Source of the DNA: a virus
Taxonomy: Duplodnaviria; Heunggongvirae; Uroviricota; Caudoviricetes
DNA length: 20,094 nucleotides
Reading direction: 5' to 3' (one strand)
IMG/VR virus record: IMGVR_UViG_2563366990_000010
Span: 1 to 20,094 of that record
Shown: in pieces, positions 1 to 20,094 of the stretch
Numbering within the stretch: the stretch's first letter is position 1
Layout: each line of letters starts with the position of its first letter
The notes under the pieces: generated by a model
What the model was told of the DNA's origin: nothing
Seen by the model: the letters and a program-made list of their open reading frames with translations, nothing else
Databases searched by the model: none
Translations under genes and position numbers: made by a program

Positions 1-243
1 TTATCTTGAAGGGTTAGTTGATGCGCCATTAACCTGAGCATTATTTCTTTCCCACTCCAGAATATCAGAAAGCCACCAACGATTGGGGTTTCCCTTTATT
101 GTTGGTTTAGGAAATGGTTTGCTGAGGGACTTTGGCTTTCTGTCTGGAGTACTCCAGAAATACAGAGTGCTTCGTGAAATTTTATATCGTTCCAGAATAT
201 CTTTGGTTAACAAGATTTCATTTGTTTTTGTAATGTCGTTCAT
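1..243 (-). CDS. AlpA-family excisionase / transcriptional regulator (Xis-like), 80 aa
   Basis: Complete ORF with stop at 1-3. The translation shows an AlpA-type HTH signature (ILLTKDILERYKISRSTLYFW ... NRWWLSDILEWE). GGAGA ribosome-binding site about 7 nt upstream of the ATG at 241-243. Sits at the distal end of the leftward operon where xis lies in lambdoid phages. Confidence 0.55.
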   Translation of the reverse strand: MNDITKTNEILLTKDILERYKISRSTLYFWSTPDRKPKSLSKPFPKPTIKGNPNRWWLSDILEWERNNAQVNGASTNPSR

Positions 244-272
244 TTTATTCTCCAGTTGAATTGTTTAATCAT

Positions 273-295
273 CGAAAAACCGCCCGAAGGCGGTT
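273..295 (-). terminator. Candidate intrinsic terminator on the minus strand between the 83-aa ORF and the xis-like gene
   Basis: Perfect 7-bp stem AACCGCC / GGCGGTT with a 4-nt loop at 278-295, followed on the minus strand by a U-run (plus-strand AAAAA at 275-279). Confidence 0.45.
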
Positions 296-296
296 G

Positions 297-548
297 TCAG
301 TTGATTGATGTGCGGCGCATTTTGCGAAGGCTGGCAATATGCTTTTCCTTCTCAATTTCTGCTTTAATCATGTGTAGTTCGTTGTGATCGATTCGCTCAA
401 ATTCTGCATTAAATGCGCTAATTGAAGCGGCTCTGGTTCTCCCATCCAGCCTTCGGAAGATTACCTGCGTCAGAGTGATTTTGCAGACTTCAACCGGATA
501 GTTGTTGGCATCGACGAAAGACTGCCCGCGCTGGATTAGAACGAACAC
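297..548 (-). CDS. Hypothetical protein, 83 aa
   Basis: ORF between exo and the xis-like gene; the first codon is GTG and the ribosome-binding site is weak. I recognise no family. Confidence 0.45.
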   Translation of the reverse strand: MFVLIQRGQSFVDANNYPVEVCKITLTQVIFRRLDGRTRAASISAFNAEFERIDHNELHMIKAEIEKEKHIASLRKMRRTSIN

Positions 549-596
549 CGGTAGTATTCCTTAATTGTCATATCATTTGCACCTCGTTGCTACTGG

Positions 597-1277
597 CTAT
601 CGCCATTGCTCCCCAAATACAAAACCAATTTCAGCCAGTGCCTCGTCCATTTTTTCGATGAACTCTGGCACCATTTCGTCAAAACCAGCCATGTATTTTT
701 CATCCCGTTCGACCACGACATAATGCAGTCCTTCACGCTTCATACGCGGGTCATAGTTGGCAAAGTACCAGGCATCTTTTCGTGTCACCCACATGCTGTA
801 CTGCACCTGGGCCATGTAAGCCGACTTTATGGCCTCGAAACCACCTAGCCGGAACTTCATGAAATCCCGGGAGGTAAACGGGCATTTCAGCTCAAGGCCG
901 TTGCCATCACTGCATAAACCATCGGGAGAGCAGGCGGTACGCATACTTTCGTCGCGATAGATGATCGGGGATTCAGTAACATTCACGCCGGAAGTGAACT
1001 CAAACAGGGTTCTGGCGTCGTTCTCGTACTGTTTTCCCCAGGCCAGCGCCTTAGCGTTAACTTCCGGAGCCACACCGGTGCAAACCTCGGCAAGCAGGGT
1101 GTGGAAGTAGGACATTTTCATGTCAGGCCATTTCTTTCCGGAGCGGGGTTTTGCTATCACGTTGTGAACTTCTGAAGCTGTGATGACGCCGAGCCGTAAT
1201 TTGTGCCACGCATCATCCCCCTGCACGATAGCTCTCACGTCGATCCCGGTACGCTGCAGGATAATGTCCGATGTCAT
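597..1277 (-). CDS. exo: Lambda-type 5'-3' exonuclease (Red alpha), 226 aa
   Basis: The translation is near-identical, from recall, to phage lambda Exo (YqaJ-type fold, same 226-aa length). Its start overlaps the bet stop. Confidence 0.95.
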
Positions 1278-2059
1278 ATTGCCACCTTCTGCTCTGCGGC
1301 TTTCTGTTTCAGGAATCCAAGAGCTTTCACTGCTTCGTCCTGTTTCAGTTCTGACAATGCACGAATGTCGCGGCGAAATATCTGGGAACAGAGCGGCAAT
1401 AAGTCGTCATCCCATGTTTTATCCAGGGCGATCAGCAGAGTGTTAATCTCCTGCATGGTTTCATCGTTAACCGGAGTGATGTCGCGTTCCGGCTGATGTT
1501 CTGCAGTGTGTGCGGTATTTTCGACAATGCGCTCGGCTTCATCCTTGTCATAGATACCCGCAAATCCGAAGGCCAGCCGGGCACACTGAATCATGGCTTT
1601 ATGCCGTAACATCCGTTTGGGATGCGACTGCCACGGCCCCGTAATTTCTTTGCCTTCTCGGGTTTTGAATGGTGCGCGGCGACATTCATCCATCCACTCG
1701 GTAACGCAGATCGGGTGATTGCGATCTTTGCGGTAAATCCGGCATGTACAGGACTCATTGTCCTGCTCAAAGTCCATGCCATCAAACTGCTGGTTTTCAT
1801 TGATAATGCGGGACCAGCCATCAACGCCAACCACCGGAACGATGCCGTTCTGCTTGTCAGGGAAGGCGTAAATTTCTTTCGTCCAGGGATTAAGGCCGTA
1901 CTGGTTGGCGACGATCAACAATGCGATAAATTGCGCATCGCTGGCATCACCTTTAAATGCCGTCTGGCGAAGAGTGGTGATTAGTTCCTGTGGGTCGACA
2001 GAATCCATGCCGACACGTTCAGCCAGCTTCCCTGCCAGCGTTGCGAGTGCTGTACTCAT
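1274..2059 (-). CDS. bet: Lambda-type single-strand annealing protein (Red beta), 261 aa
   Basis: The translation is near-identical, from recall, to lambda Bet (261 aa, RecT/Red-beta family). Lies directly between gam and exo as in lambda. Confidence 0.95.
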
Positions 2060-2064
2060 CCGTT

Positions 2065-2361
2065 TTATACCTCTGAATCAATATTAATTTGGTGACGGGC
2101 GATGGTTTCAGCCATGTAGCGGATGTGTTCTGCCATGCGTTCCTGAAAATCGACATCGTCATCAAATGCACGGGAAATAGCTTTTTTGCTGGCCCCGTGA
2201 CGTTGCAGATTATCGATGCATAGCGATTCAAACAGGTGTTGGGGCAGACCTTTTTCCAGGTCGTCTGCCAGCTCAGCTTCAGTTTCTTCACGGGCAATTT
2301 GCTGGTAGTGTCGTGCCCATGACTGCTCTTCAATGCGATCGGGGATAAGCCAGGCATTCAT
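2065..2361 (-). CDS. gam: RecBCD inhibitor Gam, short 98-aa form
   Basis: The translation matches the lambda Gam C-terminal domain ([14 protein letters not shown] ... [20 protein letters not shown]). Its ATG overlaps the upstream ORF stop (ATGA), so only the 98-aa form is encoded here. Confidence 0.92.
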
Positions 2362-4430
2362 GATTTATCACCTCCGAAATTTTCAAGCCTGTTGGCAATC
2401 ATGATGGCGATATCAGGGATTGCTGGCGCTGTGGCTATACATGCGGGGTTGGCGCACAAACCATAGACGGCGGCAATCACGAGCTGTCTTTTCCAGTCGA
2501 GAGTTACTGGCTCAGAATTGGCGTCATCGCCGGACGTATCACTGCCTGGCTCGTTCTGAACAACGGTTTCGCCCTCCTGAGCGGCATCAACAGAGTTTTC
2601 CTGAATGATCTTCTCCTCAGTTTGTGCTGAGTCTTCTCCATCAGCGGCGTCATTTTCTCCAAAAGTTTCTGTGTAAGTGCTATCGCCCATTACCGCACTA
2701 CAGTCAGGGCAGTTACCCCCGCCAGTCTGACCACAGACGCGGCAGTTTTTTTCCAGCTCCGGTTGCGCTACTGGGGCTGGCTGTTGCTCTTCTGGCCCGT
2801 TTTGTTGCGTATCCGGGCTGTTTTGTCCCGCTTCTGGGGCAATTTGTTCCACTTTGGACTGATTCTGGTCCTCAGTGTCGCGAGCCTGGATCCCCTTAAT
2901 CCACTTCGGGTCGGTTGGGTCGCTGATGCCTTCAACGAATTCTCCTCGAGAAGCTGCCAGTAATTTGTCGGCATCGACTGGATTCCTGGGGGGAATGTTT
3001 TCCCTGGCTTTATTGAGTTCCTCCCGCAGCTTCTGGTATTTCGTTTCTACAGATGAGACATTTTCCAGTGATTGCGTGTCCTCATTATGTTTAACTGGAA
3101 TTTTTTCCACTGATTCAGGCGCTGCCTGTTCATTAGCCATTGTGTCTGATGCTTGCTGCTTTTCTTCATCGTTATGTTTCTCTTCTGTTGTTCCGCGCTG
3201 CGGCATCGGGGCTGATGAGCGACCGCAGGCAATTTCCACGATCTCCGGATCCGGGTTAGTGTGATCGGTTTCGGTTAACACTTTGTTGAGATACTCAGTC
3301 ACGCGTGCCGGGATGGCCTCAATGCCGATTGGTGCTTCTTTCACGGAAGCCACCACAATGGCGCGGGAATAATCCAGCCCACCGGGCATGGCGATAAATT
3401 TGTCGCGAAAAACAGAAAAGGGCGGCTTATTCTCTGACACGATTTCTTCAACGCGTTTTGCGTGTGCTGGGTGCAGGTTATAAATATCCACATCCATTGA
3501 ACGGGCCAGAACGCCGGTGGCTACATCTCGTGCGAGTGATGTCTTATCATGTTTGAATCCTTCACCACGATCGGTAATATTTCCGCCGCCAGCGTTAGCA
3601 CCGGAAGGCGTACGGGTAATGCCTGAAACATAATTTCCGTTCTGCCATTCTTTTGTCAGCAGGCCCTGATCAAGGTAGTCAGTTTTCATCCAGGTGGAAA
3701 TGAACTTGTCGAATTCAGCCGGGCTGATGCGATGATTTGCAGAGTGGGGGAATGCTTTCCCTACAGATTCAGCCAGGCGACTAAGGTGATAGTTCGTCAG
3801 TTTATCCAGTTCATGATGCGCGGCGCGCACAGCAGTAAGCAGGCTCTGAAGGTAACTGTCCTCTGTGTCCATCTCCATACGGATCACGTTATTGCGTTGT
3901 TCTGGTGTGGCATGATGCCGGTATTTTCCATCTTCATCTTTGCTGAATAAGAAGAGGTGAAGGAAGCGATGAGTAAGGCTCAGAGTGGCGACGGGAATTT
4001 CACACTCAGAACAGTCATCGTCGCTGTCCGGGGATTCGTTTTTCTCCACATCATCCGGAATAGTTCCGTCCGGGTCATCGTTGTCATCGCCAGCAGTTGT
4101 GGCATCTTCACCGTTGATGTTGTCATTGAAGGGTATAGCCATCATGGTGATGCCATCTTCCCCGCCTTTTTCATAGCGGTTGCAGAATTCAGTATCAAAC
4201 ACGCCTTCCGGTGGAAGGTCATTCACGACGGGGAAATTTACGCGAACGGGTTTTTTGAAATCATCCTCGTCGTAGCCTGCATCGTCCATGGCTGCAATGC
4301 AGCGGGAAACTGCGACAGAAAGTTTTCTGGCATCAGCCCAGAAAAAACCGCCTTTGATGCCAAGGCGTTTTCTGACTTTATCGTTTTTTGCTTCGCAGTG
4401 TAGTGCAAAAGTCTGTTTATCAGCGCTCAT
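2358..4430 (-). CDS. Large acidic hypothetical protein, 690 aa
   Basis: Uninterrupted 2073-nt ORF in the leftward early operon immediately upstream of gam, translationally coupled to it. Contains poly-acidic low-complexity tracts, a C-x2-C-x8-C-x2-C motif ([15 protein letters not shown]) and a hydrophobic C-terminal segment. I recognise no family. Confidence 0.8.
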
Positions 4431-4504
4431 TGTATTTAAACCTCTGGCTGGATTAGAATTAGAGGCCCTTTGTCTGATTTCTCCGAATACGGTGACGCAG
4501 GGAG

Positions 4505-4538
4505 AAATCCGGTAGCCTGCGCTGCCGGATTTTTATTT
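4505..4538 (+). terminator. Hairpin plus T-run oriented as a plus-strand intrinsic terminator (possibly bidirectional)
   Basis: 8-bp perfect stem AAATCCGG / CCGGATTT at 4505-4532 with a 12-nt loop, followed by TTATTT on the plus strand. Sits at the 3' end of the minus-strand 128-aa gene. Confidence 0.4.
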
Positions 4539-4924
4539 CAGTGGAAGGTTGCCTGGTTTGCTGTTTTGTGAGTTGTTTTTCCCTTTTCGTGCTGGCATTC
4601 AGAGCAGTCGCACTCAGAATTTTCTCTTGCAAATTCAAGAGCCTGCGCCAGTGTATGGATTTGTTGTGCTCCAATGTTGCTTCTGACGACTTCACATGCA
4701 GCATGAATATATGGGCTTGGTGTTTTGCCATTTAACCCACATGAAACCAAACGACTGTCTTTATATTCGTTATTTCCAACTTCTGTAAGCACTGAAAAAG
4801 AAAATACAAAGTCGATTTTGTATTCTTTGCATATTTTACTGATGCGTTCTGCAATTTCTTTGAGTTCATTTATTGCATCAGGACTGGTTTCGGAAAATAT
4901 TTCATTTTGCGCAAGTTCTTTCAT
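4538..4924 (-). CDS. Hypothetical protein, 128 aa, in an AT-rich block
   Basis: ORF with soluble-looking composition and a Cys-rich C-terminal patch (ECDCSECQHEKGK). Local base composition is visibly more AT-rich than the flanking Red genes. No clear ribosome-binding site. Confidence 0.5.
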   Translation of the reverse strand: MKELAQNEIFSETSPDAINELKEIAERISKICKEYKIDFVFSFSVLTEVGNNEYKDSRLVSCGLNGKTPSPYIHAACEVVRSNIGAQQIHTLAQALEFARENSECDCSECQHEKGKTTHKTANQATFH

Positions 4925-4997
4925 TTTGATTTTTCCGTGATTGATAATTAATGCGGTTTTTATTTCGGCAGATATGGAAGGTGTATTTTATTACTCG

Positions 4998-5219
4998 TCA
5001 CAACGACTCTGCTTTTACGGGTAAGCCATCGCGCCCGATGAAAACTTTAATCATGCAGTCGGTAATGCATGTTTTTGTTGTGAAGTTACGAATATAGAGT
5101 TTTCTCTTTTCAATATTGTTTGCTGAAGCGATATATGTCCGACCTTCATGAAGAACATAATCGCCAGGCGTCACGCACTGACGTGGTATTTCATCAGTTC
5201 CGAAGTGATGAGCAATCAT
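4998..5219 (-). CDS. Hypothetical protein, about 73 aa
   Basis: The ORF track gives 4998-5237 from a GTG. I place the start at the ATG at 5217-5219, which has a GGAG 7 nt upstream. AT-rich. Confidence 0.4.
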
Positions 5220-5676
5220 AATTATCTCCATTTTCACAAATGAACTTTGTTGATGCGGTGCCTGGTGCCTCCAGGTGGCGTTAACCAGTTAACAATTAAC
5301 GCCGGGTCAGGGGACGATGACTTTCCGTGACATCCTGTCGGTTTAACTGTTCCGCGTGCGCTGAGCCGCATTCACCGCATCACAAAATTCACTTTAAAAA
5401 GGGCGGACATCAGCAATCGGCAAACCGATATCCGCCAAGGGTTACACACAGCAATGTTGTTATTCACAACCGGAAGCGCACGGTCGAAGAAATCTAACGA
5501 CAATCCTTCTATGGGAAAGAGTCTTCGCCTCGCGCTTTCGTGTAGTACCCTGGCTTTTCAGGGTAATGTCTGTTCAGTAAAGTGAGAGTGCCGGAACTCA
5601 CCCGTGTCCGGCGCACGATCTCCACCTCACCCGTGGAGAACTCCTCAACTACAAACCCCGTAAGGAGAGTGAATTT

Positions 5677-5886
5677 ATGACACAAGAAGAAAAAGTGATG
5701 TTTCTGATGCGGCTGGCTGTCGATACCTACAACACACAATTCAGGGAGAAAGATATACCTCAAAAGGCAGTTCCTGCCGCGGTAGATAAGGGCGGTGCTA
5801 TTGCCGTATTTTACGATGCATTTGAATCATTTTTTGATGAAAAACTCGACGCTGTTAGCGACTTCGGAACATCGAGTAATAAATAA
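5677..5886 (+). CDS. Hypothetical protein, 69 aa, plus-strand gene inside the leftward operon region
   Basis: Strong AAGGAG ribosome-binding site 8 nt before the ATG at 5677. Preceded by a 437-bp structured non-coding region. Its 3' end overlaps the convergent 119-aa ORF by about 30 nt. Confidence 0.5.
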   Translation: MTQEEKVMFLMRLAVDTYNTQFREKDIPQKAVPAAVDKGGAIAVFYDAFESFFDEKLDAVSDFGTSSNK

Positions 5887-6214
5887 CGTTCATTACGGTT
5901 CTTAAACAACAATCAGTGGGCTTGATGTTGTTCTTTTCAAGCTCACTTGCCATCACTTCCATTATTCTTGCGCTTACACGAATTATTTGGTGGCTGTAAG
6001 CGACGCAACTATCGCTGATATTGCTGTTTATTTCTATTACTTCATTTTCACTGGCGGCGCTAAATTTGGATATGCCGTTTCCATTGTCCTGTTTCAGTGC
6101 TGTTTCCGCTATCCGGATGCGTTCCTGCGTTGCGGAATTTGGGCTAAGTCGATAAACCTGTCTGGCATCTTCCAGAAGCAGGGCGATAATGTGCTTCAGT
6201 TCTGTTTCATTCAT
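5855..6214 (-). CDS. Hypothetical protein, about 119 aa
   Basis: The ORF track gives 5855-6235. I place the start at the internal ATG at 6212-6214, which has a GGAG 7 nt upstream. Confidence 0.5.
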   Translation of the reverse strand: MNETELKHIIALLLEDARQVYRLSPNSATQERIRIAETALKQDNGNGISKFSAASENEVIEINSNISDSCVAYSHQIIRVSARIMEVMASELEKNNIKPTDCCLRTVMNVIYYSMFRSR

Positions 6215-6245
6215 AGTTAACTCCGGTAGTTGCAATTTATTAATA

Positions 6246-6431
6246 TCAGGCGGTCAGCTCTTTAAGCTTCTGAACTGCTTTATTCATTTCATCCATACAG
6301 TCGATGAATTCGTCCAGTTTAAGCTGCATTTTTCCGGCGGCCTGAAGAATTTCAAGTTTTAAGGGCGCAAGTTTTTTGTTGTAATCGACGCAGGTTATTA
6401 ACTCGCGGCCAGTAATATTTTGGCTTGGCAC
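6246..6431 (-). CDS. Possible small ORF (61 aa) or the frameshifted C-terminal part of the upstream gene
   Basis: Begins with GTG and a weak ribosome-binding site. Overlaps the 3' end of the 6352-6633 ORF by 80 nt in another frame; its translation looks more helical and protein-like than the alternative frame. Confidence 0.25.
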   Translation of the reverse strand: MPSQNITGRELITCVDYNKKLAPLKLEILQAAGKMQLKLDEFIDCMDEMNKAVQKLKELTA

Positions 6432-6633
6432 GAGATCCGGGTCTTGAACCTACACAAACTATATAGCTCTCTTCTTTCCTCGGAAGGCCAGGTGCATCCA
6501 GCAGACGGCCTAGTTCGAATTTTTTTACGTTGACACCAGGAGGAATCACCTCGACGATAAACCCGATTTTTACCTTCGTTACACCGTTTGATGAGCTTGA
6601 CCATTTAACTTCATCGTTCAATTTGAACTTCAT
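6352..6633 (-). CDS. Hypothetical protein, about 93 aa, first gene after N
   Basis: GAGG ribosome-binding site 6 nt before the ATG at 6631-6633. Starts 9 nt after the N stop. The C-terminal 26 residues look atypical (see the frameshift finding). Confidence 0.5.
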   Translation of the reverse strand: MKFKLNDEVKWSSSSNGVTKVKIGFIVEVIPPGVNVKKFELGRLLDAPGLPRKEESYIVCVGSRPGSRAKPKYYWPRVNNLRRLQQKTCALKT

Positions 6634-6641
6634 CATTAACC

Positions 6642-6947
6642 TCAATCGTAATAAGCCGGAATTGATTTTCCGCGTTGTTTCTGGCGGCCTGAGCAAGTCA
6701 CACCCATTTCACTGCGTGGTTTGCGGTAGTAAATACGGTTCTGTTTACTCTCGACTTCTTCTGCCTTCTTGCAGCGAAGGCTTCCGAGTGATACTGCTTT
6801 GTCTGCTCCGACGCAACCAGAGATCTTTAGCGCAATCTTCCGTGTCAGTCTTTCACTACTGCGCCGCTCTGCAATAAGTTCTTCCCTGCGAGCTTTATAG
6901 CGGCTTTTTGCCGTACCTTTGGATTCTTTCCAGATTATGGTTACCAT
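6642..6947 (-). CDS. N: N-type transcription antiterminator, phage-21-like arginine-rich motif, about 101 aa
   Basis: Small, very basic protein whose N-terminus carries GTAKSRYKARREELIAERR, matching the arginine-rich motif of phage 21 N as I recall it. AAGGAG ribosome-binding site 6 nt before the ATG at 6945-6947. boxA/boxB lie directly upstream on the same strand. Confidence 0.8.
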   Translation of the reverse strand: MVTIIWKESKGTAKSRYKARREELIAERRSSERLTRKIALKISGCVGADKAVSLGSLRCKKAEEVESKQNRIYYRKPRSEMGVTCSGRQKQRGKSIPAYYD

Positions 6948-7057
6948 GATGGTCTCCTTTAAGTGGCTTTGGTGTATGACGCGTCGAGGTGTTTTTCTTC
7001 TCGATCGCGGCCTTGCAACTGAAATTCGCGTCATCCCCAAAACCACTTAGATTTTGG

Positions 7058-7098
7058 TCTCAACGGTTAGGTTGAGAGTCCATCAATGTTAAAGAGCC
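7058..7098 (-). promoter_or_regulatory. nutL: boxA plus boxB hairpin
   Basis: On the minus strand GGCTCTTTAACATTG (boxA-like; plus-strand 7084-7098) is followed by the hairpin TCTCAAC-CTAACC-GTTGAGA (7-bp perfect stem; plus-strand 7058-7077), just upstream of N. Confidence 0.7.
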
Positions 7099-7146
7099 GG
7101 CCAATCTGTTCCGTTTGGCTTCCAGCGTCCTGCTGTTGAATTGAAG

Positions 7147-7209
7147 ATAACCTAAGTTATCTGGTTGCGCAATAACTATATTTATCATTTTATGAAAAAC
7201 GTTATAAAT
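7147..7209. promoter_or_regulatory. OL operator cluster overlapping the leftward early promoter
   Basis: 14-bp sites of form ATAAC-N4-GTTAT: ATAACCTAAGTTAT (7147-7160), ATAACTATATTTAT (7172-7185) and a degenerate third near 7196-7209, about 24-25 bp centre to centre. Same consensus as the OR sites. Confidence 0.5.
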
Positions 7210-7280
7210 GACTGATAACAAAAATATTTTATTTTTTGTGGTATCCGCGTGATATTTTCAAGGGGGAAAGGCTGATTGTT

Positions 7281-7502
7281 ATGGGTGATTGCATGTTAAT
7301 CGAAGGGGAATTTGGTGTGTTGCACCAGCGGGTAGTCGAAATTCTAGGGGTGTCGTTGCTTGAGGTTATTGCTACTGGGGAAGCTATTTCAGCAGATGCT
7401 ATTGCGGGAATGATCCGAGTGCTTCACCATGATGAATTGGATGATCTCGCTGTGAAGTTAGCTATAGATGTGTTACTTCAGGATATGCGACTGTGTAATT
7501 AA
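7281..7502 (+). CDS. Hypothetical protein, about 73 aa, between OL and cI on the opposite strand
   Basis: The ORF track gives 7236-7502 from a TTG. I place the start at the ATG at 7281, which has a G-rich ribosome-binding site (AAGGGGGAAAGG). Occupies the slot where lambda carries rexAB. No family recognised. Confidence 0.35.
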   Translation: MGDCMLIEGEFGVLHQRVVEILGVSLLEVIATGEAISADAIAGMIRVLHHDELDDLAVKLAIDVLLQDMRLCN

Positions 7503-7530
7503 GTAAATAAAACCCGGCACTGGAGCCGGG
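7503..7530 (-). terminator. Intrinsic terminator downstream of cI (minus strand)
   Basis: Perfect 6-bp GC stem CCCGGC / GCCGGG at 7513-7530 with a 6-nt loop, followed on the minus strand by UUUUAUUUAC (plus 7503-7512 A-rich). Confidence 0.55.
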
Positions 7531-7654
7531 GGATTTAGAAATGGCATTTTATGAATTGGCTACTTGGCGAATGGTTTACCATCGGTGGTATTGAGCACAA
7601 TAAAAAGCCGTTCTTCGTGAGTGTTCTTATAGCAAAAGTTCAGTTGGAGTCTGA

Positions 7655-8362
7655 TTACCAGCTATGTGATGACCAGAACACTCGCCCTATGATTCTTACG
7701 TTTTTGTAGAATTCTTCTCTGTTCATTACTTCATCAGGATACTCTTCGCGGTTTATCGATCTGATAATTACCGATGTTGGCGTGGCTATGAGCGTTTTTA
7801 CCCTTAACAAATCAGCTTGGCAAATTGCATATGTTTTACCATCCCTGATGCTCGTATCTTGCGTGTTTACCCCCACCACATCACCATCATGGAGTGTTGG
7901 CTCCATGCTTTGCCCAACAACCCTGACCAACTTTGCCGCTTTTTCTGGAACTCCCATTTTTTTCAGGTAATAGCGCCTAAAAACTAGAGAGAATTCTGCG
8001 GACTCCTCCAATGCACAACTTCCTCCGCCAGCTGAAAGTGAAATATTTAGAAGGGGGAGCGCAACAAATTCGTCATTATCATTTTGATGATCATCCCAGG
8101 CGATAGCTTTTAAAGATGATTCCCGAGCATTAGATGGCTCTTCTGCGCTCTGTGGTCTCATTGACCCTATACCAGAGCTTAGCCATTCAGGGCGAACTCT
8201 TAACGCGTTGGCTAATTCGACCATTTTACGTGATCCGGTTGTTTTACCAGATGACATCTTTTGTATGGCTGGTTGTGATACCCCCACCATGTCTGCAAGT
8301 TGTGCTTGTGACAACCCGGCTGAACTCATGGCGGCATTTAGTCTTTCTGCGAATGTTTTCAT
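7655..8362 (-). CDS. cI: CI-like prophage repressor (N-terminal HTH plus C-terminal S24 LexA-like peptidase domain), 235 aa
   Basis: N-terminal HTH (LSQAQLADMVGVSQPAIQKM). C-terminal autoproteolysis domain with a G-Q-S-M-E-P serine motif and a downstream lysine; a candidate Ala-Gly cleavage site (LSAGGG). Divergent from the cro-like gene across the operator region. Confidence 0.9.
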   Translation of the reverse strand: MKTFAERLNAAMSSAGLSQAQLADMVGVSQPAIQKMSSGKTTGSRKMVELANALRVRPEWLSSGIGSMRPQSAEEPSNARESSLKAIAWDDHQNDNDEFVALPLLNISLSAGGGSCALEESAEFSLVFRRYYLKKMGVPEKAAKLVRVVGQSMEPTLHDGDVVGVNTQDTSIRDGKTYAICQADLLRVKTLIATPTSVIIRSINREEYPDEVMNREEFYKNVRIIGRVFWSSHSW

Positions 8363-8373
8363 ACCTGTAATCT

Positions 8374-8436
8374 ATAACCACGGTTATCAAAAGTAAAACA
8401 ACAATTGTTATTGCTCTGGTGTATAACTCATGTTAT
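8374..8436. promoter_or_regulatory. OR tripartite operator between cI and cro
   Basis: Three 14-bp sites of form ATAAC-N4-GTTAT: ATAACCACGGTTAT (8374-8387), ACAACAATTGTTAT (8398-8411) and ATAACTCATGTTAT (8423-8436), with 24-25 bp centre-to-centre spacing, lying between the divergent cI and cro starts. Confidence 0.6.
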
Positions 8437-8472
8437 TTTTGGTTATGCTTTATTTGCTGTAGAGGTATGCTC

Positions 8473-8697
8473 ATGAATTTAGTGATTCAGCGAGCCTTGA
8501 ATATTGTTGGCAGTCAAAAACGACTTGCAGCTGATTGCGGCGTATCACAGCCCGCTGTTCATAAATGGTTGCGAGGCGGAAAAGTTTCTCCTGAAAAAGT
8601 TTTCGCTATCGTTAATGCCACCAATGGTCAGGTTAAGGCTTACGAAATTCGCCCGGACTTACCGCACCTGTTTCCTCATCCGAACCAGGCTGAATAA
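8473..8697 (+). CDS. cro: Cro-like HTH regulator, about 74 aa
   Basis: Small HTH protein (LAADCGVSQPAVHKWLRG) divergent from cI. I place the start at the ATG at 8473, with AGAGG 7 nt upstream; the ORF track starts at 8419. Confidence 0.75.
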   Translation: MNLVIQRALNIVGSQKRLAADCGVSQPAVHKWLRGGKVSPEKVFAIVNATNGQVKAYEIRPDLPHLFPHPNQAE

Positions 8698-8704
8698 GTA
8701 ACAC

Positions 8705-8745
8705 CGCTCTTTAACATTGCTGGTCGTTCACCTCTAACAGGGTGA
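8705..8745 (+). promoter_or_regulatory. nutR: boxA plus boxB hairpin
   Basis: CGCTCTTTAACA (8705-8716) followed by the hairpin TCACCT-CTAACA-GGGTGA (8728-8745). The loop resembles the nutL boxB loop CTAACC while the stem sequence differs but still pairs. Confidence 0.65.
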
Positions 8746-8813
8746 GCAAACATCAGTGGCAAACCCATTGGGGATTGCCGCTTAACCCCATATCAATATA
8801 GGAAAATTAACAA

Positions 8814-9110
8814 ATGTCACAAACAAGTTACAGCAAACTGTCACAGCGCGATATCGATCGCGCTGAAACGGATTTACTTATCAACCTGTCAGCTCTGACG
8901 CAAAGGGGACTGGCGAAGATGATTGGCTGTCATGAATCGAAGGTCAGTCGTACCGACTGGCGATACATCGCGGCTATTTTATGCGCGTTTCAGATGGCAT
9001 CTGATATCAGTCCGATCAGCCGGGCTTTCCAGCATGCCATTAACGTTCATGCAAATAAAAAACGTCCGGTTGGGGCCGGACGTTCTGAGCAAATCCTGAT
9101 GAATATCTGA
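8814..9110 (+). CDS. cII: CII-like transcriptional activator, 98 aa
   Basis: The C-terminus (KKRPVGAGRSEQILMNI) resembles lambda CII as I recall it; central HTH; positioned between cro and the replication genes. Confidence 0.8.
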   Translation: MSQTSYSKLSQRDIDRAETDLLINLSALTQRGLAKMIGCHESKVSRTDWRYIAAILCAFQMASDISPISRAFQHAINVHANKKRPVGAGRSEQILMNI

Positions 9111-9273
9111 TATTCAGGCAGGGCATGGAGCAATACACGGGAATAATTCTGCCACATCTGGAAGAATTTCGCCAGCAACAACACCAACCGCAGCAGCCTG
9201 AAGCCGATTGGGTTAACCCGGAAATTACGGGGACCGTCTGCGGTATGGAGTAAATCTTGTATGCGAGGGGACT

Positions 9274-10350
9274 ATGCGTAATTACGCAACAATTTCACCT
9301 CAGTTCTGGTTAGGCGATACAGGGCGAAAACTCAGGAAGTCTGGTCCGGAATGTATGGTAGTGGCGTTGTATATGATGACCTCGCCTCATTCCAATATGC
9401 TGGGCCTTTATTACCTGCCTGTTTTGTACATTGCTCACGAAACCGGACTTGATCCTGAAGGGGCTTCTAAGGGGCTTCAAATGGCTTGCGAGGCTGGTTT
9501 TTGCAGCTATGACCATGATTCTGAGGTTGTATGGGTGCATGAAATGGCAGCATGGCAGGTTGGTGAATCGCTGAAACCTGGCGATAACCGTTGTGCTGGG
9601 GTAAGAAATGAATATTCCGCGTTGCTGGAAAATCCTTTTTTATCATCCTTTTATGATAGATATAAGGATGATTTCCACCTGGATGTCAGACGTGAATCAT
9701 GTCGGAAAATTGAAGCCCCTTCAGAGCCCCTTTCAAGCCAAGAACAGGAACAGGAACAGGAAAGAGATAAAACCCTTCTGGTCCATGGCGAAAAAATCGC
9801 CACGGACCCACTGGTGGATTCTTGTCCCGTTCTGACTGAACGTCCAGGACCAGCTGGCATGACACCGGAAGCAGATTCCGGGCGTTGTGTGCAGCAGGTG
9901 CTGCTCGTCGAACCGGAGCAACAACACCAACCGCAGCAGCCTGAAGCCGATTCCGCGATGAGCGGGAAGCCGATTGGGTTAACCCGGGCGATGCCGGGAC
10001 CGTCTGCGGGACGAGTTGATTATCCTGACGTGTTCGAACGGGTCTGGCGTGAATATCCGCATCGGGCAGGGTCAAACCCGAAGAAATCCGCGTTCAATGC
10101 CTGGAGGGCCAGATTACGCGAAGGGGTGTCACCGGATGTCGTGCTGGATGGCGTGAGGCGTTACGCAAGATACCTGGAGGCTACCGGGAAAGCGGGAACT
10201 GAATTTGTTCAGCAGGCATCGACGTTTTTTGGCCCGAACAGGAATTTCGAAAATCCGTGGTCGCTGCCGAAGGCTGGCGCAGTCAGCCAGCGTTGCGTGA
10301 ACCACATTTCTGAACCGGACACCGAAATTCCGCCGGGGTTCAGGGGGTAA
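9274..10350 (+). CDS. Replication initiation protein (O-like position), 358 aa
   Basis: Sits in the O slot immediately upstream of the DnaC-like loader. Contains a (CAGGAA)x3 tandem repeat, an AT-rich 9-bp inverted repeat, and a segment that is duplicated upstream of the gene. Confidence 0.6.
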   Translation: MRNYATISPQFWLGDTGRKLRKSGPECMVVALYMMTSPHSNMLGLYYLPVLYIAHETGLDPEGASKGLQMACEAGFCSYDHDSEVVWVHEMAAWQVGESLKPGDNRCAGVRNEYSALLENPFLSSFYDRYKDDFHLDVRRESCRKIEAPSEPLSSQEQEQEQERDKTLLVHGEKIATDPLVDSCPVLTERPGPAGMTPEADSGRCVQQVLLVEPEQQHQPQQPEADSAMSGKPIGLTRAMPGPSAGRVDYPDVFERVWREYPHRAGSNPKKSAFNAWRARLREGVSPDVVLDGVRRYARYLEATGKAGTEFVQQASTFFGPNRNFENPWSLPKAGAVSQRCVNHISEPDTEIPPGFRG

Positions 10351-10356
10351 TCAGCC

Positions 10357-11097
10357 ATGAAAAACATTTCGACAGGAGGGATTCTTGAACGGGTGCGCCG
10401 TCTGGCACCACCGCACGTGGCAGCACCGTTCCGGACGACCGACGAATGGCGGGAATGGCAACTGGCTGAGGGCCGTAAGCGCAGCGAGGAAATTAACCGC
10501 CAGAATCATCAGGCGCGGGTTGAAAAAATCCTGAACCGTGCGGGCATCCAGCCGCTTCACAGGAAGTGCTCATTCGAGAACTACCGGGTGCAGAACGACG
10601 GTCAGCGCCATGCTCTGAGCCAGGCGAAATCCATTGCCGATGAATTGATGACCGGGTGTACAAACTTCGTGTTCAGCGGTAAACCTGGTACCGGTAAAAA
10701 TCACCTGGCAGCAGCGATTGGCAACCGGCTGATGGCGAAGGGGAGAAGCGTGATTATCGTCACCGTGTCCGATGTCATGAGCGTGTTGCATGACGGCTAT
10801 GACAACGGCAAGTCCGGTGAGAAATTTTTACAGGAACTTTGCGGGGTCGACCTTCTGGTCCTGGATGAAATTGGCATGCAGCGGGATACGCGCAACGAGC
10901 AGGTCATACTGAACCAGATCGTCGACCGCAGAACGGCATCACTGCGCACTGTCGGAATCCTGACGAACCTGAATCACGCAGCGATGAGCACACTCCTCGG
11001 CGAGCGGGTGATGGACCGTATGACCATGAACGGTGGTCGTTGGGTGAGTTTTAACTGGGAGAGCTGGCGATCAAACGTTGGGCGTCAGGGTATGTGA
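10357..11097 (+). CDS. DnaC/IstB-like AAA+ helicase loader (lambda P functional analogue), 246 aa
   Basis: Walker A motif GKPGTGKNHLA and Walker B motif LLVLDEIG; begins 7 nt after the O-like stop. Confidence 0.85.
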   Translation: MKNISTGGILERVRRLAPPHVAAPFRTTDEWREWQLAEGRKRSEEINRQNHQARVEKILNRAGIQPLHRKCSFENYRVQNDGQRHALSQAKSIADELMTGCTNFVFSGKPGTGKNHLAAAIGNRLMAKGRSVIIVTVSDVMSVLHDGYDNGKSGEKFLQELCGVDLLVLDEIGMQRDTRNEQVILNQIVDRRTASLRTVGILTNLNHAAMSTLLGERVMDRMTMNGGRWVSFNWESWRSNVGRQGM

Positions 11098-11122
11098 GAA
11101 TTTTTGACGAGGTAAATTTTCG

Positions 11123-11893
11123 ATGGAAACCGTACTGCATGCACTGAAAGCGATGGGAAAAGCCAATTCTGTTGAACTGGCGGCGCGGCTTGATATCAGC
11201 CGTGAAGAAGTTCTCAACGAACTGTGGGAACTCAAAAAAAATGGCGTTGTTGATAAAACGGGTCACACCTGGTTTCTGGCTGTCGAAGGTGAATCCGGGG
11301 TAACCGAAGGGCAGGCACTACAACCTGAAGCGCCGGATGTGGTAACCGAAGAGGTCGCTCCAAAAGTTAGCGCTGACATGATGATTGAGTTTATCTCTCA
11401 GGAGGGGGCTAAAACATGTGAGGAACTGGCGGGTAAGTTCGGTGTCAGCACTCGCAAGGTTGCTTCCACGCTGGCGGTGGTAACCGCAACGGGACGCCTG
11501 GCACGCGTAAATCAGAACGGTAAATTTCGCTACTGCATGCCTGGAGATAATTTACCAGCAGAGCCGAAAGCTGCATCGGTAGCAGAAACCGATGGTAAAG
11601 CCTTTCCTCAGCCAGCAGGTGTTGCGTTACCGGTACAGGAAGCTGCAACACAGGAAGATATTAAAACAGAAACTGTGGCGGACATTGTGCAGTCGTTGCC
11701 ATCGTTTACTGAAACGCGAGCGGATGACCTGGTTTTACCATCGCTGCATATGGCAAACCGCGAACTGCGTCGGGCGAAAAATCATGTCCAGAAGTGGGAG
11801 CGTGTCTGCGCCGCGCTGCGGGAGCTGAACAAGCACCGGGATATTGTTCGACAGATTGCTGATTCTTCCCGCCGTGTTGCATCGGAAAAGTGA
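11123..11893 (+). CDS. Hypothetical protein with a predicted N-terminal winged-helix domain, 256 aa
   Basis: ORF with a ribosome-binding site; N-terminal helix-rich region, central acidic/Pro-rich linker, basic C-terminus. No family recognised. Confidence 0.55.
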
Positions 11894-11908
11894 TTGCCGG
11901 AGGCGCTT

Positions 11909-12325
11909 ATGGCAAAAGTATTTACACAAGAAGAGCGGGAAAAAATTAAGGTACAGGTTGTTGAACTTGTGCGTCTGAGCGGGCGCGAGACGTTACGGCA
12001 ACTGGAAGCGAAAACAGGTGCGACAAGATATCTGATGAGTGTTCTTGCCAGAGAGCTGGTTGCCAGTGGCGATTTATACAACTCCGGCTACGGGCTATTT
12101 CCGTCTGAACAGGCACGTAAGGACTGGATAAAGGCCCGCAAAAAGATGTCGAAAGCAGCAGTGAAAAAAAAGAGCGACCCGGACCTGGTTTATTCATTAC
12201 CAGACGGAGAAATACGTCGTTACGACAGGCGTCTGAACATAATCTGTCGCGAGTGCCGGAAGAGTGAGGTTATGCAGCGCGTGTTGGCGTTTTATCAGGG
12301 GAAATTTCAGGAGGTGATGCTGTGA
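11909..12325 (+). CDS. Hypothetical protein, about 138 aa
   Basis: I place the start at the ATG at 11909, with GGAGG 6 nt upstream; the ORF track starts at 11894. The stop overlaps the methyltransferase start. Confidence 0.5.
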   Translation: MAKVFTQEEREKIKVQVVELVRLSGRETLRQLEAKTGATRYLMSVLARELVASGDLYNSGYGLFPSEQARKDWIKARKKMSKAAVKKKSDPDLVYSLPDGEIRRYDRRLNIICRECRKSEVMQRVLAFYQGKFQEVML

Positions 12326-12810
12326 GTACACCTGCAACCATTCTTGATATGTGCTGTGGCAGCCGTATGTTCTGGTTCGATAAGAATGACGACCGGGCGA
12401 TATTTAGCGATATCAGAAAGGAAGAGCATACATTGTGCGATGGGCGACGCCTAATTATTAGCCCTGACCTGATAGCAGATTTTCGTGCATTACCATTTGC
12501 AGACGCATCGTTTCCGGTTGTTGTATTCGACCCTCCGCATCTTGAGCGTGTTGGTGATAACGCCTGGATGGGAAAGAAATATGGACGGCTGAATAAAGAT
12601 ACCTGGCGTGATGATTTGCGGCAGGGATTTAAAGAAGCCTTTCGTGTGTTGTGGCCACACGGTGTTCTGATTTTTAAATGGAATGAAACGCAAATACCTG
12701 TCCGCCAGATATTGGCACTAACCGACGCGAAACCAATCATCAGCCAGCGCACCGGTAAGAACGATAAAACACATTGGATTATTTTTGTGAAGGAAGCGAC
12801 CAGTGGGTAA
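12322..12810 (+). CDS. Orphan SAM-dependent DNA methyltransferase (amino-methyltransferase type, likely N6-adenine), 162 aa
   Basis: Motif I-like LDMCCGSRMF and motif IV DPPH (VVVFDPPHLE). Small size and no adjacent restriction endonuclease gene. Confidence 0.7.
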   Translation: MSTPATILDMCCGSRMFWFDKNDDRAIFSDIRKEEHTLCDGRRLIISPDLIADFRALPFADASFPVVVFDPPHLERVGDNAWMGKKYGRLNKDTWRDDLRQGFKEAFRVLWPHGVLIFKWNETQIPVRQILALTDAKPIISQRTGKNDKTHWIIFVKEATSG

Positions 12811-13057
12811 ATCAAAATGCCAGGTTTATGGCAACAAGATAGAACCGTGTACGGCACTGGCAAACTCCCTTGAGCATGATGCTGAATACACGACGCGAAA
12901 AGGTCTGCTGATATACAAAATCTGGAATGAGAATTTAACTCGCGACCCTGATTTAGTGATGTTGCGTTCCGGTGAATTTTCTAAATCACCAGTTCGGGTT
13001 TCATTTTGCCCGTTCTGCGGTGAAAGTCTGAAAACATGGGAGAACAGAAATGAATGA
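12803..13057 (+). CDS. Hypothetical small protein with a CxxC motif, 84 aa
   Basis: GTG start overlapping the methyltransferase stop, with AAGGAAG upstream; contains CPFCG. Confidence 0.45.
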   Translation: MGKSKCQVYGNKIEPCTALANSLEHDAEYTTRKGLLIYKIWNENLTRDPDLVMLRSGEFSKSPVRVSFCPFCGESLKTWENRNE

Positions 13058-13361
13058 AATTAGAGAAATACCAGTAGAACGTGATGAATATGGCTGCTGG
13101 ACACATCCAGAATATGAAAAGTTCTGTGACGGTCGGGAATATATTTCAACGGAAGAGTTTAGCGCCTGGATGAAGGCAAATAATCTTCAGTGGACTATTT
13201 GCAGCATGGATGAAGATTATTTAAATCCGGTTGCAGATGACCCCGATATTTCCACCTGGGAACCGGAACGACCAGAGGGCGAAGGCTGGTTTATTGGCTC
13301 CATTCATGATACTGAAGATGGTCCGGTTTGTGTCTGGTTGCGAAACAAGGTGATGGCATAG
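13050..13361 (+). CDS. Hypothetical acidic protein, 103 aa
   Basis: ATG overlaps the upstream stop (ATGA); GGGAGA ribosome-binding site. Confidence 0.5.
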   Translation: MNEIREIPVERDEYGCWTHPEYEKFCDGREYISTEEFSAWMKANNLQWTICSMDEDYLNPVADDPDISTWEPERPEGEGWFIGSIHDTEDGPVCVWLRNKVMA

Positions 13362-13664
13362 ATGAGAATAGAAAAAGCGAAAGCACAGCTCAGGATAATG
13401 CTTGCTGGTCCGGCTGCGAGTTATACGGCACATTCACCAGCCATAAAGAAGGTTCTTGATGAACTGGAAGCCAAAGACAAGCGCATTGCAGAACTGGAAG
13501 CAAGGGAAGTCCAGCTACCGGCTGGCTATGAACTTCGATATGGACACCCGATAAATGCTGATGAGCGTCATGTCATGATACCTAAAGAAAATGGTAGCTG
13601 GCTTTATCTTGCTGATTTAGAACATGCACTACGTGTTGCAGGGATTCGTATTAAAGGAGACTAA
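13362..13664 (+). CDS. Hypothetical protein, 100 aa
   Basis: ATG immediately follows the upstream stop; predicted coiled-coil N-terminus. Confidence 0.5.
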   Translation: MRIEKAKAQLRIMLAGPAASYTAHSPAIKKVLDELEAKDKRIAELEAREVQLPAGYELRYGHPINADERHVMIPKENGSWLYLADLEHALRVAGIRIKGD

Positions 13665-13666
13665 CG

Positions 13667-14022
13667 TGGAAATAAAACCAGAAGATGAGTTAAGTAATAT
13701 TGTTTTATTTCCGGTAAAAGAGGATGACCCACGTAATCAGGTTAATTTTCTTTATGAGCCATCGGAAAGACCATATTGTCATCACGACTCTGTCCGGGTT
13801 GACGAAAAAGAGCGTCAGGTCCGCTGTAAAATCTGCGGTGCAGTTGTGGAGCCGTTTGACTGGATGCTCTCTGTGGCGAAAAGAGAAACCAGACTGGCAG
13901 ATGATGTAAGGCTATTGCGTCAGGAGGAACGGGAAAGGCGGAAAAATATAGAAAAGCTAATTCAGATTGAGCGTAACGCAAAAGCGCGGATGCGCAGAGC
14001 GACAAAATCCAGAACTGAATAA
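13667..14022 (+). CDS. Hypothetical protein with a zinc-ribbon-like motif, about 118 aa
   Basis: I place the start at the GTG at 13667, with AAGGAG 6 nt upstream; the ORF track starts at 13624. Contains CHH...C-x2-C and a basic C-terminus. Confidence 0.45.
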
Positions 14023-14117
14023 TTAAATTTAGCACTGTTAAAAATTTAATCCTTAACCGGAGGGATTTCTGTACCCTCAGAACATCAGGAGTCCGCCTGA
14101 AAGGGCAGTAATGAAAA

Positions 14118-14441
14118 ATGACTGAATTAACAAAAGAGCAATTAATCGAAGAAGCTAAATTAAAAATAGCGATTGCGAAATGCCACCCTAATTCAGAGAT
14201 GGCACGGGTAGAGGGTGAGTTATTCAAAATTGCACTGGCATCGCTGGTAGCAGAGCCAGCTGGTAAATTGCATGAATACAAACCAGTGGGATATCAGCGT
14301 CTGGTCGACGAGTTAACCATGCTGGTAAAGCAGTTAGCCTGGCAACTGAGGAAAGCGAAACCGGGCTGCAAATTACCGGATAAAGCGATGGACTATCTGG
14401 AGCGAAACGGACTTATAAGCGTGGAGGATGTTTTACGATGA
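14118..14441 (+). CDS. Hypothetical protein, 107 aa
   Basis: ORF with a helical-looking translation; its stop overlaps the start of a small hydrophobic ORF. Confidence 0.5.
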   Translation: MTELTKEQLIEEAKLKIAIAKCHPNSEMARVEGELFKIALASLVAEPAGKLHEYKPVGYQRLVDELTMLVKQLAWQLRKAKPGCKLPDKAMDYLERNGLISVEDVLR

Positions 14442-14520
14442 CCTGGCCTGAGGCGTTCACAACGGCAGGAATTGCACTGGCGGTGGCGCTGGTGGAGTAT
14501 TCGATTTGCCGCTGGGGTTG
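14437..14520 (+). CDS. Candidate small membrane peptide, 27 aa (not in the supplied ORF track)
   Basis: ATG at 14437 overlaps the upstream stop (ATGA). Translation MTWPEAFTTAGIALAVALVEYSICRWG has a single hydrophobic helix; the stop codon lies inside the -35 of the downstream promoter. Confidence 0.3.
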
Positions 14521-14546
14521 ACGTAATTACTTATCCGGGATTATAT
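14517..14546 (+). promoter_or_regulatory. Candidate sigma-70 promoter for the first antirepressor gene
   Basis: TTGACG (14517-14522), 18-bp spacer, TATATT (14541-14546). Same architecture as the promoter at 15463-15492. Confidence 0.5.
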
Positions 14547-14602
14547 TCTTCGCACGGTCGAGTTGGCCGTCGGGATTGGAACCCCGGATAGAGACCGCGA
14601 CA

Positions 14603-14628
14603 AACACACGCCGCGAGCGTGTTTTTTA
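14603..14628 (+). terminator. Leader terminator / attenuator-like hairpin about 55 nt downstream of the promoter
   Basis: Stem ACACGC / GCGTGT with loop CGCGA (14605-14621) followed by TTTTTTATT, located about 160 nt upstream of the antirepressor ATG. Confidence 0.5.
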
Positions 14629-14788
14629 TTGTCGTATGCACGCGCACATCTGAATTATGGTGGGGCGCATGGGGGAGCTGAAAAGCTCGCCGGTCGGTTT
14701 CCCGGTAGTTCCAACCCTGTGCGTCTCACCACCCGATGATTGGAACCTTACGGTGGTGATAGTTTAGAAACCACTAGAGGGCGTCATT

Positions 14789-15454
14789 ATGACAACTCAA
14801 ATCTCTGTTGAAACCATCTCCCCGATTACCCATAACCAGATTCTTGTTATTACCACCGAGCTTTTGGCACAACTTTATGGCACCGAAACTAATAACATCA
14901 AAGTGAACTATACGCGCAATGCCGAGCGTTTTGTTTGCGGGAAGCACTACTTCAAATTGGAAGGGGCTGAATTGCGGGAATTTAAGAACAAGGTTACTCA
15001 AAGTAACTTAGTTGCACCGCGTACAAAGCACCTCATCCTCTGGACAGAACGCGGCGCAGCCCGTCATGCAAAAATGCTCGAAACCGATCGAGCGTGGGAA
15101 GTATTCGAAAAACTGGAAGACTGCTATTTCAGCCTGGGAAAAACAATACAAACCGAACAGCAGTCGCAGATTCAGCCACAATTCACAGCCGAGGAAATCA
15201 TCCTCCTTTGCTACATGCAGCTCTGGATGGAAAAAGCCCAGAACATCAGCAAACACCTGTATCCCATTATGAAAGAGCTGAACTCCTCATACACGAACAA
15301 GCTGTATGACATTGCGTTTGAAACCATCTACATGGTGACGAAGAACAGAGACGCGCTACTGCGGGAGGCGGCACGGCTTGACCAGTCAAGTTTCGTTATC
15401 CAGCGGGCCAGACCAATGCTGAAAAGCCTGCGGGCAAGACAATTCGAGTTTTAA
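14789..15454 (+). CDS. Phage antirepressor-like protein, ORF6N-type N-terminal domain with a shared C-terminal domain, 221 aa
   Basis: The N-terminal region resembles ORF6N/KilA-N-type antirepressor domains; AGAGGG ribosome-binding site. The C-terminal 95 aa are about 65 percent identical to the C-terminus of the next gene. Confidence 0.7.
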   Translation: MTTQISVETISPITHNQILVITTELLAQLYGTETNNIKVNYTRNAERFVCGKHYFKLEGAELREFKNKVTQSNLVAPRTKHLILWTERGAARHAKMLETDRAWEVFEKLEDCYFSLGKTIQTEQQSQIQPQFTAEEIILLCYMQLWMEKAQNISKHLYPIMKELNSSYTNKLYDIAFETIYMVTKNRDALLREAARLDQSSFVIQRARPMLKSLRARQFEF

Positions 15455-15462
15455 GGCCAGAT

Positions 15463-15492
15463 TTGACAAATCCGCATTAGCGGGGATATATT
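15463..15492 (+). promoter_or_regulatory. Candidate strong sigma-70 promoter for the second antirepressor gene
   Basis: Consensus TTGACA (15463-15468), 18-bp spacer, TATATT (15487-15492). Confidence 0.55.
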
Positions 15493-15708
15493 CCGCTCCA
15501 TGGTGCTGAACACACCTTCGAAAGCGGAAACCGCGCCCGTCAGTCATGCGGATTTTTTATGTCCATTTTTCAGATATGGTCGGGTAGCGCGTATACCGAA
15601 AAACAGCCGCAAGGCTAAGGATGCGGGCCGAACTTTCGACGGTGTTCAAGTACCCGACCGCCCTGCTGAACACGGGGTGATCTGAACGAATCGAAAGGAC
15701 ATAAAACT

Positions 15709-20094: not shown

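Follow-up and report, generated by a model that had tools for sequence, protein, structure and literature searches.

The Rac prophage of Escherichia coli K-12 carries, in the order kilS-kilR-ydaE-racC-recE, a small RNA and several small genes upstream of recE. The small RNA, KilS (b4833), has been confirmed by northern blot (PMC8175672), and expression of Rac KilR is toxic, causing filamentation that is suppressible by FtsZ together with mislocalisation of MreB (PMC12482147); in K-12, the repressor and Rho/NusG termination keep kilR silent (PMC5793797, from which KilR function is also drawn below). The RacC-RecE pair has been demonstrated experimentally in connection with the retron-Sen2/Eco9 toxin RcaT: RecE triggers the retron toxin and RacC blocks it (bioRxiv 10.1101/2020.06.22.160242). 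In the dicBF operons (Qin; dicF-dicB-ydfD-recE in phage vB_EcoS-640R1), a different division inhibitor follows a DicF-family sRNA upstream of recE, and the intervening small ORF encodes YdfD, described as a lysis protein (PMC10448788). Phage lambda has, at the equivalent place of its pL operon, a small FtsZ inhibitor, Kil (PMC5793797), which has no sequence similarity to KilR.

Small RNAs are also known from such operons. Salmonella IsrB (Rfam RF01386, Gifsy-1/2) is a verified sRNA of 88/94 nt, an 'orphan terminator' encoded between a small ORF and the recE homologue sbcA. Lambda OOP is a 77-nt antisense RNA that lies over the 3' end of the early gene cII and promotes cII decay.

Here we compare these systems with an AT-rich block in a phage sequence of 20,094 nt (positions 1 to 20,094 of IMG/VR record IMGVR_UViG_2563366990_000010), hereafter the window. 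The block contains two minus-strand ORFs, and the initial annotation read it as a horizontally acquired cargo cassette, possibly a toxin/antitoxin or exclusion module. The block is instead the ordinary 'kil' segment of a lambda-like prophage early operon and not a toxin-antitoxin cassette: what looked like a possible new toxin/antitoxin cassette is mostly known biology, and one of its two products, KilR, is a well-studied prophage inhibitor of cell division.

Results

The explanation that best fits the evidence as a whole, and that we consider probable, is that the block belongs to a lambdoid, Stx-phage-like E. coli prophage, in which it forms the kil segment of an early-left (pL-type) operon under N antitermination. 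The same order, int...exo-bet-gam-recE'-ORF128-kil...N-cI, is found in PhiR5_2 (97%), Shigella phage 75/02 Stx (92%) and the ML35 prophage, the last of which is 97.7% identical to the window over positions 1-6385 and differs in its immunity region. All genes of the block lie on the minus strand, and transcription would enter from the immunity region, proceeding through a KilS/DicF-like sRNA with its terminator (5396-5489), a structured leader (5220-5395) and kilR (4998-5219), whose product is predicted to block both FtsZ and MreB, and then through a dead ydaE remnant (4925-4997) and the orphan ORF128 (4538-4924) into nuclease-less RecE' and Gam-Bet-Exo. The assignments of kilR, of the ydaE remnant and of the leader elements are established, as are the mosaic boundaries.

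The sharp drop in base composition relative to the flanking Red genes, from which the cassette reading started, was borne out by sliding-window analysis. In 300-nt windows, GC is about 0.50 in the recE-like gene, drops to 0.347-0.350 at 4651-5100 and is back at 0.50-0.52 at 5251-5700. In 450-nt windows over the whole 20 kb (mean 0.478, sd 0.042), the global minimum of 0.353 starts at 4691 and lies about 3 sd below the mean, making 4691-5140, with a GC of about 0.35, the lowest-GC stretch of the window. Among individual features, the spacer at 4925-4997 is lowest (0.315), followed by ORF128 (0.39, with a GC3 of 0.31), kil (0.42; GC3 0.39) and recE' (0.505; GC3 0.50).

Both of the minus-strand ORFs that had been described, one of 128 aa with a Cys-rich tail (4538-4924) and one of about 73 aa (4998-5219), are present, but the description of the two as orphans holds for the former alone. 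The latter is kilR, a standard lambdoid early gene. Its mechanically called ORF spans 79 aa (4998-5237), while the actual start is the ATG at 5219, which is preceded by a GGAG 7 nt upstream and yields a 73-aa protein. This protein is 95% identical to Rac-SA53 KilR, matches NCBIfam NF008465 with 156.7 bits (cutoff 92) over residues 1-72 of 73, and matches PHROG 294 with an E-value of 6e-38; judged by the 95% identity, it is predicted to inhibit FtsZ, and hence cell division, as well as MreB, and hence elongation. The gene occupies its usual position in a repressor-controlled early-left operon, downstream of a KilS/DicF-like leader.

Upstream of kilR, on the same strand, the KilS/DicF-like sRNA at 5396-5489 aligns over its full length with K-12 KilS, the 3' half of the terminator and the downstream flank being identical. 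It ends in an intrinsic-terminator hairpin (stem 5402-5436, followed by a U-run) with a folding energy of -22.9 kcal/mol (z -5.2). The Rfam DicF model (RF00039) matches at 5401-5450 with 29.2 bits, which is below the gathering cutoff of 48, and Rac itself reaches only 41.1. Between this sRNA and kilR lies the kilR 5' leader (5220-5395, minus strand), a structured region resembling STnc100/PasD: the Rfam STnc100 model (RF02076) aligns from end to end at 5205-5399, with 27.8 bits against a gathering cutoff of 47. The leader region is 85% common to Rac-type and DicB-type phages, where it stands upstream of kilR or dicB.

The initial annotation had also taken a hairpin at 4505-4538 and palindromes at 5261-5303 as the boundaries of a cassette. 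Both sets are present, but neither marks a boundary, and both are RNA elements: the left belongs to a probable opposite-strand terminator and the right to the kilR leader. The right-hand palindromes comprise perfect 8-nt arms (5277-5284/5296-5303) and a CCTGG...CCAGG at 5261-5275, and these two hairpins correspond to conserved hairpins of the STnc100 model. Together they fold with -19.4 kcal/mol at a z of -1.8, an energy that by itself would not single them out; they sit in the kilR leader, downstream of the KilS/DicF-like sRNA, and belong to this known leader/sRNA region. We also considered the two flanking sets as related inverted repeats, such as the ends of a MITE or cassette, and rejected this because their sequences are unrelated and each lies in a different conserved element.

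A distinct composition, in a mosaic and variable part of the early-left operon between the Red genes and N, is what remains of the cargo-cassette proposal; the part that failed is the unity of the block, which consists of two modules that assort separately. The kilR module (4984-5481) is 85% common with Rac. The ORF128 module (4445-4953) is absent from relatives of both the Rac type and the DicB type, and has a GC of 0.39 vs 0.50; alignment with relatives, the means by which boundaries were to be defined, gave presence/absence edges for this part at about 4444 and about 4953. Between the two modules lies a decayed remnant of ydaE, a gene for a small zinc-binding protein. The 73 nt at 4925-4997 (minus strand), non-coding here, are homologous to the first ~55 nt of ydaE when aligned with ydaE-positive relatives and Rac; the start codon is gone, early stops are present, and ~199 nt have been deleted. 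Intact ydaE stands between kilR and ORF128 in 6 of 33 viral contigs and in several genomes. The label 'Rtr1/RPAP2 family protein' in phiSTEC1589 belongs to YdaE and not to ORF128. The presence of the same genes at this position in relatives, with recognisable phage functions, had been named at the outset as grounds against the cassette reading: the genes do stand here in all ORF128-bearing relatives examined, but a recognisable phage function attaches to KilR only.

Could ORF128 nevertheless be the antitoxin or the modulator of KilR, neutralising the toxin or tuning it? In favour of such a pair, expression of KilR is toxic (PMC12482147), and all ORF128 copies examined have kilR upstream in the same operon. 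However, among 5,426 complete E. coli genomes, kilR occurs at 2,031 places in 1,873 genomes and ORF128 at 78 places in 77, such that KilR is maintained without ORF128 in ~96% of cases and an obligate pair is not supported; in K-12, moreover, KilR is controlled by repressor and Rho/NusG termination instead (PMC5793797). Nor do the genes constitute a tight bicistron, being separated by a mosaic boundary and by either the ydaE remnant or, in some relatives, intact ydaE. KilR is near-invariant (95-100% identity) whereas ORF128 diverges to 58%, and ORF128 resembles no known antitoxin and no PADLOC model. We therefore regard such a pairing as highly improbable, and the toxin/antitoxin module first suggested is abandoned in favour of the kil segment of an early operon.

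The other function first suggested, exclusion or defence, would make ORF128 a 'moron', that is, a lysogen-expressed superinfection-exclusion or anti-phage cargo gene. In its low GC (0.39, GC3 0.31) and scattered occurrence, ORF128 resembles typical accessory cargo, and Rac has the exclusion gene sieB in a neighbouring region. Against this reading, a scan of positions 4200-5900 on both strands returned no promoter-like site above threshold from which ORF128 could be expressed independently; the gene lies inside a repressor-controlled early operon in the same orientation; and the hairpin that follows it has no sense-strand U-tract in any variant, such that ORF128 has neither the promoter nor the sense-strand terminator of its own that characterise a moron. 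No PADLOC or NCBIfam model matched, and the protein is hydrophilic and looks cytoplasmic, whereas SieB is a membrane protein. An exclusion gene thus seems very unlikely, and ORF128 is better viewed as one more member of the early-left operon.

ORF128 (4538-4924, minus strand; PHROG 2016, to which PHROG assigns no function) encodes an acidic 14-kDa protein of 128 aa. It is a real gene, as judged by dN/dS values of 0.2-0.3 at dS ~0.9 (0.18-0.33 for pairs with dS of 0.74-0.99), and it is protein-coding under purifying selection, narrow in distribution and fixed in position. The tail of the protein reads ...SECDCSECQHEKGK...FH, and C107, C110, H74 and H128 are invariant. Beyond the 77 genomes, ORF128 was found in 4 phages and in no plasmids, and the KilR-(YdaE)-ORF128-RecE' order is kept in 12 of 12 genome contexts and, as far as each contig extends, in 33 of 33 viral contigs. 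In other lambdoids, the slot between the division inhibitor and recE is filled by YdaE plus RacC, by YdfD, or by hypotheticals of 51-78 aa.

Homology searches placed ORF128 with few relatives. A word-indexed search of 5.8 billion proteins yielded E. coli hypotheticals only, and an exhaustive profile search of 1.84 billion representatives recovered its own family together with P0027, a 412-aa membrane protein of low-complexity repeats that we judged spurious. In the profile search, no PDB chain was significant (best E 0.0021). The protein has no above-threshold Pfam match and no NCBIfam match; a sub-threshold hit to Pfam DUF1281_C (E 2e-3, 18.2 bits vs 22.8), seen in 8 of 15 members over 40 residues, was uninformative. 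PADLOC-DB returned no families at E up to 0.1 for ORF128, KilR, RecE', orf126 or YdaE, and with BLASTP no part of ORF128 aligned to RacC even at E up to 100. Two AlphaFold2 models, made from different queries and alignments, were poor (pLDDT 54.4 and 57.5), and a Foldseek search of the ORF128 model against BFVD and PDB gave nothing below an E of ~1, with TM at most 0.3. A literature search on four RefSeq accessions of ORF128 found nothing.

The left neighbour of the block is RecE' (2358-4430, minus strand), a 690-aa RecE-family protein without the C-terminal nuclease domain. Pfam Exonuc_VIII matches its residues 54-197, and its alignment to NCBIfam NF007259 covers only positions 1-598 of 877, with a score under the equivalog cutoff; in relatives, recE' is followed by gam, bet and exo. 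It is conceivable that ORF128 serves as a partner or regulator of this protein and of Red recombination, rather than being directed at the host. The RecE' lineage occurs at 90% identity or more only in the four ORF128-bearing phages, ORF128 with its 3' spacer extends right up to the recE' ribosome-binding site, and genomes whose recE is similar at the 5' end but encodes a full-length RecE with the nuclease have dicB/DUF1482 in place of ORF128. Linkage inside a narrow and recently diverged lineage is, however, weak evidence; no domain or fold points to binding of DNA or a recombinase by ORF128; and one relative (L017) has kept ORF128 although gam-bet-exo are deleted. A role in recombination is unlikely. 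We infer that ORF128 acts on the host, as an early accessory protein that may bind metal.

Immediately downstream of ORF128, the left hairpin has 12-nt arms (4505-4516/4521-4532) that are 92% complementary around a 4-nt loop. On the plus strand, opposite to the genes, it folds with -24.2 kcal/mol (z -4.3; 0 of 200 shuffles as good) and is followed by a U-run, which occurs on this strand only; the gene-sense strand gives -15.6 kcal/mol (z -2.2). The hairpin resembles a terminator that would end a small, unannotated antisense RNA. This candidate sRNA, of ~73-77 nt (4462-4541, plus strand), would consist of a 5' stem-loop, the terminator hairpin at 4505-4532 and the U-run. Upstream on the plus strand are promoter-like hexamers, a -35 TTGTAT at 4430-4435 and a -10 TAGAAT at 4454-4459, the latter kept as TAGAAT or TAAAAT in 10 variants. 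The candidate promoter is weak, since its -35 matches at 3 of 6 positions and it falls below the scan threshold (0 sites); it would overlap the recE' start codon. The candidate RNA and its hairpin co-occur with ORF128 in exactly the same 77 genomes.

Alternatively, the hairpin may work on the sense mRNA only, as a 3' stabiliser, a processing site or a weak terminator between ORF128 and recE'; there would then be no antisense RNA, and the A-run 5' of the hairpin would simply reflect an A-rich coding strand. The hairpin lies 5 nt past the ORF128 stop codon, the sense strand is indeed A-rich (AT skew -0.2 to -0.3 on the plus strand), the sense-strand fold beats most shuffles (8 of 200 as good), and the weakness of the antisense promoter also fits. 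Comparison of variants nonetheless favours the plus strand, on which imperfect or variable stem positions form G.U wobbles that become C.A or A.C on the sense strand: 98.9% of cells are paired on the plus strand and 81.3% when mirrored on the minus, and 8 of 9 variable stem pairs keep pairing on the plus strand only, with no double compensatory changes, in a test that drew the structure from the same alignment and the variants from few independent lineages. A sense-strand U-tract is lacking in 10 of 10 variants.

The Rac prophage also bears on this choice. Its racC-recE spacer has the same position, strand and promoter geometry, with a -35 that overlaps the recE ATG, an 18-nt spacer and a -10 of the form TA[G/A]AAT. 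Published Term-seq data show that the putatively homologous Rac hairpin corresponds in vivo to a very strong plus-strand RNA 3' end (NC_000913.3 1,417,486; counts 185,664 and 146,140). A covariance model of the window RNA (R1) matches this Rac spacer on the same strand weakly, with 19.1 bits and an E of ~0.009 from a short and rough calibration; its full-length matches, L056:5422-5492(+) and L002:3428-3498(+), are the best non-self ones. Salmonella IsrB provides a precedent for an opposite-strand sRNA encoded in the spacer between a small ORF and recE. On this evidence, a hairpin that acts solely on the sense mRNA appears rather unlikely, and the window sequence taken with the Rac Term-seq data suggests that 4505-4532 is the intrinsic terminator of a plus-strand RNA of ~75 nt.

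Discussion

ORF128 occupies the slot directly upstream of recE, which is RacC's place in Rac, and our leading guess, from this position, is that its most likely role would be to block a defence or abortive-infection response of the host. Speaking against a counter-defence role, RecE triggers the retron by virtue of a nuclease domain that the adjoining RecE' does not have, and the slot before recE also holds proteins of other function, such as YdfD. On the model of lambda OOP or Salmonella IsrB, the candidate antisense RNA would be complementary to the spacer between ORF128 and recE'. It might thereby lower read-through expression of recE' and the Red genes, or it might work in trans.

A broader reading joins the two. 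The hairpin would mark an unannotated, abundant antisense sRNA family, encoded where the small-ORF slot meets recE in lambdoid prophages of the Rac and Stx types, and ORF128 would be a new and possibly metal-binding blocker of an abortive-infection toxin, a counter-defence protein that has replaced RacC in function without being homologous to it. We hold this combination, taken jointly, to be possible but on balance doubtful. If it were true, antisense RNAs would, in lysogens, either regulate recE/Red expression or have roles in trans, and a prophage sRNA with a positional link to Salmonella IsrB would be added to the best-studied bacterial genome, given that the Rac counterpart is highly expressed in K-12 by the published 3'-end data yet is unannotated and has no gene name. 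RacC is the only characterised blocker of a retron toxin, and ORF128 is present in medically important Stx prophages, including those of the O104:H4 outbreak lineage and Shigella Stx phages. As an orphan under selection, in the RacC slot and in Stx prophages, ORF128 is a reasonable candidate for anti-defence screens.

Among RNAs, lambda OOP differs from the candidate of the window in belonging to the pR operon and in being unrelated in sequence. IsrB is closer: it is transcribed opposite to both of its neighbours and has a TAGAAT -10-like hexamer close to the recE start, as in the window. The isrB model, which scores Gifsy-2 at 99.3 bits, finds no match in the window at E up to 1 and none within 4400-4580 (181 nt) at E up to 10, and the window RNA model finds no isrB match. 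IsrB is an analogue by position and polarity, not a demonstrated homologue.

With the dicBF operons, the window shares a division inhibitor placed after a DicF-family sRNA upstream of recE, and a 168-nt leader (5239-5406 of the window) that is 85% identical; unlike the window, the dicBF type has DicB, acting via MinC, rather than KilR, YdfD as its small ORF, and no hairpin or antisense terminator before recE. Like racC, ORF128 is a small orphan gene that directly precedes recE within one operon, but its product is longer and has a CxxC/His motif, and the RecE' beside it has no nuclease domain. Rac as a whole is likewise among the nearest counterparts. The small ORF of the window is ORF128 (128 aa) and not RacC (91 aa), with no detectable similarity between them, ydaE is deleted, RecE' is nuclease-less, and it is lambda-type Gam-Bet-Exo that follows RecE', where Rac has RecT. 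The order itself, from the DicF-like sRNA and leader through kilR, ydaE and a small ORF to a recE-family gene, is that of Rac, and so is the hairpin of opposite-strand terminator polarity that immediately precedes recE.

Results

The sharp composition drop that the initial annotation described at 4440-5240 is real, and it is the low point of the window: 300-nt windows at 4651-5100 have a GC content of 0.347-0.350 against about 0.50 on both sides, and among 450-nt windows over the full 20 kb (mean 0.478, sd 0.042) the global minimum, 0.353, starts at 4691. By element, GC is 0.39 (GC3 0.31) in ORF128, the 128-aa ORF at 4538-4924, 0.315 in the spacer at 4925-4997, 0.42 (GC3 0.39) in kil at 4998-5219, and 0.505 in the adjoining recE-like gene. 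Both minus-strand ORFs described for the block are present, with the true start of kil being the ATG at 5219, a GGAG 7 nt upstream, to give 73 aa; the flanking hairpins are also there, the left one pairing 4505-4516 with 4521-4532, while palindromes at 5261-5303 make up the right-hand set.

The region belongs to a lambdoid prophage and corresponds to its early-left operon, whose genes all lie on the minus strand. The nearest annotated records are Escherichia phage PhiR5_2 (97%) and Shigella phages 75/02 Stx and POCJ13 (92%), with a further near relative in an E. coli ML35 prophage adjoining sapC, and these share the order int...exo-bet-gam-'exodeoxyribonuclease VIII'-hypothetical-kil...N-cI. 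The window is 100% identical to the ML35 prophage over 4201-5700 and 97.7% identical over 1-6385, with a different immunity region; right of 6385 it departs from both ML35 and PhiR5_2. Within 6246-7046 (minus strand), a 61-aa ORF, preceded by a 114-aa PHROG 11941 ORF and a 134-aa N-like ORF, has a PHROG 2539 match confined to the C-terminal end of the 229-position profile, and the relatives carry a 237-aa protein presumed to be a PHROG 2539 member, which suggests a recombination junction cutting short the relatives' gene. To the left of the block, the 690-aa RecE-family product (RecE'; 2358-4430, minus strand) aligns only with positions 1-598 of the 877-position RecE model, domain and family model searches found no nuclease domain in it, and a complete lambda-type gam-bet-exo set lies downstream.

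The two ORFs, first described as small orphan genes, differ in this respect. The 73-aa product is 95% identical to Rac-SA53 KilR, passes the NCBIfam 'FtsZ inhibitor protein' cutoff of 92 with 156.7 bits and matches PHROG 294, evidence that identifies it as KilR; only ORF128, for which nothing but its own family was found, keeps its orphan standing. The small Rac KilR protein is toxic, disrupting Z-rings and, when more abundant, MreB as well (PMC12482147), and in K-12 kilR is silenced by repressor and NusG/Rho termination and induced via OxyS under oxidative stress (PMC5793797). DNA resembling kilR occurs in 1,873 of 5,426 complete E. coli genomes.

A toxin and antitoxin pair had been one suggestion for these genes, and the order KilR-(YdaE)-ORF128-RecE' holds at every ORF128 copy examined, in 12 genome contexts and, over the length that each covers, in 33 of 33 viral contigs. 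Against an obligate pair, the 2,031 places with kilR compare with 78 for ORF128, leaving about 96% of kilR copies without ORF128. Also counting against such a module are the pseudogene or third gene and the recombination boundary that separate the two, and the near invariance of KilR while ORF128 diverges to 58% identity. PADLOC returned no defence-system match in the block, and a promoter scan found no promoter-like site for expression in a repressed lysogen.

The intervening gene is ydaE, which encodes a 58-aa zinc-binding protein and overlaps the kil stop codon. It is intact between kil and ORF128 in ST866, in related loci L015-L018 and in six of the 33 viral contigs, and by alignment 4954-5005 of the window keeps its first ~55 nt, with the start codon gone, early stops and a deletion of ~199 nt; the gap between kilR and ORF128 is evidently a dead gene. 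The kilR(-ydaE) module, 4984-5481, is 85% identical to Rac, and the ORF128 module extends left to about 4444, 14 nt before the start of recE'. The block thus consists of a Rac-shared kilR(-ydaE) module joined to a separate ORF128 module. The features first described are confirmed, and the reading placed on them is upheld in part: the block is compositionally distinct and mosaic, but it is the ordinary kil segment of a lambdoid early operon and not a hairpin-bounded toxin/antitoxin or exclusion cassette.

The right palindromes, taken at first for a boundary of the block, do not mark an insertion scar but match structure in the kilR leader. Over 5205-5399 (minus strand) the Rfam STnc100 model can be aligned along its full length (27.8 bits, under gathering), and the hairpins at 5261-5303 coincide with its conserved hairpins; STnc100 and PasD have been discussed as related prophage sRNAs (bioRxiv 10.64898/2026.05.13.724894). 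DicB-type phages carry the same leader, at 85% identity, upstream of dicB in place of kilR. A 168-nt stretch of it, 5239-5406, is ~85% conserved in DicB-type phages and many PPompW/Stx2a phage records. Further upstream, 5401-5450 is DicF-like (29.2 bits against an Rfam gathering threshold of 48; the Rac copy, at 41.1, is also under it). In the K-12 annotation the corresponding site upstream of kilR holds the sRNA KilS (b4833), which has been verified by northern blot (PMC8175672) and aligns with the window; the homologue occupies 5396-5489 (minus strand), ~180 nt upstream of kilR, with a strong terminator hairpin at 5402-5436 (-22.9 kcal/mol, z -5.2).

Other RNA elements lie well outside the block. 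A full-length match to the Rfam sok antitoxin RNA at 19776-19947 (plus strand; 101.5 bits, gathering 59) implies a hok/sok-type type I toxin-antitoxin locus in that part of the window. At 14541-14736 and 15578-15667 (plus strand), above-threshold matches to isrK (54.9 bits), C4 antisense RNA (71) and sRNA-Xcc1 (67.5), with an additional sub-threshold c4-a1b1 target site, resemble a cluster of regulatory RNAs of the P1/P7-type C4 or IsrK kind.

That ORF128 is a real gene is indicated by dN/dS values of 0.18-0.33 at dS 0.74-0.99 in pairs among ten alleles. It is also a true orphan: the 26 clusters from a word-indexed protein search were all E. coli 'hypothetical protein' entries, 58-95% identical to it, and among 1.84 billion cluster representatives a profile search picked up only its own family, apart from one spurious repeat protein. 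It is present in 77 of 5,426 complete E. coli genomes, the O104:H4 outbreak lineage among them, and in four distinct phages (50,697 records searched); a plasmid search found no carrier. Its alleles are mosaic (alignment A1; loci L004-L018), with N-terminal (AQNE.. or NPDQ..), central (LVSCGLNGKTP or FVSFGLYCETT) and C-terminal segments assorting independently. C107 and C110, which form a CxxC motif, are among the invariant residues, as are H74 and the C-terminal H128, and a further cysteine shifts by allele type (C62 in one, C66 in the other), a pattern that suggests, without proving, metal binding. Searches of Pfam, NCBIfam and PADLOC, of PDB sequences and with Foldseek yielded no assignable function, nor did two AlphaFold models (pLDDT 54 and 57.5).

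The 113-nt spacer holding the left hairpin (4505-4532) has exactly the distribution of ORF128, with the same 77 genomes and the same 78 places, and is a local conservation peak (84-89% identity vs 66-81% in flanking coding sequence; mean column identity 93%). The polarity of the hairpin is opposite to that of the genes: the plus-strand fold reaches -24.2 kcal/mol (z -4.3), with UUUUUAUUU after it, whereas the sense strand gives -15.6 kcal/mol (z -2.2) and no U-tract. Across 10 unique variants from 51 sources, a two-hairpin plus-strand structure of 28 pairs has 98.9% of cells paired, 8 of its 9 variable pairs being A-U/G.U-type changes, and its pair count is 98% vs 36-51% in slid controls; the mirrored sense-strand structure is 81.3% paired, with C.A and A.C mismatches. 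The plus-strand structure showed no double compensatory change, its covariation consisting only of one-sided wobble changes in a few lineages. Upstream on the same strand is a promoter-like site whose -35, TTGTAT (4430-4435), overlaps the start codon of recE' and is separated by 18 nt from its -10, TAGAAT (4454-4459); it scored under the promoter-scan threshold, and the -10 is TAGAAT or TAAAAT in all variants.

Hairpins with an antisense U-run directly follow the small-ORF stop codon in four of five other lambdoid lineages. The best non-self match to a covariance model of the window RNA was the Rac racC-recE spacer, on the same strand and at full length (19.1 bits, E ~0.009 on a rough calibration), at NC_000913.3 1,417,421-1,417,491 (plus strand; L056:5422-5492 in the K-12 Rac locus). 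Published MG1655 Term-seq data (PMC7815308, supplementary file 1) include a very strong plus-strand 3' end at 1,417,486, classed 'antisense to racC', which falls in the U-run of the Rac hairpin, 2 nt from the stop codon of racC. The file, which spans three growth conditions, lists this end three times, two of the entries giving 185,664 and 146,140 reads. This spacer holds no RNA gene in the current K-12 annotation.

Discussion

From its polarity, its variation, IsrB, the other lineages, and the Rac match with its Term-seq end, we read the left hairpin, with moderate confidence, as the terminator of a candidate, unannotated antisense RNA of ~75 nt (4462-4541, plus strand). Gifsy-2 offers a parallel, in that isrB occupies the corresponding spacer there, again on the strand opposite the genes (99.3 bits to the Rfam model); IsrB is a verified 88/94-nt sRNA, first recognised as an orphan terminator lying between sbcA (recE) and STM1010 (PMC2330248). 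The promoter geometry recurs in the Rac spacer as well, where a TTGTTT-18-TAAAAT promoter-like site overlaps the start codon of recE. As a novelty this is modest: the antisense sRNA is a candidate, and its counterpart in Rac, though missing from the K-12 annotation, appears to be strongly expressed in K-12.

ORF128 itself fits a recurrent lambdoid layout in which a division inhibitor is followed by one or two small variable ORFs and then recE: kilR-ydaE-racC-recE in Rac, dicB-ydfD-recE in the DicB type, kil, a 53-aa ORF and recE in mEp237, STM1010-recE in Gifsy-2, and a 51-aa ORF before recE in Klebsiella phi5.1. RacC, the sole characterised occupant of the slot before recE, blocks the retron toxin RcaT, and RecE triggers the same retron (bioRxiv 10.1101/2020.06.22.160242). 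By its position, ORF128 may have a host-directed counter-defence role, the reading that we favour. The system differs from RacC-RecE in both partners, ORF128 having no similarity to RacC by BLASTP and the neighbouring RecE' having no nuclease domain. What ORF128 adds is likewise modest: an orphan early gene of narrow distribution, in a slot for which an anti-defence role has a precedent.

Follow-up and report, generated by a model that had tools for sequence, protein, structure and literature searches.

A probable dicF-type small-RNA and leader cassette, back to back with a plus-strand cargo-gene slot, upstream of kil in a lambdoid prophage

The locus and the genes around the gap

The window, that is, the whole stretch of 20,094 nucleotides that was analyzed (IMGVR_UViG_2563366990_000010:1-20094), is a lambdoid prophage. 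E. coli ML35 matches positions 1-6385 with 97.7% identity, and for the region of interest here the identity is 100%. That region is a gap in the early-left operon, surrounded by the following genes.

7655-8362, minus: cI-like repressor, early-left operon, upstream of the gap
6642 to about 6947, minus: phi21-type N with the motif GTAKSRYKARREELIAERR, early-left operon
between N and the gap, minus: three small ORFs, early-left operon
5855-6214, minus: 119-aa early-left operon gene (phrog_2982), preceding the gap; 32 bp at its 3' end are shared with the 69-aa gene
5662-5886, plus: RBS AAGGAG (5662-5667) and 69-aa gene (5677-5886), from phrog_2605 and dN/dS
4998-5219, minus: kil, KilR-type cell-division inhibitor of 73 aa (phrog_294 match), the gene that the leader described below serves
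after kil in operon order, minus: recE/gam/bet/exo, early-left operon

The kil product is matched by phrog_294, "Kil protein for bacterial septation inhibition", with an E value of 4.9e-36. The gene is annotated as kil in ML35 and PhiR5_2, and its homologues bear PF27398 KilR. Following PGAP, the phage annotations and the PHROG match, we placed its start at the ATG at 5219, which has GGAG (5226-5229) 6 nt ahead of it. Since kil begins at this ATG and not at the GTG at 5237, the true gap measures 457 bp (5220-5676); an earlier note on this DNA had described a 437-bp region, which is the correct length of 5240-5676 but not of the gap. The 69-aa ORF is, as that note had observed, the sole plus-strand gene from exo to N.

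Motifs and overall folding

The hairpins and repeats that had been listed for this region were all recovered in place by a sequence check: CCTGGTGCCTCCAGG at 5261 in the first hairpin; the inverted repeat with GGCGTTAA at 5277, TTAACGCC at 5296 and GTTAAC at 5280 and 5288; the nested stem with GGCGGA at 5402 and TCCGCC at 5431 around ATCGGCAAACCGAT at 5416; GCCGGA at 5590 and TCCGGC at 5607; TCTCCAC at 5619 and GTGGAGA at 5633; the direct repeat CTCACCCGTG at 5597 and 5626; and AAGGAG at 5662, 9 nt ahead of the ATG at 5677. The region is indeed dense in secondary structure. For 5220-5676 the z score of the minimum free energy is -5.8 for minus-strand and -6.3 for plus-strand RNA, a stability that 0 of 100 shuffled sequences attained. 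Moreover, alignments of related prophage copies (those that need a name carry L numbers below) show that the stems are conserved and covary in relatives. The longest helices were absent from the original list, namely P1 with 19 bp (5373-5391/5241-5260) and H3 with 21 bp (5525-5547/5465-5487).

Homology of the gap to Qin and Rac

On the minus strand, an alignment to the ydfC-dicF-dicB spacer of Qin extends over the whole gap (5220-5676), and so does one to the K-12 Rac kilR-sieB spacer, the upstream region of kilR. The Rfam matches (DicF, STnc100 and a weak one to RprA) are all sub-threshold and all on the minus strand. The piece 5239-5406 is present in 4371 of the 5426 complete E. coli genomes, at a median of 2 places in each and a maximum of 9, and its copies in E. 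coli lie upstream of kil, kilR or dicB.

In Qin, RNase III and RNase E cut the operon transcript into DicF species of 190 nt and 53 nt. On the operon strand the module order is the same in Qin and in the window, that is, two short hairpins, H3, small RNA, leader and division-inhibitor gene, and the small-RNA terminator GGCGG...CCGCCC-U5 occurs in both. However, the window does not have the insert of about 115 nt of the long form, its seed and hairpin loop are unlike those of DicF (29 versus 76.7 bits with the DicF model), and its downstream gene is kil instead of dicB. Its operon is N-controlled (phi21-type N), whereas that of Qin is DicA/DicC-controlled, and it contains a plus-strand gene of which Qin has only a remnant. 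Rac shares with the window the short-form slot, the seed family, the leader, a KilR-type gene and an opposite-strand cargo gene (sieB) at the equivalent place, but it has neither the two short hairpins nor the 69-aa gene, and the inner sequence of its H3 is not that of the window. Rac kilR is kept silent by upstream Rho/NusG-dependent termination (PMC10798246), which fits a long untranslated, regulated approach to the gene. Our literature search found no report of a small RNA upstream of kilR.

A structured leader before kil

The part of the gap next to kil can be folded into one domain on the minus strand, with the features below.

5237-5391, minus: structured kil leader, about 155 nt, five helices, STnc100 superfamily (RNAalifold and covariance model)
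5373-5391 with 5241-5260, minus: P1, 19-bp closing helix (RNAalifold)
5354-5369, minus: P2 (RNAalifold)
inside 5304-5353, minus: P3, variable (RNAalifold)
5277-5303, minus: P4 hairpin, the 8-bp inverted repeat GGCGTTAA/TTAACGCC of the earlier note (compensatory changes)
5261-5275, minus: P5 hairpin CCUGG-AGGCA-CCAGG, the first hairpin of that note (signature and compensatory changes)
5343-5349, minus: J2/3 segment CAGUUAA, arm of the proposed pseudoknot (complementary to the P4 loop)
5286-5292, minus: P4 loop UUAACUG, other arm, in the region of the GTTAAC palindrome (complementary to J2/3)

The structure was derived with RNAalifold from 25 distinct copies, in which 98.3% of the cells are paired, against 30-43% in slid controls. 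Changes on both sides were found for 17 of the 43 pairs. None of 500 shuffles reached the observed values on four of the five measures, and 9 of 500 did so for the count of further pair types. In all, 122 cells are G·U, which would be A·C mismatches on the other strand, so the plus strand would pair just 88.0% of the cells. Likewise, the minus strand gets 151 bits with a covariance model built from the leader copies, as against 27.7 for the plus strand.

Compensatory double changes occur in five of the 11 pairs of P4, for example GACUGUAA/UUGCAGUC in Rac and GAUACCAG/CUGGUAUC in L043, and three sequences have a compensatory change from U-A to G-C in P5. The latter hairpin contains the invariant Shine-Dalgarno-like GGAGGCACC, and its loop GGAGGCA, likewise invariant, resembles an RBS. 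The P5 signature UCACCNGGAGGCACCNGRC is common to the leader and the genuine STnc100 copies. The fold ends about 10 nt short of the kil GGAG. Other leader copies precede DicB, Kil, small and mostly hydrophobic proteins or, in a few cases, other genes, and a start codon follows the fold after about 11-61 nt in every copy examined.

Two other candidates within the gap were set aside. A small ORF inside the leader would run from a conserved AUG for 12 to 46+ aa in a variable frame, and was judged not to be coding. A Rho-utilisation site would be atypical, given the strong structure of the minus-sense RNA and its C/G ratio of 0.84-0.91.

A proposed pseudoknot in the leader

Among 14 representatives, the sequences of J2/3 and of the P4 loop differ from one subfamily to another and yet remain complementary, with arms such as AAGGUUG/CAACCUU, CUGGUG/CACCGG, AAGCCA/UGGCUU, GACUGAUUAG/UUAAUCAGUU and GGCCAG/CUGGCC. 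When the partners are permuted, the summed self-complementarity falls from 89 to 68.4 +/- 4.0, and 0 of 20000 permutations reach 89. From these comparisons of sequence we propose a covarying pseudoknot in the leader superfamily, which in the window would pair 5343-5349 with 5286-5292. This pairing is absent from the printed STnc100 consensus line of Rfam, and a 2026 preprint on STnc100 and PasD used RNAalifold, which is unable to predict pseudoknots. We found no earlier description of a covarying pseudoknot in an STnc100-type leader. The evidence suggests treating the STnc100/PasD group as a complex-fold RNA.

Relation of the leader to STnc100 and PasD

The Rfam model of STnc100 (RF02076) matches 5205-5399 on the minus strand with 27.8 bits (E 6.2e-4), below its gathering score of 47, and the leaders of Qin and L006 with 34.4 and 31.6 bits. 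Genuine STnc100 copies, which adjoin tRNA genes, obtain 66-147 bits with the same model. In the other direction, the model of the kil/dicB leaders recovers genuine STnc100 copies at full length with 40-58 bits (E 1e-10 to 1e-15), hence the leader is a diverged branch of the STnc100 group. The two groups have in common the closing helix, the GGUGAAU junction, P4, P5 with the invariant GGAGGCACC and the invariant motif CACCNGGAGGCACCNGGCACC; the model of each finds the other, and the pairing of J2/3 with the P4 loop covaries in both. They differ in that the window leader scores below the STnc100 threshold, stands directly before a gene of the early-left operon instead of beside tRNA genes, and is followed after P1 by the kil RBS within about 10 nt, with no terminator of its own.

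Published STnc100 loci are downstream of stx2 or next to Fels-1 genes, and the 2026 preprint already ties STnc100 to the PasD small RNAs. Small RNAs of both kinds are reported to associate with Hfq, and PasD to be abundant in EPEC. Together with the mutual recovery by covariance models, these last reports favor a reading in which the fold of 155 nt is mainly a stand-alone, trans-acting small RNA of the STnc100/PasD kind and not a cis leader of kil. We regard this as rather unlikely, since the fold lacks its own terminator and extends up to the RBS of kil, a start codon follows at short distance in every copy examined, and the mapped PasD seed UGUGAG has no counterpart in the window leader.

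The H3 helix

Upstream of the leader on the operon strand, beyond the small-RNA slot, lies a second long helix.

5465-5547, minus: H3, interrupted helix of 21 bp (5525-5547 with 5465-5487), candidate RNase III site just 5' of the small RNA (RNAalifold)

H3 is conserved in 21 copies, where RNAalifold pairs 97.5% of the cells against 28-40% in slid controls, with many U·G pairs; the window helix has two mismatches, and in Rac the helix persists with another sequence inside it. Counted in Qin from where H3 ends, the last U of the DicF terminator comes after 192 nt; the RNase III-dependent DicF precursor measures 190 nt. By this arithmetic, as distinct from mapping, the published RNase III cut in Qin would fall in the 3' arm of H3. 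Phage polycistronic transcripts such as the T7 early mRNA and the lambda N leader have RNase III processing helices. H3 and P1 are similar to these in being 19-21 bp long and lying between the cistrons of an extended phage transcript, but P1 closes a multi-helix, pseudoknotted domain and not a simple hairpin, and here the helices are candidates for cleavage only.

The slot of a predicted small RNA, its terminator and its seed

Between H3 and the leader is the slot that DicF occupies in Qin.

5396-5436, minus: intrinsic terminator of the predicted DicF-position small RNA, a 13-bp stem GGCGGAUAUCGGU/GCUGAUGUCCGCC and then C and U5 (sequence, fold)
5437-5455, minus: single-stranded seed AUUGCUGUGUGUAACCCUU of the predicted small RNA, roughly 19 nt (conservation)
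5396-5471, minus: predicted small RNA, long form of about 76 nt (homology with DicF species and slot length)
start near 5455, minus: predicted shorter small RNA of about 60 nt (homology with the 53-nt DicF)

The terminator hairpin is the nested stem of the earlier note, and the U-run follows it on the minus strand only. It aligns with the DicF terminator and, like it, has GGCGG...CCGCCC and then U5. The homologous hairpin in L006 was called terminator-like on the minus strand, and the stem covaries (CAUCAG/CUGAUG versus UACCAG/CUGGUA). The position is also that of DicF, in an early prophage operon, after the H3 spacer and before the leader of a division inhibitor. The DicF model (RF00039) matches 5401-5450 on the minus strand with 29.2 bits (E 3.6e-4), below its gathering score of 48. 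Across slot variants the score is graded, with 29.2 bits for the window, 39.1 for Rac, 45.9 for L006 and 76.7 for Qin, and the hairpin loop of the window differs in sequence from that of DicF.

The slot occurs in two forms. The long form of 174-196 nt is found before dicB in Qin-type copies and holds the DicF precursor or variants of it. The short form of 78-84 nt is found mostly before kil, as in the window, Rac and L006, and carries the seed (C)AUUGCUGUGUGUAGUC. In all 18 variants aligned, UGCUGUGUG is invariant, and the hairpins differ and covary; these variants span Escherichia, Citrobacter, Serratia, Enterobacter, Trabulsiella and other genera. A genome-wide pattern scan with a variable gap returned mostly chance matches, and its enterobacterial matches alone were usable.

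The seed of the window differs at 2-3 positions from the commoner ...GUAGUC form. It matches RprA exactly over 13 nt, as compared with 17 nt in Rac of K-12 and 20 nt in L088, and by alignment count it agrees with the seed of the processed form of RprA at about 17 of 21 positions. Processed RprA of 47 nt is active in vivo (PMC9262595), and the window element is similar to it in that a terminator hairpin and U tail come immediately after single-stranded AUUGCUGUGUGUAGUCUUUG. However, the 5' two-thirds of RprA, including the rpoS-pairing ACGAAUU, are missing from the window element, the hairpin is not the same, and the element belongs to a prophage operon, whereas RprA is encoded in the core genome between ydiK and ydiL under Rcs control. 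The RprA model (RF00034) gives 22.4 bits (E 7.8), below its gathering score of 70. We found no report of an RprA-like prophage RNA in the literature, nor an earlier description of an RprA-like seed in a dicF-type cassette.

Another reading is that these elements are transcription punctuation only, with a tL-type terminator overridden by N and helices that stabilize or process the mRNA, and that no trans-acting small RNA is made. The lambda pL operon contains several internal terminators. The DicF model reaches just 29 bits here and the predicted small RNA has no known target, both of which are in keeping with this reading. On the other hand, the 9-12 nt just 5' of the hairpin are invariant in the 18 variants from several genera while the hairpin itself varies freely in sequence, which is not expected of a plain terminator, and the homologous slot in Qin yields the functional small RNA DicF. 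We therefore consider it improbable that punctuation is the whole explanation.

For complementarity to the ftsZ translation start, a property of DicF, whole-length duplex energies compared with shuffles did not set real DicF (z = -1.45) apart from the others. U5 is a short tail for an Hfq-dependent small RNA and was counted against the predicted small RNA. Two known RNAs were ruled out as the identity of this element: PasD uses UGUGAG, which is not the RprA-like seed, and the prophage small RNA svsR lies at the 3' end of cI.

The 69-aa gene and its upstream region

The right-hand edge of the gap contains the following features in addition to the RBS and the gene.

5546-5565: hairpin UACCCUG-AAAAGC-CAGGGUA, broken in Qin-type copies
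5555-5583, plus: weak promoter-like TTTTCA-17 nt-TAAAGT, 8/12 matches, found by eye only; below the scan threshold, with conserved blocks
5590-5639: hairpins GCCGGA/TCCGGC (5590-5612) and TCTCCAC/GTGGAGA (5619-5639), whose loops hold CTCACCCGTG (5597, 5626); nearly invariant

The 69-aa ORF matches phrog_2605 with an E value of 1.5e-45. Its homologues, with 46-60% identity, lie at the same place and always in the reverse orientation in both kil-type and dicB-type prophages, and the ORF is kept under purifying selection in three diverged lineages. The dN/dS lies at 0.35-0.44; over the first 15 codons we counted 2-5 synonymous changes and 0 non-synonymous ones. Judged by homology and substitution pattern, the 69-aa ORF is a real protein-coding gene. 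AlphaFold2 predicts two helices at low confidence (pLDDT 65), and neither Pfam nor PADLOC gave a match for this protein or for the other slot proteins.

The conserved stretch of about 90 bp upstream of the gene also heads at least four other unrelated small ORFs of 73-92 aa in other phages, and five ORF families use the plus-strand slot. The two short hairpins are found wherever the slot or a remnant of it occurs: K-12 Qin has kept them and lost the RBS and ORF, and the L122, L027 and Rac types have neither hairpins nor ORF. The sole informative substitution in 5590-5639 (L066) fits a plus-strand RNA, and L016 has a deletion between the two direct repeats CTCACCCGTG. Because the upstream sequence is shared by varied slot ORFs, 5590-5676 is most likely part of the plus-strand slot. 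As a real reverse-oriented gene at the same slot, the 69-aa gene resembles a sieB-like opposite-strand cargo gene ("moron"). As to a promoter of its own, the scans found no consensus sigma-70 site, and the 8/12 match at 5555-5583 was noticed by eye only.

The hairpin at 5546-5565 is probably not essential, since it is broken in Qin-type copies. We dropped the idea that it is a boxB-like N-utilisation site, as pL is far away and many copies have the hairpin disrupted.

The earlier note had taken the whole 437 bp for a self-contained plus-strand regulatory unit of the 69-aa gene, such as a small RNA, a riboswitch-like leader or an operator array. The part of this that is borne out concerns the ORF itself and the 90 bp or so just before it (two short hairpins, direct repeat and RBS), which travel with the small-ORF slot, and the plus strand of the gap does fold well. 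For the region as a whole we give the idea very little credence. The G·U pairs, the covariance model scores and the one-sided U-run assign the hairpins at 5261-5303, as well as the nested stem at 5402-5436, to kil-sense RNA. The same elements, and with them the distal 330 bp, precede kil or dicB in phages without a plus-strand ORF, K-12 Qin included. The region was moreover said to drive the gene, but scans for a consensus sigma-70 promoter upstream of it found none in the window or in the two homologous loci L006 and L011.

Two probable back-to-back units

We consider it probable that the gap consists of two units placed back to back, a minus-strand dicF-type small-RNA and leader cassette and a plus-strand cargo slot. 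Most of the gap would then be a variant of the known dicF-type cassette, with kil downstream. The phi21-type N and the cI-like repressor upstream on the same strand were counted for this reading; that the DicF, STnc100 and RprA models all stay below their curated thresholds was counted against it. What the analysis shows directly is the homology, the strand, the covariation with the pseudoknot, and purifying selection on the coding ORF. The steps below, which concern processing, termination or read-through, small-RNA pairing and how the leader regulates kil, we infer from DicF biology and from general lambda biology. The 69-aa gene would also have a promoter.

The first unit, about 5220-5547 on the minus strand, would be part of the N-antiterminated early-left (pL) transcript. 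RNase III would enter at H3 and free the 5' end of the small RNA, which RNase E may then trim. Without N, transcripts would stop at the 5396-5436 terminator and give the seed-bearing small RNA; with N, RNA polymerase would continue into the leader and kil. The small RNA is predicted to consist of the seed AUUGCUGUGUGUAACCCUU of about 19 nt, a strong hairpin and U5, an architecture like that of DicF and of the 47-nt processed RprA. The leader may gate or process the expression of the toxic division inhibitor kil, through processing or translation. The second unit, about 5548-5676 together with 5677-5886 on the plus strand, would comprise the conserved upstream region, the RBS and the 69-aa cargo gene.

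That the conservation reflects a function of the DNA, such as mosaic recombination boundaries or protein-binding inverted repeats, is highly implausible: module boundaries do match mosaic joints and the direct repeat mediated the L016 deletion, but compensatory double changes in 17 leader pairs, a covarying pseudoknot and the G·U asymmetry between strands are unexpected for DNA sites.

Within the reading of two back-to-back units, we put forward a further, linked pair of roles tentatively and with more doubt than confidence, namely that the leader is a compact pseudoknotted cis gate on prophage toxins and that the small RNA is an RprA look-alike. Such a gate would act via RNase III entry, ribosome loading on the invariant GGAGG loop, or binding of a ligand or protein. 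The leader, which about 80% of complete E. coli genomes carry ahead of kil, kilR or dicB, would then be a domain of riboswitch or ribozyme size instead of a conventional base-pairing small RNA. The look-alike, which K-12 Rac also has, would tap or compete with part of the RprA regulon upon derepression of the operon.

Significance

On the interpretation as two units, the dicF locus, among the oldest known bacterial small-RNA loci, would be one member of a modular cassette of lambdoid prophages, which is made up of a processing helix, an exchangeable small RNA, a structured leader and a toxic gene. The slot holds different seeds, and one class copies the seed of the core stress small RNA RprA, even in K-12; with it, the idea that a prophage imitates a host regulator can be put to a concrete test. 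Few conserved non-coding elements of E. coli prophages are as widespread as the leader, and the cell-division inhibitors downstream of it bear on prophage toxicity, the DNA-damage response and phage exclusion. Finally, the slot for reverse-oriented small ORFs, variable in content behind a conserved upstream region, is a candidate hot spot of accessory genes.

RprA-like seed and reversed arrangement at other loci

A small-RNA candidate in the DicF position is found upstream of kilR in the Rac prophage of E. coli K-12 (locus L004, 2701-2790); over 17 nt it is identical to the RprA seed (ATTGCTGTGTGTAGTC). Our literature search found no report on this Rac candidate. Moreover, genomes of E. coli, Scandinavium and Enterobacter contain an STnc100-type fold directly 5' of the seed and its GGCGG terminator, as at these comparison loci:

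L136, 1420-1573: STnc100-type fold, then seed UGCUGUGUGUAGUC and GGCGG terminator
L168, 6895-7050: the same fold, seed and terminator
L199, 1725-1910: the same fold, seed and terminator

The module order at these three loci is the inverse of that in the window; the seed is the same. No Rfam family covers these three elements at threshold.

Downstream genes and possible alternative pairing of the leader

In L026, L043, L048 and L102 (loci from other phages), the STnc100-type leader is followed not by kil or dicB but by genes for very small hydrophobic peptides (36-67 aa). It may thus serve more generally as the front part of units that encode small toxic or membrane proteins. Its 3' side (window 5238-5276, minus strand) contains three CACC repeats, arranged as CACC-UGGAGG-CACC-AGG-CACC. 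In principle, any of these repeats might base-pair with the GGUG at the end of the 5' arm of the closing helix P1, so alternative leader conformations are possible.

69-aa gene and its upstream repeats

The plus-strand 69-aa gene converges with a 119-aa gene on the minus strand, and the two share 32 bp (window 5855-5886); the C-terminal codons of both are therefore doubly constrained. One phage copy (L016, 5624-5838) lacks precisely the sequence that separates the two CACGGGTGA direct repeats, so that the two short hairpins are fused; this looks like a repeat-mediated deletion.

Immunity region and other RNA elements

Past position 6385 the window diverges from its closest relatives, ML35 and PhiR5_2; the stretch 6386-8792 contains a phi21-type N arginine-rich motif and another immunity region, which is typical lambdoid mosaicism. 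Four further RNA elements matched Rfam above threshold:

14554-14627, plus strand: isrK
14653-14736, plus strand: C4 antisense RNA
15578-15667, plus strand: sRNA-Xcc1
19776-19947, plus strand: sok antitoxin RNA (101.5 bits)

The isrK, C4 antisense RNA and sRNA-Xcc1 matches appear to lie in the late-regulatory part of the prophage. The sok match suggests that the window's right end carries a hok/sok-type toxin-antitoxin locus.

What the first reader, a model, noticed from the sequence alone, without database searches (positions are those of the whole stretch)
6642..7098. Phage-21-type N with cognate nutL and nutR boxB hairpins that co-vary
The N product carries the arginine-rich motif GTAKSRYKARREELIAERR, which matches the phage 21 N peptide as I recall it. 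Both nut sites have a boxA (CGCTCTTTAACA-like) followed by a boxB hairpin with a CTAAC(C/A) loop. The stems differ in sequence (TCTCAAC/GTTGAGA at nutL; TCACCT/GGGTGA at nutR) but both still pair, which is internal support for a functional N-nut system. The recombination module, by contrast, is lambda-type, so the prophage is mosaic.
Basis: partly seen in the sequence, partly recalled or inferred. Interest (0 to 1): 0.4.

Follow-up and report, generated by a model that had tools for sequence, protein, structure and literature searches.

The report
Phage-21-type N antiterminator with nut sites
This is an ordinary, well-understood phage switch: an E. coli prophage carries the phage-21 version of the N anti-termination protein and the two RNA hairpins it binds, almost letter for letter as in phage 21 itself.

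Summary
The N gene lies at 6947-6642 on the minus strand and encodes 101 aa. Residues 8-29 match the phage 21 N peptide of PDB 1NYB at 21 of 22 positions. Its C-terminus matches the RNA-polymerase-binding end of lambda N (6GOV). Overall it is 82% identical to phage 21 N.

nutL (boxA 7098-7087, boxB 7077-7058) has a boxB identical to the nutL annotated in phage 21. nutR (boxA 8705-8716, boxB 8726-8747) lies outside the stated coordinates. It differs from phage 21 nutR by one loop base (CUAACA instead of CUAACC).

The two stems differ on both sides at 5 of 7 pairs, and both still pair. That difference is inherited from phage 21; relatives add no further compensatory stem variant.

The gene order is canonical: three operators, PL, nutL, a leader hairpin and N on the left; three operators, PR, cro, nutR and cII on the right.

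The prophage is mosaic, but not in the way argued. Phage 21 carries the same lambda-type exo-bet-gam. What differs here is the immunity cassette, which is of the phage PA28 / Stx1a-phage type, and the N C-terminus.

Interest is low.

The parts
6642..6947 (-). N gene: 101 aa plus stop. It has a phage-21-type arginine-rich motif at residues 8-29 and a lambda-N-like C-terminal RNA-polymerase-binding segment at residues 62-98.
   Evidence: ORF list and sequence. 1NYB_A 21/22 identical, E 4.9e-6; 6GOV_N E 1.8e-6. PHROG 271 'anti-termination protein N-like' E 7.6e-35. 82% identical to phage 21 N. BLASTP to lambda N C-terminus 20/35 identical.
6954..6958 (-). Shine-Dalgarno AGGAG, 6 nt spacer before the N ATG (ATG 7 bases after it).
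   Evidence: Read directly from the sequence. Phage 21 annotates an RBS at the equivalent place.
6960..7049 (-). Long imperfect hairpin in the N leader, between boxB-L and the N ribosome-binding site. By position it corresponds to the RNase III-processed N-leader stem of lambda; that correspondence is an inference.
   Evidence: The 208-nt leader folds at -68.4 kcal/mol, z = -5.5, with 0 of 200 shuffles as good. The stem is kept in phage 21, PA28 and L021, with compensatory changes at 2 stem pairs.
7058..7077 (-). boxB-L of nutL: a 7-bp stem TCTCAAC/GTTGAGA with hexaloop CUAACC.
   Evidence: Fold. Identical to the stem_loop annotated as nutL in phage 21 OL657228.
7087..7098 (-). boxA-L: GGCTCTTTAACA.
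   Evidence: Exact 11-mer match. Aligns with boxA-L annotated in phage 21.
7137..7172 (-). PL, inferred. -35 TTGCGC (7172-7167), 17-nt spacer, -10 TATCTT (7149-7144), start near 7137.
   Evidence: Homology to phage 21 ends at 7138, which corresponds to the annotated pL start. The hexamers were read by eye and are too weak for the consensus scan. This part is inference.
7147..7205 (.). Three OL operators of the form ATAAC-N4-GTTAT (7147-7160, 7172-7185, 7192-7205).
   Evidence: Pattern search: the perfect and 1-mismatch matches cluster only here and at OR.
8374..8436 (.). Three OR operators (8374-8387, 8398-8411, 8423-8436), with PR inferred over OR1: TTGCTC, 17 nt, TATTTT (8411-8439).
   Evidence: Pattern search. 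The promoter hexamers were read by eye; this is inference.
8473..8697 (+). cro-like gene (74 aa), the first gene of the PR transcript.
   Evidence: PHROG 35 E 2.7e-27. Pfam YdaS_toxin above its cut-off; P22_Cro and Cro matches below theirs.
8705..8716 (+). boxA-R: CGCTCTTTAACA, starting 8 nt after the cro stop codon.
   Evidence: Exact match. Aligns with boxA-R of phage 21.
8726..8747 (+). boxB-R of nutR: stem (G)TTCACCT/GGGTGAG(C) with hexaloop CUAACA.
   Evidence: Fold. Aligns with nutR annotated in phage 21 (AJ237660 315-334 and OL657228), with a single loop difference C to A.
8755..8780 (+). Position equivalent to tR1 of phage 21: the hairpin GGCAAACCCATTGGGGATTGCC with no U-tract.
   Evidence: Alignment to AJ237660, where 343-368 is annotated 'terminator tR1'. 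Function here is inferred.
8814..9110 (+). cII gene, the first gene that needs read-through past the tR1-equivalent site.
   Evidence: Pfam Phage_CII E 6.5e-26. 78.7% DNA identity to phage 21 across nutR-cII.
16346..16373 (+). Strong intrinsic terminator (8-bp stem plus T-run) on the PR transcript between nutR and Q. A likely target of N-modified polymerase.
   Evidence: Terminator scan. Q-family gene at 19320-19745: Pfam Phage_antitermQ E 3.5e-45.

Best explanation
This is a phage-21-specificity N/nut processive antitermination module of a lambdoid E. coli prophage.

How it would work: when repression is lifted, PL and PR fire. The PL transcript carries nutL (boxA, then boxB) 40-80 nt from its start, followed by a long leader hairpin and the N gene. 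The PR transcript carries nutR directly after cro.

The arginine-rich helix of N (residues about 8-29) binds the boxB hairpins. boxA recruits host NusB/NusE. The C-terminal segment of N, together with NusA and NusG, remodels the elongating RNA polymerase.

The modified polymerase then reads through the tR1-equivalent site before cII and through intrinsic terminators further right, on the way to Q. It also reads through terminators in the leftward kil-gam-bet-exo operon.

Shown here: the sequence identity of the parts to phage 21 and lambda N, their folding and their arrangement.

Inferred: binding, Nus dependence and read-through.
For: The ARM matches the solved phage 21 N peptide at 21 of 22 positions, and the C-terminus matches lambda N in the antitermination complex 6GOV. 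PHROG 271 'N-like' scores E 7.6e-35. The protein is 82% identical to phage 21 N.

nutL boxB is identical to the annotated phage 21 nutL, and nutR differs by one loop base. Both hairpins fold as expected. The boxA-plus-loop pattern occurs twice, against 0.00 expected. Five of 7 stem pairs are compensated between the two sites.

The architecture is canonical. There are three operators on each side, a cI with HTH and S24 peptidase domains, cro and cII. The kil, gam, bet and exo genes lie downstream of N. Q and intrinsic terminators lie downstream of nutR.

The same N/nut haplotype occurs in inducible phages: PA28 and the Stx1a-converting phages are 97.5% identical over 6726-9028. A 100% identical N-nutL copy is present in E. 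coli FORC_069.
Against: No functional data exist for this allele.

The Pfam N_peptide match is below the curated cut-off (20.3 against 27.9 bits). NCBIfam has no match. RefSeq names the protein 'hypothetical'.

The central NusA-binding segment aligns only weakly with lambda N. The nutR loop carries A instead of C at position 6, and N carries E instead of A at residue 22. The effect of either change on binding is unknown.

No convincing intrinsic terminator was found in the leftward operon. Rho-dependent sites cannot be predicted with these tools.
Confidence: 0.93

Rival explanations
1. The module is an inactive relic. The prophage is defective, and N or its nut sites no longer work: for example, the mosaic C-terminus of N or the nutR loop change abolishes function.
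For: The N C-terminus is a recombinant module that differs from both phage 21 and PA28. The nutR loop differs from the solved boxB. The neighbouring hok-like gene looks frameshifted. A related E. coli copy sits in a degraded prophage with IS66.
Against: The ORF is intact and has a good Shine-Dalgarno sequence. The C-terminal segment keeps the motif shared with lambda N, GxTCSGRQKxxGKSIP. The identical protein recurs in IMG/VR locus L088, and the DNA recurs in complete E. coli genomes. The CUAACA loop, the E22 ARM and the nutL of this haplotype are found in the phages PA28 and the Stx1a-converting phages.
Confidence: 0.05
2. This is a shifted specificity class. N with E22 and the nutR loop CUAACA would be a co-adapted pair that differs functionally from phage 21 N/boxB, for example by tuning nutR occupancy relative to nutL.
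For: In IMG/VR relatives, A22 goes with CUAACC in 59 loci and with CUAACA in 1. E22 goes with CUAACA in 15 loci, with CUAACT in 1 and never with CUAACC. In the solved phage 21 complex, loop positions 1 and 6 form a C-C pair flanking the UAAC fold (PMC12550061), so position 6 is structurally relevant.
Against: The 14 E22 loci in which both nut sites could be located share one immunity cassette of the same 1.6-kb length. The association is therefore explained by descent and linkage. nutL of the same phages keeps the phage 21 loop CUAACC and the identical stem, so this N must still recognise the standard boxB. One A22 phage also carries CUAACA, so the loop change is tolerated with the standard N.
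Confidence: 0.04
3. The hairpins are not N targets. They would be chance or other structures, such as terminators or RNase sites, next to boxA-like words.
For: The hairpins are short. The nutR z-score is only -2.1.
Against: Neither stem is followed by a U-tract. The boxA-plus-loop pattern is never seen in shuffles. The sequences equal or nearly equal the annotated and structurally solved phage 21 boxB. Both lie in the canonical positions on the PL and PR transcripts.
Confidence: 0.01

Closest known systems
Phage 21 N protein with nutL/nutR (complete genome OL657228; partial record AJ237660; N peptide-boxB NMR structure PDB 1NYB)
   Same: The ARM is 21 of 22 identical. nutL boxB is identical and the boxA core GCTCTTTAACA is identical. 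The nutR stem is identical. The order PL-nutL-leader hairpin-N and cro-nutR-tR1-cII is the same. DNA identity is 90.5% over N-nutL and 78.7% over nutR-cII.
   Different: N is 82% identical overall, with A22E in the ARM and a different C-terminal tail (...CSGRQKQRGKSIPAYYD against ...CVGRQKIKLGSKPLI). The nutR loop is CUAACA, not CUAACC. The repressor, cro and operators between the nut sites are not those of phage 21.
Escherichia phage PA28 (KP682381) and Stx1a-converting phages (LC645428 and others)
   Same: 97.5% DNA identity from inside N through nutL, the immunity cassette, cro and nutR into cII. The nutR region is 100% identical. They have the same E22 ARM.
   Different: Homology stops at window 6726, so the last ~27 residues of N are a different module. 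PA28 N is 112 aa and 74% identical overall. The genes left of N also differ.
Lambda N / nut system (NC_001416; antitermination complex 6GOV)
   Same: The mechanism class and gene order are the same. The C-terminal RNA-polymerase-binding segment is conserved, 20 of 35 identical. exo-bet-gam is 93.9% identical.
   Different: The ARM sequence is different. Lambda boxB is a GAAAA/GAAGA pentaloop on a GCCCU stem, against a CUAAC(C/A) hexaloop here. Lambda boxA is CGCTCTTA, while the one here has the longer GCTCTTTAACA form. Overall N identity is 35%.

Membership tests
Lambdoid N / nut processive antitermination | [quoted passage not shown] | tested here: met
   Residues 8-29 match the phage 21 N peptide of 1NYB at 21 of 22 positions.
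Lambdoid N / nut processive antitermination | Match to a family profile | tested here: inconclusive
   PHROG 271 'N-like' scores E 7.6e-35 over residues 1-100. Pfam PF25694 N_peptide scores 20.3 bits, below its 27.9-bit cut-off. NCBIfam gives no hit.
Lambdoid N / nut processive antitermination | C-terminal RNA-polymerase-binding segment | tested here: met
   Residues 62-98 align to lambda N 74-109 of 6GOV, E 1.8e-6. BLASTP gives 20 of 35 identical.
Lambdoid N / nut processive antitermination | Central NusA-binding segment | tested here: inconclusive
   Only L-x-RK is shared with lambda N 34-47 in the MAFFT alignment.
Lambdoid N / nut processive antitermination | nut sites (boxA followed by a boxB hairpin) on both early transcripts: after PL before N, and after cro | tested here: met
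   Operators and gene order.
Lambdoid N / nut processive antitermination | Terminators downstream that N-modified polymerase must pass | tested here: inconclusive
   There is a tR1-equivalent hairpin at 8755-8780 by homology and intrinsic terminators at 14606 and 16346 (+) before Q. None is convincing on the leftward side. Rho-dependent sites are not predictable.
Lambdoid N / nut processive antitermination | N- and Nus-dependent read-through activity | not testable with these tools
   Needs reporter or genetic assays.
Phage 21 specificity class (N21 / boxB21) | boxB with a CUAACC hexaloop on a 7-bp stem, as in phage 21 nutL and nutR | tested here: met
   nutL boxB is identical to that of phage 21. 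The nutR stem is identical and the loop is CUAACA, a one-base difference.
Phage 21 specificity class (N21 / boxB21) | ARM sequence of N21 | tested here: met
   21 of 22 identical; the single change is A22E. The effect of E22 is untested.
imm21 immunity type | cI, cro and operators of phage 21 between the nut sites | tested here: not met
   There is no similarity to phage 21 between 7139 and 8684. That segment is 96.5% identical to PA28.

The most novel reading that the evidence does not exclude
The E22 change in the ARM and the C-to-A change at loop position 6 of nutR (which turns the C-C flanking pair of the phage 21 boxB loop into C-A) form a co-adapted pair. It would set different N affinities at nutR and nutL, making this a sub-specificity within the phage 21 class.
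Probability: 0.04. Interest if true: 0.3.

Novelty: already known. Interest (0 to 1): 0.08.

Why it matters
It matters little beyond annotation. RefSeq labels this N allele 'hypothetical protein' (WP_000256291). Neither Pfam at its curated cut-off nor NCBIfam names it. About 1080 of 5426 complete E. coli genomes hold DNA related to this N-nutL segment. A profile that covers the phage 21 class, together with nut-site annotation, would therefore improve prophage annotation, including that of Stx1a-converting phages. The locus also illustrates a known pattern: an immunity cassette is exchanged between fixed joints at the PL start and the end of cro, while N, nutL and nutR stay together as a cognate set.

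Tried and rejected
1. I looked for further compensatory stem variants among relatives to get independent covariation, using two IMG/VR pattern scans. Among sites with the N-type boxA there are only the two phage 21 stems (nutR with outer-pair variants) plus one nutR variant with an uncompensated C.A mismatch; a few other stems among the 95 pattern matches lack that boxA. Covariation therefore rests on the nutL-versus-nutR comparison alone.

2. I tested whether N residue 22 and nutR loop position 6 co-vary. They do, strongly. However, the 14 E22 loci in which both nut sites could be located share one immunity cassette of the same length. I rejected this as evidence of co-adaptation.

3. Rfam has no family matching either nut site, at gathering thresholds or at E up to 1.

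4. The consensus promoter scan does not pick up PL or PR. I placed them from the operators and from the end of homology with phage 21.

5. The Cilley and Williamson 2003 paper on the phage 21 N-boxB structure is not held in the library. I used the PDB sequence and a secondary description of the loop (PMC12550061).

6. A literature hit on a prophage sRNA (PMC12803456) turned out to match 'nutrient', not nutR.

Full report
**The observation**

The region holds a minus-strand ORF, listed mechanically as 6642-7046. The likely start is the ATG at 6947, seven bases after AGGAG. This gives a 101-aa protein, MVTIIWKESKGTAKSRYKARREELIAERR..., which contains the quoted motif.

The boxA core GCTCTTTAACA occurs exactly twice in the 20-kb window, at 7097-7087 on the minus strand and 8706-8716 on the plus strand. 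The composite pattern of boxA, a 12-22 nt gap and CTAAC also occurs twice. It never occurs in 100 dinucleotide-preserving shuffles.

Each boxA is followed by a hairpin:
- nutL: TCTCAAC-CTAACC-GTTGAGA, 7077-7058 (-).
- nutR: (G)TTCACCT-CTAACA-GGGTGAG(C), 8726-8747 (+).

Both are the minimum-free-energy structures of the isolated segments, at -7.4 kcal/mol each. The z-scores are -4.5 and -2.1. Counted pair by pair, 5 of 7 stem pairs differ on both sides between the two sites and still pair. The other two differ on one side.

nutR lies outside the coordinates given in the finding.

**What it is**

Residues 8-29 match chain A of PDB 1NYB, the phage 21 N peptide solved with its boxB RNA, at 21 of 22 positions. 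The one change is A22E. Residues 62-98 match the C-terminal part of lambda N in the antitermination complex 6GOV, with 20 of 35 identical by BLASTP.

The protein hits PHROG 271 'anti-termination protein N-like' at E 7.6e-35. It falls below the Pfam N_peptide cut-off and has no NCBIfam match. RefSeq accordingly calls it hypothetical.

Against the complete phage 21 genome (OL657228), N is 82% identical. The DNA from inside N to the annotated pL start is 90.5% identical (window 6678-7138). The annotated phage 21 nutL stem-loop is identical to the window's boxB-L. The annotated nutR differs only in the sixth loop base, C in phage 21 and A here.

**Surroundings**

Three ATAAC-N4-GTTAT operators lie just upstream of nutL (7147-7205), and three more lie upstream of cro (8374-8436). 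Between them are these features:
- a cI-type repressor with HTH and S24 peptidase domains (7655-8362, -);
- its terminator (7530-7513, -);
- a small conserved plus-strand ORF.

To the right come cro, nutR, a hairpin at the place where phage 21 records annotate tR1, cII, replication genes, two intrinsic terminators and a Q-family gene. To the left of N come small ORFs, a Rac-type kil, a RecE-family ORF, and gam, bet and exo.

Between boxB-L and the N ribosome-binding site is a long hairpin (7049-6960). It is part of a leader that folds far better than shuffles (z = -5.5). It is conserved in phage 21, PA28 and a more distant relative, with compensatory changes at 2 stem pairs. By position it corresponds to the RNase III-processed N-leader stem known from lambda. 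That correspondence rests on my own knowledge and was not tested here.

**Mechanism**

The parts and their order are those of the textbook N system. The steps are:
1. N binds boxB through its arginine-rich helix.
2. boxA recruits NusB/NusE.
3. The N C-terminus, with NusA and NusG, renders RNA polymerase resistant to terminators downstream of both early promoters.

Sequence identity, folding and arrangement are shown here. Binding, Nus dependence and read-through are inferred from phage 21 and lambda. I put this at about 0.93.

**Relatives**

Two pattern scans of IMG/VR gave dozens of loci with the same module. The nutL hairpin is invariant. The nutR hairpin has the phage 21 stem nearly everywhere. 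Its loops are CTAACC in 71 cases, CTAACA in 21, CTAACT in 2 and CTAACG in 1.

A third N group, with ARM ...KARRAAKIEQAQ, carries a nutR stem with an uncompensated C.A mismatch. Relatives therefore conserve the hairpins, which was the finding's own refutation test. They add no independent covariation.

N E22 is tightly associated with the CUAACA loop: 15 of 16 E22 loci have it, against 1 of 60 A22 loci. The 14 E22 loci in which both nut sites could be located, however, have an immunity cassette of the same 1.6-kb length. The association therefore reflects one haplotype.

A secondary source states that loop positions 1 and 6 of the phage 21 boxB form a C-C pair around a GNRA-like UAAC fold (PMC12550061). 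The A at position 6 would make this C-A. Whether that matters is unknown. nutL in the same phages keeps CUAACC.

**Mosaicism**

The finding's argument, 21-type N against a lambda-type recombination module, does not hold as a contrast. exo-bet-gam is 93.9% identical to lambda and equally to phage 21.

The actual joints are these:
- At 7138, the PL start, and at about 8685, near the 3' end of cro. Between them the cI-cro-operator cassette is unrelated to phage 21. It is 96.5% identical to phage PA28 by blastn (97.5% by megablast over 6726-9028), with the Stx1a-converting phages about the same.
- At about 6726, inside N. Left of this point PA28 diverges, and the N C-terminal tail is one of at least three alternative modules.

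**Spread and novelty**

The 2.9-kb region is 99.4-99.8% identical to prophages in 19 complete E. coli genomes. The N-nutL segment is 100% identical in strain FORC_069. Related DNA is present in 1080 of 5426 complete genomes.

This is an already known system, with identical or near-identical copies in sequenced phages where N is annotated. Interest is low. The only practical point is that this N class escapes curated naming.

Noticed in passing
window 7281/7293-7502 (+): A small conserved ORF (69-73 aa, PHROG 3946, unknown function; RefSeq hypothetical WP_024166114). It lies between the OL operators and the cI terminator (7530-7513, -) and is convergent with cI. A possible extended -10 (TGATATTTT) lies just upstream. 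PA28 leaves it unannotated.
   Followed up: partly
window 6960-7049 (-): A long conserved hairpin in the N leader, between boxB-L and the N Shine-Dalgarno sequence (leader z = -5.5). It is kept in phage 21, PA28 and L021, with compensatory changes at 2 stem pairs. It resembles the lambda N-leader RNase III site.
   Followed up: partly
window 6642-6726 (-): The last ~27 codons of N form a separate mosaic module. PA28 homology stops at 6726. Relatives show at least three alternative N C-terminal tails joined to the same N-terminal part.
   Followed up: partly
window 14554-14736 (+) and 14789-15454 (+): Rfam isrK (14554-14627) and C4 antisense RNA (14653-14736) lie directly upstream of an ORF6N/P22_AR_C antirepressor-like gene. 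This looks like a P1/P7 immI-like or Gifsy IsrK-like control unit inside the nin region.
   Followed up: partly
window 15578-16373 (+): Rfam sRNA-Xcc1 (15578-15667) lies upstream of a second, paralogous antirepressor-like gene (Bro-N plus P22_AR_C, 15709-16341). Its C-terminal half resembles that of the 14789-15454 gene. A strong intrinsic terminator follows at 16346-16373.
   Followed up: partly
window 19776-20094 (+): An Rfam sok (CssrC) match at 19776-19947 lies right after the Q-family gene. The adjacent hokD-like ORF reads MKQQKAMLI and then shifts frame: TTAATTCGCC has one extra T relative to the Hok reading frame. This is either a hok pseudogene or a sequencing error.
   Followed up: partly
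window 2358-4430 (-): A 690-aa RecE-family ORF. It matches PHROG 607 positions 1-618 of 883 and the Pfam Exonuc_VIII N-terminal region, so it lacks the C-terminal nuclease part. It abuts lambda-type gam-bet-exo, placing Rac-type and lambda-type recombination genes side by side.
   Followed up: partly
window 9174-9243 and 9917-10009 (+): Direct repeats of 36 nt (100% identical) and 49 nt (84%), spaced about 750 bp apart. One copy is upstream of the O-like replication gene and one is inside it; both encode QQHQPQQPEAD. The near-identical E. coli prophage has these repeats arranged differently.
   Followed up: partly
window 9055-9127 (-): An oop-like antisense RNA with a strong terminator (9086-9059, -) overlapping the end of cII. 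It gives sub-threshold Rfam matches to Hrs13 and AgvB.
   Followed up: no
window 6352-6636 (-) and 6246-6431 (-): The first ORF after N (94 aa, PHROG 11941, full-length match) is not annotated in the near-identical RefSeq genome. It overlaps by 80 nt a 61-aa ORF that matches only the C-terminal end of longer PHROG families. That second ORF is probably a remnant left by recombination.
   Followed up: no

Follow-up and report, generated by a model that had tools for sequence, protein, structure and literature searches.

Which DNA sites set the immunity of this prophage, and which proteins read them, is the question raised by the region between the N and cII operons in the analysed stretch of viral DNA (20,094 nucleotides, hereafter the window). 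The region is a lambdoid immunity module of a Shiga-toxin (Stx)-type prophage. It has the lambdoid gene context, in which a repressor with a helix-turn-helix (HTH) and an S24 domain is divergent from cro, here across an intergenic distance of 110 bp, and the N and cII operons flank the pair. Five 14-bp dyads, three at OR and two at OL, are very probably operators common to cI and Cro and, with the recognition helices of both proteins, the immunity determinant. The features are collected in Table 1.

Table 1. Genes, putative operators and predicted promoter elements of the immunity region (positions in the window)
Feature	Positions	Strand	Sequence	Remarks
N antiterminator gene	6642-6947	minus		phage-21-type arginine-rich motif
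nutL, phage-21-like	7058-7097	minus		boxB hairpin 7058-7077, boxA 7088-7097; mapped from the phage 21 annotation
Predicted PL -10	7144-7149	minus	TATCTT	read by eye; TATCTT/TATCCT kept in relatives
OL1 operator (putative)	7147-7160		ATAACCTAAGTTAT	exact dyad; relatives vary only in the central 4 bp
Predicted PL -35	7167-7172	minus	TTGCGC	17-nt spacer; TTGACC or TGGACA in relatives
OL2 operator (putative)	7172-7185		ATAACTATATTTAT	one mismatch, G10 to T; 25 bp from OL1
Candidate OL3	7192-7205		ATGAAAAACGTTAT	two mismatches; effectively a half-operator
Lone half-site	7215-7219		ATAAC	9 bp past the GTTAT of candidate OL3, then a T-run; conserved
Intrinsic terminator downstream of cI	7513-7530	minus		hairpin -13.4 kcal/mol, z = -2.8
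cI repressor, 235 aa	7655-8362	minus		Pfam HTH_3 and Peptidase_S24; 434-like HTH and self-cleaving domain
Predicted PRM -10	8369-8374	minus	TAGATT	read by eye; 6 nt before the cI ATG; 1-nt overlap with OR3
OR3 operator (putative)	8374-8387		ATAACCACGGTTAT	exact dyad
Predicted PRM -35	8392-8397	minus	TTTACT	abuts OR2; 17-nt spacer holds OR3
OR2 operator (putative)	8398-8411		ACAACAATTGTTAT	one mismatch
Predicted PR -35	8411-8416	plus	TTGCTC	read by eye; 1-nt overlap with OR2; weak consensus match
OR1 operator (putative)	8423-8436		ATAACTCATGTTAT	exact dyad
Predicted PR -10	8434-8439	plus	TATTTT	preceded by TGT (extended -10); 3-nt overlap with OR1
cro, 74 aa	8473-8697	plus		Pfam YdaS_toxin/HTH_3; P22_Cro below cut-off
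cII	8814-9110	plus		Pfam Phage_CII, E = 6.5e-26

A sequence-only reading of the window had proposed that a motif, ATAAC-N4-GTTAT, recurs at OL and OR. The motif is real and every coordinate given for it was correct: exact copies start at 7147, 8374 and 8423 only, and one-mismatch copies at 7172 and 8398, with no others in the window. Three exact sites were observed versus 0.00 expected from 100 shuffles of the window, and five sites with at most one mismatch versus 0.54 expected; neither count was matched in any of the 100 shuffles. All five sites are intergenic and lie in two regulatory regions, and the motif is not as frequent in coding DNA, which holds none of them. The start-to-start distance is 25 bp at OL. 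At OR the distances are 24 and 25 bp, confirming the suggested arrangement of three sites 24-25 bp apart in the gap between the divergent genes. Position 2 is T in nine of the ten half-sites. A dyad that recurs at OR and at OL alike and is absent elsewhere, as here, is the mark of a lambdoid switch.

The dyads were compared across 82 related loci (647 kb) from E. coli, Kluyvera, Enterobacter and Entomohabitans, which contain 13 distinct OR variants and whose cI proteins are 43-100% identical. Three OR sites at 24/25-bp spacing occur in all 82 loci, and two OL sites in those whose sequence includes OL. The half-sites of OR1 and OR3 are invariant over the 13 distinct OR variants, with variation in the central 4 bp; half-site changes among relatives are confined, at OR, to OR2 (ACAAC, ATAAT, ATAAA, GCTTAT). 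Position 10 of OL2 departs from the consensus in every one of the 13 distinct OL variants, with T in all but one, which has C. An imperfect O2 stands beside a perfect O1 in 13 of 13 variants at OL and in 6 of 13 at OR. The motif search advised by the sequence-only reading gave no exact copy outside OL and OR in either the window or the 647 kb of related loci, where the single "outside" match is the OL1 of one locus (L071). One-mismatch matches elsewhere in the 647 kb number 27 (11 distinct sequences) against about 17 predicted by chance when the shuffle result of the window is scaled up, and are mostly one inherited coding site. Extra operator copies in the related loci were considered and rejected, the recurrent one-mismatch matches lying inside a replication or helicase gene, which fits chance and shared ancestry. 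Close relatives make up many of the 82 loci, and conservation in the two E. coli alleles alone, whose OR regions share 95% identity, is weak evidence; the argument leans mainly on the distant loci and on the other specificity classes.

These classes are defined by the recognition helices. In the window, the cI helix reads S29-Q30-P31-A32-I33-Q34-K35, and the Cro helix, S-Q-P-A-V-H-K, is nearly the same. Among relatives, each class of cI helix (five classes, four of them listed here), with a parallel class of Cro, has its own half-site, and the frame 5-N4-5 (14 bp) is common to all classes. The helix SQPAIQK in cI goes with (S/T)QPAVHK in Cro and the half-site ATAAC, the class carried by Stx phages; SQAAIQK goes with (T/S)QQAVYK and ACAAC/AAAAC; AQSSVNK (AQSSINR in L084) with AQSTICD (SQSTICD in L086) and ATCGC; and AQPSVWK with KQPSVWA and ATAGC. 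Pro versus Ala/Gln at the position of Gln29 of the 434 repressor pairs with T versus C/A at operator position 2. This co-variation of helix and half-site, together with the half-sites invariant over 13 OR variants, supports the proposal that the dyads are operators of cI and Cro and set the immunity specificity.

Palindromes of this kind could also reflect chance or the composition of AT-rich intergenic DNA, by-products of promoter hexamers, or sites for host proteins. AT content is high in both regions, and -10-like sequences run into the sites (the TAT of GTTAT). Such an origin is nevertheless scarcely credible, since the observed counts were reached in no shuffle, the 647 kb of relatives are free of exact sites elsewhere, and the half-sites change with phage-encoded helices, a co-variation that neither a host factor nor composition would produce; the comparative data have largely refuted it already. 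It is also very improbable that one protein only, for example Cro, uses the 14-bp dyads and that cI reads some other, perhaps longer, stretch of OL and OR. The two proteins do belong to different HTH Pfam families (HTH_3 versus YdaS/P22_Cro), but their helices are nearly identical, both helices shift with the half-site across the four listed classes, and a search of OL and OR gave no other repeated motif. The reading of the five dyads as operators common to cI and Cro is kept below.

The sequence-only reading had named phage 21 and its relatives as the reference for these operators, and this comparison fails. The N gene and the nutL/nutR sites are of the same type as in phage 21, with about 90% identity over 7000-7136, but the homology ends at the PL start, and the phage 21 repressor is different. 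The annotated phage 21 operators are 18-bp, P22-like sites (ATTTAAG-N4-CTTAAAT-like), to which the present sites are unrelated, and phage 21 was rejected as the operator reference.

The closest characterised system is phage 434. Residues 6-66 of cI align without gaps to residues 4-64 of the 434 repressor (E = 3.6e-8), and this homology, which falls within 434 residues 1-69, is that of the 434 type. Among solved structures, the 434 repressor is the best natural relative of the cI DNA-binding domain, and an engineered 434 variant ranks first. The 434 operators are 14-bp dyads as well (ACAA-N6-TTGT, three each at OR and OL), and the sites here have the same length and two-fold symmetry. In both systems cI and Cro share recognition-helix residues, and the PRM -35, here a predicted one, comes directly after OR2, with OR3 inside the PRM spacer. 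Gln28 and Arg43 of the 434 repressor are kept as Q30 and R45, whereas Gln29 is replaced by P31, and two relatives (L007 and L083) carry ACAAC-N4-GTTGT, which fits the 434 consensus. The differences concern specificity and layout. The half-site ATAAC differs from that of 434 in its second letter (T, where 434 has C) and in a conserved C at position 5, and the recognition helix reads SQPAIQK where that of 434 reads TQQSIEQ. The OR spacing is 24/25 bp versus 22/23 bp, and the Cro is of the YdaS/P22-Cro type, unlike that of 434. In the predicted PR, as in lambda, OR1 lies in the spacer and the -10, whereas the 434 annotation places OR2 in the spacer. The cI mRNA is apparently leaderless, whereas the 434 message begins with a leader that holds a ribosome-binding site. 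The immunity of 434 is defined by ACAA-N6-TTGT and the helix Q28-Q29-x-x-x-Q33, and the helix here is Q30-P31-A-I-Q-K35. The system works like 434 and is not of 434 immunity.

Lambda has a tripartite OR, an OR2 near -42 of PRM, the PRM -10 TAGATT, an S24 repressor and 17-bp operators. The module studied here resembles it in having cI and cro diverge from a tripartite OR, in the overlap of O1 and O2 with the predicted -10 and -35 of PR and PL, in an OR2 near -42 of the predicted PRM whose -10, also TAGATT, precedes the cI ATG by 6 nt, and in the self-cleaving S24 repressor. The operators differ in sequence and, as the sequence-only reading had stated, in length (14 bp versus 17 bp); furthermore, the cI DNA-binding domain has a closer relative than that of lambda, and OL3 is here only a half-site. 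No new kind of regulation is seen, and the architecture is the lambda/434 paradigm.

The predicted promoters share a common design. At both PR and PL, the -35 shares 1 nt with O2 and the -10 shares 3 nt with O1, and the two promoters are in the same register (GTTAT-TGC). Their hexamers are weak consensus matches, and a consensus promoter scanner made no call at OL or OR at its threshold, so the positions come from manual reading and conservation; the layout read by eye is lambda-like, consistent and conserved. Relatives have TATCTT at the PR -10 position. The predicted PL start, at about 7137, coincides with the annotated phage 21 pL start, as mapped through the homologous nutL segment. At PRM, every relative inspected except one (L009) has a -10-like hexamer ahead of the cI ATG, at a distance of 6 nt, or of 7 nt in the commonest E. 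coli variant. The sequence GTTATTTTACT at the PRM -35 is kept in all ATAAC-class OR variants but those of L006/L081 and one with ATTAT, and the centre of OR2 is near -42.5 from the cI ATG. The cI mRNA is predicted to be leaderless because the PRM -10 is only 6 nt before the ATG. Transcripts from PRM would start near 8362, and those from PR near 8445-8446. A 434-like layout of PR, with the -10 between OR2 and OR1, was also considered and was rejected, as no usable hexamers are present there in the window.

On where the promoters lie, whether PRM is activated, in which order the sites fill and whether they do so cooperatively, we infer the following. A cI dimer with a 434-like HTH would set its two recognition helices (SQPAIQK) on the two ATAAC half-sites of a dyad, one on each; the proposed contacts, modelled on 434, are Q30 with A1, K35 close to C5:G, and R45 in the minor groove at the centre. 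Dimers at O1 and O2 would cover the -10 and -35 of PR and PL and switch the lytic operons off. The dimer at OR2, which abuts the PRM -35, could activate transcription of the leaderless cI mRNA, as in lambda, and Cro or surplus cI at OR3, within the PRM spacer, would turn PRM off. Self-cleavage of cI through its S24 domain upon SOS induction would free PR and PL. O2 may be filled with help from O1, as the imperfect O2 beside a perfect O1 and the fixed spacing of 24-25 bp suggest. A literature search for experiments on this repressor found none by binding, footprint or reporter assay.

The last of these steps has a competitor. The operators may be bound independently, as in 933W, with the intrinsic affinity of each site setting the occupancy of O2 and O3 and with promoter geometry setting the 24/25-bp spacing. 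The spacing alone is no proof of cooperativity, because the 933W repressor is reported to be non-cooperative on adjacent sites (PMC3317979). The overlap of O1 and O2 with -10 and -35 hexamers 17 nt apart would fully explain it, and 24/25 bp is not universal in the family, since the two exact OR sites are 27 bp apart in three of the four ATCGC-class relatives (L084, L086 and L087; 25 bp in L088). Against independent binding stands the imperfection of OL2 and OR2 in the proportions given above, which is expected if O2 relies on help, and the repressor of the Stx phage BAA2326 binds OR1 and OR2 cooperatively (PMC5977221). We regard independent binding as possible but rather unlikely; the invariant spacing and the conservation of O2 as an imperfect site suggest that cooperative binding is plausible.

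Both of these phages, studied by the Koudelka laboratory, offer the same setting, an Stx-type lambdoid prophage with three OR sites, with other repressors and with operators known from footprints, whereas the sites here are known from sequence. The 933W phage has three OR sites and only two at OL, and its operators are 15-bp dyads (PMC3317979). In BAA2326, the three OR sites are weakly symmetric, and OR1 is ATAACTGTGCGTAATG (PMC5977221).

The sites themselves are not new; a 2015 study had given them as putative operators of a near-identical phage. The Stx2a phage PA28, of phage sequence type PST3, is 99.7% identical in DNA over 7000-8750. The window belongs to the PA28 (PST3) immunity type, with near-identical cI, cro and operators, and the cI is 100% identical in 14 phage records. 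The putative PA28 operators ATAACCTAAGTTAT, ATAACTATATTTAT, ATAACCACGGTTAT, ACAACAATTGTTAT and ATAACTCATGTTAT were given, independently of the present analysis, in Table S5 of Yin et al. (2015, BMC Genomics 16:733). That listing is a prediction without analysis, and it calls OR what the gene positions show to be OL, and vice versa. The site sequences were absent from the main texts searched and were found only in this supplementary table.

With the operators known, the immunity group of this prophage type is fixed. The type occurs in about 50 of 5,426 complete E. coli genomes and a sister allele, with about 79% DNA identity, in about 110 further records; carriers include Stx1a and Stx2a phages. 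Cross-immunity is predicted between repressors that are 43-85% identical overall yet have the SQPAIQK helix and ATAAC sites in common, and the operators are a defined target for the study of toxin-phage inducibility. More tentatively, the 434-like cI/Cro family may form a natural "specificity series", with at least four helix classes and four half-sites in one frame and with cI and Cro changing in parallel, in which the conserved features of the ATAAC class (an imperfect OL2, a variable OR2, CG-containing OR3 centres and an OL3 decayed to a half-site) may be tuned to keep the repressor level low and the prophage easily induced, a proposal already made for other Stx phages. We hold this doubtful as a whole; if true, it would provide a simple, testable recognition code.

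The sequence-only reading had also described two clear OL copies and a degenerate third. The two copies stand, and the third, with two mismatches, is effectively a half-operator only. Matches with up to two mismatches number 15 in the window versus 7.4 expected, so 7192-7205 is not significant alone. Relatives from E. coli, Kluyvera and Enterobacter keep its GTTAT half (7201-7205) at a distance of 20-21 bp from OL2. The left half is not conserved and has decayed, and 7192-7205 was rejected as a full operator, with no excess over chance and conservation confined to GTTAT. Only positional homology would mark it as OL3: relatives L011, L085, L087 and L088 have better sites at the same offset. The sixth PA28 site of Yin et al. 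(2015), ATAAATGACTGAT at 7204-7216, was also rejected as OL3, as it has no dyad and no comparative support and straddles two oppositely oriented half-sites; the homologous OL3 position is 7192-7205. These half-sites are the GTTAT of candidate OL3 and the lone ATAAC beyond it, and their GTTAT-N9-ATAAC spacing is fixed across genera. To the right of OR1, GGTTAT (8441-8446) was rejected as a fourth OR half-site, being kept by close relatives only and lost in L080, L010 and L011, and it probably belongs to the PR start region.

The sequence-only reading had described a 14-bp operator, ATAAC-N4-GTTAT, shared by OL and OR, and the motif search of the 20,094-bp window reproduced all of its site coordinates. 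The exact motif occurs three times, at 7147, 8374 and 8423, and one-mismatch copies occur twice, at 7172 (ATAACTATATTTAT) and 8398 (ACAACAATTGTTAT), against 0.00 and 0.54 expected from 100 dinucleotide-preserving shuffles of the window, none of which reached the observed counts. The three OR sites lie as claimed between the divergent cI and cro genes, inside a gap of 110 bp, with start-to-start spacings of 24 and 25 bp, and the two clear OL sites are 25 bp apart upstream of N. The operator finding is real and its interpretation essentially right.

Features of the immunity region and other elements (window coordinates)
Feature	Position	Strand	Remarks
N gene	6642-6947	leftward	
Predicted PL -10	7144-7149	minus	TATCTT; 17-nt spacer; predicted start near 7137
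OL1	7147-7160		
Predicted PL -35	7167-7172	minus	TTGCGC; TTGACC or TGGACA in relatives
OL2	7172-7185		
Candidate OL3	7192-7205		ATGAAAAACGTTAT
Lone half-site	7215-7219		ATAAC
Small gene	7293-7502	plus	69-73 aa; PHROG 3946
cI	7655-8362	minus	235 aa; Pfam HTH_3 and Peptidase_S24
Predicted PRM -10	8369-8374	minus	TAGATT; 6 nt ahead of cI ATG
OR3	8374-8387		
Predicted PRM -35	8392-8397	minus	TTTACT; abuts OR2; OR3 within 17-nt spacer
OR2	8398-8411		
Predicted PR -35	8411-8416	plus	TTGCTC; 17-nt spacer
OR1	8423-8436		
Predicted PR -10	8434-8439	plus	TATTTT; TGT just before
cro	8473-8697	plus	74 aa; YdaS/HTH_3; P22_Cro match below cut-off
nutR-like element	8705-8746		boxA 8705-8715, CGCTCTTTAAC; boxB-like hairpin about 8727-8746
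cII	8814-9110		downstream of cro
Direct repeat	9174-9243 / 9917-10009		36 nt at 100%, 49 nt at 84%
Replication-initiator-like gene	9274-10350		
isrK	14554-14627		Rfam
C4 antisense RNA	14653-14736		Rfam
sRNA-Xcc1	15578-15667		Rfam
sok antitoxin RNA	19776-19947		Rfam

The comparison covered six loci from other genera, 80 viral contigs, and annotated phage and E. coli records. An ATAAC-type triple between cI and cro was found in 82 loci, which represent 13 distinct variants, and the OR spacing is 24/25 in every variant. Neither OR1 nor OR3 varies at any of its ten half-site positions, the central four bases vary freely, and OR2 is the sole OR site with half-site variation (ACAAC, ATAAT, ATAAA, GCTTAT). 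At OL, OL1 is essentially perfect among the variants, and position 10 of OL2 is non-consensus in 13 of 13 (T, once C), for example ATAAC-N4-TTTAT. No exact site was found beyond OL and OR in the 647 kb of the 82 loci; the lone apparent exception is OL1 of the related locus L071, where the pairing rule overlooked OL2. One-mismatch matches elsewhere number 27 (11 distinct sequences), about the chance level, and the majority are one inherited coding site. Among these loci, overall identity to the window cI is 47% in Kluyvera, 43% in Enterobacter and 74% in Entomohabitans, the N-terminal 75 residues are about 80% identical in the first two and 70% in the third, and the recognition helix is identical in all three.

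Relatives with another cI recognition helix carry another half-site in an unchanged 5-N4-5 frame, and the Cro helix is altered in parallel; the two helices of the window are themselves near-identical (cI VSQPAIQK, Cro VSQPAVHK). This co-variation is the strongest evidence that both cI and Cro recognise the dyads and that these set immunity specificity, the latter as had been proposed.

Recognition helices and half-sites among related loci (L-numbers are locus handles)
cI helix	Cro helix	Half-site	Loci
[VIL]SQPAIQK	(S/T)QPAVHK	ATAAC	window and 81 others
SQAAIQK	(T/S)QQAVYK	ACAAC/AAAAC	L007, L083
SQAAIQK	TQGAVWK	AAAAC-like	L009
AQSSVNK (L084: AQSSINR)	AQSTICD (L086: SQSTICD)	ATCGC	L084, L086-L089
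AQPSVWK	KQPSVWA	ATAGC	L085

Within the ATCGC class, the distance between the two exact OR sites is 27 bp instead of 24/25 bp in three of four loci (L084, L086, L087) and 25 bp in L088. The OL sites of L084, L087 and L088 keep 25 bp, and the last two loci also have a third OL site at 21 bp.

The closest characterised relative is phage 434 and not phage 21, which had been suggested for comparison; the annotated operators of phage 21 are 18-bp, ATTTAAG-type and unrelated to the window sites. Residues 6-66 of cI align without gaps to residues 4-64 of the 434 repressor (E = 3.6e-8), and 434 likewise has 14-bp dyad operators, ACAA-N6-TTGT, with C at position 2 where the window sites have T. With the offset of two, 434 Gln28 and Arg43 are kept (Q30, R45), and Gln29 and Gln33 correspond to P31 and K35. 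In the 434 complex, Gln28 reportedly reads adenine 1 and Gln29 base pair 2, with Arg43 in the central minor groove. Similar contacts, proposed here for the window cI, would fit the constant A1 of every class and the difference at position 2. The non-contacted centre of each OR site has its own character across the 13 variants, which are not independent: at OR3, 11 variants include a CG step (CACG, TACG, CGTG and others), the OR2 centre is rich in A (AAAG, AATT), and that of OR1 lacks a CG step and is mostly TTGA or TTGG. Central operator bases tune affinity in 434, and the centres here may similarly set the order of site filling.

The claim of two clear OL copies stood, but the degenerate third is by itself not above chance, since the window holds 15 two-mismatch matches against 7.4 expected. 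Only its GTTAT half (7201-7205), 20-21 bp from OL2, is conserved, and the left half differs between lineages. A recognisable third site at the same offset is present in L011 (ATAAC class, one mismatch), L085 (ATAGC) and L087 and L088 (ATCGC), so the candidate is a positional homologue of a real OL3, decayed to a half-site. The lone ATAAC 9 bp past GTTAT is also conserved. From 7201 to 7238, the outward-facing half-sites GTTAT-N9-ATAAC and a T-rich run keep fixed spacing even in Kluyvera and Enterobacter, and might act as additional weak operators or serve to control the small rightward gene. This gene, of unknown function in PHROG and hypothetical in RefSeq, sits between OL and the cI terminator, convergent with cI, and its promoter would have to be in the OL3/T-run region; in an 85% sister allele, this position is instead occupied by a gene of 297 bp on the same strand as cI.

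All three promoters are predictions, made by reading the sequence and by looking at whether relatives conserve the elements; an automatic promoter scan called none of PL, PR and PRM. Predicted PL and PR share one design: the -35 has 1 nt in common with O2, and the -10 has 3 nt in common with O1. No Shine-Dalgarno sequence precedes the cI ATG, and in all relatives inspected except L009 a -10-like hexamer stands 6 nt ahead of the ATG, or 7 nt in the variant most frequent in E. coli, which suggests that the cI mRNA is leaderless, as in lambda. The OR2 centre is at about -42.5, and lambda cI activates PRM from this position. In the proposed switch, cI at O1 and O2 would turn off PR and PL and possibly activate PRM, OR3 filled by Cro or excess cI would turn PRM off, and RecA-stimulated cI self-cleavage would release the switch; cI has the S24 domain, in which a probable cleavage site (Ala111-Gly112) and Ser152/Lys189 were picked out by eye. 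Cooperative filling of O2 would fit the invariant spacing and the conserved weak O2 beside a perfect O1. Promoter geometry dictates this spacing as well. Among other repressors, that of 933W was reported to be non-cooperative (PMC3317979) and that of BAA2326 is cooperative (PMC5977221).

The window operators are an ordinary lambdoid set: the geometry of the sites is 434-like, the promoter layout resembles that of lambda, and the sequences have already been published as predicted operators of PA28, the PST3 phage (Yin et al., 2015, BMC Genomics 16:733, PMC4587872). Table S5 of that study (Additional file 6) lists the same five sequences plus a sixth, ATAAATGACTGAT, which is not a dyad. Judged by the positions of the genes, the table interchanges the names OR and OL, since its 'OL1-3' sites lie between cI and cro. 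A binding study of this repressor was not found in the literature. The present analysis adds comparative evidence (footprint and helix/half-site co-variation), 434 as the relative, and a corrected view of OL3.

Positions 7000-8750 match Stx2a phage PA28, phage 06-3462 and a dozen Stx1a-converting phages at 99.7% identity. Among 5,426 complete E. coli genomes, about 50 carry this stretch; a sister allele of about 79% DNA identity occurs in about 110 further records. Over the first 136 bases (7000-7136; nutL and N leader) identity to phage 21 is about 90%, and it ends there. Mapped through nutL homology, the annotated phage 21 pL start falls at 7137, so the immunity module starts exactly at the PL start; the end of phage 21 homology, its annotated pL start and the predicted PL start coincide at this mosaic junction (about 7136-7137). 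The nutR-like element 3' of cro, by eye, resembles phage 21 nutR. Elsewhere, the direct-repeat copies lie upstream of and within the replication-initiator-like gene, encode the repeated peptide QQHQPQQPEAD and look like a partial duplication, and four Rfam RNAs score above gathering.

Follow-up and report, generated by a model that had tools for sequence, protein, structure and literature searches.

Sequences bound by replication initiators can lie outside the origin, as do the incA and incC iteron arrays of plasmid P1, or oriL of phage SPP1, which is placed within gene 38 while oriR is found elsewhere. Lambdoid phages exchange modules by illegitimate or relaxed homologous recombination, in which Rad52-like recombinases have a role (PMC3945230). 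Shigella phage 75/02 Stx is the type phage of Eru4 (PMC8951638); the papers on Eru types classify proteins only (PMC8951638; PMC8044961). The words “repeat” and “iteron” are absent from the texts of both, and “origin of replication” is absent from PMC8044961.

The window, the whole stretch of 20,094 nucleotides that was analysed, represents an “Eru4”-type Stx-like lambdoid prophage with cI, cro, cII, a 358-aa replication protein and a DnaC-like loader; it also encodes RecT, a YqaJ-type exonuclease and an ExoVIII-like protein. The region from cII through the replication gene to the dnaC-like gene is 97.7-98.8% identical to 75/02 Stx, POCJ13 and phiSTEC1589-Stx1c, and the DNA of the replication gene itself is 97-99% identical to that of 75/02 Stx. 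The Eru1-3 modules were ruled out as their proteins differ. The features of the locus, in positions of the window, are:

8814-9110, plus strand: cII gene, 98 aa (Pfam Phage_CII, E=6.5e-26), with a 3′ end 72-75% identical to lambda-type cII in blastn
9059-9086, minus strand: oop-like intrinsic terminator inside the cII 3′ end, an 11-pair stem followed by a T-run, aligning with the lambda oop terminator region
9111-9173, no strand assigned: spacer with an O′ relic, homologous to the lambda cII stop, oop 5′ end, pO promoter and first ~9 O codons
9125-9253, plus strand: 42-codon ORF, phrog_2751 “hypothetical protein”, a lambda-type O 5′ stub fused to a copied linker fragment
9174-9243, plus strand: copy of the linker segment upstream of the replication gene, one 70-nt unit with a 23-nt segment missing, found by repeat search
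9244-9273, plus strand: right junction with the Shine-Dalgarno sequence of the replication gene (GAGGGGA), read from the sequence
9274-10350, plus strand: replication protein gene of the “Eru4”-type module, 358 aa (phrog_1701 “DnaD-like helicase loader”, E=3e-149)
9458-9732, no strand assigned: candidate origin outside the duplication, with AAGGGGCTT twice at 9458-9477 (plus) and twice at 9713-9732 (minus), 11-bp period
9868-9877, plus strand: further degenerate GAAGCAGATT (“PEADS”) motif, from motif comparison among linker alleles
9917-10009, plus strand: internal copy, ancestral, 93 nt, encoding aa 215-246 (EQQHQPQQPEADSAMSGKPIGLTRAMPGPSAG) of the disordered linker
9953-9975, plus strand: 23-nt segment missing from the upstream copy of the window, bounded by GAAGCCGATT at 9943-9952 and 9966-9975
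10357-11097, plus strand: DnaC/IstB-like helicase loader gene (Pfam IstB_IS21, E=3.6e-19; Bac_DnaA, E=6e-8)

A repeat search of the window found an exact repeat of 36 nt (9174-9209 and 9917-9952, 100%) and a second block of 49 nt at 84% (9195-9243 and 9961-10009), which bears out the original prediction that a segment of the O-like gene is duplicated just upstream of that gene. The ranges first given for the two copies, 9169-9243 and 9915-10010, were in the right place and a few bases off. Likewise, the segment said to be missing from the upstream copy is indeed bounded by the 10-bp direct repeat, although its length is 23 nt and not about 24 bp; it is kept in all three upstream units of a related locus, L006. 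The match is due neither to chance nor to low complexity, because the 16-mer GATTGGGTTAACCCGG, searched with up to three mismatches, has two sites in the window, which are the two copies, where 0.13 would be expected, and none of 100 shuffles gave two matches. Most of the similarity is carried by the non-repetitive part that extends from GATTGGGTTAACCCGG to GGGACCGTCTGCGG, and the suspicion of a low-complexity artefact can be set aside.

The protein in which the internal copy lies has no Pfam match. Its AlphaFold2 model consists of an N domain (residues 1-130), a disordered stretch (140-247) and a helical C domain (250-330); the residues encoded by the internal copy have a pLDDT of 30-38. A fold search with the model returned no significant PDB match, the best having E=0.05, with winged-helix regulators at the top. 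The linker is itself composed of short GAAGCCGATT-type repeats, “PEADS”-type motifs number 2-4 per gene in every linker-bearing allele examined, and the length of a (GAACAG)n repeat within it also varies. It is a disordered, hypervariable and indel-prone part of the protein.

Comparison with related prophages had been proposed as the way to tell which copy came first. The linker segment is found in Tritos, P0004 and P0113-type genes at 80-91% identity (Tritos-type replication genes have ~82% to the internal copy), and in Tritos, P0004, P0011 and P0113-type genes it is present with no upstream copy; in the 302-aa Klebsiella homologs it is wholly absent. The upstream copy, absent from these sister lineages, occurs in cII-linked E. 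coli and Shigella prophages only (81 of 5426 E. coli genomes), and a 16-mer scan of GTDB species representatives gave 88 single unrelated matches, none of them enterobacterial. Since the segment is common to replication genes that have no upstream copy, the sequence comparison identifies the internal copy as ancestral and the upstream copy as derived.

The left flank of the upstream copy resembles lambda. Over 64 nt, the ungapped identity of the spacer to lambda, ev207, BP-4795 and phi315 is 50-55%, a value reached by 0 to 7 of 5000 shuffles. In the alignment, the ATG of lambda O corresponds to the CTG at 9149-9151 and the lambda oop start to about 9138; the putative pO was placed by this alignment to lambda, and a consensus promoter scan of 9140-9180 gave no sigma-70 match for an oop-type promoter. 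The lambda homology stops at 9173/9174, which is the left edge of the upstream copy, and the copy thus appears to sit at a mosaic joint. In phi315, a comparable O-start stub is found ahead of a different O allele. On the other side, the right junction (9244-9273) is invariant among the loci with two units; upstream of the sister-lineage replication genes it has no counterpart, and no donor of the right edge was found there, a point against the scar reading given below. A similarity to the AgvB anti-sRNA at 9057-9118 (Rfam 20.7 bits, gathering score 56) was dismissed as terminator-like, and the AgvB family sits 3′ of PR′ and not between cII and O.

The relatives of the window differ in their number of upstream units, with one, two or three in tandem. 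Among the 35 loci in which both array and gene could be scored, 29 have two upstream units and the internal copy, five have one upstream unit and the internal copy, and one has three units of 113 bp and the internal copy. The units are of 90 bp in the 29 two-unit loci; three units of 90 bp are found in L061 and L062, and the 113-bp units belong to L006 (TRF: period 113, 2.7 copies, 98% matches). Such an array of one to three units arranged head-to-tail, with copy number differing among close relatives, behaves like a minisatellite, although the window itself has a single unit where 75/02 Stx has two. The single unit of the window is a contracted form. One-unit forms keep different loop types, so that this form must have arisen at least three times. 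The exact spacer variant of the window, GGAAATTACGGGG, was not found in IMG/VR, and complete E. coli genomes match it at 98.4% at best; its resemblance to CCCGTGAAATATCGGG of the P0113-type allele is only suggestive. The tandem array could not be seen from the window, and it adds weight to one of the two explanations first offered, a recombination scar, and takes weight from the other, a duplicated initiator-binding element.

The two places also exchange sequence. Upstream units are 96-99% identical to the internal copy of the same locus, compared with 80-91% to other alleles, and in L006 the variant GATGCC occurs in all three upstream units and in the internal copy; lineage-specific variants common to both places point to exchange between the copies. 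The consequence of recombination can be seen in SW071611 (L005), where the upstream and internal copies are joined within a 22-nt identity tract, GAAGCCGATTGGGTTAACCCGG, and the replication gene is annotated as “missing N-terminus”. The arrangement is intact in SW070917, an isolate that comes from the same Galapagos wastewater source and whose prophage has identical CI, CII and DnaC-like proteins. At least one natural prophage has lost the N-terminal two-thirds of its replication gene through recombination between the two copies.

It is therefore probable that the upstream copy stems from a partial duplication of the linker segment in the replication gene of the phage itself, left as a scar at the joint between a lambda-type cII-oop-pO-O′ block and a non-lambda module, and that it later turned into a minisatellite. 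The source of the segment exists as part of the gene in relatives that have no extra copy, the left edge coincides with the end of the lambda cII-oop-pO-O′ homology, and the copy is confined to one cII-linked lineage, all of which agrees with the scar as it was originally proposed. In the proposed mechanism, the lambda-type block would have been fused to the “Eru4” module, that is, the replication protein with its DnaC-like loader, and the scar would date from an exchange of modules in which the ends were joined illegitimately or by short homology. A conceivable path leads through an N-terminally truncated O′-linker-C fusion that was later repaired by gaining an intact gene. Unequal crossing-over or slippage might then shift the size of the array, and the RecT/exonuclease system of the phage probably promotes these events. 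The array would have no dedicated function, and at least one copy may persist because every homologous route to its removal would destroy the replication gene. As for the small ORF, it would be a by-product, formed as the lambda O 5′ stub reads into the copied fragment.

The other explanation first offered, that an initiator-binding element was duplicated, belongs to a broader and unlikely reading in which the repeat acts in cis in replication and offers further sites to which the initiator, its C-domain, the loader or a host factor could bind. Like plasmid iteron arrays, the upstream array together with the internal copy would belong to the origin or serve copy control by titration or handcuffing. 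Such a role could explain why no intact locus was seen that had fewer than one upstream copy: an intact replication gene with zero upstream copies was found neither among ~40 loci nor in a sample of 40 genomes spread over the 81 of E. coli. It could also account for the low SNP diversity of the array; both observations weigh against the scar. The 253-nt intergenic block of the two-unit forms has three singleton sites, compared with ~14 in 461 nt of adjacent N-domain coding sequence (one cluster removed) and 26 in 297 nt of cII, a difference that is borderline and subject to ascertainment bias; it is compatible with some constraint, and the element may have some function. Within the unit, invariant cores GATTGGGTTAACCCGG and GGGACCGTCTG flank the variable spacer, a 10-bp palindrome, GGGTTAACCC, is present together with a CCCGG-N5-7-CCGGG inverted repeat, and eight of the ten positions of GAAGCCGATT agree with the reverse iteron-like GAAGCCCCTT. 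However, the palindrome is lost in the Tritos allele, and the hairpin potential of the units does not rise above that of shuffles (z -0.4 to -1.2). The element is also independent of the putative DNA-binding domain. Klebsiella homologs (L059, L060) do not have it, although their N-domain and AAGGGGCTT motifs are the same, and it is present at 90-91% in a P0113-type gene (L050) that has a different N-domain and no AAGGGGCTT motifs. Sister lineages replicate without any upstream copy. The units, of 70-113 bp, in one to three copies and with differing spacer variants, are not short, helically phased repeats of the iteron kind, which measure about 17-22 bp. The repeat region has 60-64% GC (62-64% around the internal copy) and lies away from the only AT-rich dip, at 9600-9699 (36% GC), which lies ~360 bp beyond the upstream copy and ~220 bp ahead of the internal one.

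The AAGGGGCTT clusters flank that dip and an inverted repeat (9642-9654/9660-9672), and it is these motifs, and not the duplicated element, that track the DNA-binding N-domain. What was duplicated is GC-rich DNA of the disordered linker that does not follow the N-domain, much better iteron candidates exist elsewhere in the same gene, and the idea of a duplicated initiator-binding element is not supported. The AAGGGGCTT clusters provide a concrete candidate origin for the module, whose origin is not described in PMC8951638 or PMC8044961, and this candidate may prove more useful than the duplication itself. A link to YdaU/oriJ of the Rac prophage was dropped, since YdaU has no more than the last 19 aa in common with this replication protein and AAGGGGCTT motifs are absent from it.

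It is similarly doubtful that the 42-codon ORF, with 72 or 102 codons in relatives, functions as a genuine small gene or as a regulatory upstream ORF that tunes synthesis of the replication protein, so that the repeat would matter as coding sequence. The ORF had been reported to encode a stretch like that of the internal copy, and it does: it spans 9125-9253 with its stop codon, and its product includes QQQHQPQQPEAD, read in the frame that corresponds to that of the internal copy. Translation would stop 20 nt ahead of the replication gene start or overlap it, and the two frames commonly used do end at or just past that start. The ORF forms the PHROG family phrog_2751 (E=4e-55 for the 72-aa form), is annotated in GenBank records and is in frame with the lambda O-start relic. 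As the 90-bp unit is a multiple of three, the frame stays open in arrays of one, two or three units of this type, which counts to some extent against the scar as well. However, length and C-terminal frame vary freely, as seen in nine variants of 102, 88, 76, 72, 62, 58, 51, 46 and 42 aa, of which those of 51, 58 and 76 aa are frameshifted and that of 62 aa is a read-through form. In L006, the ORF stops prematurely after 41 aa, and the remaining 113-bp array has stops in all frames. No purifying selection is visible: within the first 84 nt, L006 and the window have five nucleotide differences, all five non-synonymous, though this is a small sample, and other variants also alter residues (e.g., Y4C, T5A). 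No Pfam or NCBIfam match was found, and among 5.8 billion sequences no protein longer than 102 aa shares the N-terminus, as an ancestral gene might. With length and frame varying and the substitutions all non-synonymous, the ORF is probably not a conserved gene.

There is a small chance that the upstream array is a selected cis element of the Eru4 replication and lysogeny region, such as an array of auxiliary binding sites for the C-terminal part of the replication protein, the DnaC-like loader or a host factor. Placed next to the pO/oop promoter relic and just ahead of the gene start, it would tune expression of the replication gene or oop, or replication control, with the number of units, one to three, as an adjustable parameter; the direct repeats on either side of the origin and N-domain cassette would also offer a RecT-driven route to switch off prophage replication. 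That the similarity reflects a structured RNA or DNA element present twice (an sRNA, attenuator or cruciform) is largely refuted and very improbable, for although the unit contains inverted repeats at its ends (CCGCAG...CTGCGG) and in the middle (CCCGG...CCGGG), neither copy has an Rfam match at E<=1, folding energies over the same range of z (-0.4 to -1.2) are indistinguishable from shuffles, no terminator-like T-run is present, and the copies, being direct repeats, cannot pair with each other.

If the upstream copy is a joint scar turned minisatellite, it is an ordinary kind of feature, and its practical meaning lies in three points. The recurrent “hypothetical protein” phrog_2751 of Eru4-type Stx phages is a likely annotation artefact. 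The length of the array can serve as a marker for typing Eru4-type prophages. The repeat pair is a fragile site: through these short direct repeats the origin-containing half of the replication gene can be lost, one route to prophage domestication.

Among the known systems, the locus is closest to the mosaic-joint scars of lambdoid phages, with which it shares the sharp end of homology at its edge, the restriction to one lineage and a parallel stub in phi315; the O 5′ stub may have been retained because it overlaps the pO/oop region. It differs from such scars in that the joint carries an internal piece of the incoming replication gene, later grown into a tandem array, and as a result the N-terminal, origin-containing part of the gene is flanked by direct repeats. 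Similar to VNTR loci, it has one to three head-to-tail units that are homogenised, a 16-bp sub-repeat that is gained or lost, and recurring contractions. In contrast to them, a further copy, in an essential gene ~750 bp from the array, takes part in sequence exchange with it; in the window, one unit of the array is left. The resemblance to lambda ori is one of position, as the internal copy is located in the linker between a putative DNA-binding N-domain and the C-domain, where lambda ori also lies. However, lambda ori consists of four 18-bp iterons spaced by ~20-24 bp beside an AT-rich region, whereas the GC-rich unit described here measures 70-113 bp and does not follow the N-domain. Within the gene, a better fit to a lambda-like arrangement is given by the AAGGGGCTT clusters (9458-9732). 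As in the auxiliary loci of P1 and SPP1, a sequence inside or next to the initiator gene is found at a second place, but here the repeat has neither the size nor the phasing of iterons, and sister lineages do not have the second locus.

A repeat search of the window recovered two matching pairs, one exact over 36 nt (9174-9209 and 9917-9952) and one of 49 nt with 84% identity (9195-9243 and 9961-10009). Taken together, an upstream copy of 70 nt (9174-9243) matches an internal copy of 93 nt (9917-10009), so self-comparison bears out the original prediction that a segment inside the O-like gene is repeated upstream of it; both sites had been placed correctly, and their exact ends need small corrections. 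The length gap between the copies is a segment (9953-9975) flanked by the 10-nt direct repeat GAAGCCGATT, as had been proposed, although it measures 23 nt rather than about 24. The 16-mer GATTGGGTTAACCCGG (≤3 mismatches) occurs in the 20-kb window only in the two copies (expected 0.13), and none of 100 shuffles gave two matches. The 42-codon ORF was also found, at 9125-9253, and encodes QQHQPQQPEAD in the same relative frame as the internal copy.

The window is a region of a lambdoid prophage, with the following genes:
597-1277, minus strand, YqaJ-type exonuclease (recombination module)
1274-2059, minus strand, RecT (recombination module)
2358-4430, minus strand, ExoVIII-like protein of 690 aa (recombination module)
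7655-8362, minus strand, cI-like repressor
8419-8697, cro-like gene
8814-9110, cII (Pfam Phage_CII)
9125-9253, small ORF
9274-10350, replication protein of 358 aa without a Pfam domain
10357-11097, DnaC/IstB-like loader
11123-11893, DUF1627 protein

The recombination module spans 597-4430 on the minus strand. The replication protein has a match in phrog_1701 (‘DnaD-like helicase loader’), and the stretch from cII to its gene shares 97.7-98.8% identity with the Shigella phages 75/02 Stx and POCJ13 and the Escherichia phages phiSTEC1589-Stx1c and PhiR5_2. The ‘Eru4’ replication region has 75/02 Stx as its type phage (PMC8951638). The words ‘repeat’ and ‘iteron’ do not occur in the text of either Eru paper (PMC8951638, PMC8044961), nor does the term ‘origin of replication’ in PMC8044961. 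The C-terminal tail of the replication protein (...ISEPDTEIPPGFRG, aa 335-358, 10276-10350) recurs in the K-12 Rac protein YdaU (19 aa, 68%), an otherwise unrelated protein, and has a weak, sub-threshold resemblance to the C-terminal end of primosomal protein DnaT (NCBIfam NF002770). The tail may be a short motif binding DnaC-type loaders, which would account for ‘primosomal protein I’ annotations.

Comparison with relatives identifies the internal copy as ancestral. Replication genes of the Tritos type, a sister lineage, share ~82% identity with the window starting at about 9869, and the linker segment is 80-87% identical in Tritos, P0004, and P0011-type genes and 90-91% in the P0113-type gene. 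The replication genes of these four types adjoin YdaT-type or other genes and have no upstream copy. The presence of the segment inside sister genes that lack an upstream copy indicates that duplication proceeded from the internal to the upstream position, in the cII-linked lineage only. The segment (aa 215-246) lies in a stretch, 140-247, predicted by AlphaFold2 to be disordered (pLDDT 30-38, no secondary structure). This linker is indel-prone, since the whole stretch is missing from 302-aa Klebsiella and Raoultella homologs, it is composed of two to four GAAGCCGATT (‘PEADS’) motifs, and its (GAACAG)n hexanucleotide tract (9739-9762), encoding (QE)n, differs in length among near-identical relatives, with replication proteins of 358, 360, 362, and 366 aa.

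The four GenBank phages all have a 72-aa ORF between cII and the replication gene and two upstream units in tandem, at a 90-bp spacing; compared with them the window shows a clean contraction of 90 nt. Array and gene were both scorable in 35 loci, drawn from the window, GenBank records, and IMG/VR contigs. Two upstream units with one internal copy are present in 29 of them and one of each in five; the remaining one, E. coli 23CRST049, has a three-unit upstream array with a unit length of 113 bp, each unit containing the 23-nt segment. Three-unit 90-bp arrays with an intact replication gene occur in L061 and L062. One-unit forms (window, G6/7, SW070917) differ in their spacer variants, so the array has contracted at least three times. 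The region is present in 81 of 5426 complete E. coli genomes and in none of the GTDB species representatives, which gave only chance 16-mer matches. The single unit of the window carries 3-4 changes clustered in 8 nt (within 9210-9233), in the spacer between CCCGG and CCGGG, which reads GGAAATTACGGGG versus GGGAGATACCGGG or GGAGATACCGGG elsewhere; the variant was not found in the 5426 E. coli genomes or IMG/VR. Its resemblance to the P0113-type allele CCCGTGAAATATCGGG suggests patchy conversion or quasi-palindrome mutagenesis.

Upstream units are 96-99% identical to the resident internal copy, closer than to other alleles, which indicates that the copies exchange sequence or are repeatedly re-copied. 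GATGCC is found in all three upstream units and the internal copy of 23CRST049, and GAAGCC in the window lineage; the two replication proteins are ~98% identical. In E. coli SW071611, the left part of the upstream copy is fused to the right part of the internal copy inside a 22-nt identity tract, GAAGCCGATTGGGTTAACCCGG, and the annotation of the replication gene records a missing N-terminus. The same Galapagos wastewater source yielded a second isolate, SW070917, whose prophage CI, CII, and DnaC-like proteins are identical and whose arrangement is intact, with one unit. Set against this isolate, the fusion shows the repeats to be a real substrate for deletion of the N-domain together with the candidate origin described below. 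RecT, the YqaJ-type exonuclease, and the ExoVIII-like protein of the window, we infer, plausibly promote such events (compare PMC3945230).

At least one upstream copy is present in every intact locus scored. Retention of one copy is expected even without function, since any homologous event that removed the last copy would destroy the replication gene as well. Across 23 distinct two-unit sequences, the 253-nt intergenic block has low SNP diversity (three singleton sites), compared with about 14 sites in 461 nt of the neighbouring N-domain coding region (one cluster set aside) and 26 in 297 nt of cII, much of it from imported blocks. The contrast is borderline (P about 0.05 by rough estimate) and influenced by how the loci were found, leaving room for some constraint on the block. 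In the same sequences (window 8814-9720 equivalent), the last ~50 nt of cII and the whole block are nearly invariant, and the 5' 100 nt of cII carry shared blocks of 7-10 differences, a patchwork pattern of imported allele segments.

The small ORF belongs to phrog_2751, whose database forms (102, 88, 76, 72, 62, 58, 51, 46, and 42 aa) differ by unit number, gain or loss of a 16-bp sub-repeat, frameshifts, and read-through. In 23CRST049 it ends after 41 aa and every frame of the remaining array is interrupted by stops; all five nucleotide differences from the window in the first 84 nt change amino acids, and a protein database search returned no longer protein with this N-terminus. These observations argue against a conserved protein; a translated leader is possible.

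The alternative proposal, a duplicated initiator-binding element, is not supported. The duplicated element is GC-rich, it is absent from homologs with the same N-terminal domain (the putative DNA-binding part, with non-significant winged-helix matches in a fold search) and present with a different one, its folding energies are unremarkable, and Rfam has no match in either copy; the evidence is against this reading. Better iteron candidates are the AAGGGGCTT motifs, which recur with an 11-bp period. All genes with this N-domain have them, at gene nt 185/196 and 440/451(/463); genes with other N-terminal domains have none. The features are:
9458-9477, plus strand, two AAGGGGCTT motifs
9600-9700, the only AT-rich dip (36% GC), flanked by AAGGGGCTT motifs
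9642-9654/9660-9672, inverted repeat
9713-9732, minus strand, two AAGGGGCTT motifs

In E. coli sister lineages and in Klebsiella homologs (~51% protein identity), exactly the same 9-mers occur at these gene positions. In those relatives the second cluster is direct, and in the window lineage it is inverted; the inversion turns EGASKGL into EAPSEPL and keeps the DNA motif. The interval 9458-9732 inside the replication gene is a candidate replication origin, and probably a more useful lead than the duplication alongside it.

A mosaic joint forms the left edge of the upstream copy. Ungapped alignment matches the spacer 9111-9173 to the post-cII region of lambda, ev207, BP-4795, and phi315 (50-55% identity over 64 nt, reached by 0-7 of 5000 shuffles), and this lambda-type homology stops at 9173/9174, the exact start of the copied segment. 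In this register the O start codon of lambda falls on CTG 9149-9151, which the small ORF reads in frame as its codon 9. Both points suggest that the small ORF is a degenerate lambda-type O stub with a new ATG at 9125, running into a fragment of the new replication-gene linker. No donor match was found for the right junction (9244-9273). The lambda oop 5' end falls at about 9138, and a minus-strand terminator (9086-9059) stands at the position of the oop terminator, so that an oop-like antisense RNA is predicted at 9050-9138 (minus strand). The pO equivalents, derived from the known oop start in the lambda sequence, are a -10 of CAGAAT (9151-9146) and a -35 of TGGCGA (9174-9169); both hexamers are degenerate, the -35 spans the joint, and a promoter scan gave no consensus promoter for this RNA.

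With the homology ending where the copy begins, and the copy confined to the cII-linked lineage, the recombination scar envisaged originally is supported: part of the replication-gene linker has been duplicated, in this lineage specifically, at a joint of module exchange, and the duplication now acts both as a fragile site for the replication gene and as an unstable minisatellite of 90/113 bp. Features of this kind are well known, and this is a further instance. Other Stx phages, phi315 (locus positions 550-696) and Min27 (locus positions 521-682), carry a ~160-nt spacer or small ORF between cII and an O allele that is not of the lambda type, and O-start stubs at the cII/O joint may be common. 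The phi315 stub is comparable to that of the window: its ORF of 48 codons, mis-annotated as a ‘tail protein’, begins at a lambda-type ATGACAAA start and precedes a different O allele.

Follow-up and report, generated by a model that had tools for sequence, protein, structure and literature searches.

A predicted replication origin with conserved 11-bp iterons inside the initiator gene of an Eru4-type lambdoid prophage

Where does replication begin in a lambdoid prophage of the Shiga-toxin type that carries an Eru4 replication module, and which DNA sequences would be read there? That an origin can lie within the gene for its initiator, its iterons next to AT-rich DNA, is a classical principle. 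A first-pass annotation of the locus studied here had placed a candidate origin at positions 9631-9762, inside a gene that it called O-like. The window, i.e. the whole stretch of DNA that was analysed, comprises 20,094 nt of the virus record IMGVR_UViG_2563366990_000010. As seen from open reading frames and profile matches, a lambdoid immunity and replication module surrounds the element in question:

7655-8362, minus strand: CI-type repressor
8419-8697: Cro/YdaS-like gene
8814-9110: cII
Between cII and the replication gene: small open reading frame
9274..10350, plus strand: replication initiator gene of the Eru4 module, 358 aa (open reading frame and translation; matches to phrog_1701/25210/3729)
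10357..11097, plus strand: DnaC-like helicase loader, presumably the initiator's partner (Pfam IstB_IS21, 3.6e-19; phrog_50)
After the DnaC-like loader: DUF1627 gene

The loader is also matched by the NCBIfam models PRK12377 (5e-149) and DnaC (1.8e-94). Positions 9100-10400 match Escherichia phage phiSTEC1589-Stx1c and two Shigella phages, 75/02 Stx and POCJ13, with 98-99% identity. In comparison with 75/02 Stx (NC_029120/KF766125), cII-rep-dnaC shows 97.9% nucleotide identity over 1301 nt, and the N-terminal domain of the initiator is 99.4% identical to its counterpart. In the classification of Stx phage replication regions, Shigella phage 75/02 Stx is the type phage for Eru4 (PMC8951638), and the gene order of the Eru4 module described for Stx phages is the same as here (PMC8951638; Fagerlund/Llarena et al.). 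The module is the Eru4 replication module, both of its defining genes being near-identical to those of the type phage. The Eru classification is based on proteins; the first Eru4 protein is listed as function unknown, the second as a putative helicase (PMC8951638). The word "iteron" is absent from the text of PMC8044961 and PMC8951638, and "origin of replication" from that of PMC8044961. In the literature searched, the coverage of which was incomplete, we found no description of an origin of Eru4 or related phages, and a search for the motif words described below returned only unrelated primer matches. Among 5,426 complete E. coli genomes, 78 have the segment, in every case on the chromosome. 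Plasmid records with the initiator gene numbered only six, either large or mislabelled, and there was no small plasmid or minimal replicon among them; a 32-kb Klebsiella "plasmid" record is a chromosomal/prophage contig. A scan for promoters and terminators gave no excess of sites in the region.

A repeat search revealed two clusters of an 11-bp near-palindrome, GAAGGGGCTTC, inside the initiator gene, both of which had been missed in the first-pass annotation. The motif unit can be written as GAAGG-G-GCTTC, with GAAGS as half-site. The clusters are 255 bp apart and flank an AT-rich dip:

9457..9478, plus strand: candidate left iteron pair, GAAGGGGCTTC / TAAGGGGCTTC, in 11-bp register (exact 10-mers at 9458 and 9469)
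9625..9680, no strand: least stable duplex segment, candidate DNA-unwinding element, containing a T-run and an inverted repeat (9642-9672)
9712..9744, minus strand (inverted with respect to the left pair): candidate right iteron cluster, GAAGCCCCTTC / AGAGCCCCTTT / half-unit CAAGCCAAGAA, in 11-bp register

The 10-mer AAGGGGCTTC is found in direct orientation at 9458 and 9469 and reverse-complemented at 9712. These three exact copies, all within 9458-9721, are the only ones in the 20-kb window, in which about 0.04 would be expected. The copy at 9723 is inverted and in register, with two mismatches, and a half-unit, AAGCC, follows the pair in register, which gives 2.5 copies in the right cluster; its consensus reads gAAGCCCCTTc.AAGCCCCTtcgAAGCCAaGAaCAG. 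The left pair codes for E62-L68 of a helix comprising residues 61-73, the right cluster (nt 439-471 of the gene) for E147-Q156 in a disordered linker. DnaA boxes (TTATCCACA) gave zero matches within one mismatch between 9000 and 10500.

Are these repeats a property of the DNA or of the protein that it encodes? Relatives of the N-terminal 156 residues are found in Klebsiella (72% identity), Acinetobacter (62%), Ralstonia (56%) and other Escherichia phages (54%), and the N-terminal domain is represented by 127 clusters in a large protein collection. We fetched 75 genomic loci with 39-74% identity from Enterobacteria, Burkholderiales, Acinetobacter, Rhizobium, Acidobacteria, Planctomycetes and others; the non-redundant set comprised 64 genes (<85% identity; gene GC 0.39-0.68) in 269 kb of loci. 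Six phage relatives with 54-73% protein identity have the core word paired at gene nt ~183-205 and again at ~438-465, and the right cluster is directly followed by an (EQ)n repeat. Over the 64 loci, two bins stand out for matches with at most one mismatch, nt 100-199 with 121 and nt 400-499 with 143, against a background of ~1-2 per 100-bp bin.

The codons that make up the motif are close to fixed in the 64 genes, in the left cluster (GAA 98%, GGG 100%, GCT 80%, AAG 100%, GGG 89%, CTT 90%) as well as in the right (CCT 96%, AAG 100%, CCC 98%, AGC 100%). Normalised codon entropy is 0.17 in motif columns versus 0.84 in other conserved columns (Mann-Whitney p = 1.5e-7); ordinary conserved residues have a codon entropy of 0.7-2.4 bits. 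The 27 GC-rich genes use CTT in 81% of cases at L68, versus 14% of all Leu codons, and GGG in 100% at G63, versus 27% of all Gly codons. The right cluster is inverted in the window, in Acinetobacter, in Ralstonia and in most lineages, where it encodes peptides such as EAPSEPL and QAPSKPL, and direct in Klebsiella, Fraca and LMessi, where it encodes EGASKGL; the DNA word is retained while the peptide differs between lineages. In Acinetobacter relatives, a non-coding gap of 58 bp just before the start codon contains an additional motif pair (-37 to -15), again in 11-bp register and, in one species, in the opposite orientation. The most divergent member of the set, L071, is the one clear outlier: here helix and word are both changed, the latter to GAAGGGGTCC.

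It could be argued that there is no DNA-level signal at all and that the repeats arise from a conserved, repeated peptide together with codon bias, and the AT-richness from amino-acid composition. The peptide of the left cluster, EGASKGL, is nearly invariant and the conservation of this cluster is therefore partly at the level of the protein; codon positions 1-2 do contribute to the AT-richness. However, the synonymous positions are fixed against the codon bias of the host, the inverted right cluster spells the same DNA word with a different peptide, copies of the motif exist in non-coding DNA, and third-position AT is elevated between the clusters. This makes a mere by-product of coding scarcely credible. 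The motif is under strong selection at the DNA level, independent of the encoded peptide and at fixed positions of a gene that stands first in replication modules.

DNA-level conservation could still be exerted through the transcript. In the window and in most lineages the two clusters are complementary (87% over 23 nt) and could pair in the mRNA as a long-range helix, or, AAGGGG resembling a Shine-Dalgarno sequence, they could control translation in an SD/anti-SD-like manner. However, the clusters of Klebsiella, Fraca, LMessi and other lineages have the same orientation and are unable to pair, and the upstream copies of Acinetobacter occur in both orientations. Among the 46 loci with an inverted right cluster, 38 deviations from the core were counted on the left and 44 on the right, of which only four were shared, and there was no compensation. 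The region gave zero matches to Rfam families. A long-range RNA helix is rejected because of the same-orientation lineages and the lack of compensatory change, and we consider an RNA-based explanation as a whole highly improbable. Independent deviations rather fit copies that would be held separately to one recognition consensus.

The AT-rich stretch claimed in the first-pass annotation is real (GC 0.33 at 9600-9680), as is the T-run in it (TTTTTT at 9636-9641). Among 40-bp segments of the gene, the one starting at 9635 forms the least stable duplex, with a dG of -43.2 versus a window mean of -55.8 +/- 3.9; this site ranks third among the distinct low-stability sites in the 20 kb and, at 9635-9675, is located 37-77 bp from the right cluster. 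All six phage relatives have their AT maximum at the corresponding place (gene nt ~341-381). Averaged over the 64 genes, codons 113-137 are enriched in AT at synonymous and at non-synonymous positions. Third-position AT at codons 113-140 is 0.404 versus 0.279 in the rest of the N-terminal domain and is higher in 54 of the 64 genes; the direction is consistent across phyla, but the evidence is at most as strong as the corresponding p-value (Wilcoxon, 4.6e-10) indicates, because the statistic ignores phylogeny and thus shared ancestry. In addition, the amino-acid composition of helix 123-134 accounts for much of the AT-richness. Altogether, synonymous sites have a part in keeping the DNA between the clusters AT-rich.

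This bears on the question whether the clusters are only regulatory, serving autorepression, a transcriptional roadblock or another regulator of phage or host, with replication starting elsewhere. The motif pair over the 5' leader/promoter region in Acinetobacter is an arrangement characteristic of operators and autoregulated Rep proteins and speaks for such a role. However, regulation alone does not predict that fixed clusters flank a conserved AT-rich stretch of low stability with AT-enriched synonymous sites, and phased, multi-copy, dyad-symmetric sites at 11-bp spacing within the initiator gene match the architecture of phage origins such as that of lambda. An exclusively regulatory function is therefore unlikely in our opinion. 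Iteron systems usually combine autoregulation with origin function, and a regulatory role may well hold in addition to a role as origin.

What, then, of the other repeats in the region? The first-pass annotation had built its case for an origin on two of them, a perfect inverted repeat and a tandem hexamer. The inverted repeat exists as described, with 9-bp arms (ATCATCCTT at 9642-9650 and AAGGATGAT at 9664-9672) and 13 nt between them, preceded by the T-run; it can be extended to arms of 13 nt that are 92% complementary (one mismatch) around a loop of 5 nt. Perfect 9-bp inverted repeats with loops of 3-20 nt occur five times in the window versus 1.7 +/- 1.6 expected. As single-stranded DNA the hairpin has a folding energy of -7.4 kcal/mol (z = -2.7), and four of 200 shuffled sequences fold equally well; it exceeds chance only weakly. 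As a conserved feature of an origin it was rejected: over the 64 relatives the best inverted repeat averages 5.7 nt in the homologous segment versus 5.9 nt in other segments of these genes taken as controls. The repeat is lineage-specific and near chance expectation, and it lends the origin no support.

The hexamer, (CAGGAA)x3, is also present, although at 9742-9762 and not at about 9736-9756 as had been given:

9742..9762, plus strand: (GAACAG)x3 / (CAGGAA)x3 repeat encoding the flexible linker EQEQEQE, adjoining the candidate origin

It is in frame, GAA CAG coding for E Q. An (EQ)n linker is found in nearly all relatives, with n from ~3 to >15, and its codons vary freely (GAA/GAG 54-73%, CAG/CAA 59-81%). 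As an origin repeat it was rejected, since it is an in-frame coding linker whose codons are not frozen, and the support that it had been thought to give falls away.

The linker suggests another function for the conserved DNA. The right cluster together with (GAACAG)n could be a recombination "linker" at which C-terminal domains and helicase modules are swapped by homologous recombination. The C-terminal domains that follow the (EQ)n linker diverge widely among relatives, the partners encoded downstream vary, and the protein studied here has a C-terminal domain that is 79-83% identical to E. coli "phage replisome organizer" proteins that bear a different N-terminal domain. But recombination does not account for the existence of a left cluster, for phasing at 11 bp, for dyad symmetry or for the non-coding copies in Acinetobacter, and it leaves unexplained the near-100% fixation of codons across phyla; the codons of the (EQ)n linker, which would be equally usable for recombination, are not frozen. 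We regard this explanation as quite improbable; domain shuffling is more likely a consequence than the cause of the conserved DNA.

If the motif is part of an origin, which protein would read it? The initiator consists of a predicted winged-helix N-terminal domain (aa 1 to ~140), a disordered linker (~141-235) with the (EQ)n and a Q/P-rich stretch, and an all-helical C-terminal domain. Pfam gave no match for the whole protein (E <= 0.01) and none for residues 1-156 (E <= 10), including Phage_rep_O and Phage_rep_org_N. Homology to lambda O was rejected: hhalign of the N-domain family gave a probability of 0.1%, and BLASTP only a 23-aa segment at the level of chance. The gene is "O-like", as the first-pass annotation had put it, by position only. 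The AF2 model of the N-terminal domain (pLDDT 86.4) has a winged-helix topology (H25-36, E45-47, H50-57, H61-73, E77-80, E85-88), in which helix 61-73, at the position of the recognition helix in the model, is encoded by the left motif pair itself. Among the predicted viral structures of BFVD, its nearest neighbours carry the names replisome organizer, replication initiator, RepL and initiator A (E 1.5e-4 to 1e-2, TMq 0.4-0.67), and a fold search of the PDB returned only generic winged-helix (wHTH) regulators (best E 0.035). On the basis of this model and the searches, the initiator family is new, with a predicted winged-helix N-terminal domain that has no match in Pfam and is unrelated to lambda O. 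The right cluster is located in the low-confidence linker of the model, which plausibly explains why either orientation is tolerated.

The model of the C-terminal domain is too poor for use (pLDDT 48.9); the domain ends in a DnaT-like tail:

10261..10347, plus strand: C-terminal tail of the initiator, ...VNHISEPDTEIPPGFRG, resembling the C-terminal tail of E. coli DnaT

The tail matches positions 155-179 of NCBIfam DnaT (E 0.0019) and the PDB entries 6aep, 2ru8 and 9zbt (E 0.002-0.01). An assignment as full-length DnaT was rejected: only the last 25-29 residues match PRK02854, with 17.9 bits against a cut-off of 201 bits, and the phmmer matches in the PDB are limited to the tail as well. The annotation of relatives as "primosomal protein I" is due to this DnaT-like tail. 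The next gene varies among distant loci: three have a DnaB-type helicase, others a DnaC/IstB-type loader, a weakly lambda-P-like protein or an unknown protein; in Fraca and LMessi a primase/helicase is found downstream. The sole constant companion of the motif is the N-terminal domain, and since the two always travel together, the N-terminal domain is the most economical candidate for the binder.

Taken together, this Eru4-type lambdoid prophage probably has its origin of vegetative replication in the region ~9455-9745, inside the gene of its own initiator. The general idea of the first-pass annotation, an origin within the initiator gene with repeats beside an AT-rich unwinding region, thus holds up in silico, but the repeats cited for it do not carry it, and the range of 9631-9762 has to be shifted, as the supporting motifs lie partly outside it. 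We infer that the initiator binds the motif, that unwinding follows from binding there and that the helicase is recruited by way of the C-terminal domain. According to this model, the winged-helix N-terminal domain would bind the near-palindromic 11-bp iterons, probably as dimers, in two clusters, each with its copies one helical turn apart. By bridging or wrapping both clusters, a nucleoprotein complex would stress the DNA between them, and the least stable stretch, which lies at ~9625-9680 and thus 30-90 bp leftward of the right cluster, would melt. Recruitment of the phage's DnaC-like loader with host DnaB would follow, through the C-terminal domain and its DnaT-like tail.

It is tempting to speculate that initiator and origin are locked together: the left iterons encode the presumed recognition helix, and a change of the site would alter its reader, and vice versa. 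Iterons normally diverge fast. Such a mutual constraint of site and reader, which we put forward as possible rather than probable, would explain why a single 11-bp word is nearly unchanged from Enterobacteria to Acidobacteria and Planctomycetes.

New in this system are the initiator family, the 11-bp word, the split and mostly convergent layout around the AT-rich stretch and the near-identity of the word across phyla. It is also an unusually clean case of DNA-level selection overlaid on a coding sequence. Eru types serve to classify Stx phages, and links exist between them and both toxin output and virulence. A predicted origin with its motif offers a handle on prophage replication driven by induction, on the building of replicons and on the annotation of such modules in other bacteria.

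How does the predicted origin compare with known systems? The lambda ori consists of four 19-bp iterons and an AT-rich region inside gene O; the O protein binds there and P delivers DnaB. The annotated iterons of lambda are at nt 349-433 of the O gene. As in lambda, the candidate origin is located within the coding sequence of the initiator, near the junction of the N-terminal DNA-binding domain and the linker, and repeated, dyad-symmetric, phased sites lie adjacent to an easily melted AT-rich stretch. The gene also follows cII directly in a lambdoid early-right operon, and the gene for helicase loading is next, as in lambda. Unlike in lambda, the iterons have 11 bp instead of 19 bp and form two clusters, 255 bp apart and mostly convergent, with the AT-rich stretch between them, whereas the iterons of lambda are contiguous with the AT-rich region on one side; moreover, the partner of the initiator is a DnaC-type AAA+ loader and not P.

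A second point of reference is the replisome organizer of the SPP1 G38P type (Phage_rep_org_N), for which the origin oriL lies inside gene 38. As we propose here, the present system would share with it an initiator with a winged-helix N-terminal domain, repeats in its own gene and a handover to a loader or helicase. In addition, the neighbours of the N-domain model and the relatives of the C-terminal domain carry the annotation as replisome organizers. Unlike G38P, the N-terminal domain has no sequence match to Phage_rep_org_N, and binding sites, hosts and partners are different.

In iteron-regulated plasmids, a winged-helix Rep protein (RepA of pPS10, pi of R6K) binds phased direct repeats beside an AT-rich region, and extra inverted copies over the rep promoter serve autorepression; the upstream pair in Acinetobacter is suggestive of autorepression sites of this kind. 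Plasmid iterons usually have 17-22 bp, are located outside the rep gene and are quick to diverge, whereas the word described here has 11 bp, is intragenic and is nearly identical across phyla. As judged from these sequence comparisons, the best-supported reading is that of an iteron-type origin which would follow the logic of lambda with an initiator of an unrelated family.

In several relatives from Acinetobacter, a pair of the 11-bp motifs that make up the predicted origin is present in non-coding DNA, at -37 to -15 from the rep start codon and immediately in front of the Shine-Dalgarno sequence.

L002:2461-2485, with homologous positions in L015, L016, L019, L023, L026 and L043 (loci of Acinetobacter relatives): upstream non-coding motif pair

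In Acinetobacter sp. ANC 3929 the pair is reversed in orientation. It is likely that this upstream pair is an autoregulatory operator. The most divergent member that still bears repeats is L071, a locus from an Ignavibacteriales MAG (41% identity), in which a variant word, GAAGGGGTCC, is found at 2432-2554 and the 11-bp register is kept. Since the presumed recognition helix of the initiator (residues 61-73) is changed alongside the word, this is a hint that protein and site co-vary. No clear 11-bp motif was seen in loci L074 and L079.

The second copy of the left motif pair in the window contains AAGGGG, a Shine-Dalgarno-like sequence, followed 6 nt downstream by an in-frame ATG (Met70; 9469-9483). 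An internal start at this position is unlikely because the methionine is not conserved among the relatives.

Part of the rep linker is found a second time upstream of the gene, within a small ORF (9126-9254).

9174-9243 and 9917-10009: duplicated unit of ~70-90 bp, upstream copy and rep linker copy

The two copies match over 36 nt (100%) and 49 nt (84%), and the unit includes the 10-bp palindrome GGGTTAACCC. The upstream unit is present once in the window and twice in tandem in the Stx phages 75/02 Stx and phiSTEC1589, a 90-bp indel; in the Klebsiella and Fraca relatives the unit is missing altogether. Possible explanations for the unit are a scar left by recombination or an additional binding site. 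One Klebsiella locus, L165 (NZ_CP069825.1), is a 32-kb linear record filed as a plasmid, which carries chromosomal genes (cytosine permease) together with a prophage arm bearing the rep replication module; it is probably a wrongly labelled chromosomal contig.

The segment with the highest AT content and the least stable duplex of the entire window (~7130-7250; AT 0.79 across 80 nt) lies left of the repressor gene. A terminator-like structure is present in cII.

9059-9086 (minus strand) and 9057-9118: hairpin with T-run resembling an intrinsic terminator, inside the 3' end of cII

The prophage sRNA AgvB matched the region of the cII 3' end only below threshold, reaching 20.7 bits (E 0.53) where the gathering score is 56. 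In lambda, this position is occupied by the oop antisense RNA.

The C-domain of the initiator (9976-10347) is 79-83% identical to E. coli proteins that are annotated as 'phage replisome organizer' and have another N-domain, which indicates that domains have been shuffled at the (EQ)n linker. The final 26-29 residues (...VNHISEPDTEIPPGFRG; 10261-10347) match E. coli DnaT at its C-terminal tail (PDB 6aep, 2ru8, 9zbt). This match, together with the gene order rep-dnaC of the phage, which parallels that of the host dnaT-dnaC operon, suggests that both proteins share the tail as a peptide for docking to the DnaC/DnaB machinery.

Follow-up and report, generated by a model that had tools for sequence, protein, structure and literature searches.

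Gene content and layout of the block

The interval 11123-14441 of the window (the whole stretch of 20,094 nucleotides of viral DNA that was analysed) is a tightly packed run of small genes on the same strand (+), placed between a helicase loader gene and two antirepressor genes (Table 1), as the sequence-only reading of this DNA had proposed. The gene order of the window is exo/RecT/RecE-like, S24 repressor, cII, O-like, DnaC-like, the block, antirepressors, ninB-ninH and Q. These surrounding genes and the ren-equivalent slot uphold the lambdoid early-operon setting suggested earlier: in a lambda-like E. coli prophage, the block is an accessory segment of the early operon, and an ordinary patchwork. 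Eight ORFs were found instead of the nine first counted, in agreement with the PGAP annotation of the closest genome; nine are reached only if the 27-codon ORF that follows g8 is included. The latter shows 81-89% amino-acid identity in three viral loci besides the reference genome locus, and its 3' end overlaps a promoter-like site (14518-14547) for a downstream isrK-like RNA.

Table 1. Coordinates of the block genes and of the adjoining features in the window
Feature	Product	Position	Strand	Basis or remarks
Loader	DnaC/IstB-like loader	10357-11097		adjoins the block on its 5' side
g1	256-aa DUF1627/YdaW-type protein	11123-11893	+	Pfam, PHROG, RefSeq
g2	138-aa DUF977 / 'LygF' protein, lambda Ren homologue	11909-12325	+	Pfam, PHROG, BLASTP
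g3	162-aa stand-alone class I SAM-dependent amino-methyltransferase	12322-12810	+	motifs I, IV
g4	84-aa protein, possible zinc ribbon	12803-13057	+	four Cys: C6, C16, C69-x2-C72
g5	103-aa acidic (pI 4.2), Trp-rich protein	13050-13361	+	PHROG 1372
g6	100-aa truncated piece, probably Ead/Ea22-type	13362-13664	+	PHROG 250; own ATG and Shine-Dalgarno-like AAGGTGA
g7	118-aa protein, zinc-ribbon-like C-H-H...C-x2-C knuckle, then basic coiled-coil tail	13666-14022	+	PHROG 1621
g8	107-aa short chimeric protein, probably Ead/Ea22-type	14118-14441	+	PHROG pieces
Putative ninth gene	27-codon hydrophobic ORF (MTWPEAFTTAGIALAVALVEYSICRWG)	14438-14521	+	ATGA overlap with the g8 stop; mostly beyond the interval
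Antirepressors	ORF6N/BRO antirepressor genes	14789-15454, 15709-16341		3' of the block

The junctions are short in most cases: g1 and g2 are separated by 15 nt, g2 and g3 overlap by 4 nt (GTGA), g3/g4 and g4/g5 by 8 nt each, g5 and g6 abut (TAGATG), a single nucleotide separates g6 from g7, and 95 nt lie between g7 and g8. The description of the genes as mostly translationally coupled was fair. A Shine-Dalgarno-like sequence precedes most of the starts. No convincing promoter or terminator was found inside the block, the only terminator being located 3' of it (14606-14622); the block may thus be silent in the lysogen and, once induction or infection has taken place, be transcribed together with the replication genes. 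On the 3' side, sRNA-like elements precede the two antirepressor genes, and partial gene duplications are present near the block in the same prophage.

The block genes are not orphans, as had been stated. All eight ORFs match PHROG families (E 4e-19 to 3e-137), two of the eight proteins match Pfam DUFs above threshold, RefSeq E. coli genomes already have near-identical proteins annotated, and 4324 of 5426 complete E. coli genomes carry parts of the block. On the other hand, at least 80% of the block is present in just one of those 5426 genomes and in no phage record, and among 80 IMG/VR loci carrying the methyltransferase each of the seven other block genes occurs in only 1-8 loci (five in the case of DUF977, g2). 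The block is a one-off mosaic of independently mobile modules and not a coherent unit. It is not taken for a co-evolved system.

The g1 product contains two winged-helix domains (approximately residues 1-50 and 85-140) followed by a C-terminal helical region, and the winged-helix signals of the profile search agree with the winged-helix-like nature first assigned to it. It belongs to Pfam DUF1627 (PF07789; 333.5 bits over residues 91-245, gathering score 28.1), several further HTH families being sub-threshold or borderline, and to PHROG 630 (E 3e-137), with a weak match to the Ren-like phrog_142 at residues 86-137; its RefSeq name is 'DUF1627 domain-containing protein'. The g2 gene starts at the ATG at 11909, with GGAGG 8 nt upstream and the same start in PGAP, whereas the mechanical ORF begins at TTG 11894. 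Its product matches Pfam DUF977 (106.8 bits, cut-off 22.1), PHROG 142 'Ren-like exclusion protein' (E 5.6e-46) and lambda Ren itself (BLASTP E 7e-7, 33% over 58 aa), in an alignment that takes in the C-terminal N-(L/I)-x-x-x-ECR-x-S-x-x-M-x-RVLA-x-Y. g2 is thus homologous to lambda Ren, whose function is anti-exclusion. Lambda Ren has an anti-Rex phenotype. Phage records with matching DNA name the two genes 'YdaW family protein' and 'LygF'.

Within the remaining genes, the two CxxC or zinc-ribbon proteins noticed at the outset correspond to g4 (CPFC) and g7 (C-H-H...CKIC), which are Cys-knuckle or zinc-ribbon-like. The g4 product matches PHROG 4030 (function unknown; E 2.8e-38) and nothing in Pfam or NCBIfam. 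The g7 gene starts at a GTG after AAGGAG, as in PGAP, and its product matches PHROG 1621 (function unknown; E 4e-55) and, below cut-off, the Pfam TFIIB zinc ribbon (1e-4). The g5 product falls in PHROG 1372 (function unknown; E 1.1e-52) with no match in Pfam or PDB; it is clearly acidic, and the claim of several acidic small proteins holds for this one, the others having pI values of 7.6-9.8. Residues 32-100 of g6 match positions 172-240 of the 367-position PHROG 250 (E 4.4e-19), the Pfam Ead_Ea22 model (PF13935) remains below its gathering score of 27 (15.7 bits, E 0.023), and PGAP labels 13479-13664 as a pseudogene 'missing N-terminus', the remnant of a longer gene. The two halves of g8 align with different families, PHROGs 5117, 60 and 3323 on the N-terminal side and the ends of PHROGs 660 and 924 on the C-terminal side, with no match to PF13935; its N-terminus is similar to 'MTxxTKEQLIEQAK...ALASLTAEP', with which a protein encoded beside the methyltransferase in other phages begins. 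Related neighbouring genes are labelled 'ead/Ea22-like' by PGAP, and the best interpretation of these partial alignments is that g6 and g8 are fragments or chimeras of the Ead/Ea22 kind.

The stand-alone methyltransferase

The motifs MCCGSRMF and DPPH, already noticed in g3, were located at residues 10-17 (nt 12349-12372) and 70-73 (nt 12529-12540), and the catalytic motifs are intact. Motif I reads LDMCCGSR (nt 12343-12366). In an alignment of 41 homologues (39-92% identity) the family motif I is LD-x-CCG-x-(R/K), with D9 and C12 invariant and G13 nearly so, and the acidic motif II residue D30 is also invariant. DPPH, with His in the usual aromatic position, is invariant both in these 41 and in 24 diverse homologues. 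Two features expected of N6-adenine or N4-cytosine DNA amino-methyltransferases are present, a SAM-binding motif I with the acidic residue and a motif IV of the (D/N/S)PP(Y/F/W) type, here DPPH. The conserved unit is a core of about 155 residues; no target-recognition domain is found in the family, the N- and C-terminal extensions of the homologues are mutually unrelated, and in the 248-aa variants the core is fused to unrelated tails, none of them the zinc-ribbon protein.

The alignment of the motifs in profile searches, which the earlier reading required, was obtained with PHROG 954 'DNA methyltransferase' (E 3.6e-87) and with PADLOC MTase_II (PDLC03288; E 3.6e-72) and oMTase (PDLC03730; 6.9e-48), although the PHROG and PADLOC labels come from annotation-derived models and not from experiments. 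In Pfam, neither N6_N4_Mtase, N6_Mtase, MethyltransfD12, MT-A70 nor Dam reaches its gathering score, and only the generic Methyltransf_11/25 are hit, below cut-off; NCBIfam gives nothing above cut-off. PF01555 (N6_N4_Mtase) is sub-threshold over the DPPH region in 15 of the 41 homologues (best E 1.2e-3). DNA as the substrate of g3 is a matter of annotation, and the curated Pfam and NCBIfam models of DNA methyltransferases do not back it. A search of the literature retrieved no paper on a DPPH-type enzyme and none giving an activity or target for this family, and no family-specific Pfam model, solved structure or reported substrate was found.

The AF2 model (pLDDT 93) has a predicted strand-loop order that fits a Rossmann fold. 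Its nearest solved structures in Foldseek are generic or RNA amino-methyltransferases (TM 0.5-0.6); the high-ranking amino-methyltransferases act on RNA (Trm11, TrmN, RsmC, Trm14 and TrmM), M.TaqI being at rank 39, and several top matches are Trm112-dependent (Bud23, Trm11 and Trm9). A profile search against PDB also lists Trm11 and an RsmD-like protein.

About 16% of complete E. coli genomes, O157:H7 strains among them, carry a member of the family, whose sequences form 7824 clusters at 90% identity and 2024 at 50%. The 254 phage records with a homologue cover Proteobacteria, Firmicutes, Actinobacteria, Bacteroidetes and one haloarchaeal virus. Temperate phages with a member of the family infect streptococci, listeriae, enterococci, staphylococci, vibrios and actinobacteria; identity across phyla is 45-65% (33.5% in the haloarchaeal virus). 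The distant homologues are also located among small early genes, one of them beside a C5 DNA methylase. As had been claimed, no partner endonuclease accompanies g3, which adjoins the 138-aa Ren-like and the 84-aa zinc-ribbon-type proteins: no endonuclease gene was detected in the 20-kb window (ORFs scanned, plus the annotation of the closest genome), and no recognisable one among the neighbour clusters listed for 80 loci, where the immediate neighbours on both sides come from many unrelated families. The adjacent cognate endonuclease of a type II restriction-modification system is consequently lacking.

Probable role of the methyltransferase

We favour, with a probability of roughly 0.55, the view that the block is a mosaic accessory segment of the lambdoid early-right operon whose methyltransferase most likely modifies phage DNA. 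The interval would be the variable segment of this operon in a Rac/Stx-type lambdoid E. coli prophage, filling the slot that separates the replication genes from the nin region and holds only ren in lambda, with eight independently mobile modules: two Ren-type winged-helix proteins (DUF1627 and DUF977), the methyltransferase, two zinc-ribbon-type proteins, two Ead/Ea22-type pieces and the acidic 103-aa protein. Co-transcribed with the replication genes, g3 would supply a minimal enzyme that is catalytically intact and consists of a Rossmann fold of about 155 residues. Its DPPH motif is of the type that marks methylation of the exocyclic amino group of a base, so replicating phage DNA would be methylated at adenine N6 or cytosine N4, probably with little or no sequence specificity given that a target-recognition domain is missing, and the progeny genomes would be shielded from restriction in the next host. 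Self-protective DNA methylation is the likeliest, though putative, role of g3.

That the enzyme is functional is supported by the 75-98% identity of its enterobacterial homologues, by the invariant motif I, D30 and DPPH, and by the confidence of the AF2 model. Several observations count against DNA as the substrate. A 155-residue enzyme lacking a target-recognition domain has no obvious means of holding DNA and flipping a base; the cross-phylum identity points to a universally conserved substrate, equally possibly rRNA or tRNA; the curated DNA-methyltransferase families stay below cut-off and the high-ranking fold matches are RNA enzymes. More tentatively, g3 could found a new class of phage methyltransferases, minimal enzymes that lack a target-recognition domain, rather than being a site-specific anti-restriction enzyme, with a universal target that would be either any DNA adenine or cytosine or a conserved host rRNA or tRNA site whose modification reprogrammes translation in lytic growth. 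Such a target would explain the 45-65% identity across phyla and the 33.5% in the haloarchaeal virus.

A serious rival, somewhat less probable still, is that g3 acts on host rRNA or tRNA and not on phage DNA, tuning translation or prophage induction as reported for M.EcoPA8orf6770P of the Stx phage PA8, a 'DNA adenine methyltransferase' that prefers 16S rRNA (Gong et al., PMC10810198). That result comes from SAM-consumption assays in which no modified base was identified (PMC10810198). g3 too follows two winged-helix genes with a 4-nt overlap, and the very high conservation across phyla and the missing target-recognition domain fit a universal RNA target, as do its nearest solved amino-methyltransferases and the Trm11 and RsmD-like hits in PDB; however, the structural matches are generic at TM 0.5-0.6 and their ranking discriminates weakly. 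Besides, the characterised phage enzymes with a (D/N/S)PP(Y/F/W) motif are mostly DNA methyltransferases, which counts against the RNA reading. The PA8 enzyme is an MT-A70 protein (DPPW) unrelated in sequence to g3, its companions PNB-1 and PNB-2 have no homology to g1 and g2, and where PNB-2 occurs near the g3 family it is paired with an MT-A70 gene and not with the DPPH enzyme.

It is improbable that g3 is the catalytic subunit of a two-part enzyme whose specificity comes from the upstream DUF977 winged-helix protein or from the downstream 84-aa zinc-ribbon protein in a Trm112-like manner. The overlaps of g3 with both flanking genes, its missing target-recognition domain, the Trm112-dependent top folds and the precedent of the MT-A70/PNB-2 pair (PMC10810198) are in its favour, and of 45 E. 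coli genomes sampled evenly about 27 have a DUF977 gene annotated directly upstream of the homologue; this pairing, though, is largely that of one prophage lineage (about 86% nucleotide identity, similar chromosomal positions). In the 80 viral loci DUF977 accompanies the methyltransferase in just the five already mentioned and the 84-aa protein in three, non-adjacent there, the neighbours are of many unrelated families, and homologues in Gram-positive, actinobacterial and archaeal viruses lack either partner; the unrelated tails of the 248-aa variants argue in the same direction. Least probable of all is a block of decaying prophage cargo in which the methyltransferase no longer has a function. 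The truncated remnant among the eight ORFs, two further ORFs that are short Ead/Ea22-type chimeras and the nearby partial gene duplications would fit, but g3 is an intact ORF with catalytic motifs invariant across phyla, the numbers of clusters in its family indicate strong purifying selection, and the other ORFs match their families at full length, most of them retaining Shine-Dalgarno-like sequences.

As a genome feature the block matters little, being a routine, already annotated lambdoid prophage accessory region, and the wider interest lies in the methyltransferase family alone. Should g3 prove to be a non-specific DNA methyltransferase, no smaller one would be known and it would make a useful tool; a host RNA target would instead broaden the recent claim that translation and the induction of Shiga-toxin phages are regulated by prophage 'DNA methylases'. 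The PA8 case (PMC10810198) illustrates that annotations as DNA methyltransferase can mislead about the substrate.

Comparison with known systems

The block resembles the lambda P-ren-nin and Rac ydaV-ydaW regions in that it directly follows the helicase-loader gene and precedes ninB, g2 being a Ren homologue and g1 a member of the YdaW/DUF1627 family. In lambda a single 96-aa ren occupies the slot, whereas here there are eight ORFs, followed by the sRNA-like elements and the two antirepressor genes.

In the Stx phage PA8, M.EcoPA8orf6770P and PNB-2 show a similar arrangement, a small methyltransferase after two winged-helix-type genes with a 4-nt overlap with the nearer one. This enzyme carries the annotation of a DNA adenine methyltransferase, but by itself it has no clear activity on DNA, and its preference for 16S rRNA was observed together with the winged-helix protein encoded just upstream (Gong et al., PMC10810198). 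It matches Pfam MT-A70, a match absent from g3, which has no BLASTP similarity to it and falls outside the PA8 type; none of the three PA8/block gene pairs shows sequence similarity (E = 1.4 for g2 against PNB-2). The PA8 pair is located near the int end of the phage and g3 after the replication genes, and in phages with both enzymes PNB-2 goes with the MT-A70 gene, so g3 has no co-inherited partner of this type. Trm11, TrmN/Trm14, RsmC and TrmM are only 13-19% identical to g3, and their scores are equalled or exceeded by those of generic small-molecule methyltransferases; these RNA amino-methyltransferases carry extra RNA-binding domains (THUMP and others) which are absent from g3.

The phage orphan DNA methyltransferases catalogued from REBASE (PADLOC MTase_II and oMTase) and in PHROG 954 are like g3 in the near full-length, highly significant profile match, the lack of a cognate endonuclease and the early-region location; g3 differs in consisting of only the catalytic core of about 155 residues, in its unusual DPPH and in lying outside the curated Pfam DNA-methyltransferase families. 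M.EcoGII, a non-specific adenine DNA methyltransferase of an E. coli O104:H4 prophage, has no endonuclease, is silent in the lysogen and has been proposed to overcome host restriction (PMC5778455). It is a beta-class enzyme of 349 aa, with DPPY first, a central target-recognition domain and FxGxG last, whereas g3 has motif I first and DPPH second, no target-recognition domain and less than half the size, with sub-threshold PF01555 similarity in some homologues only. Being likewise prophage-borne and without an endonuclease, M.EcoGII offers a model for the low-specificity protection of phage DNA that g3 may provide.

Prophage setting and organisation of the block

The window is a lambdoid prophage. 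Genes for a YqaJ-type exonuclease, RecT, a RecE-like protein and an S24 repressor lie on the - strand, and the + strand carries, in this order, cII, an O-like gene, an IstB/DnaC-like loader, the block (11123-14441), the ORF6N and BRO antirepressors, ninB to ninH, RusA and Q. Positions 9181-19595 are 99.2% identical to a prophage of the closest genome, E. coli 06-00048 (NZ_CP015229), and the left arm has another mosaic make-up. In phage lambda the slot between P and ninB contains ren alone, whereas here it contains the block.

Eight ORFs (g1 to g8) were found on the + strand of the block, and the PGAP annotation of the closest genome also gives 8 CDS, so the count of nine genes made in the sequence-only reading has to be lowered. 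According to the same annotation, 13479-13664, within g6, is a remnant without its N-terminus. The description of the genes as tightly packed and mostly translationally coupled holds, because three of the junctions are overlaps (one of 4 nt and two of 8 nt), at another the stop abuts the next start, and the other three are gaps of 15, 1 and 95 nt; a Shine-Dalgarno-like sequence precedes the majority of the starts. The architecture suggests that the block genes would be transcribed with the replication genes from the early-right promoter and repressed in the lysogen, since a consensus scan of the block gave no convincing internal promoter or terminator and the earliest terminator-like hairpin with a T-run is that at 14606-14622.

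Features of the block and of the region downstream of it
Feature	Position	Strand	Length	Remarks
g1	11123-11893	+	256 aa	
g2	11909-12325	+	138 aa	Mechanical ORF starts at TTG 11894
g3	12322-12810	+	162 aa	DPPH methyltransferase
g4	12803-13057	+	84 aa	
g5	13050-13361	+	103 aa	
g6	13362-13664	+	100 aa	
g7	13666-14022	+	118 aa	GTG start
g8	14118-14441	+	107 aa	
Hydrophobic ORF MTWPEAFTTAGIALAVALVEYSICRWG	14438-14521		27 codons	ATGA overlap with g8 stop; extends past the end of the block
isrK-like Hfq-binding sRNA	14554-14627			Rfam, 54.9 bits, above gathering score
C4 antisense RNA	14653-14736			Rfam, 71 bits, above gathering score
sRNA-Xcc1	15578-15667			Rfam, 67.5 bits, above gathering score; just upstream of BRO-type antirepressor gene at 15709
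ninB N-terminal fragment	16396-16515			PGAP of closest genome
Cys-rich hypothetical gene	16529-17167			PGAP of closest genome; mechanical ORF from 16457; no Pfam match
Complete ninB	17139-17540			PGAP of closest genome
sok antitoxin RNA, full-length	19776-19947			Rfam, 101.5 bits, above gathering score; downstream of Q antiterminator region

Several elements lie downstream of the block. The isrK-like sRNA has a promoter-like site (14518-14547, 10/12 matches) and its own terminator (14606-14622), and this sRNA and the C4 antisense RNA both directly precede the ORF6N antirepressor gene (14789), an arrangement suggestive of control of antirepressor expression by RNA, of the P1 immI or Gifsy-1 IsrK-AnrP kind. 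In three viral contigs that differ in other respects (L003, L005 and L009) the short hydrophobic ORF is conserved, with an amino-acid identity of 81-89%; it may encode a small membrane peptide, or it may merely be conserved sequence upstream of isrK. The sok RNA points to a hok/sok-type module. Besides, the arrangement at 16396-17540 resembles an insertion accompanied by duplication of part of ninB, and the inserted element may be of homing type.

Families of the neighbouring genes and mosaicism

The genes of the block had been called orphans, and none of them is: they have Pfam or PHROG family matches, and 4324 of the 5426 complete E. coli genomes have some part of the block. The g1 product belongs to Pfam DUF1627 (YdaW family, 333 bits) and has two regions with weak matches to many winged-helix families. 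That of g2 matches Pfam DUF977 (107 bits), PHROG 142, 'Ren-like exclusion protein' (5.6e-46), and lambda Ren itself (7e-7, over a conserved C-terminal stretch). Lambda Ren relieves Rex exclusion, and among the block genes other than g3, g2 alone has a homologue with a defined phenotype. The second half of g1 is weakly collinear with g2 (BLASTP 0.033; phrog_142 match at g1 residues 86-137, 4.4e-6), and these adjacent winged-helix genes may be distant paralogues. The g4, g5 and g7 products fall in PHROGs without known function (PHROG 4030, E = 2.8e-38; PHROG 1372, E = 1.1e-52; PHROG 1621, E = 4e-55, respectively), g6 aligns to the middle of a 367-position Ead/Ea22-type PHROG, and g8 is an Ea22-type N-terminus joined to a PHROG 660 C-terminus. 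As for the acidic small proteins of the sequence-only reading, g5 (pI 4.2) is one, and it is the only clearly acidic member. PDB searches gave no significant solved-structure relative for g1, g2, g5 or g7, PADLOC assigned the seven non-methyltransferase proteins to no defence system beyond winged-helix noise, and the literature search found no functional study on DUF1627, DUF977 or LygF.

At least 80% of the 3.3 kb is carried by only one of the 5426 complete E. coli genomes and by no phage record. Each of the other block genes occurs in merely 1-8 of the best 80 methyltransferase-encoding IMG/VR loci, where the flanking genes belong to many unrelated families, including Ead/Ea22-like proteins and what we take to be a DksA/TraR-like zinc finger, a MazG-like protein and a VRR-NUC-like protein. 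A DUF977 gene lies immediately upstream of the methyltransferase gene in about 27 of 45 evenly sampled E. coli genomes, the majority of these pairs representing one prophage lineage (~86% identity, similar map positions). The block is not a unit but a mosaic of lambdoid accessory genes, ordinary in kind and annotated already.

The DPPH methyltransferase family

The methyltransferase motifs reported for g3 were confirmed (MCCGSRMF, residues 10-17; DPPH, residues 70-73). Clustering of the family gives 7824 groups at 90% identity, and at 50% identity there are 2024 representatives. Its gene is found in 880 of the 5426 E. coli genomes, at most five copies being present in any one of them, and in 254 phage records covering Streptococcus, Listeria, Enterococcus, Lactobacillus, Staphylococcus, Gordonia, Vibrio, Acinetobacter, Porphyromonas, Helicobacter and a haloarchaeal virus; identity falls from 45-65% across the bacterial phyla to 33.5% for the archaeal one. 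Because D9, C12, D30, R32, P48, D70-P-P-H73, E105, R108, K119, W120 and P138 are invariant across 41 diverse members, the enzyme is under strong selection and almost certainly active, and loss of function is scarcely credible.

The conserved unit is only ~155 residues long and the N- and C-terminal extensions of the homologues share no relationship with one another, so the methyltransferase has no target-recognition domain. The AF2 model obtained with a diverse alignment (pLDDT 93.2, pTM 0.88), which superseded a run on a shallow alignment (pLDDT 68), predicts a reduced Rossmann fold with loops and a hairpin in place of the helices normally following strands 1-3. A BFVD fold search returned one member of the same family, the remaining matches being generic.

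Other readings were tried and rejected. Many homologues have 248 aa, approximately 162 + 84, so g3 and g4 could have been one split gene; the long forms, however, end in tails that resemble neither g4 nor each other. A Trm112-like activator role for g4, considered because Bud23, Trm11 and Trm9 were among the g3 fold matches, was discarded since g4 co-occurs in 3 of 80 loci and is adjacent in none. Many homologues also have ~60 additional N-terminal residues, in which a target-recognition domain or motif X might have been concealed; these extensions do not align among themselves and have no Pfam domain.

All seven differences between the block and NZ_CP015229 (3.3 kb compared) fall in 37 bp of g3 (12420-12456). 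That genome has five copies of the methyltransferase gene in different prophages, and gene conversion over a short stretch between co-resident copies would give such a pattern. The family is catalogued already yet apparently uncharacterised, and in this lies the modest residual interest of the region.

Substrate and comparison with known phage methyltransferases

DNA as the substrate is favoured by PHROG 954 'DNA methyltransferase' (3.6e-87), by PADLOC 'Type II methyltransferase' (3.6e-72) and 'orphan methyltransferase' (6.9e-48), by sub-threshold PF01555 matches in 15 of 41 members spanning the DPPH-to-RVLxPxG region, and by location in the early/replication module of temperate phages in each context examined, once beside a C5 DNA methylase; the absence of an endonuclease partner from the window and from the listed neighbour clusters points the same way. 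On the other hand, the PHROG and PADLOC labels are annotations, and no curated Pfam or NCBIfam DNA-methyltransferase model matches at its cut-off. Against the PDB the family profile (41 sequences) had a single significant match, a protein of unknown function at 1.4e-5, and the PDB sequence search with the protein gave no match better than 1.4e-5 (a generic methyltransferase). No paper on DPPH-type enzymes was found in the literature.

Confidence in DNA is also reduced by the phage PA8 precedent. Gong, Chakraborty and Koudelka described the Stx-prophage enzyme M.EcoPA8orf6770P, an MT-A70 protein with DPPW annotated as a DNA adenine methyltransferase (PMC10810198). Alone, this enzyme had no clear DNA activity; once bound 1:1 by PNB-2, a winged-helix protein whose gene lies immediately upstream, it preferred 16S rRNA, and its gene increased spontaneous prophage induction. 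Host RNA as the target of g3 is, in the light of this case, a less likely alternative, though one to be taken seriously. The link was tested because the PA8 layout resembles g1-g2-g3, and none of the three PA8 proteins showed similarity to its counterpart. The first 117 residues of PNB-1 from phage PA8 (L083, 3338-4015) are 68% identical to the window's ORF6N antirepressor (14789-15133), so PNB-1 is of ORF6N antirepressor type and not a dedicated methyltransferase accessory.

Dependence of g3 on a partner protein, as in PA8, is improbable. PNB-2 as a shared partner was suggested by the viral locus L027, where the gene immediately before that of the DPPH enzyme encodes a homologue with 53% identity to PA8 PNB-2. 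Of the best 80 IMG/VR loci, 12 have a PNB-2 homologue and 9 an MT-A70 gene; L027, L037 and L045 have the order PNB-2, DPPH enzyme, MT-A70, whereas in L042, L046, L055 and L068 PNB-2 immediately precedes MT-A70, at a distance from the DPPH gene. The idea was therefore rejected: PNB-2 belongs with MT-A70, the DPPH enzyme is an independent module, and their adjacency reflects insertion of its gene between the partners. In several enterobacterial viral contigs (L021, L027, L037 and L045, ~4424-6124) an MT-A70 gene related to that of the PA8 enzyme begins 11 nt beyond the DPPH gene, and in three of them a PNB-2 homologue precedes the DPPH gene; tandem carriage of two unrelated small methyltransferases implies non-redundant roles.

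The g3 product is thus an intact, conserved, stand-alone amino-methyltransferase of an early phage operon, without a fixed partner protein and without an endonuclease partner among the window ORFs, the closest-genome annotation or the neighbour clusters listed for the best 80 loci. The sequence-only interpretation is partly supported, its observation being real but over-described. The preferred reading, to which a probability of about 0.55 is given, is that the enzyme would be produced during lytic growth only and would modify the exocyclic amino group of a base in replicating phage DNA, probably with low specificity because it has no recognition domain. The benefit would be the shielding of progeny DNA from restriction, as has been proposed for M.EcoGII, a non-specific prophage methyltransferase (PMC5778455).

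Follow-up and report, generated by a model that had tools for sequence, protein, structure and literature searches.

A small open reading frame in a lambdoid prophage

The DNA examined here (the window, meaning the whole stretch of 20,094 nucleotides from IMG/VR record IMGVR_UViG_2563366990_000010) is identical, across the 701 nt compared, to a prophage of E. coli 06-00048 (NZ_CP015229.1). Its organization is that of a lambdoid prophage, with a cI-like repressor on the minus strand and Cro, CII, a replication protein, a DnaC-like loader, DUF1627 and further genes on the plus strand. Within the rightward early operon, 3′ of cro, cII and the replication genes and with no above-chance terminator between it and cro, there is a 27-codon open reading frame (hereafter the small ORF). 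The PGAP annotation of RefSeq NZ_CP015229.1 places nothing between the 107-aa gene on its 5′ side and the antirepressor that follows. The features of this part of the window, and the RNA families and genes found beyond it, are:

14118–14441, plus strand: 107-aa gene ending in a phrog_660-type C-terminal module, one common to phrog_660/924 proteins
14423–14427, plus strand: Shine-Dalgarno sequence GGAGG, 10 nt 5′ of the small-ORF ATG and within the 3′ end of the upstream gene
14438–14521, plus strand: small ORF, 27 codons plus stop, read from the sequence as ATG 14438–14440 to TGA 14519–14521; translation MTWPEAFTTAGIALAVALVEYSICRWG
14518–14547, plus strand: isrK-operon promoter TTGACG-18-TATATT, from a promoter scan; part of the neighbouring module, outside the small gene
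14554–14627: isrK (Rfam), starting 7 nt after the −10 hexamer
14653–14736: C4-family RNA (Rfam)
14789–15454: ORF6N/P22_AR_C antirepressor
15578–15667: sRNA-Xcc1 (Rfam)
15709–16341: Bro-N/P22_AR_C protein
19776–19947: sok (Rfam)

The first-pass annotation of this DNA had picked out the 27-codon ORF and its peptide, and both are present as it described them, although the start that it gave, 14437, was off by one. It had also noted an overlap with the upstream gene, and this is indeed seen: the ATG shares its two last bases with the TGA (14439–14441) of the ORF at 14118–14441, so that start and stop read ATGA. Taken by itself, the small ORF is only mildly unusual. The window holds 118 ATG-initiated ORFs of 20–50 aa, seven of them hydrophobic, and the small ORF is the only one that is hydrophobic and also has a Shine-Dalgarno-like motif. 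The weight of the evidence is comparative, and conservation is decisive.

The small ORF is a discrete unit bounded by its own start and stop codons

When 131 nt around the small ORF were used as a blastn query, an 84-nt block was found at 2262 places in 1449 of 5426 complete E. coli genomes. The alignments begin with the ATG (query position 24) and run as far as codon 27 or the stop (query position 103 or 107), so the homology breaks exactly at start and stop, and the upstream genes differ, at least three of them being unrelated; the annotation at the upstream edge of the matches is DUF551, a sugar O-methyltransferase or a hypothetical protein that has no name. In a set of 126 copies, three main unrelated C-terminal types of upstream gene occur, and the stop of that gene is always in the +1 frame of the ATGA. 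The downstream side is varied too, with hok/sok modules after 56 copies, strong and mostly terminator-like hairpins after another 56, TTGACG-N17-19-TATATT promoters after eight and other sequences after six. Across all these junctions the stop at codon 28 is retained, whether as TAA, TGA or TAG, and most copies end GGA TAA before a terminator or a hok promoter. On these alignments, the small ORF is conserved as a separate module that its start and stop codons delimit precisely.

The carriers include Shiga-toxin phages of the 933W and VT2-Sakai types, and E. coli EDL933 and Sakai have the 933W-type copy. The Qin and Rac prophage regions of MG1655 (K-12) do not contain the small ORF, so that ribosome-profiling data and small-protein catalogues from K-12 are uninformative about it. 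A scan of GTDB representatives with the pattern MTWPEAF[TA] returned only E. coli, Shigella flexneri and a 431-bp contig labelled 'Xanthomonas pisi', the last of which is contamination (933W-like DNA with hok, at 50% GC). The scan could be read as indicating a family restricted to Escherichia, a reading that was overturned when a profile search found wider, diverged relatives (described below).

In all contexts examined, the small ORF and the gene before it share 4 nt. The ATGA overlap is found also after DUF551, 933W ORF-34c-type, Ea22-type and Av-05 genes, and GGAGG lies 5′ of the ATG in every upstream context, as GGAGGATGTTTTACGATGA or as CAGGAGGTGAATC(A/G)ATGA. The window copy has the position typical of the family, directly after an ea-region gene with a 4-nt overlap. 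Judged from its sequence, this arrangement is the one expected for translational coupling with the upstream gene; ribosomes that end translation of the upstream ea-region gene (DUF551, Ea22, EaA or related) would re-initiate on the small ORF.

Selection acts on the encoded peptide

The first-pass annotation had held that a frame disrupted in close relatives would speak against its proposal. The frame is instead well kept: 116 of 122 copies on viral contigs are exactly 27 codons long; of the other six, two have a 6-nt deletion, two are extended by loss of the stop, one is frameshifted and one is an unrelated sequence of high GC. Frameshifted copies are rare (L072, vB_EcoS-689R5 (1-nt deletion) and P0062–P0067). 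It is worth noting that intactness alone is not significant as evidence, E. coli divergence being low (1 stop-creating change/50). Likewise, the in-frame length variants (25–35 aa) were set aside as evidence for selection, since they reflect slippage of a GCN-NTG hexanucleotide and are in frame by construction.

The pattern of substitution is more telling. Variable sites in the viral set number 10, 9 and 20 at codon positions 1, 2 and 3, with summed minor-allele counts of 29, 34 and 154. The search pattern accounts in part for the N-terminal conservation of this set, and the test for synonymous change was limited to codons 10–27, the part that the pattern leaves unconstrained. Variants present there in at least three haplotypes comprise 12 synonymous and 6 non-synonymous changes where 28% synonymous is expected (p=7e-4); when all distinct mutations are counted the ratio is 21:29 (p=0.02), and frames +1 and +2 show no synonymous excess. 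The frequent replacements (V10A/I, M14L, V16A, V19M and R25S) are conservative. Pairwise NG86 values of dN/dS against the E. coli consensus are 0.13 (dS 1.73), 0.16, 0.40, 0.43, 0.53 and 0.56, and selection is only moderate in the closest clade, where dN/dS is ~0.5 versus the 933W type. Taken together, these comparisons show purifying selection on the small ORF at the protein level and mark it as a genuine protein-coding gene. Given this selection and a sharply conserved motif, the product presumably acts in early lytic growth.

Diverged relatives keep the motif in DNA of very different composition

Relatives beyond the E. coli set came from a profile search of 1.84 billion representatives and from a word-index search with alignment, in which the query was at first a natural 40-aa read-through variant and afterwards an alignment. 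Examples of the diverged relatives are MNWPEAFAITGVAMAIAFLVYVICRWGKNVRRD, MNITNWPEAFTYIGCAFAIAIIFYSMFRWG, MEISWPEAIMWIGIAFAAALAIYSIMRWGD, MNWPEAFATVGVAFAVVLFFYILFKYIERAIK and METGMNWPEAFTAVGVVWAVAFVIWRFFKDLFSKGLDE, from loci of 28%, 36%, 48%, 56% and 58% GC, and each of six relatives inspected has a Shine-Dalgarno sequence of its own. Furthermore, a phage contig of 71% GC carries a 50-aa ORF that starts MTWPEAFTTVG. As read from these loci, the protein motif persists while the DNA is rewritten, across a range of 28–71% GC.

The family motif is x-W-P-[ED]-A-[FIL]-x3-G-x-A-x-A-x-A...[YFW]-[SA]-x-[CFM]-[RK]-W-G, in peptides of ~25–35 aa. The window peptide fits it save at position 20, which is E in the window and hydrophobic in the others, and on this basis the small ORF is assigned to a family of phage micro-proteins, as yet unnamed, with the signature 'WPEAF...RWG'. 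The variation in helix length that the family tolerates fits a precise helix–helix interface less easily.

The surroundings of the relatives are also informative. A 33-aa relative keeps the synteny DUF1627 – Ea22 – x – DUF551 – [ORF, 4-nt overlap] – hok. A second abundant enterobacterial subfamily, MNWPEAFTAVGVAIAVAFILYSLFRWG (71 of 80 loci kept), is found in BP-4795-type phages in the leftward early (PL) operon, between DUF551 and DUF4222-xis-int. In the virulent Vequintavirinae phage Av-05, MTWPEAFTTVGVVMAVAFAVYSVCRWG lies in an unannotated gap, again with ...GAATCAATGAC..., and in two independent relatives (P0084; P0089/L135) the peptide is fused in frame as the C-terminal tail of an Ead/Ea22-like protein.

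The gene is hardly ever annotated. The window peptide has no match in Pfam, PHROGs or NCBIfam, and 18 relatives gave nothing significant in Pfam or PHROGs, only weak transmembrane-segment look-alikes; neither the peptide nor these 18 relatives match the Hok/Gef profile (PF01848). A literature search for MTWPEAFTT and WPEAF found no relevant paper, and the peptide is not in the supplements of an EHEC translatomics paper (PMC4765031). Scattered NCBI entries do exist, under the names 'bacteriophage protein', 'hypothetical protein', 'putative prophage protein' and, misleadingly, 'DUF551 domain-containing protein, partial', and the DUF551 name sits on some copies of 25–30 aa. Membership of DUF551 was rejected, as there is no PF04448 match and the label was apparently carried over from the upstream gene.

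The predicted product is a single membrane helix

The proposal that the peptide belongs to the class of small membrane proteins, with a single hydrophobic helix, is supported by its hydrophobicity and by AF2 prediction. On the Kyte-Doolittle scale the majority variant has a best 19-residue mean of 2.11; the window copy reaches 1.68, and it is the V20E change that leaves it borderline hydrophobic. For a natural 31-aa variant, AF2 run with an alignment predicts one helix spanning residues 3–30 with a pLDDT of 93.7. Position 20 is hydrophobic in all 56 non-redundant relatives examined, and V20E in the window copy is atypical; the window peptide may thus be weakened and perhaps unrepresentative of the family.

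Along this helix runs a ladder of small residues, G11-x-A13-x-A15-x-A17, with an acidic cap (MTWPE) at the N-terminal end and a cap that is basic and aromatic ([RK]-W-G) at the C-terminal end. Alanine is conserved among the 56 relatives at A13 (46/56), A15 (51/56) and A17 (46/56). The invariance of W3 and G11 in the same table is imposed by the regular expression used, and in the independent alignment A5 it is W, P, E, A and G that are invariant. The peptide would insert into the inner membrane as a single helix, and by the positive-inside rule its orientation would be N-out/C-in, so that MTWPE faces outward and R-W-G is cytoplasmic.

The overlap of the stop codon with the isrK promoter

In the window, as the first-pass annotation had reported, the TGA of the small ORF lies inside a −35 element, the TTGACG at 14518–14523. 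The promoter to which it belongs is the sole promoter-like site in 13900–15000 (10/12 matches). The earlier name for it, the first antirepressor promoter, can be made more exact: the −10 hexamer ends at 14547 and isrK begins at 14554, the expected transcript start, and because the isrK match begins where its transcript would start, this is the isrK-operon promoter. It is known that in Gifsy-1 the promoter PisrK drives both the 77-nt IsrK RNA and a read-through isrK-orf45-anrP mRNA (PMC4825925).

Comparison with other phages separates the promoter from the small ORF. An isrK preceded by GTTGACG-N18-TATATT also occurs in phiSTEC1589, PA2 and ArgO145, where the upstream DNA is unrelated and includes divergent toxin–antitoxin genes; ArgO145 has the small ORF as well, ~700 bp further upstream, with GGA TAA at its end and a hairpin after it. 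At the window junction GGT TGA forms the final Gly codon and the stop, and the 27-codon length is conserved. This stop/−35 arrangement is found in 8 of 126 copies only, and the isrK locus does not always include the small ORF. From this comparison, the overlap is an incidental product of recombination at a gene boundary, of the kind typical in mosaic phage genomes. As a result of this joining of the ORF and isrK modules, transcripts of the early operon can continue directly into isrK and the antirepressor.

Possible functions of the small ORF

The explanation that best accounts for these observations as a whole, to which we assign a probability of roughly 60%, is that the small ORF encodes a translationally coupled membrane micro-protein that binds a partner, that it is not a type I toxin, and that its overlap with the isrK promoter is incidental. 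The peptide would be made during early lytic transcription and would be silent in a cI-repressed lysogen, and the presence of the family in the virulent phage Av-05 points to a role in lytic growth rather than in lysogen maintenance. The GxxxA-type face, together with the conserved juxtamembrane caps, would permit helix–helix binding to a partner in the membrane, which could be a phage protein or an inner-membrane protein of the host, and these features suggest partner binding in preference to non-specific membrane damage. Interference with a host inner-membrane protein, for example to exclude superinfecting DNA, would be a plausible role. It is also conceivable, if rather doubtful, that this widespread family specifically targets a host inner-membrane protein early in infection and so constitutes a new class of host-takeover factor; if true, the target could be a DNA-entry transporter or channel (superinfection exclusion) or a component of the envelope or of the division apparatus.

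These proposals have to be weighed against several others, among them that the small ORF is not a gene at all but a non-coding boundary or linker for mosaic recombination, or a regulatory DNA or RNA element, that is open by chance. The homology blocks do end sharply, the element does lie at module junctions, and the low E. coli divergence that deprives intactness of significance could be cited in its favour; the synonymous excess, however, is specific to the frame, dN/dS falls as low as 0.13, the motif is kept while the DNA is rewritten at loci of 28%, 36%, 56–58% and 71% GC, and a Shine-Dalgarno sequence precedes the ORF in each relative inspected. Nor is there a signal of RNA structure. On the sense strand the region folds no better than shuffles (z-score −0.8), the antisense fold is not exceptional (−1.76), and Rfam returns no RNA overlapping the small ORF on either strand, even at E<=10, which together rule out a structured RNA element. 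The non-coding reading, extremely improbable in our estimation, appears effectively refuted. The same results bear on the suggestion, made in the first-pass annotation, that the peptide resembles type I toxins, in which a membrane-depolarising peptide has its translation checked by a linked antisense RNA. Both the Kyte-Doolittle values and the AF2 prediction give the small hydrophobic single-helix peptide that such a toxin would be, its size and short polar ends are like those of IbsC, ShoB, DinQ and TisB (PMC12648545), and it is prophage-borne and often lies beside hok/sok. Yet the small ORF has neither a linked antitoxin RNA nor a promoter of its own with a long structured 5′ leader, its start being embedded in the preceding gene in every context; the minus strand shows no promoter-like site in 13900–15000, no Rfam RNA overlaps it, and the antisense fold is unexceptional. 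Since both flanks are interchangeable, no linked RNA gene travels along with the ORF and there is no room for an antitoxin RNA, and the addiction logic of such systems is inapplicable to the copy in a virulent phage. We regard the type I toxin reading as very unlikely.

The peptide could instead act without any antitoxin, as an early host-killing or membrane-permeabilising product that brings about a kil- or YdfD-like shut-off or sets the timing of lysis, and that in lytic growth would self-assemble by way of its GxxxA face to form a leak or pore. This would suit a gene of the early lytic operon that is found in temperate and virulent phages alike; the conserved small-residue ladder could drive self-assembly, variation in helix length is tolerated, the high-GC relative L122 has other transmembrane ORFs around it and follows closely on structural genes, and there are weak, non-significant matches to glycine-zipper and transmembrane models. 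The strong conservation of the WPEAF and [RK]-W-G caps from 28% to 58% GC is, however, more typical of a specific interaction, and in enterobacterial phages the gene is outside the lysis cassettes, so that we hold permeabilisation to be unlikely. Another use for a coupled peptide would be as a detachable membrane anchor for the upstream Ea22, DUF551 or EaA protein, made in equimolar amounts by coupled translation and serving to tether or regulate it. Strict adjacency and the 4-nt overlap with ea-region genes in all lineages examined are as this idea would have it, as are the two independent in-frame fusions to Ead/Ea22-like proteins (P0084; P0089, L135), but each of these rare fusions is in a single contig, the upstream partners come from at least four unrelated families with no common domain, and the last ~5 codons of the upstream genes are alike only because they carry the Shine-Dalgarno sequence of the small ORF. 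An anchor thus seems distinctly unlikely. Finally, the stop/−35 overlap might itself be functional, with ribosome termination or read-through transcription tuning isrK and the antirepressor. With no terminator between the small ORF and the promoter, early-operon transcription must cross PisrK, and a second, different module (L003) that begins TTGACG-18-TATATT is fused at the same point. Against this, translation termination acts on RNA and the −35 on DNA, and the overlap was rejected as a design feature because the promoter occurs intact without the ORF, few copies are so arranged and most end TAA; we give a tuning role hardly any credence.

Significance of the family

Genes as short as this one fall below the practical size range of automated annotation, and the curated models lack this family, even though the small gene is very common in the prophages of pathogenic E. 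coli, those of Shiga-toxin phages included. The family is a candidate for a new model in Pfam, PHROGs and NCBIfam, and the gene offers a cheap and well-defined target for knockout or tagging. Existing records can also be corrected, both the entries mislabelled 'DUF551 domain-containing protein, partial' and the spurious antisense ORFs that have been placed over the small ORF in Min27 and Stx2 phage I. Nothing mechanistically surprising has emerged about the small ORF so far, and knowledge of the adjoining isrK/antirepressor switch is unchanged by it.

Comparison with known systems

It is instructive to set the small ORF beside other short genes of phages and their hosts. Lambda Kil, KilR of Rac, and DicB and YdfD of Qin are, like it, small accessory proteins of early lytic operons that are dispensable for growth, but they have no homology to it. 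These proteins are 47–73 aa in length and mostly soluble, apart from the membrane-anchored YdfD, and their targets are FtsZ, MinC and the isoprenoid pathway.

Type I toxins such as Hok/Gef (PF01848), IbsC, ShoB, DinQ and TisB share with the small ORF a short, hydrophobic, helical prophage peptide, one that in the present family is often near hok/sok. The difference is that the small ORF comes without an antisense RNA, a promoter of its own, a structured leader or a match to Hok/Gef. The isrK-orf45-anrP region of Gifsy-1 (PMC4825925) is comparable in another sense, in that the window DNA 3′ of the small ORF is homologous to it (promoter, isrK, C4-like/orf45 and the ORF6N antirepressor). The small ORF, however, is distinct from orf45 and precedes the promoter, and in more than 90% of cases it occurs without isrK.

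In kind, the small ORF is like the small membrane proteins AcrZ, MgtS, PmrR and KdpF (PMC12648545), which are also shorter than 50 aa, with one predicted helix and very short termini. They too have small-xxx-small packing residues, and they too are missed by annotation pipelines through their length. The peptide has no sequence relation to these named members, and it differs from them in being phage-borne and coupled to ea-region genes. From its conserved sequence, we consider it to represent a new, unnamed family of ~27-residue phage micro-proteins within the small-membrane-protein kind.

Sequence variation within the micro-protein family

The window's copy of the micro-protein carries glutamate at codon 20 (GAG, window 14495-14497), a position where each of the 56 non-redundant relatives examined has V, L, I or F; V20E also occurs in one variant protein, P0013, which is found on 9 contigs. 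The substitution reduces the hydrophobicity of the window's micro-protein to the point where it is borderline for a transmembrane call. Variants that differ in helix length are 25-35 aa long (proteins P0040, P0047-P0051, P0053 and P0055; loci L030 and L110) and arise when GCN-NTG hexanucleotide units, encoding AM/AV repeats, are gained or lost in mid-helix. Naturally occurring fusions also join the micro-protein in frame to an Ead/Ea22-like protein as its C-terminal tail (locus L135, 156-776; proteins P0084 and P0089), the junction reading ...PPLENKK-MSWPDAFAIVGVAMSIALIVFAIYRWG*.

Further relatives, a possible distant member and database records

Further ORFs on viral contigs:
L122 2245-2397, minus strand: 50-aa ORF with the N-terminus MTWPEAFTTVG, locus GC 0.71
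L217, L218 4001-4078: 25-aa relative, MSWPEAFATVGCAFAFVAFIWILTR, on contigs of 131 kb and 107 kb

The 50-aa ORF has 4-nt overlaps with its neighbours and is flanked by two other ORFs with hydrophobic segments, with likely structural genes upstream; it could be a remote member of the family, placed in a lysis-like cluster. Directly 3′ of the 25-aa relative is a tRNA-like sequence on both of these long contigs, and the family's range therefore also extends to large phages with tRNA genes.

In Min27 (ORF82, L123 1173-1745) and Stx2 phage I (ORF-38, L124 996-1745), long annotated ORFs on the opposite strand span the small ORF together with the gene upstream of it; both are probably spurious calls. 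Within an assembly of Xanthomonas pisi, one contig of 431 bp (L128, NZ_JPLE01000323.1) is probably contamination, because it consists of 933W-like E. coli phage DNA containing the small ORF and hok at 50% GC. An 'Actinobacillus phage' record (PP818812.1, search match H139) holds a copy of the E. coli ORF that is 90.7% identical.

Genomic surroundings of the small ORF

Features of the window downstream of the small ORF:
14554-14627: isrK
14653-14736: C4-family RNA
14789-15454: first antirepressor gene, ORF6N/P22_AR_C
15578-15667: sRNA-Xcc1 match
15709-16341: second antirepressor gene, Bro-N/P22_AR_C
~16396-16515: NinB pseudogene fragment (L001 annotation)
17139-17540: intact NinB (L001 annotation)
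19776-20094: hok/sok locus (Rfam sok, 101 bits)

The hok-type ORF of the last of these extends past the window end. A comparable hok/sok module lies directly 3′ of the small ORF in ~45% of other prophages. At L134, a diverged relative, a second hydrophobic ORF of 34 aa (MSDDISLAMEGALAVVAVVGVYCLVVFLMDRLGN, 3119-3223) sits between the WPEAF ORF and hok, and is unrelated to the former.

Within 16396-17540, the NinB fragment is followed by a hypothetical gene and intact NinB, an order that suggests an insertion or duplication where the nin region begins. Nearer the small ORF, 14554-16341 comprises a tandem pair of antirepressor modules with structured RNA ahead of each: isrK and the C4-family RNA precede the first gene, and the sRNA-Xcc1 match precedes the second. 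In Gifsy-1, it is orf45/STnc1160 that occupies the position overlapped by the window's C4 match.
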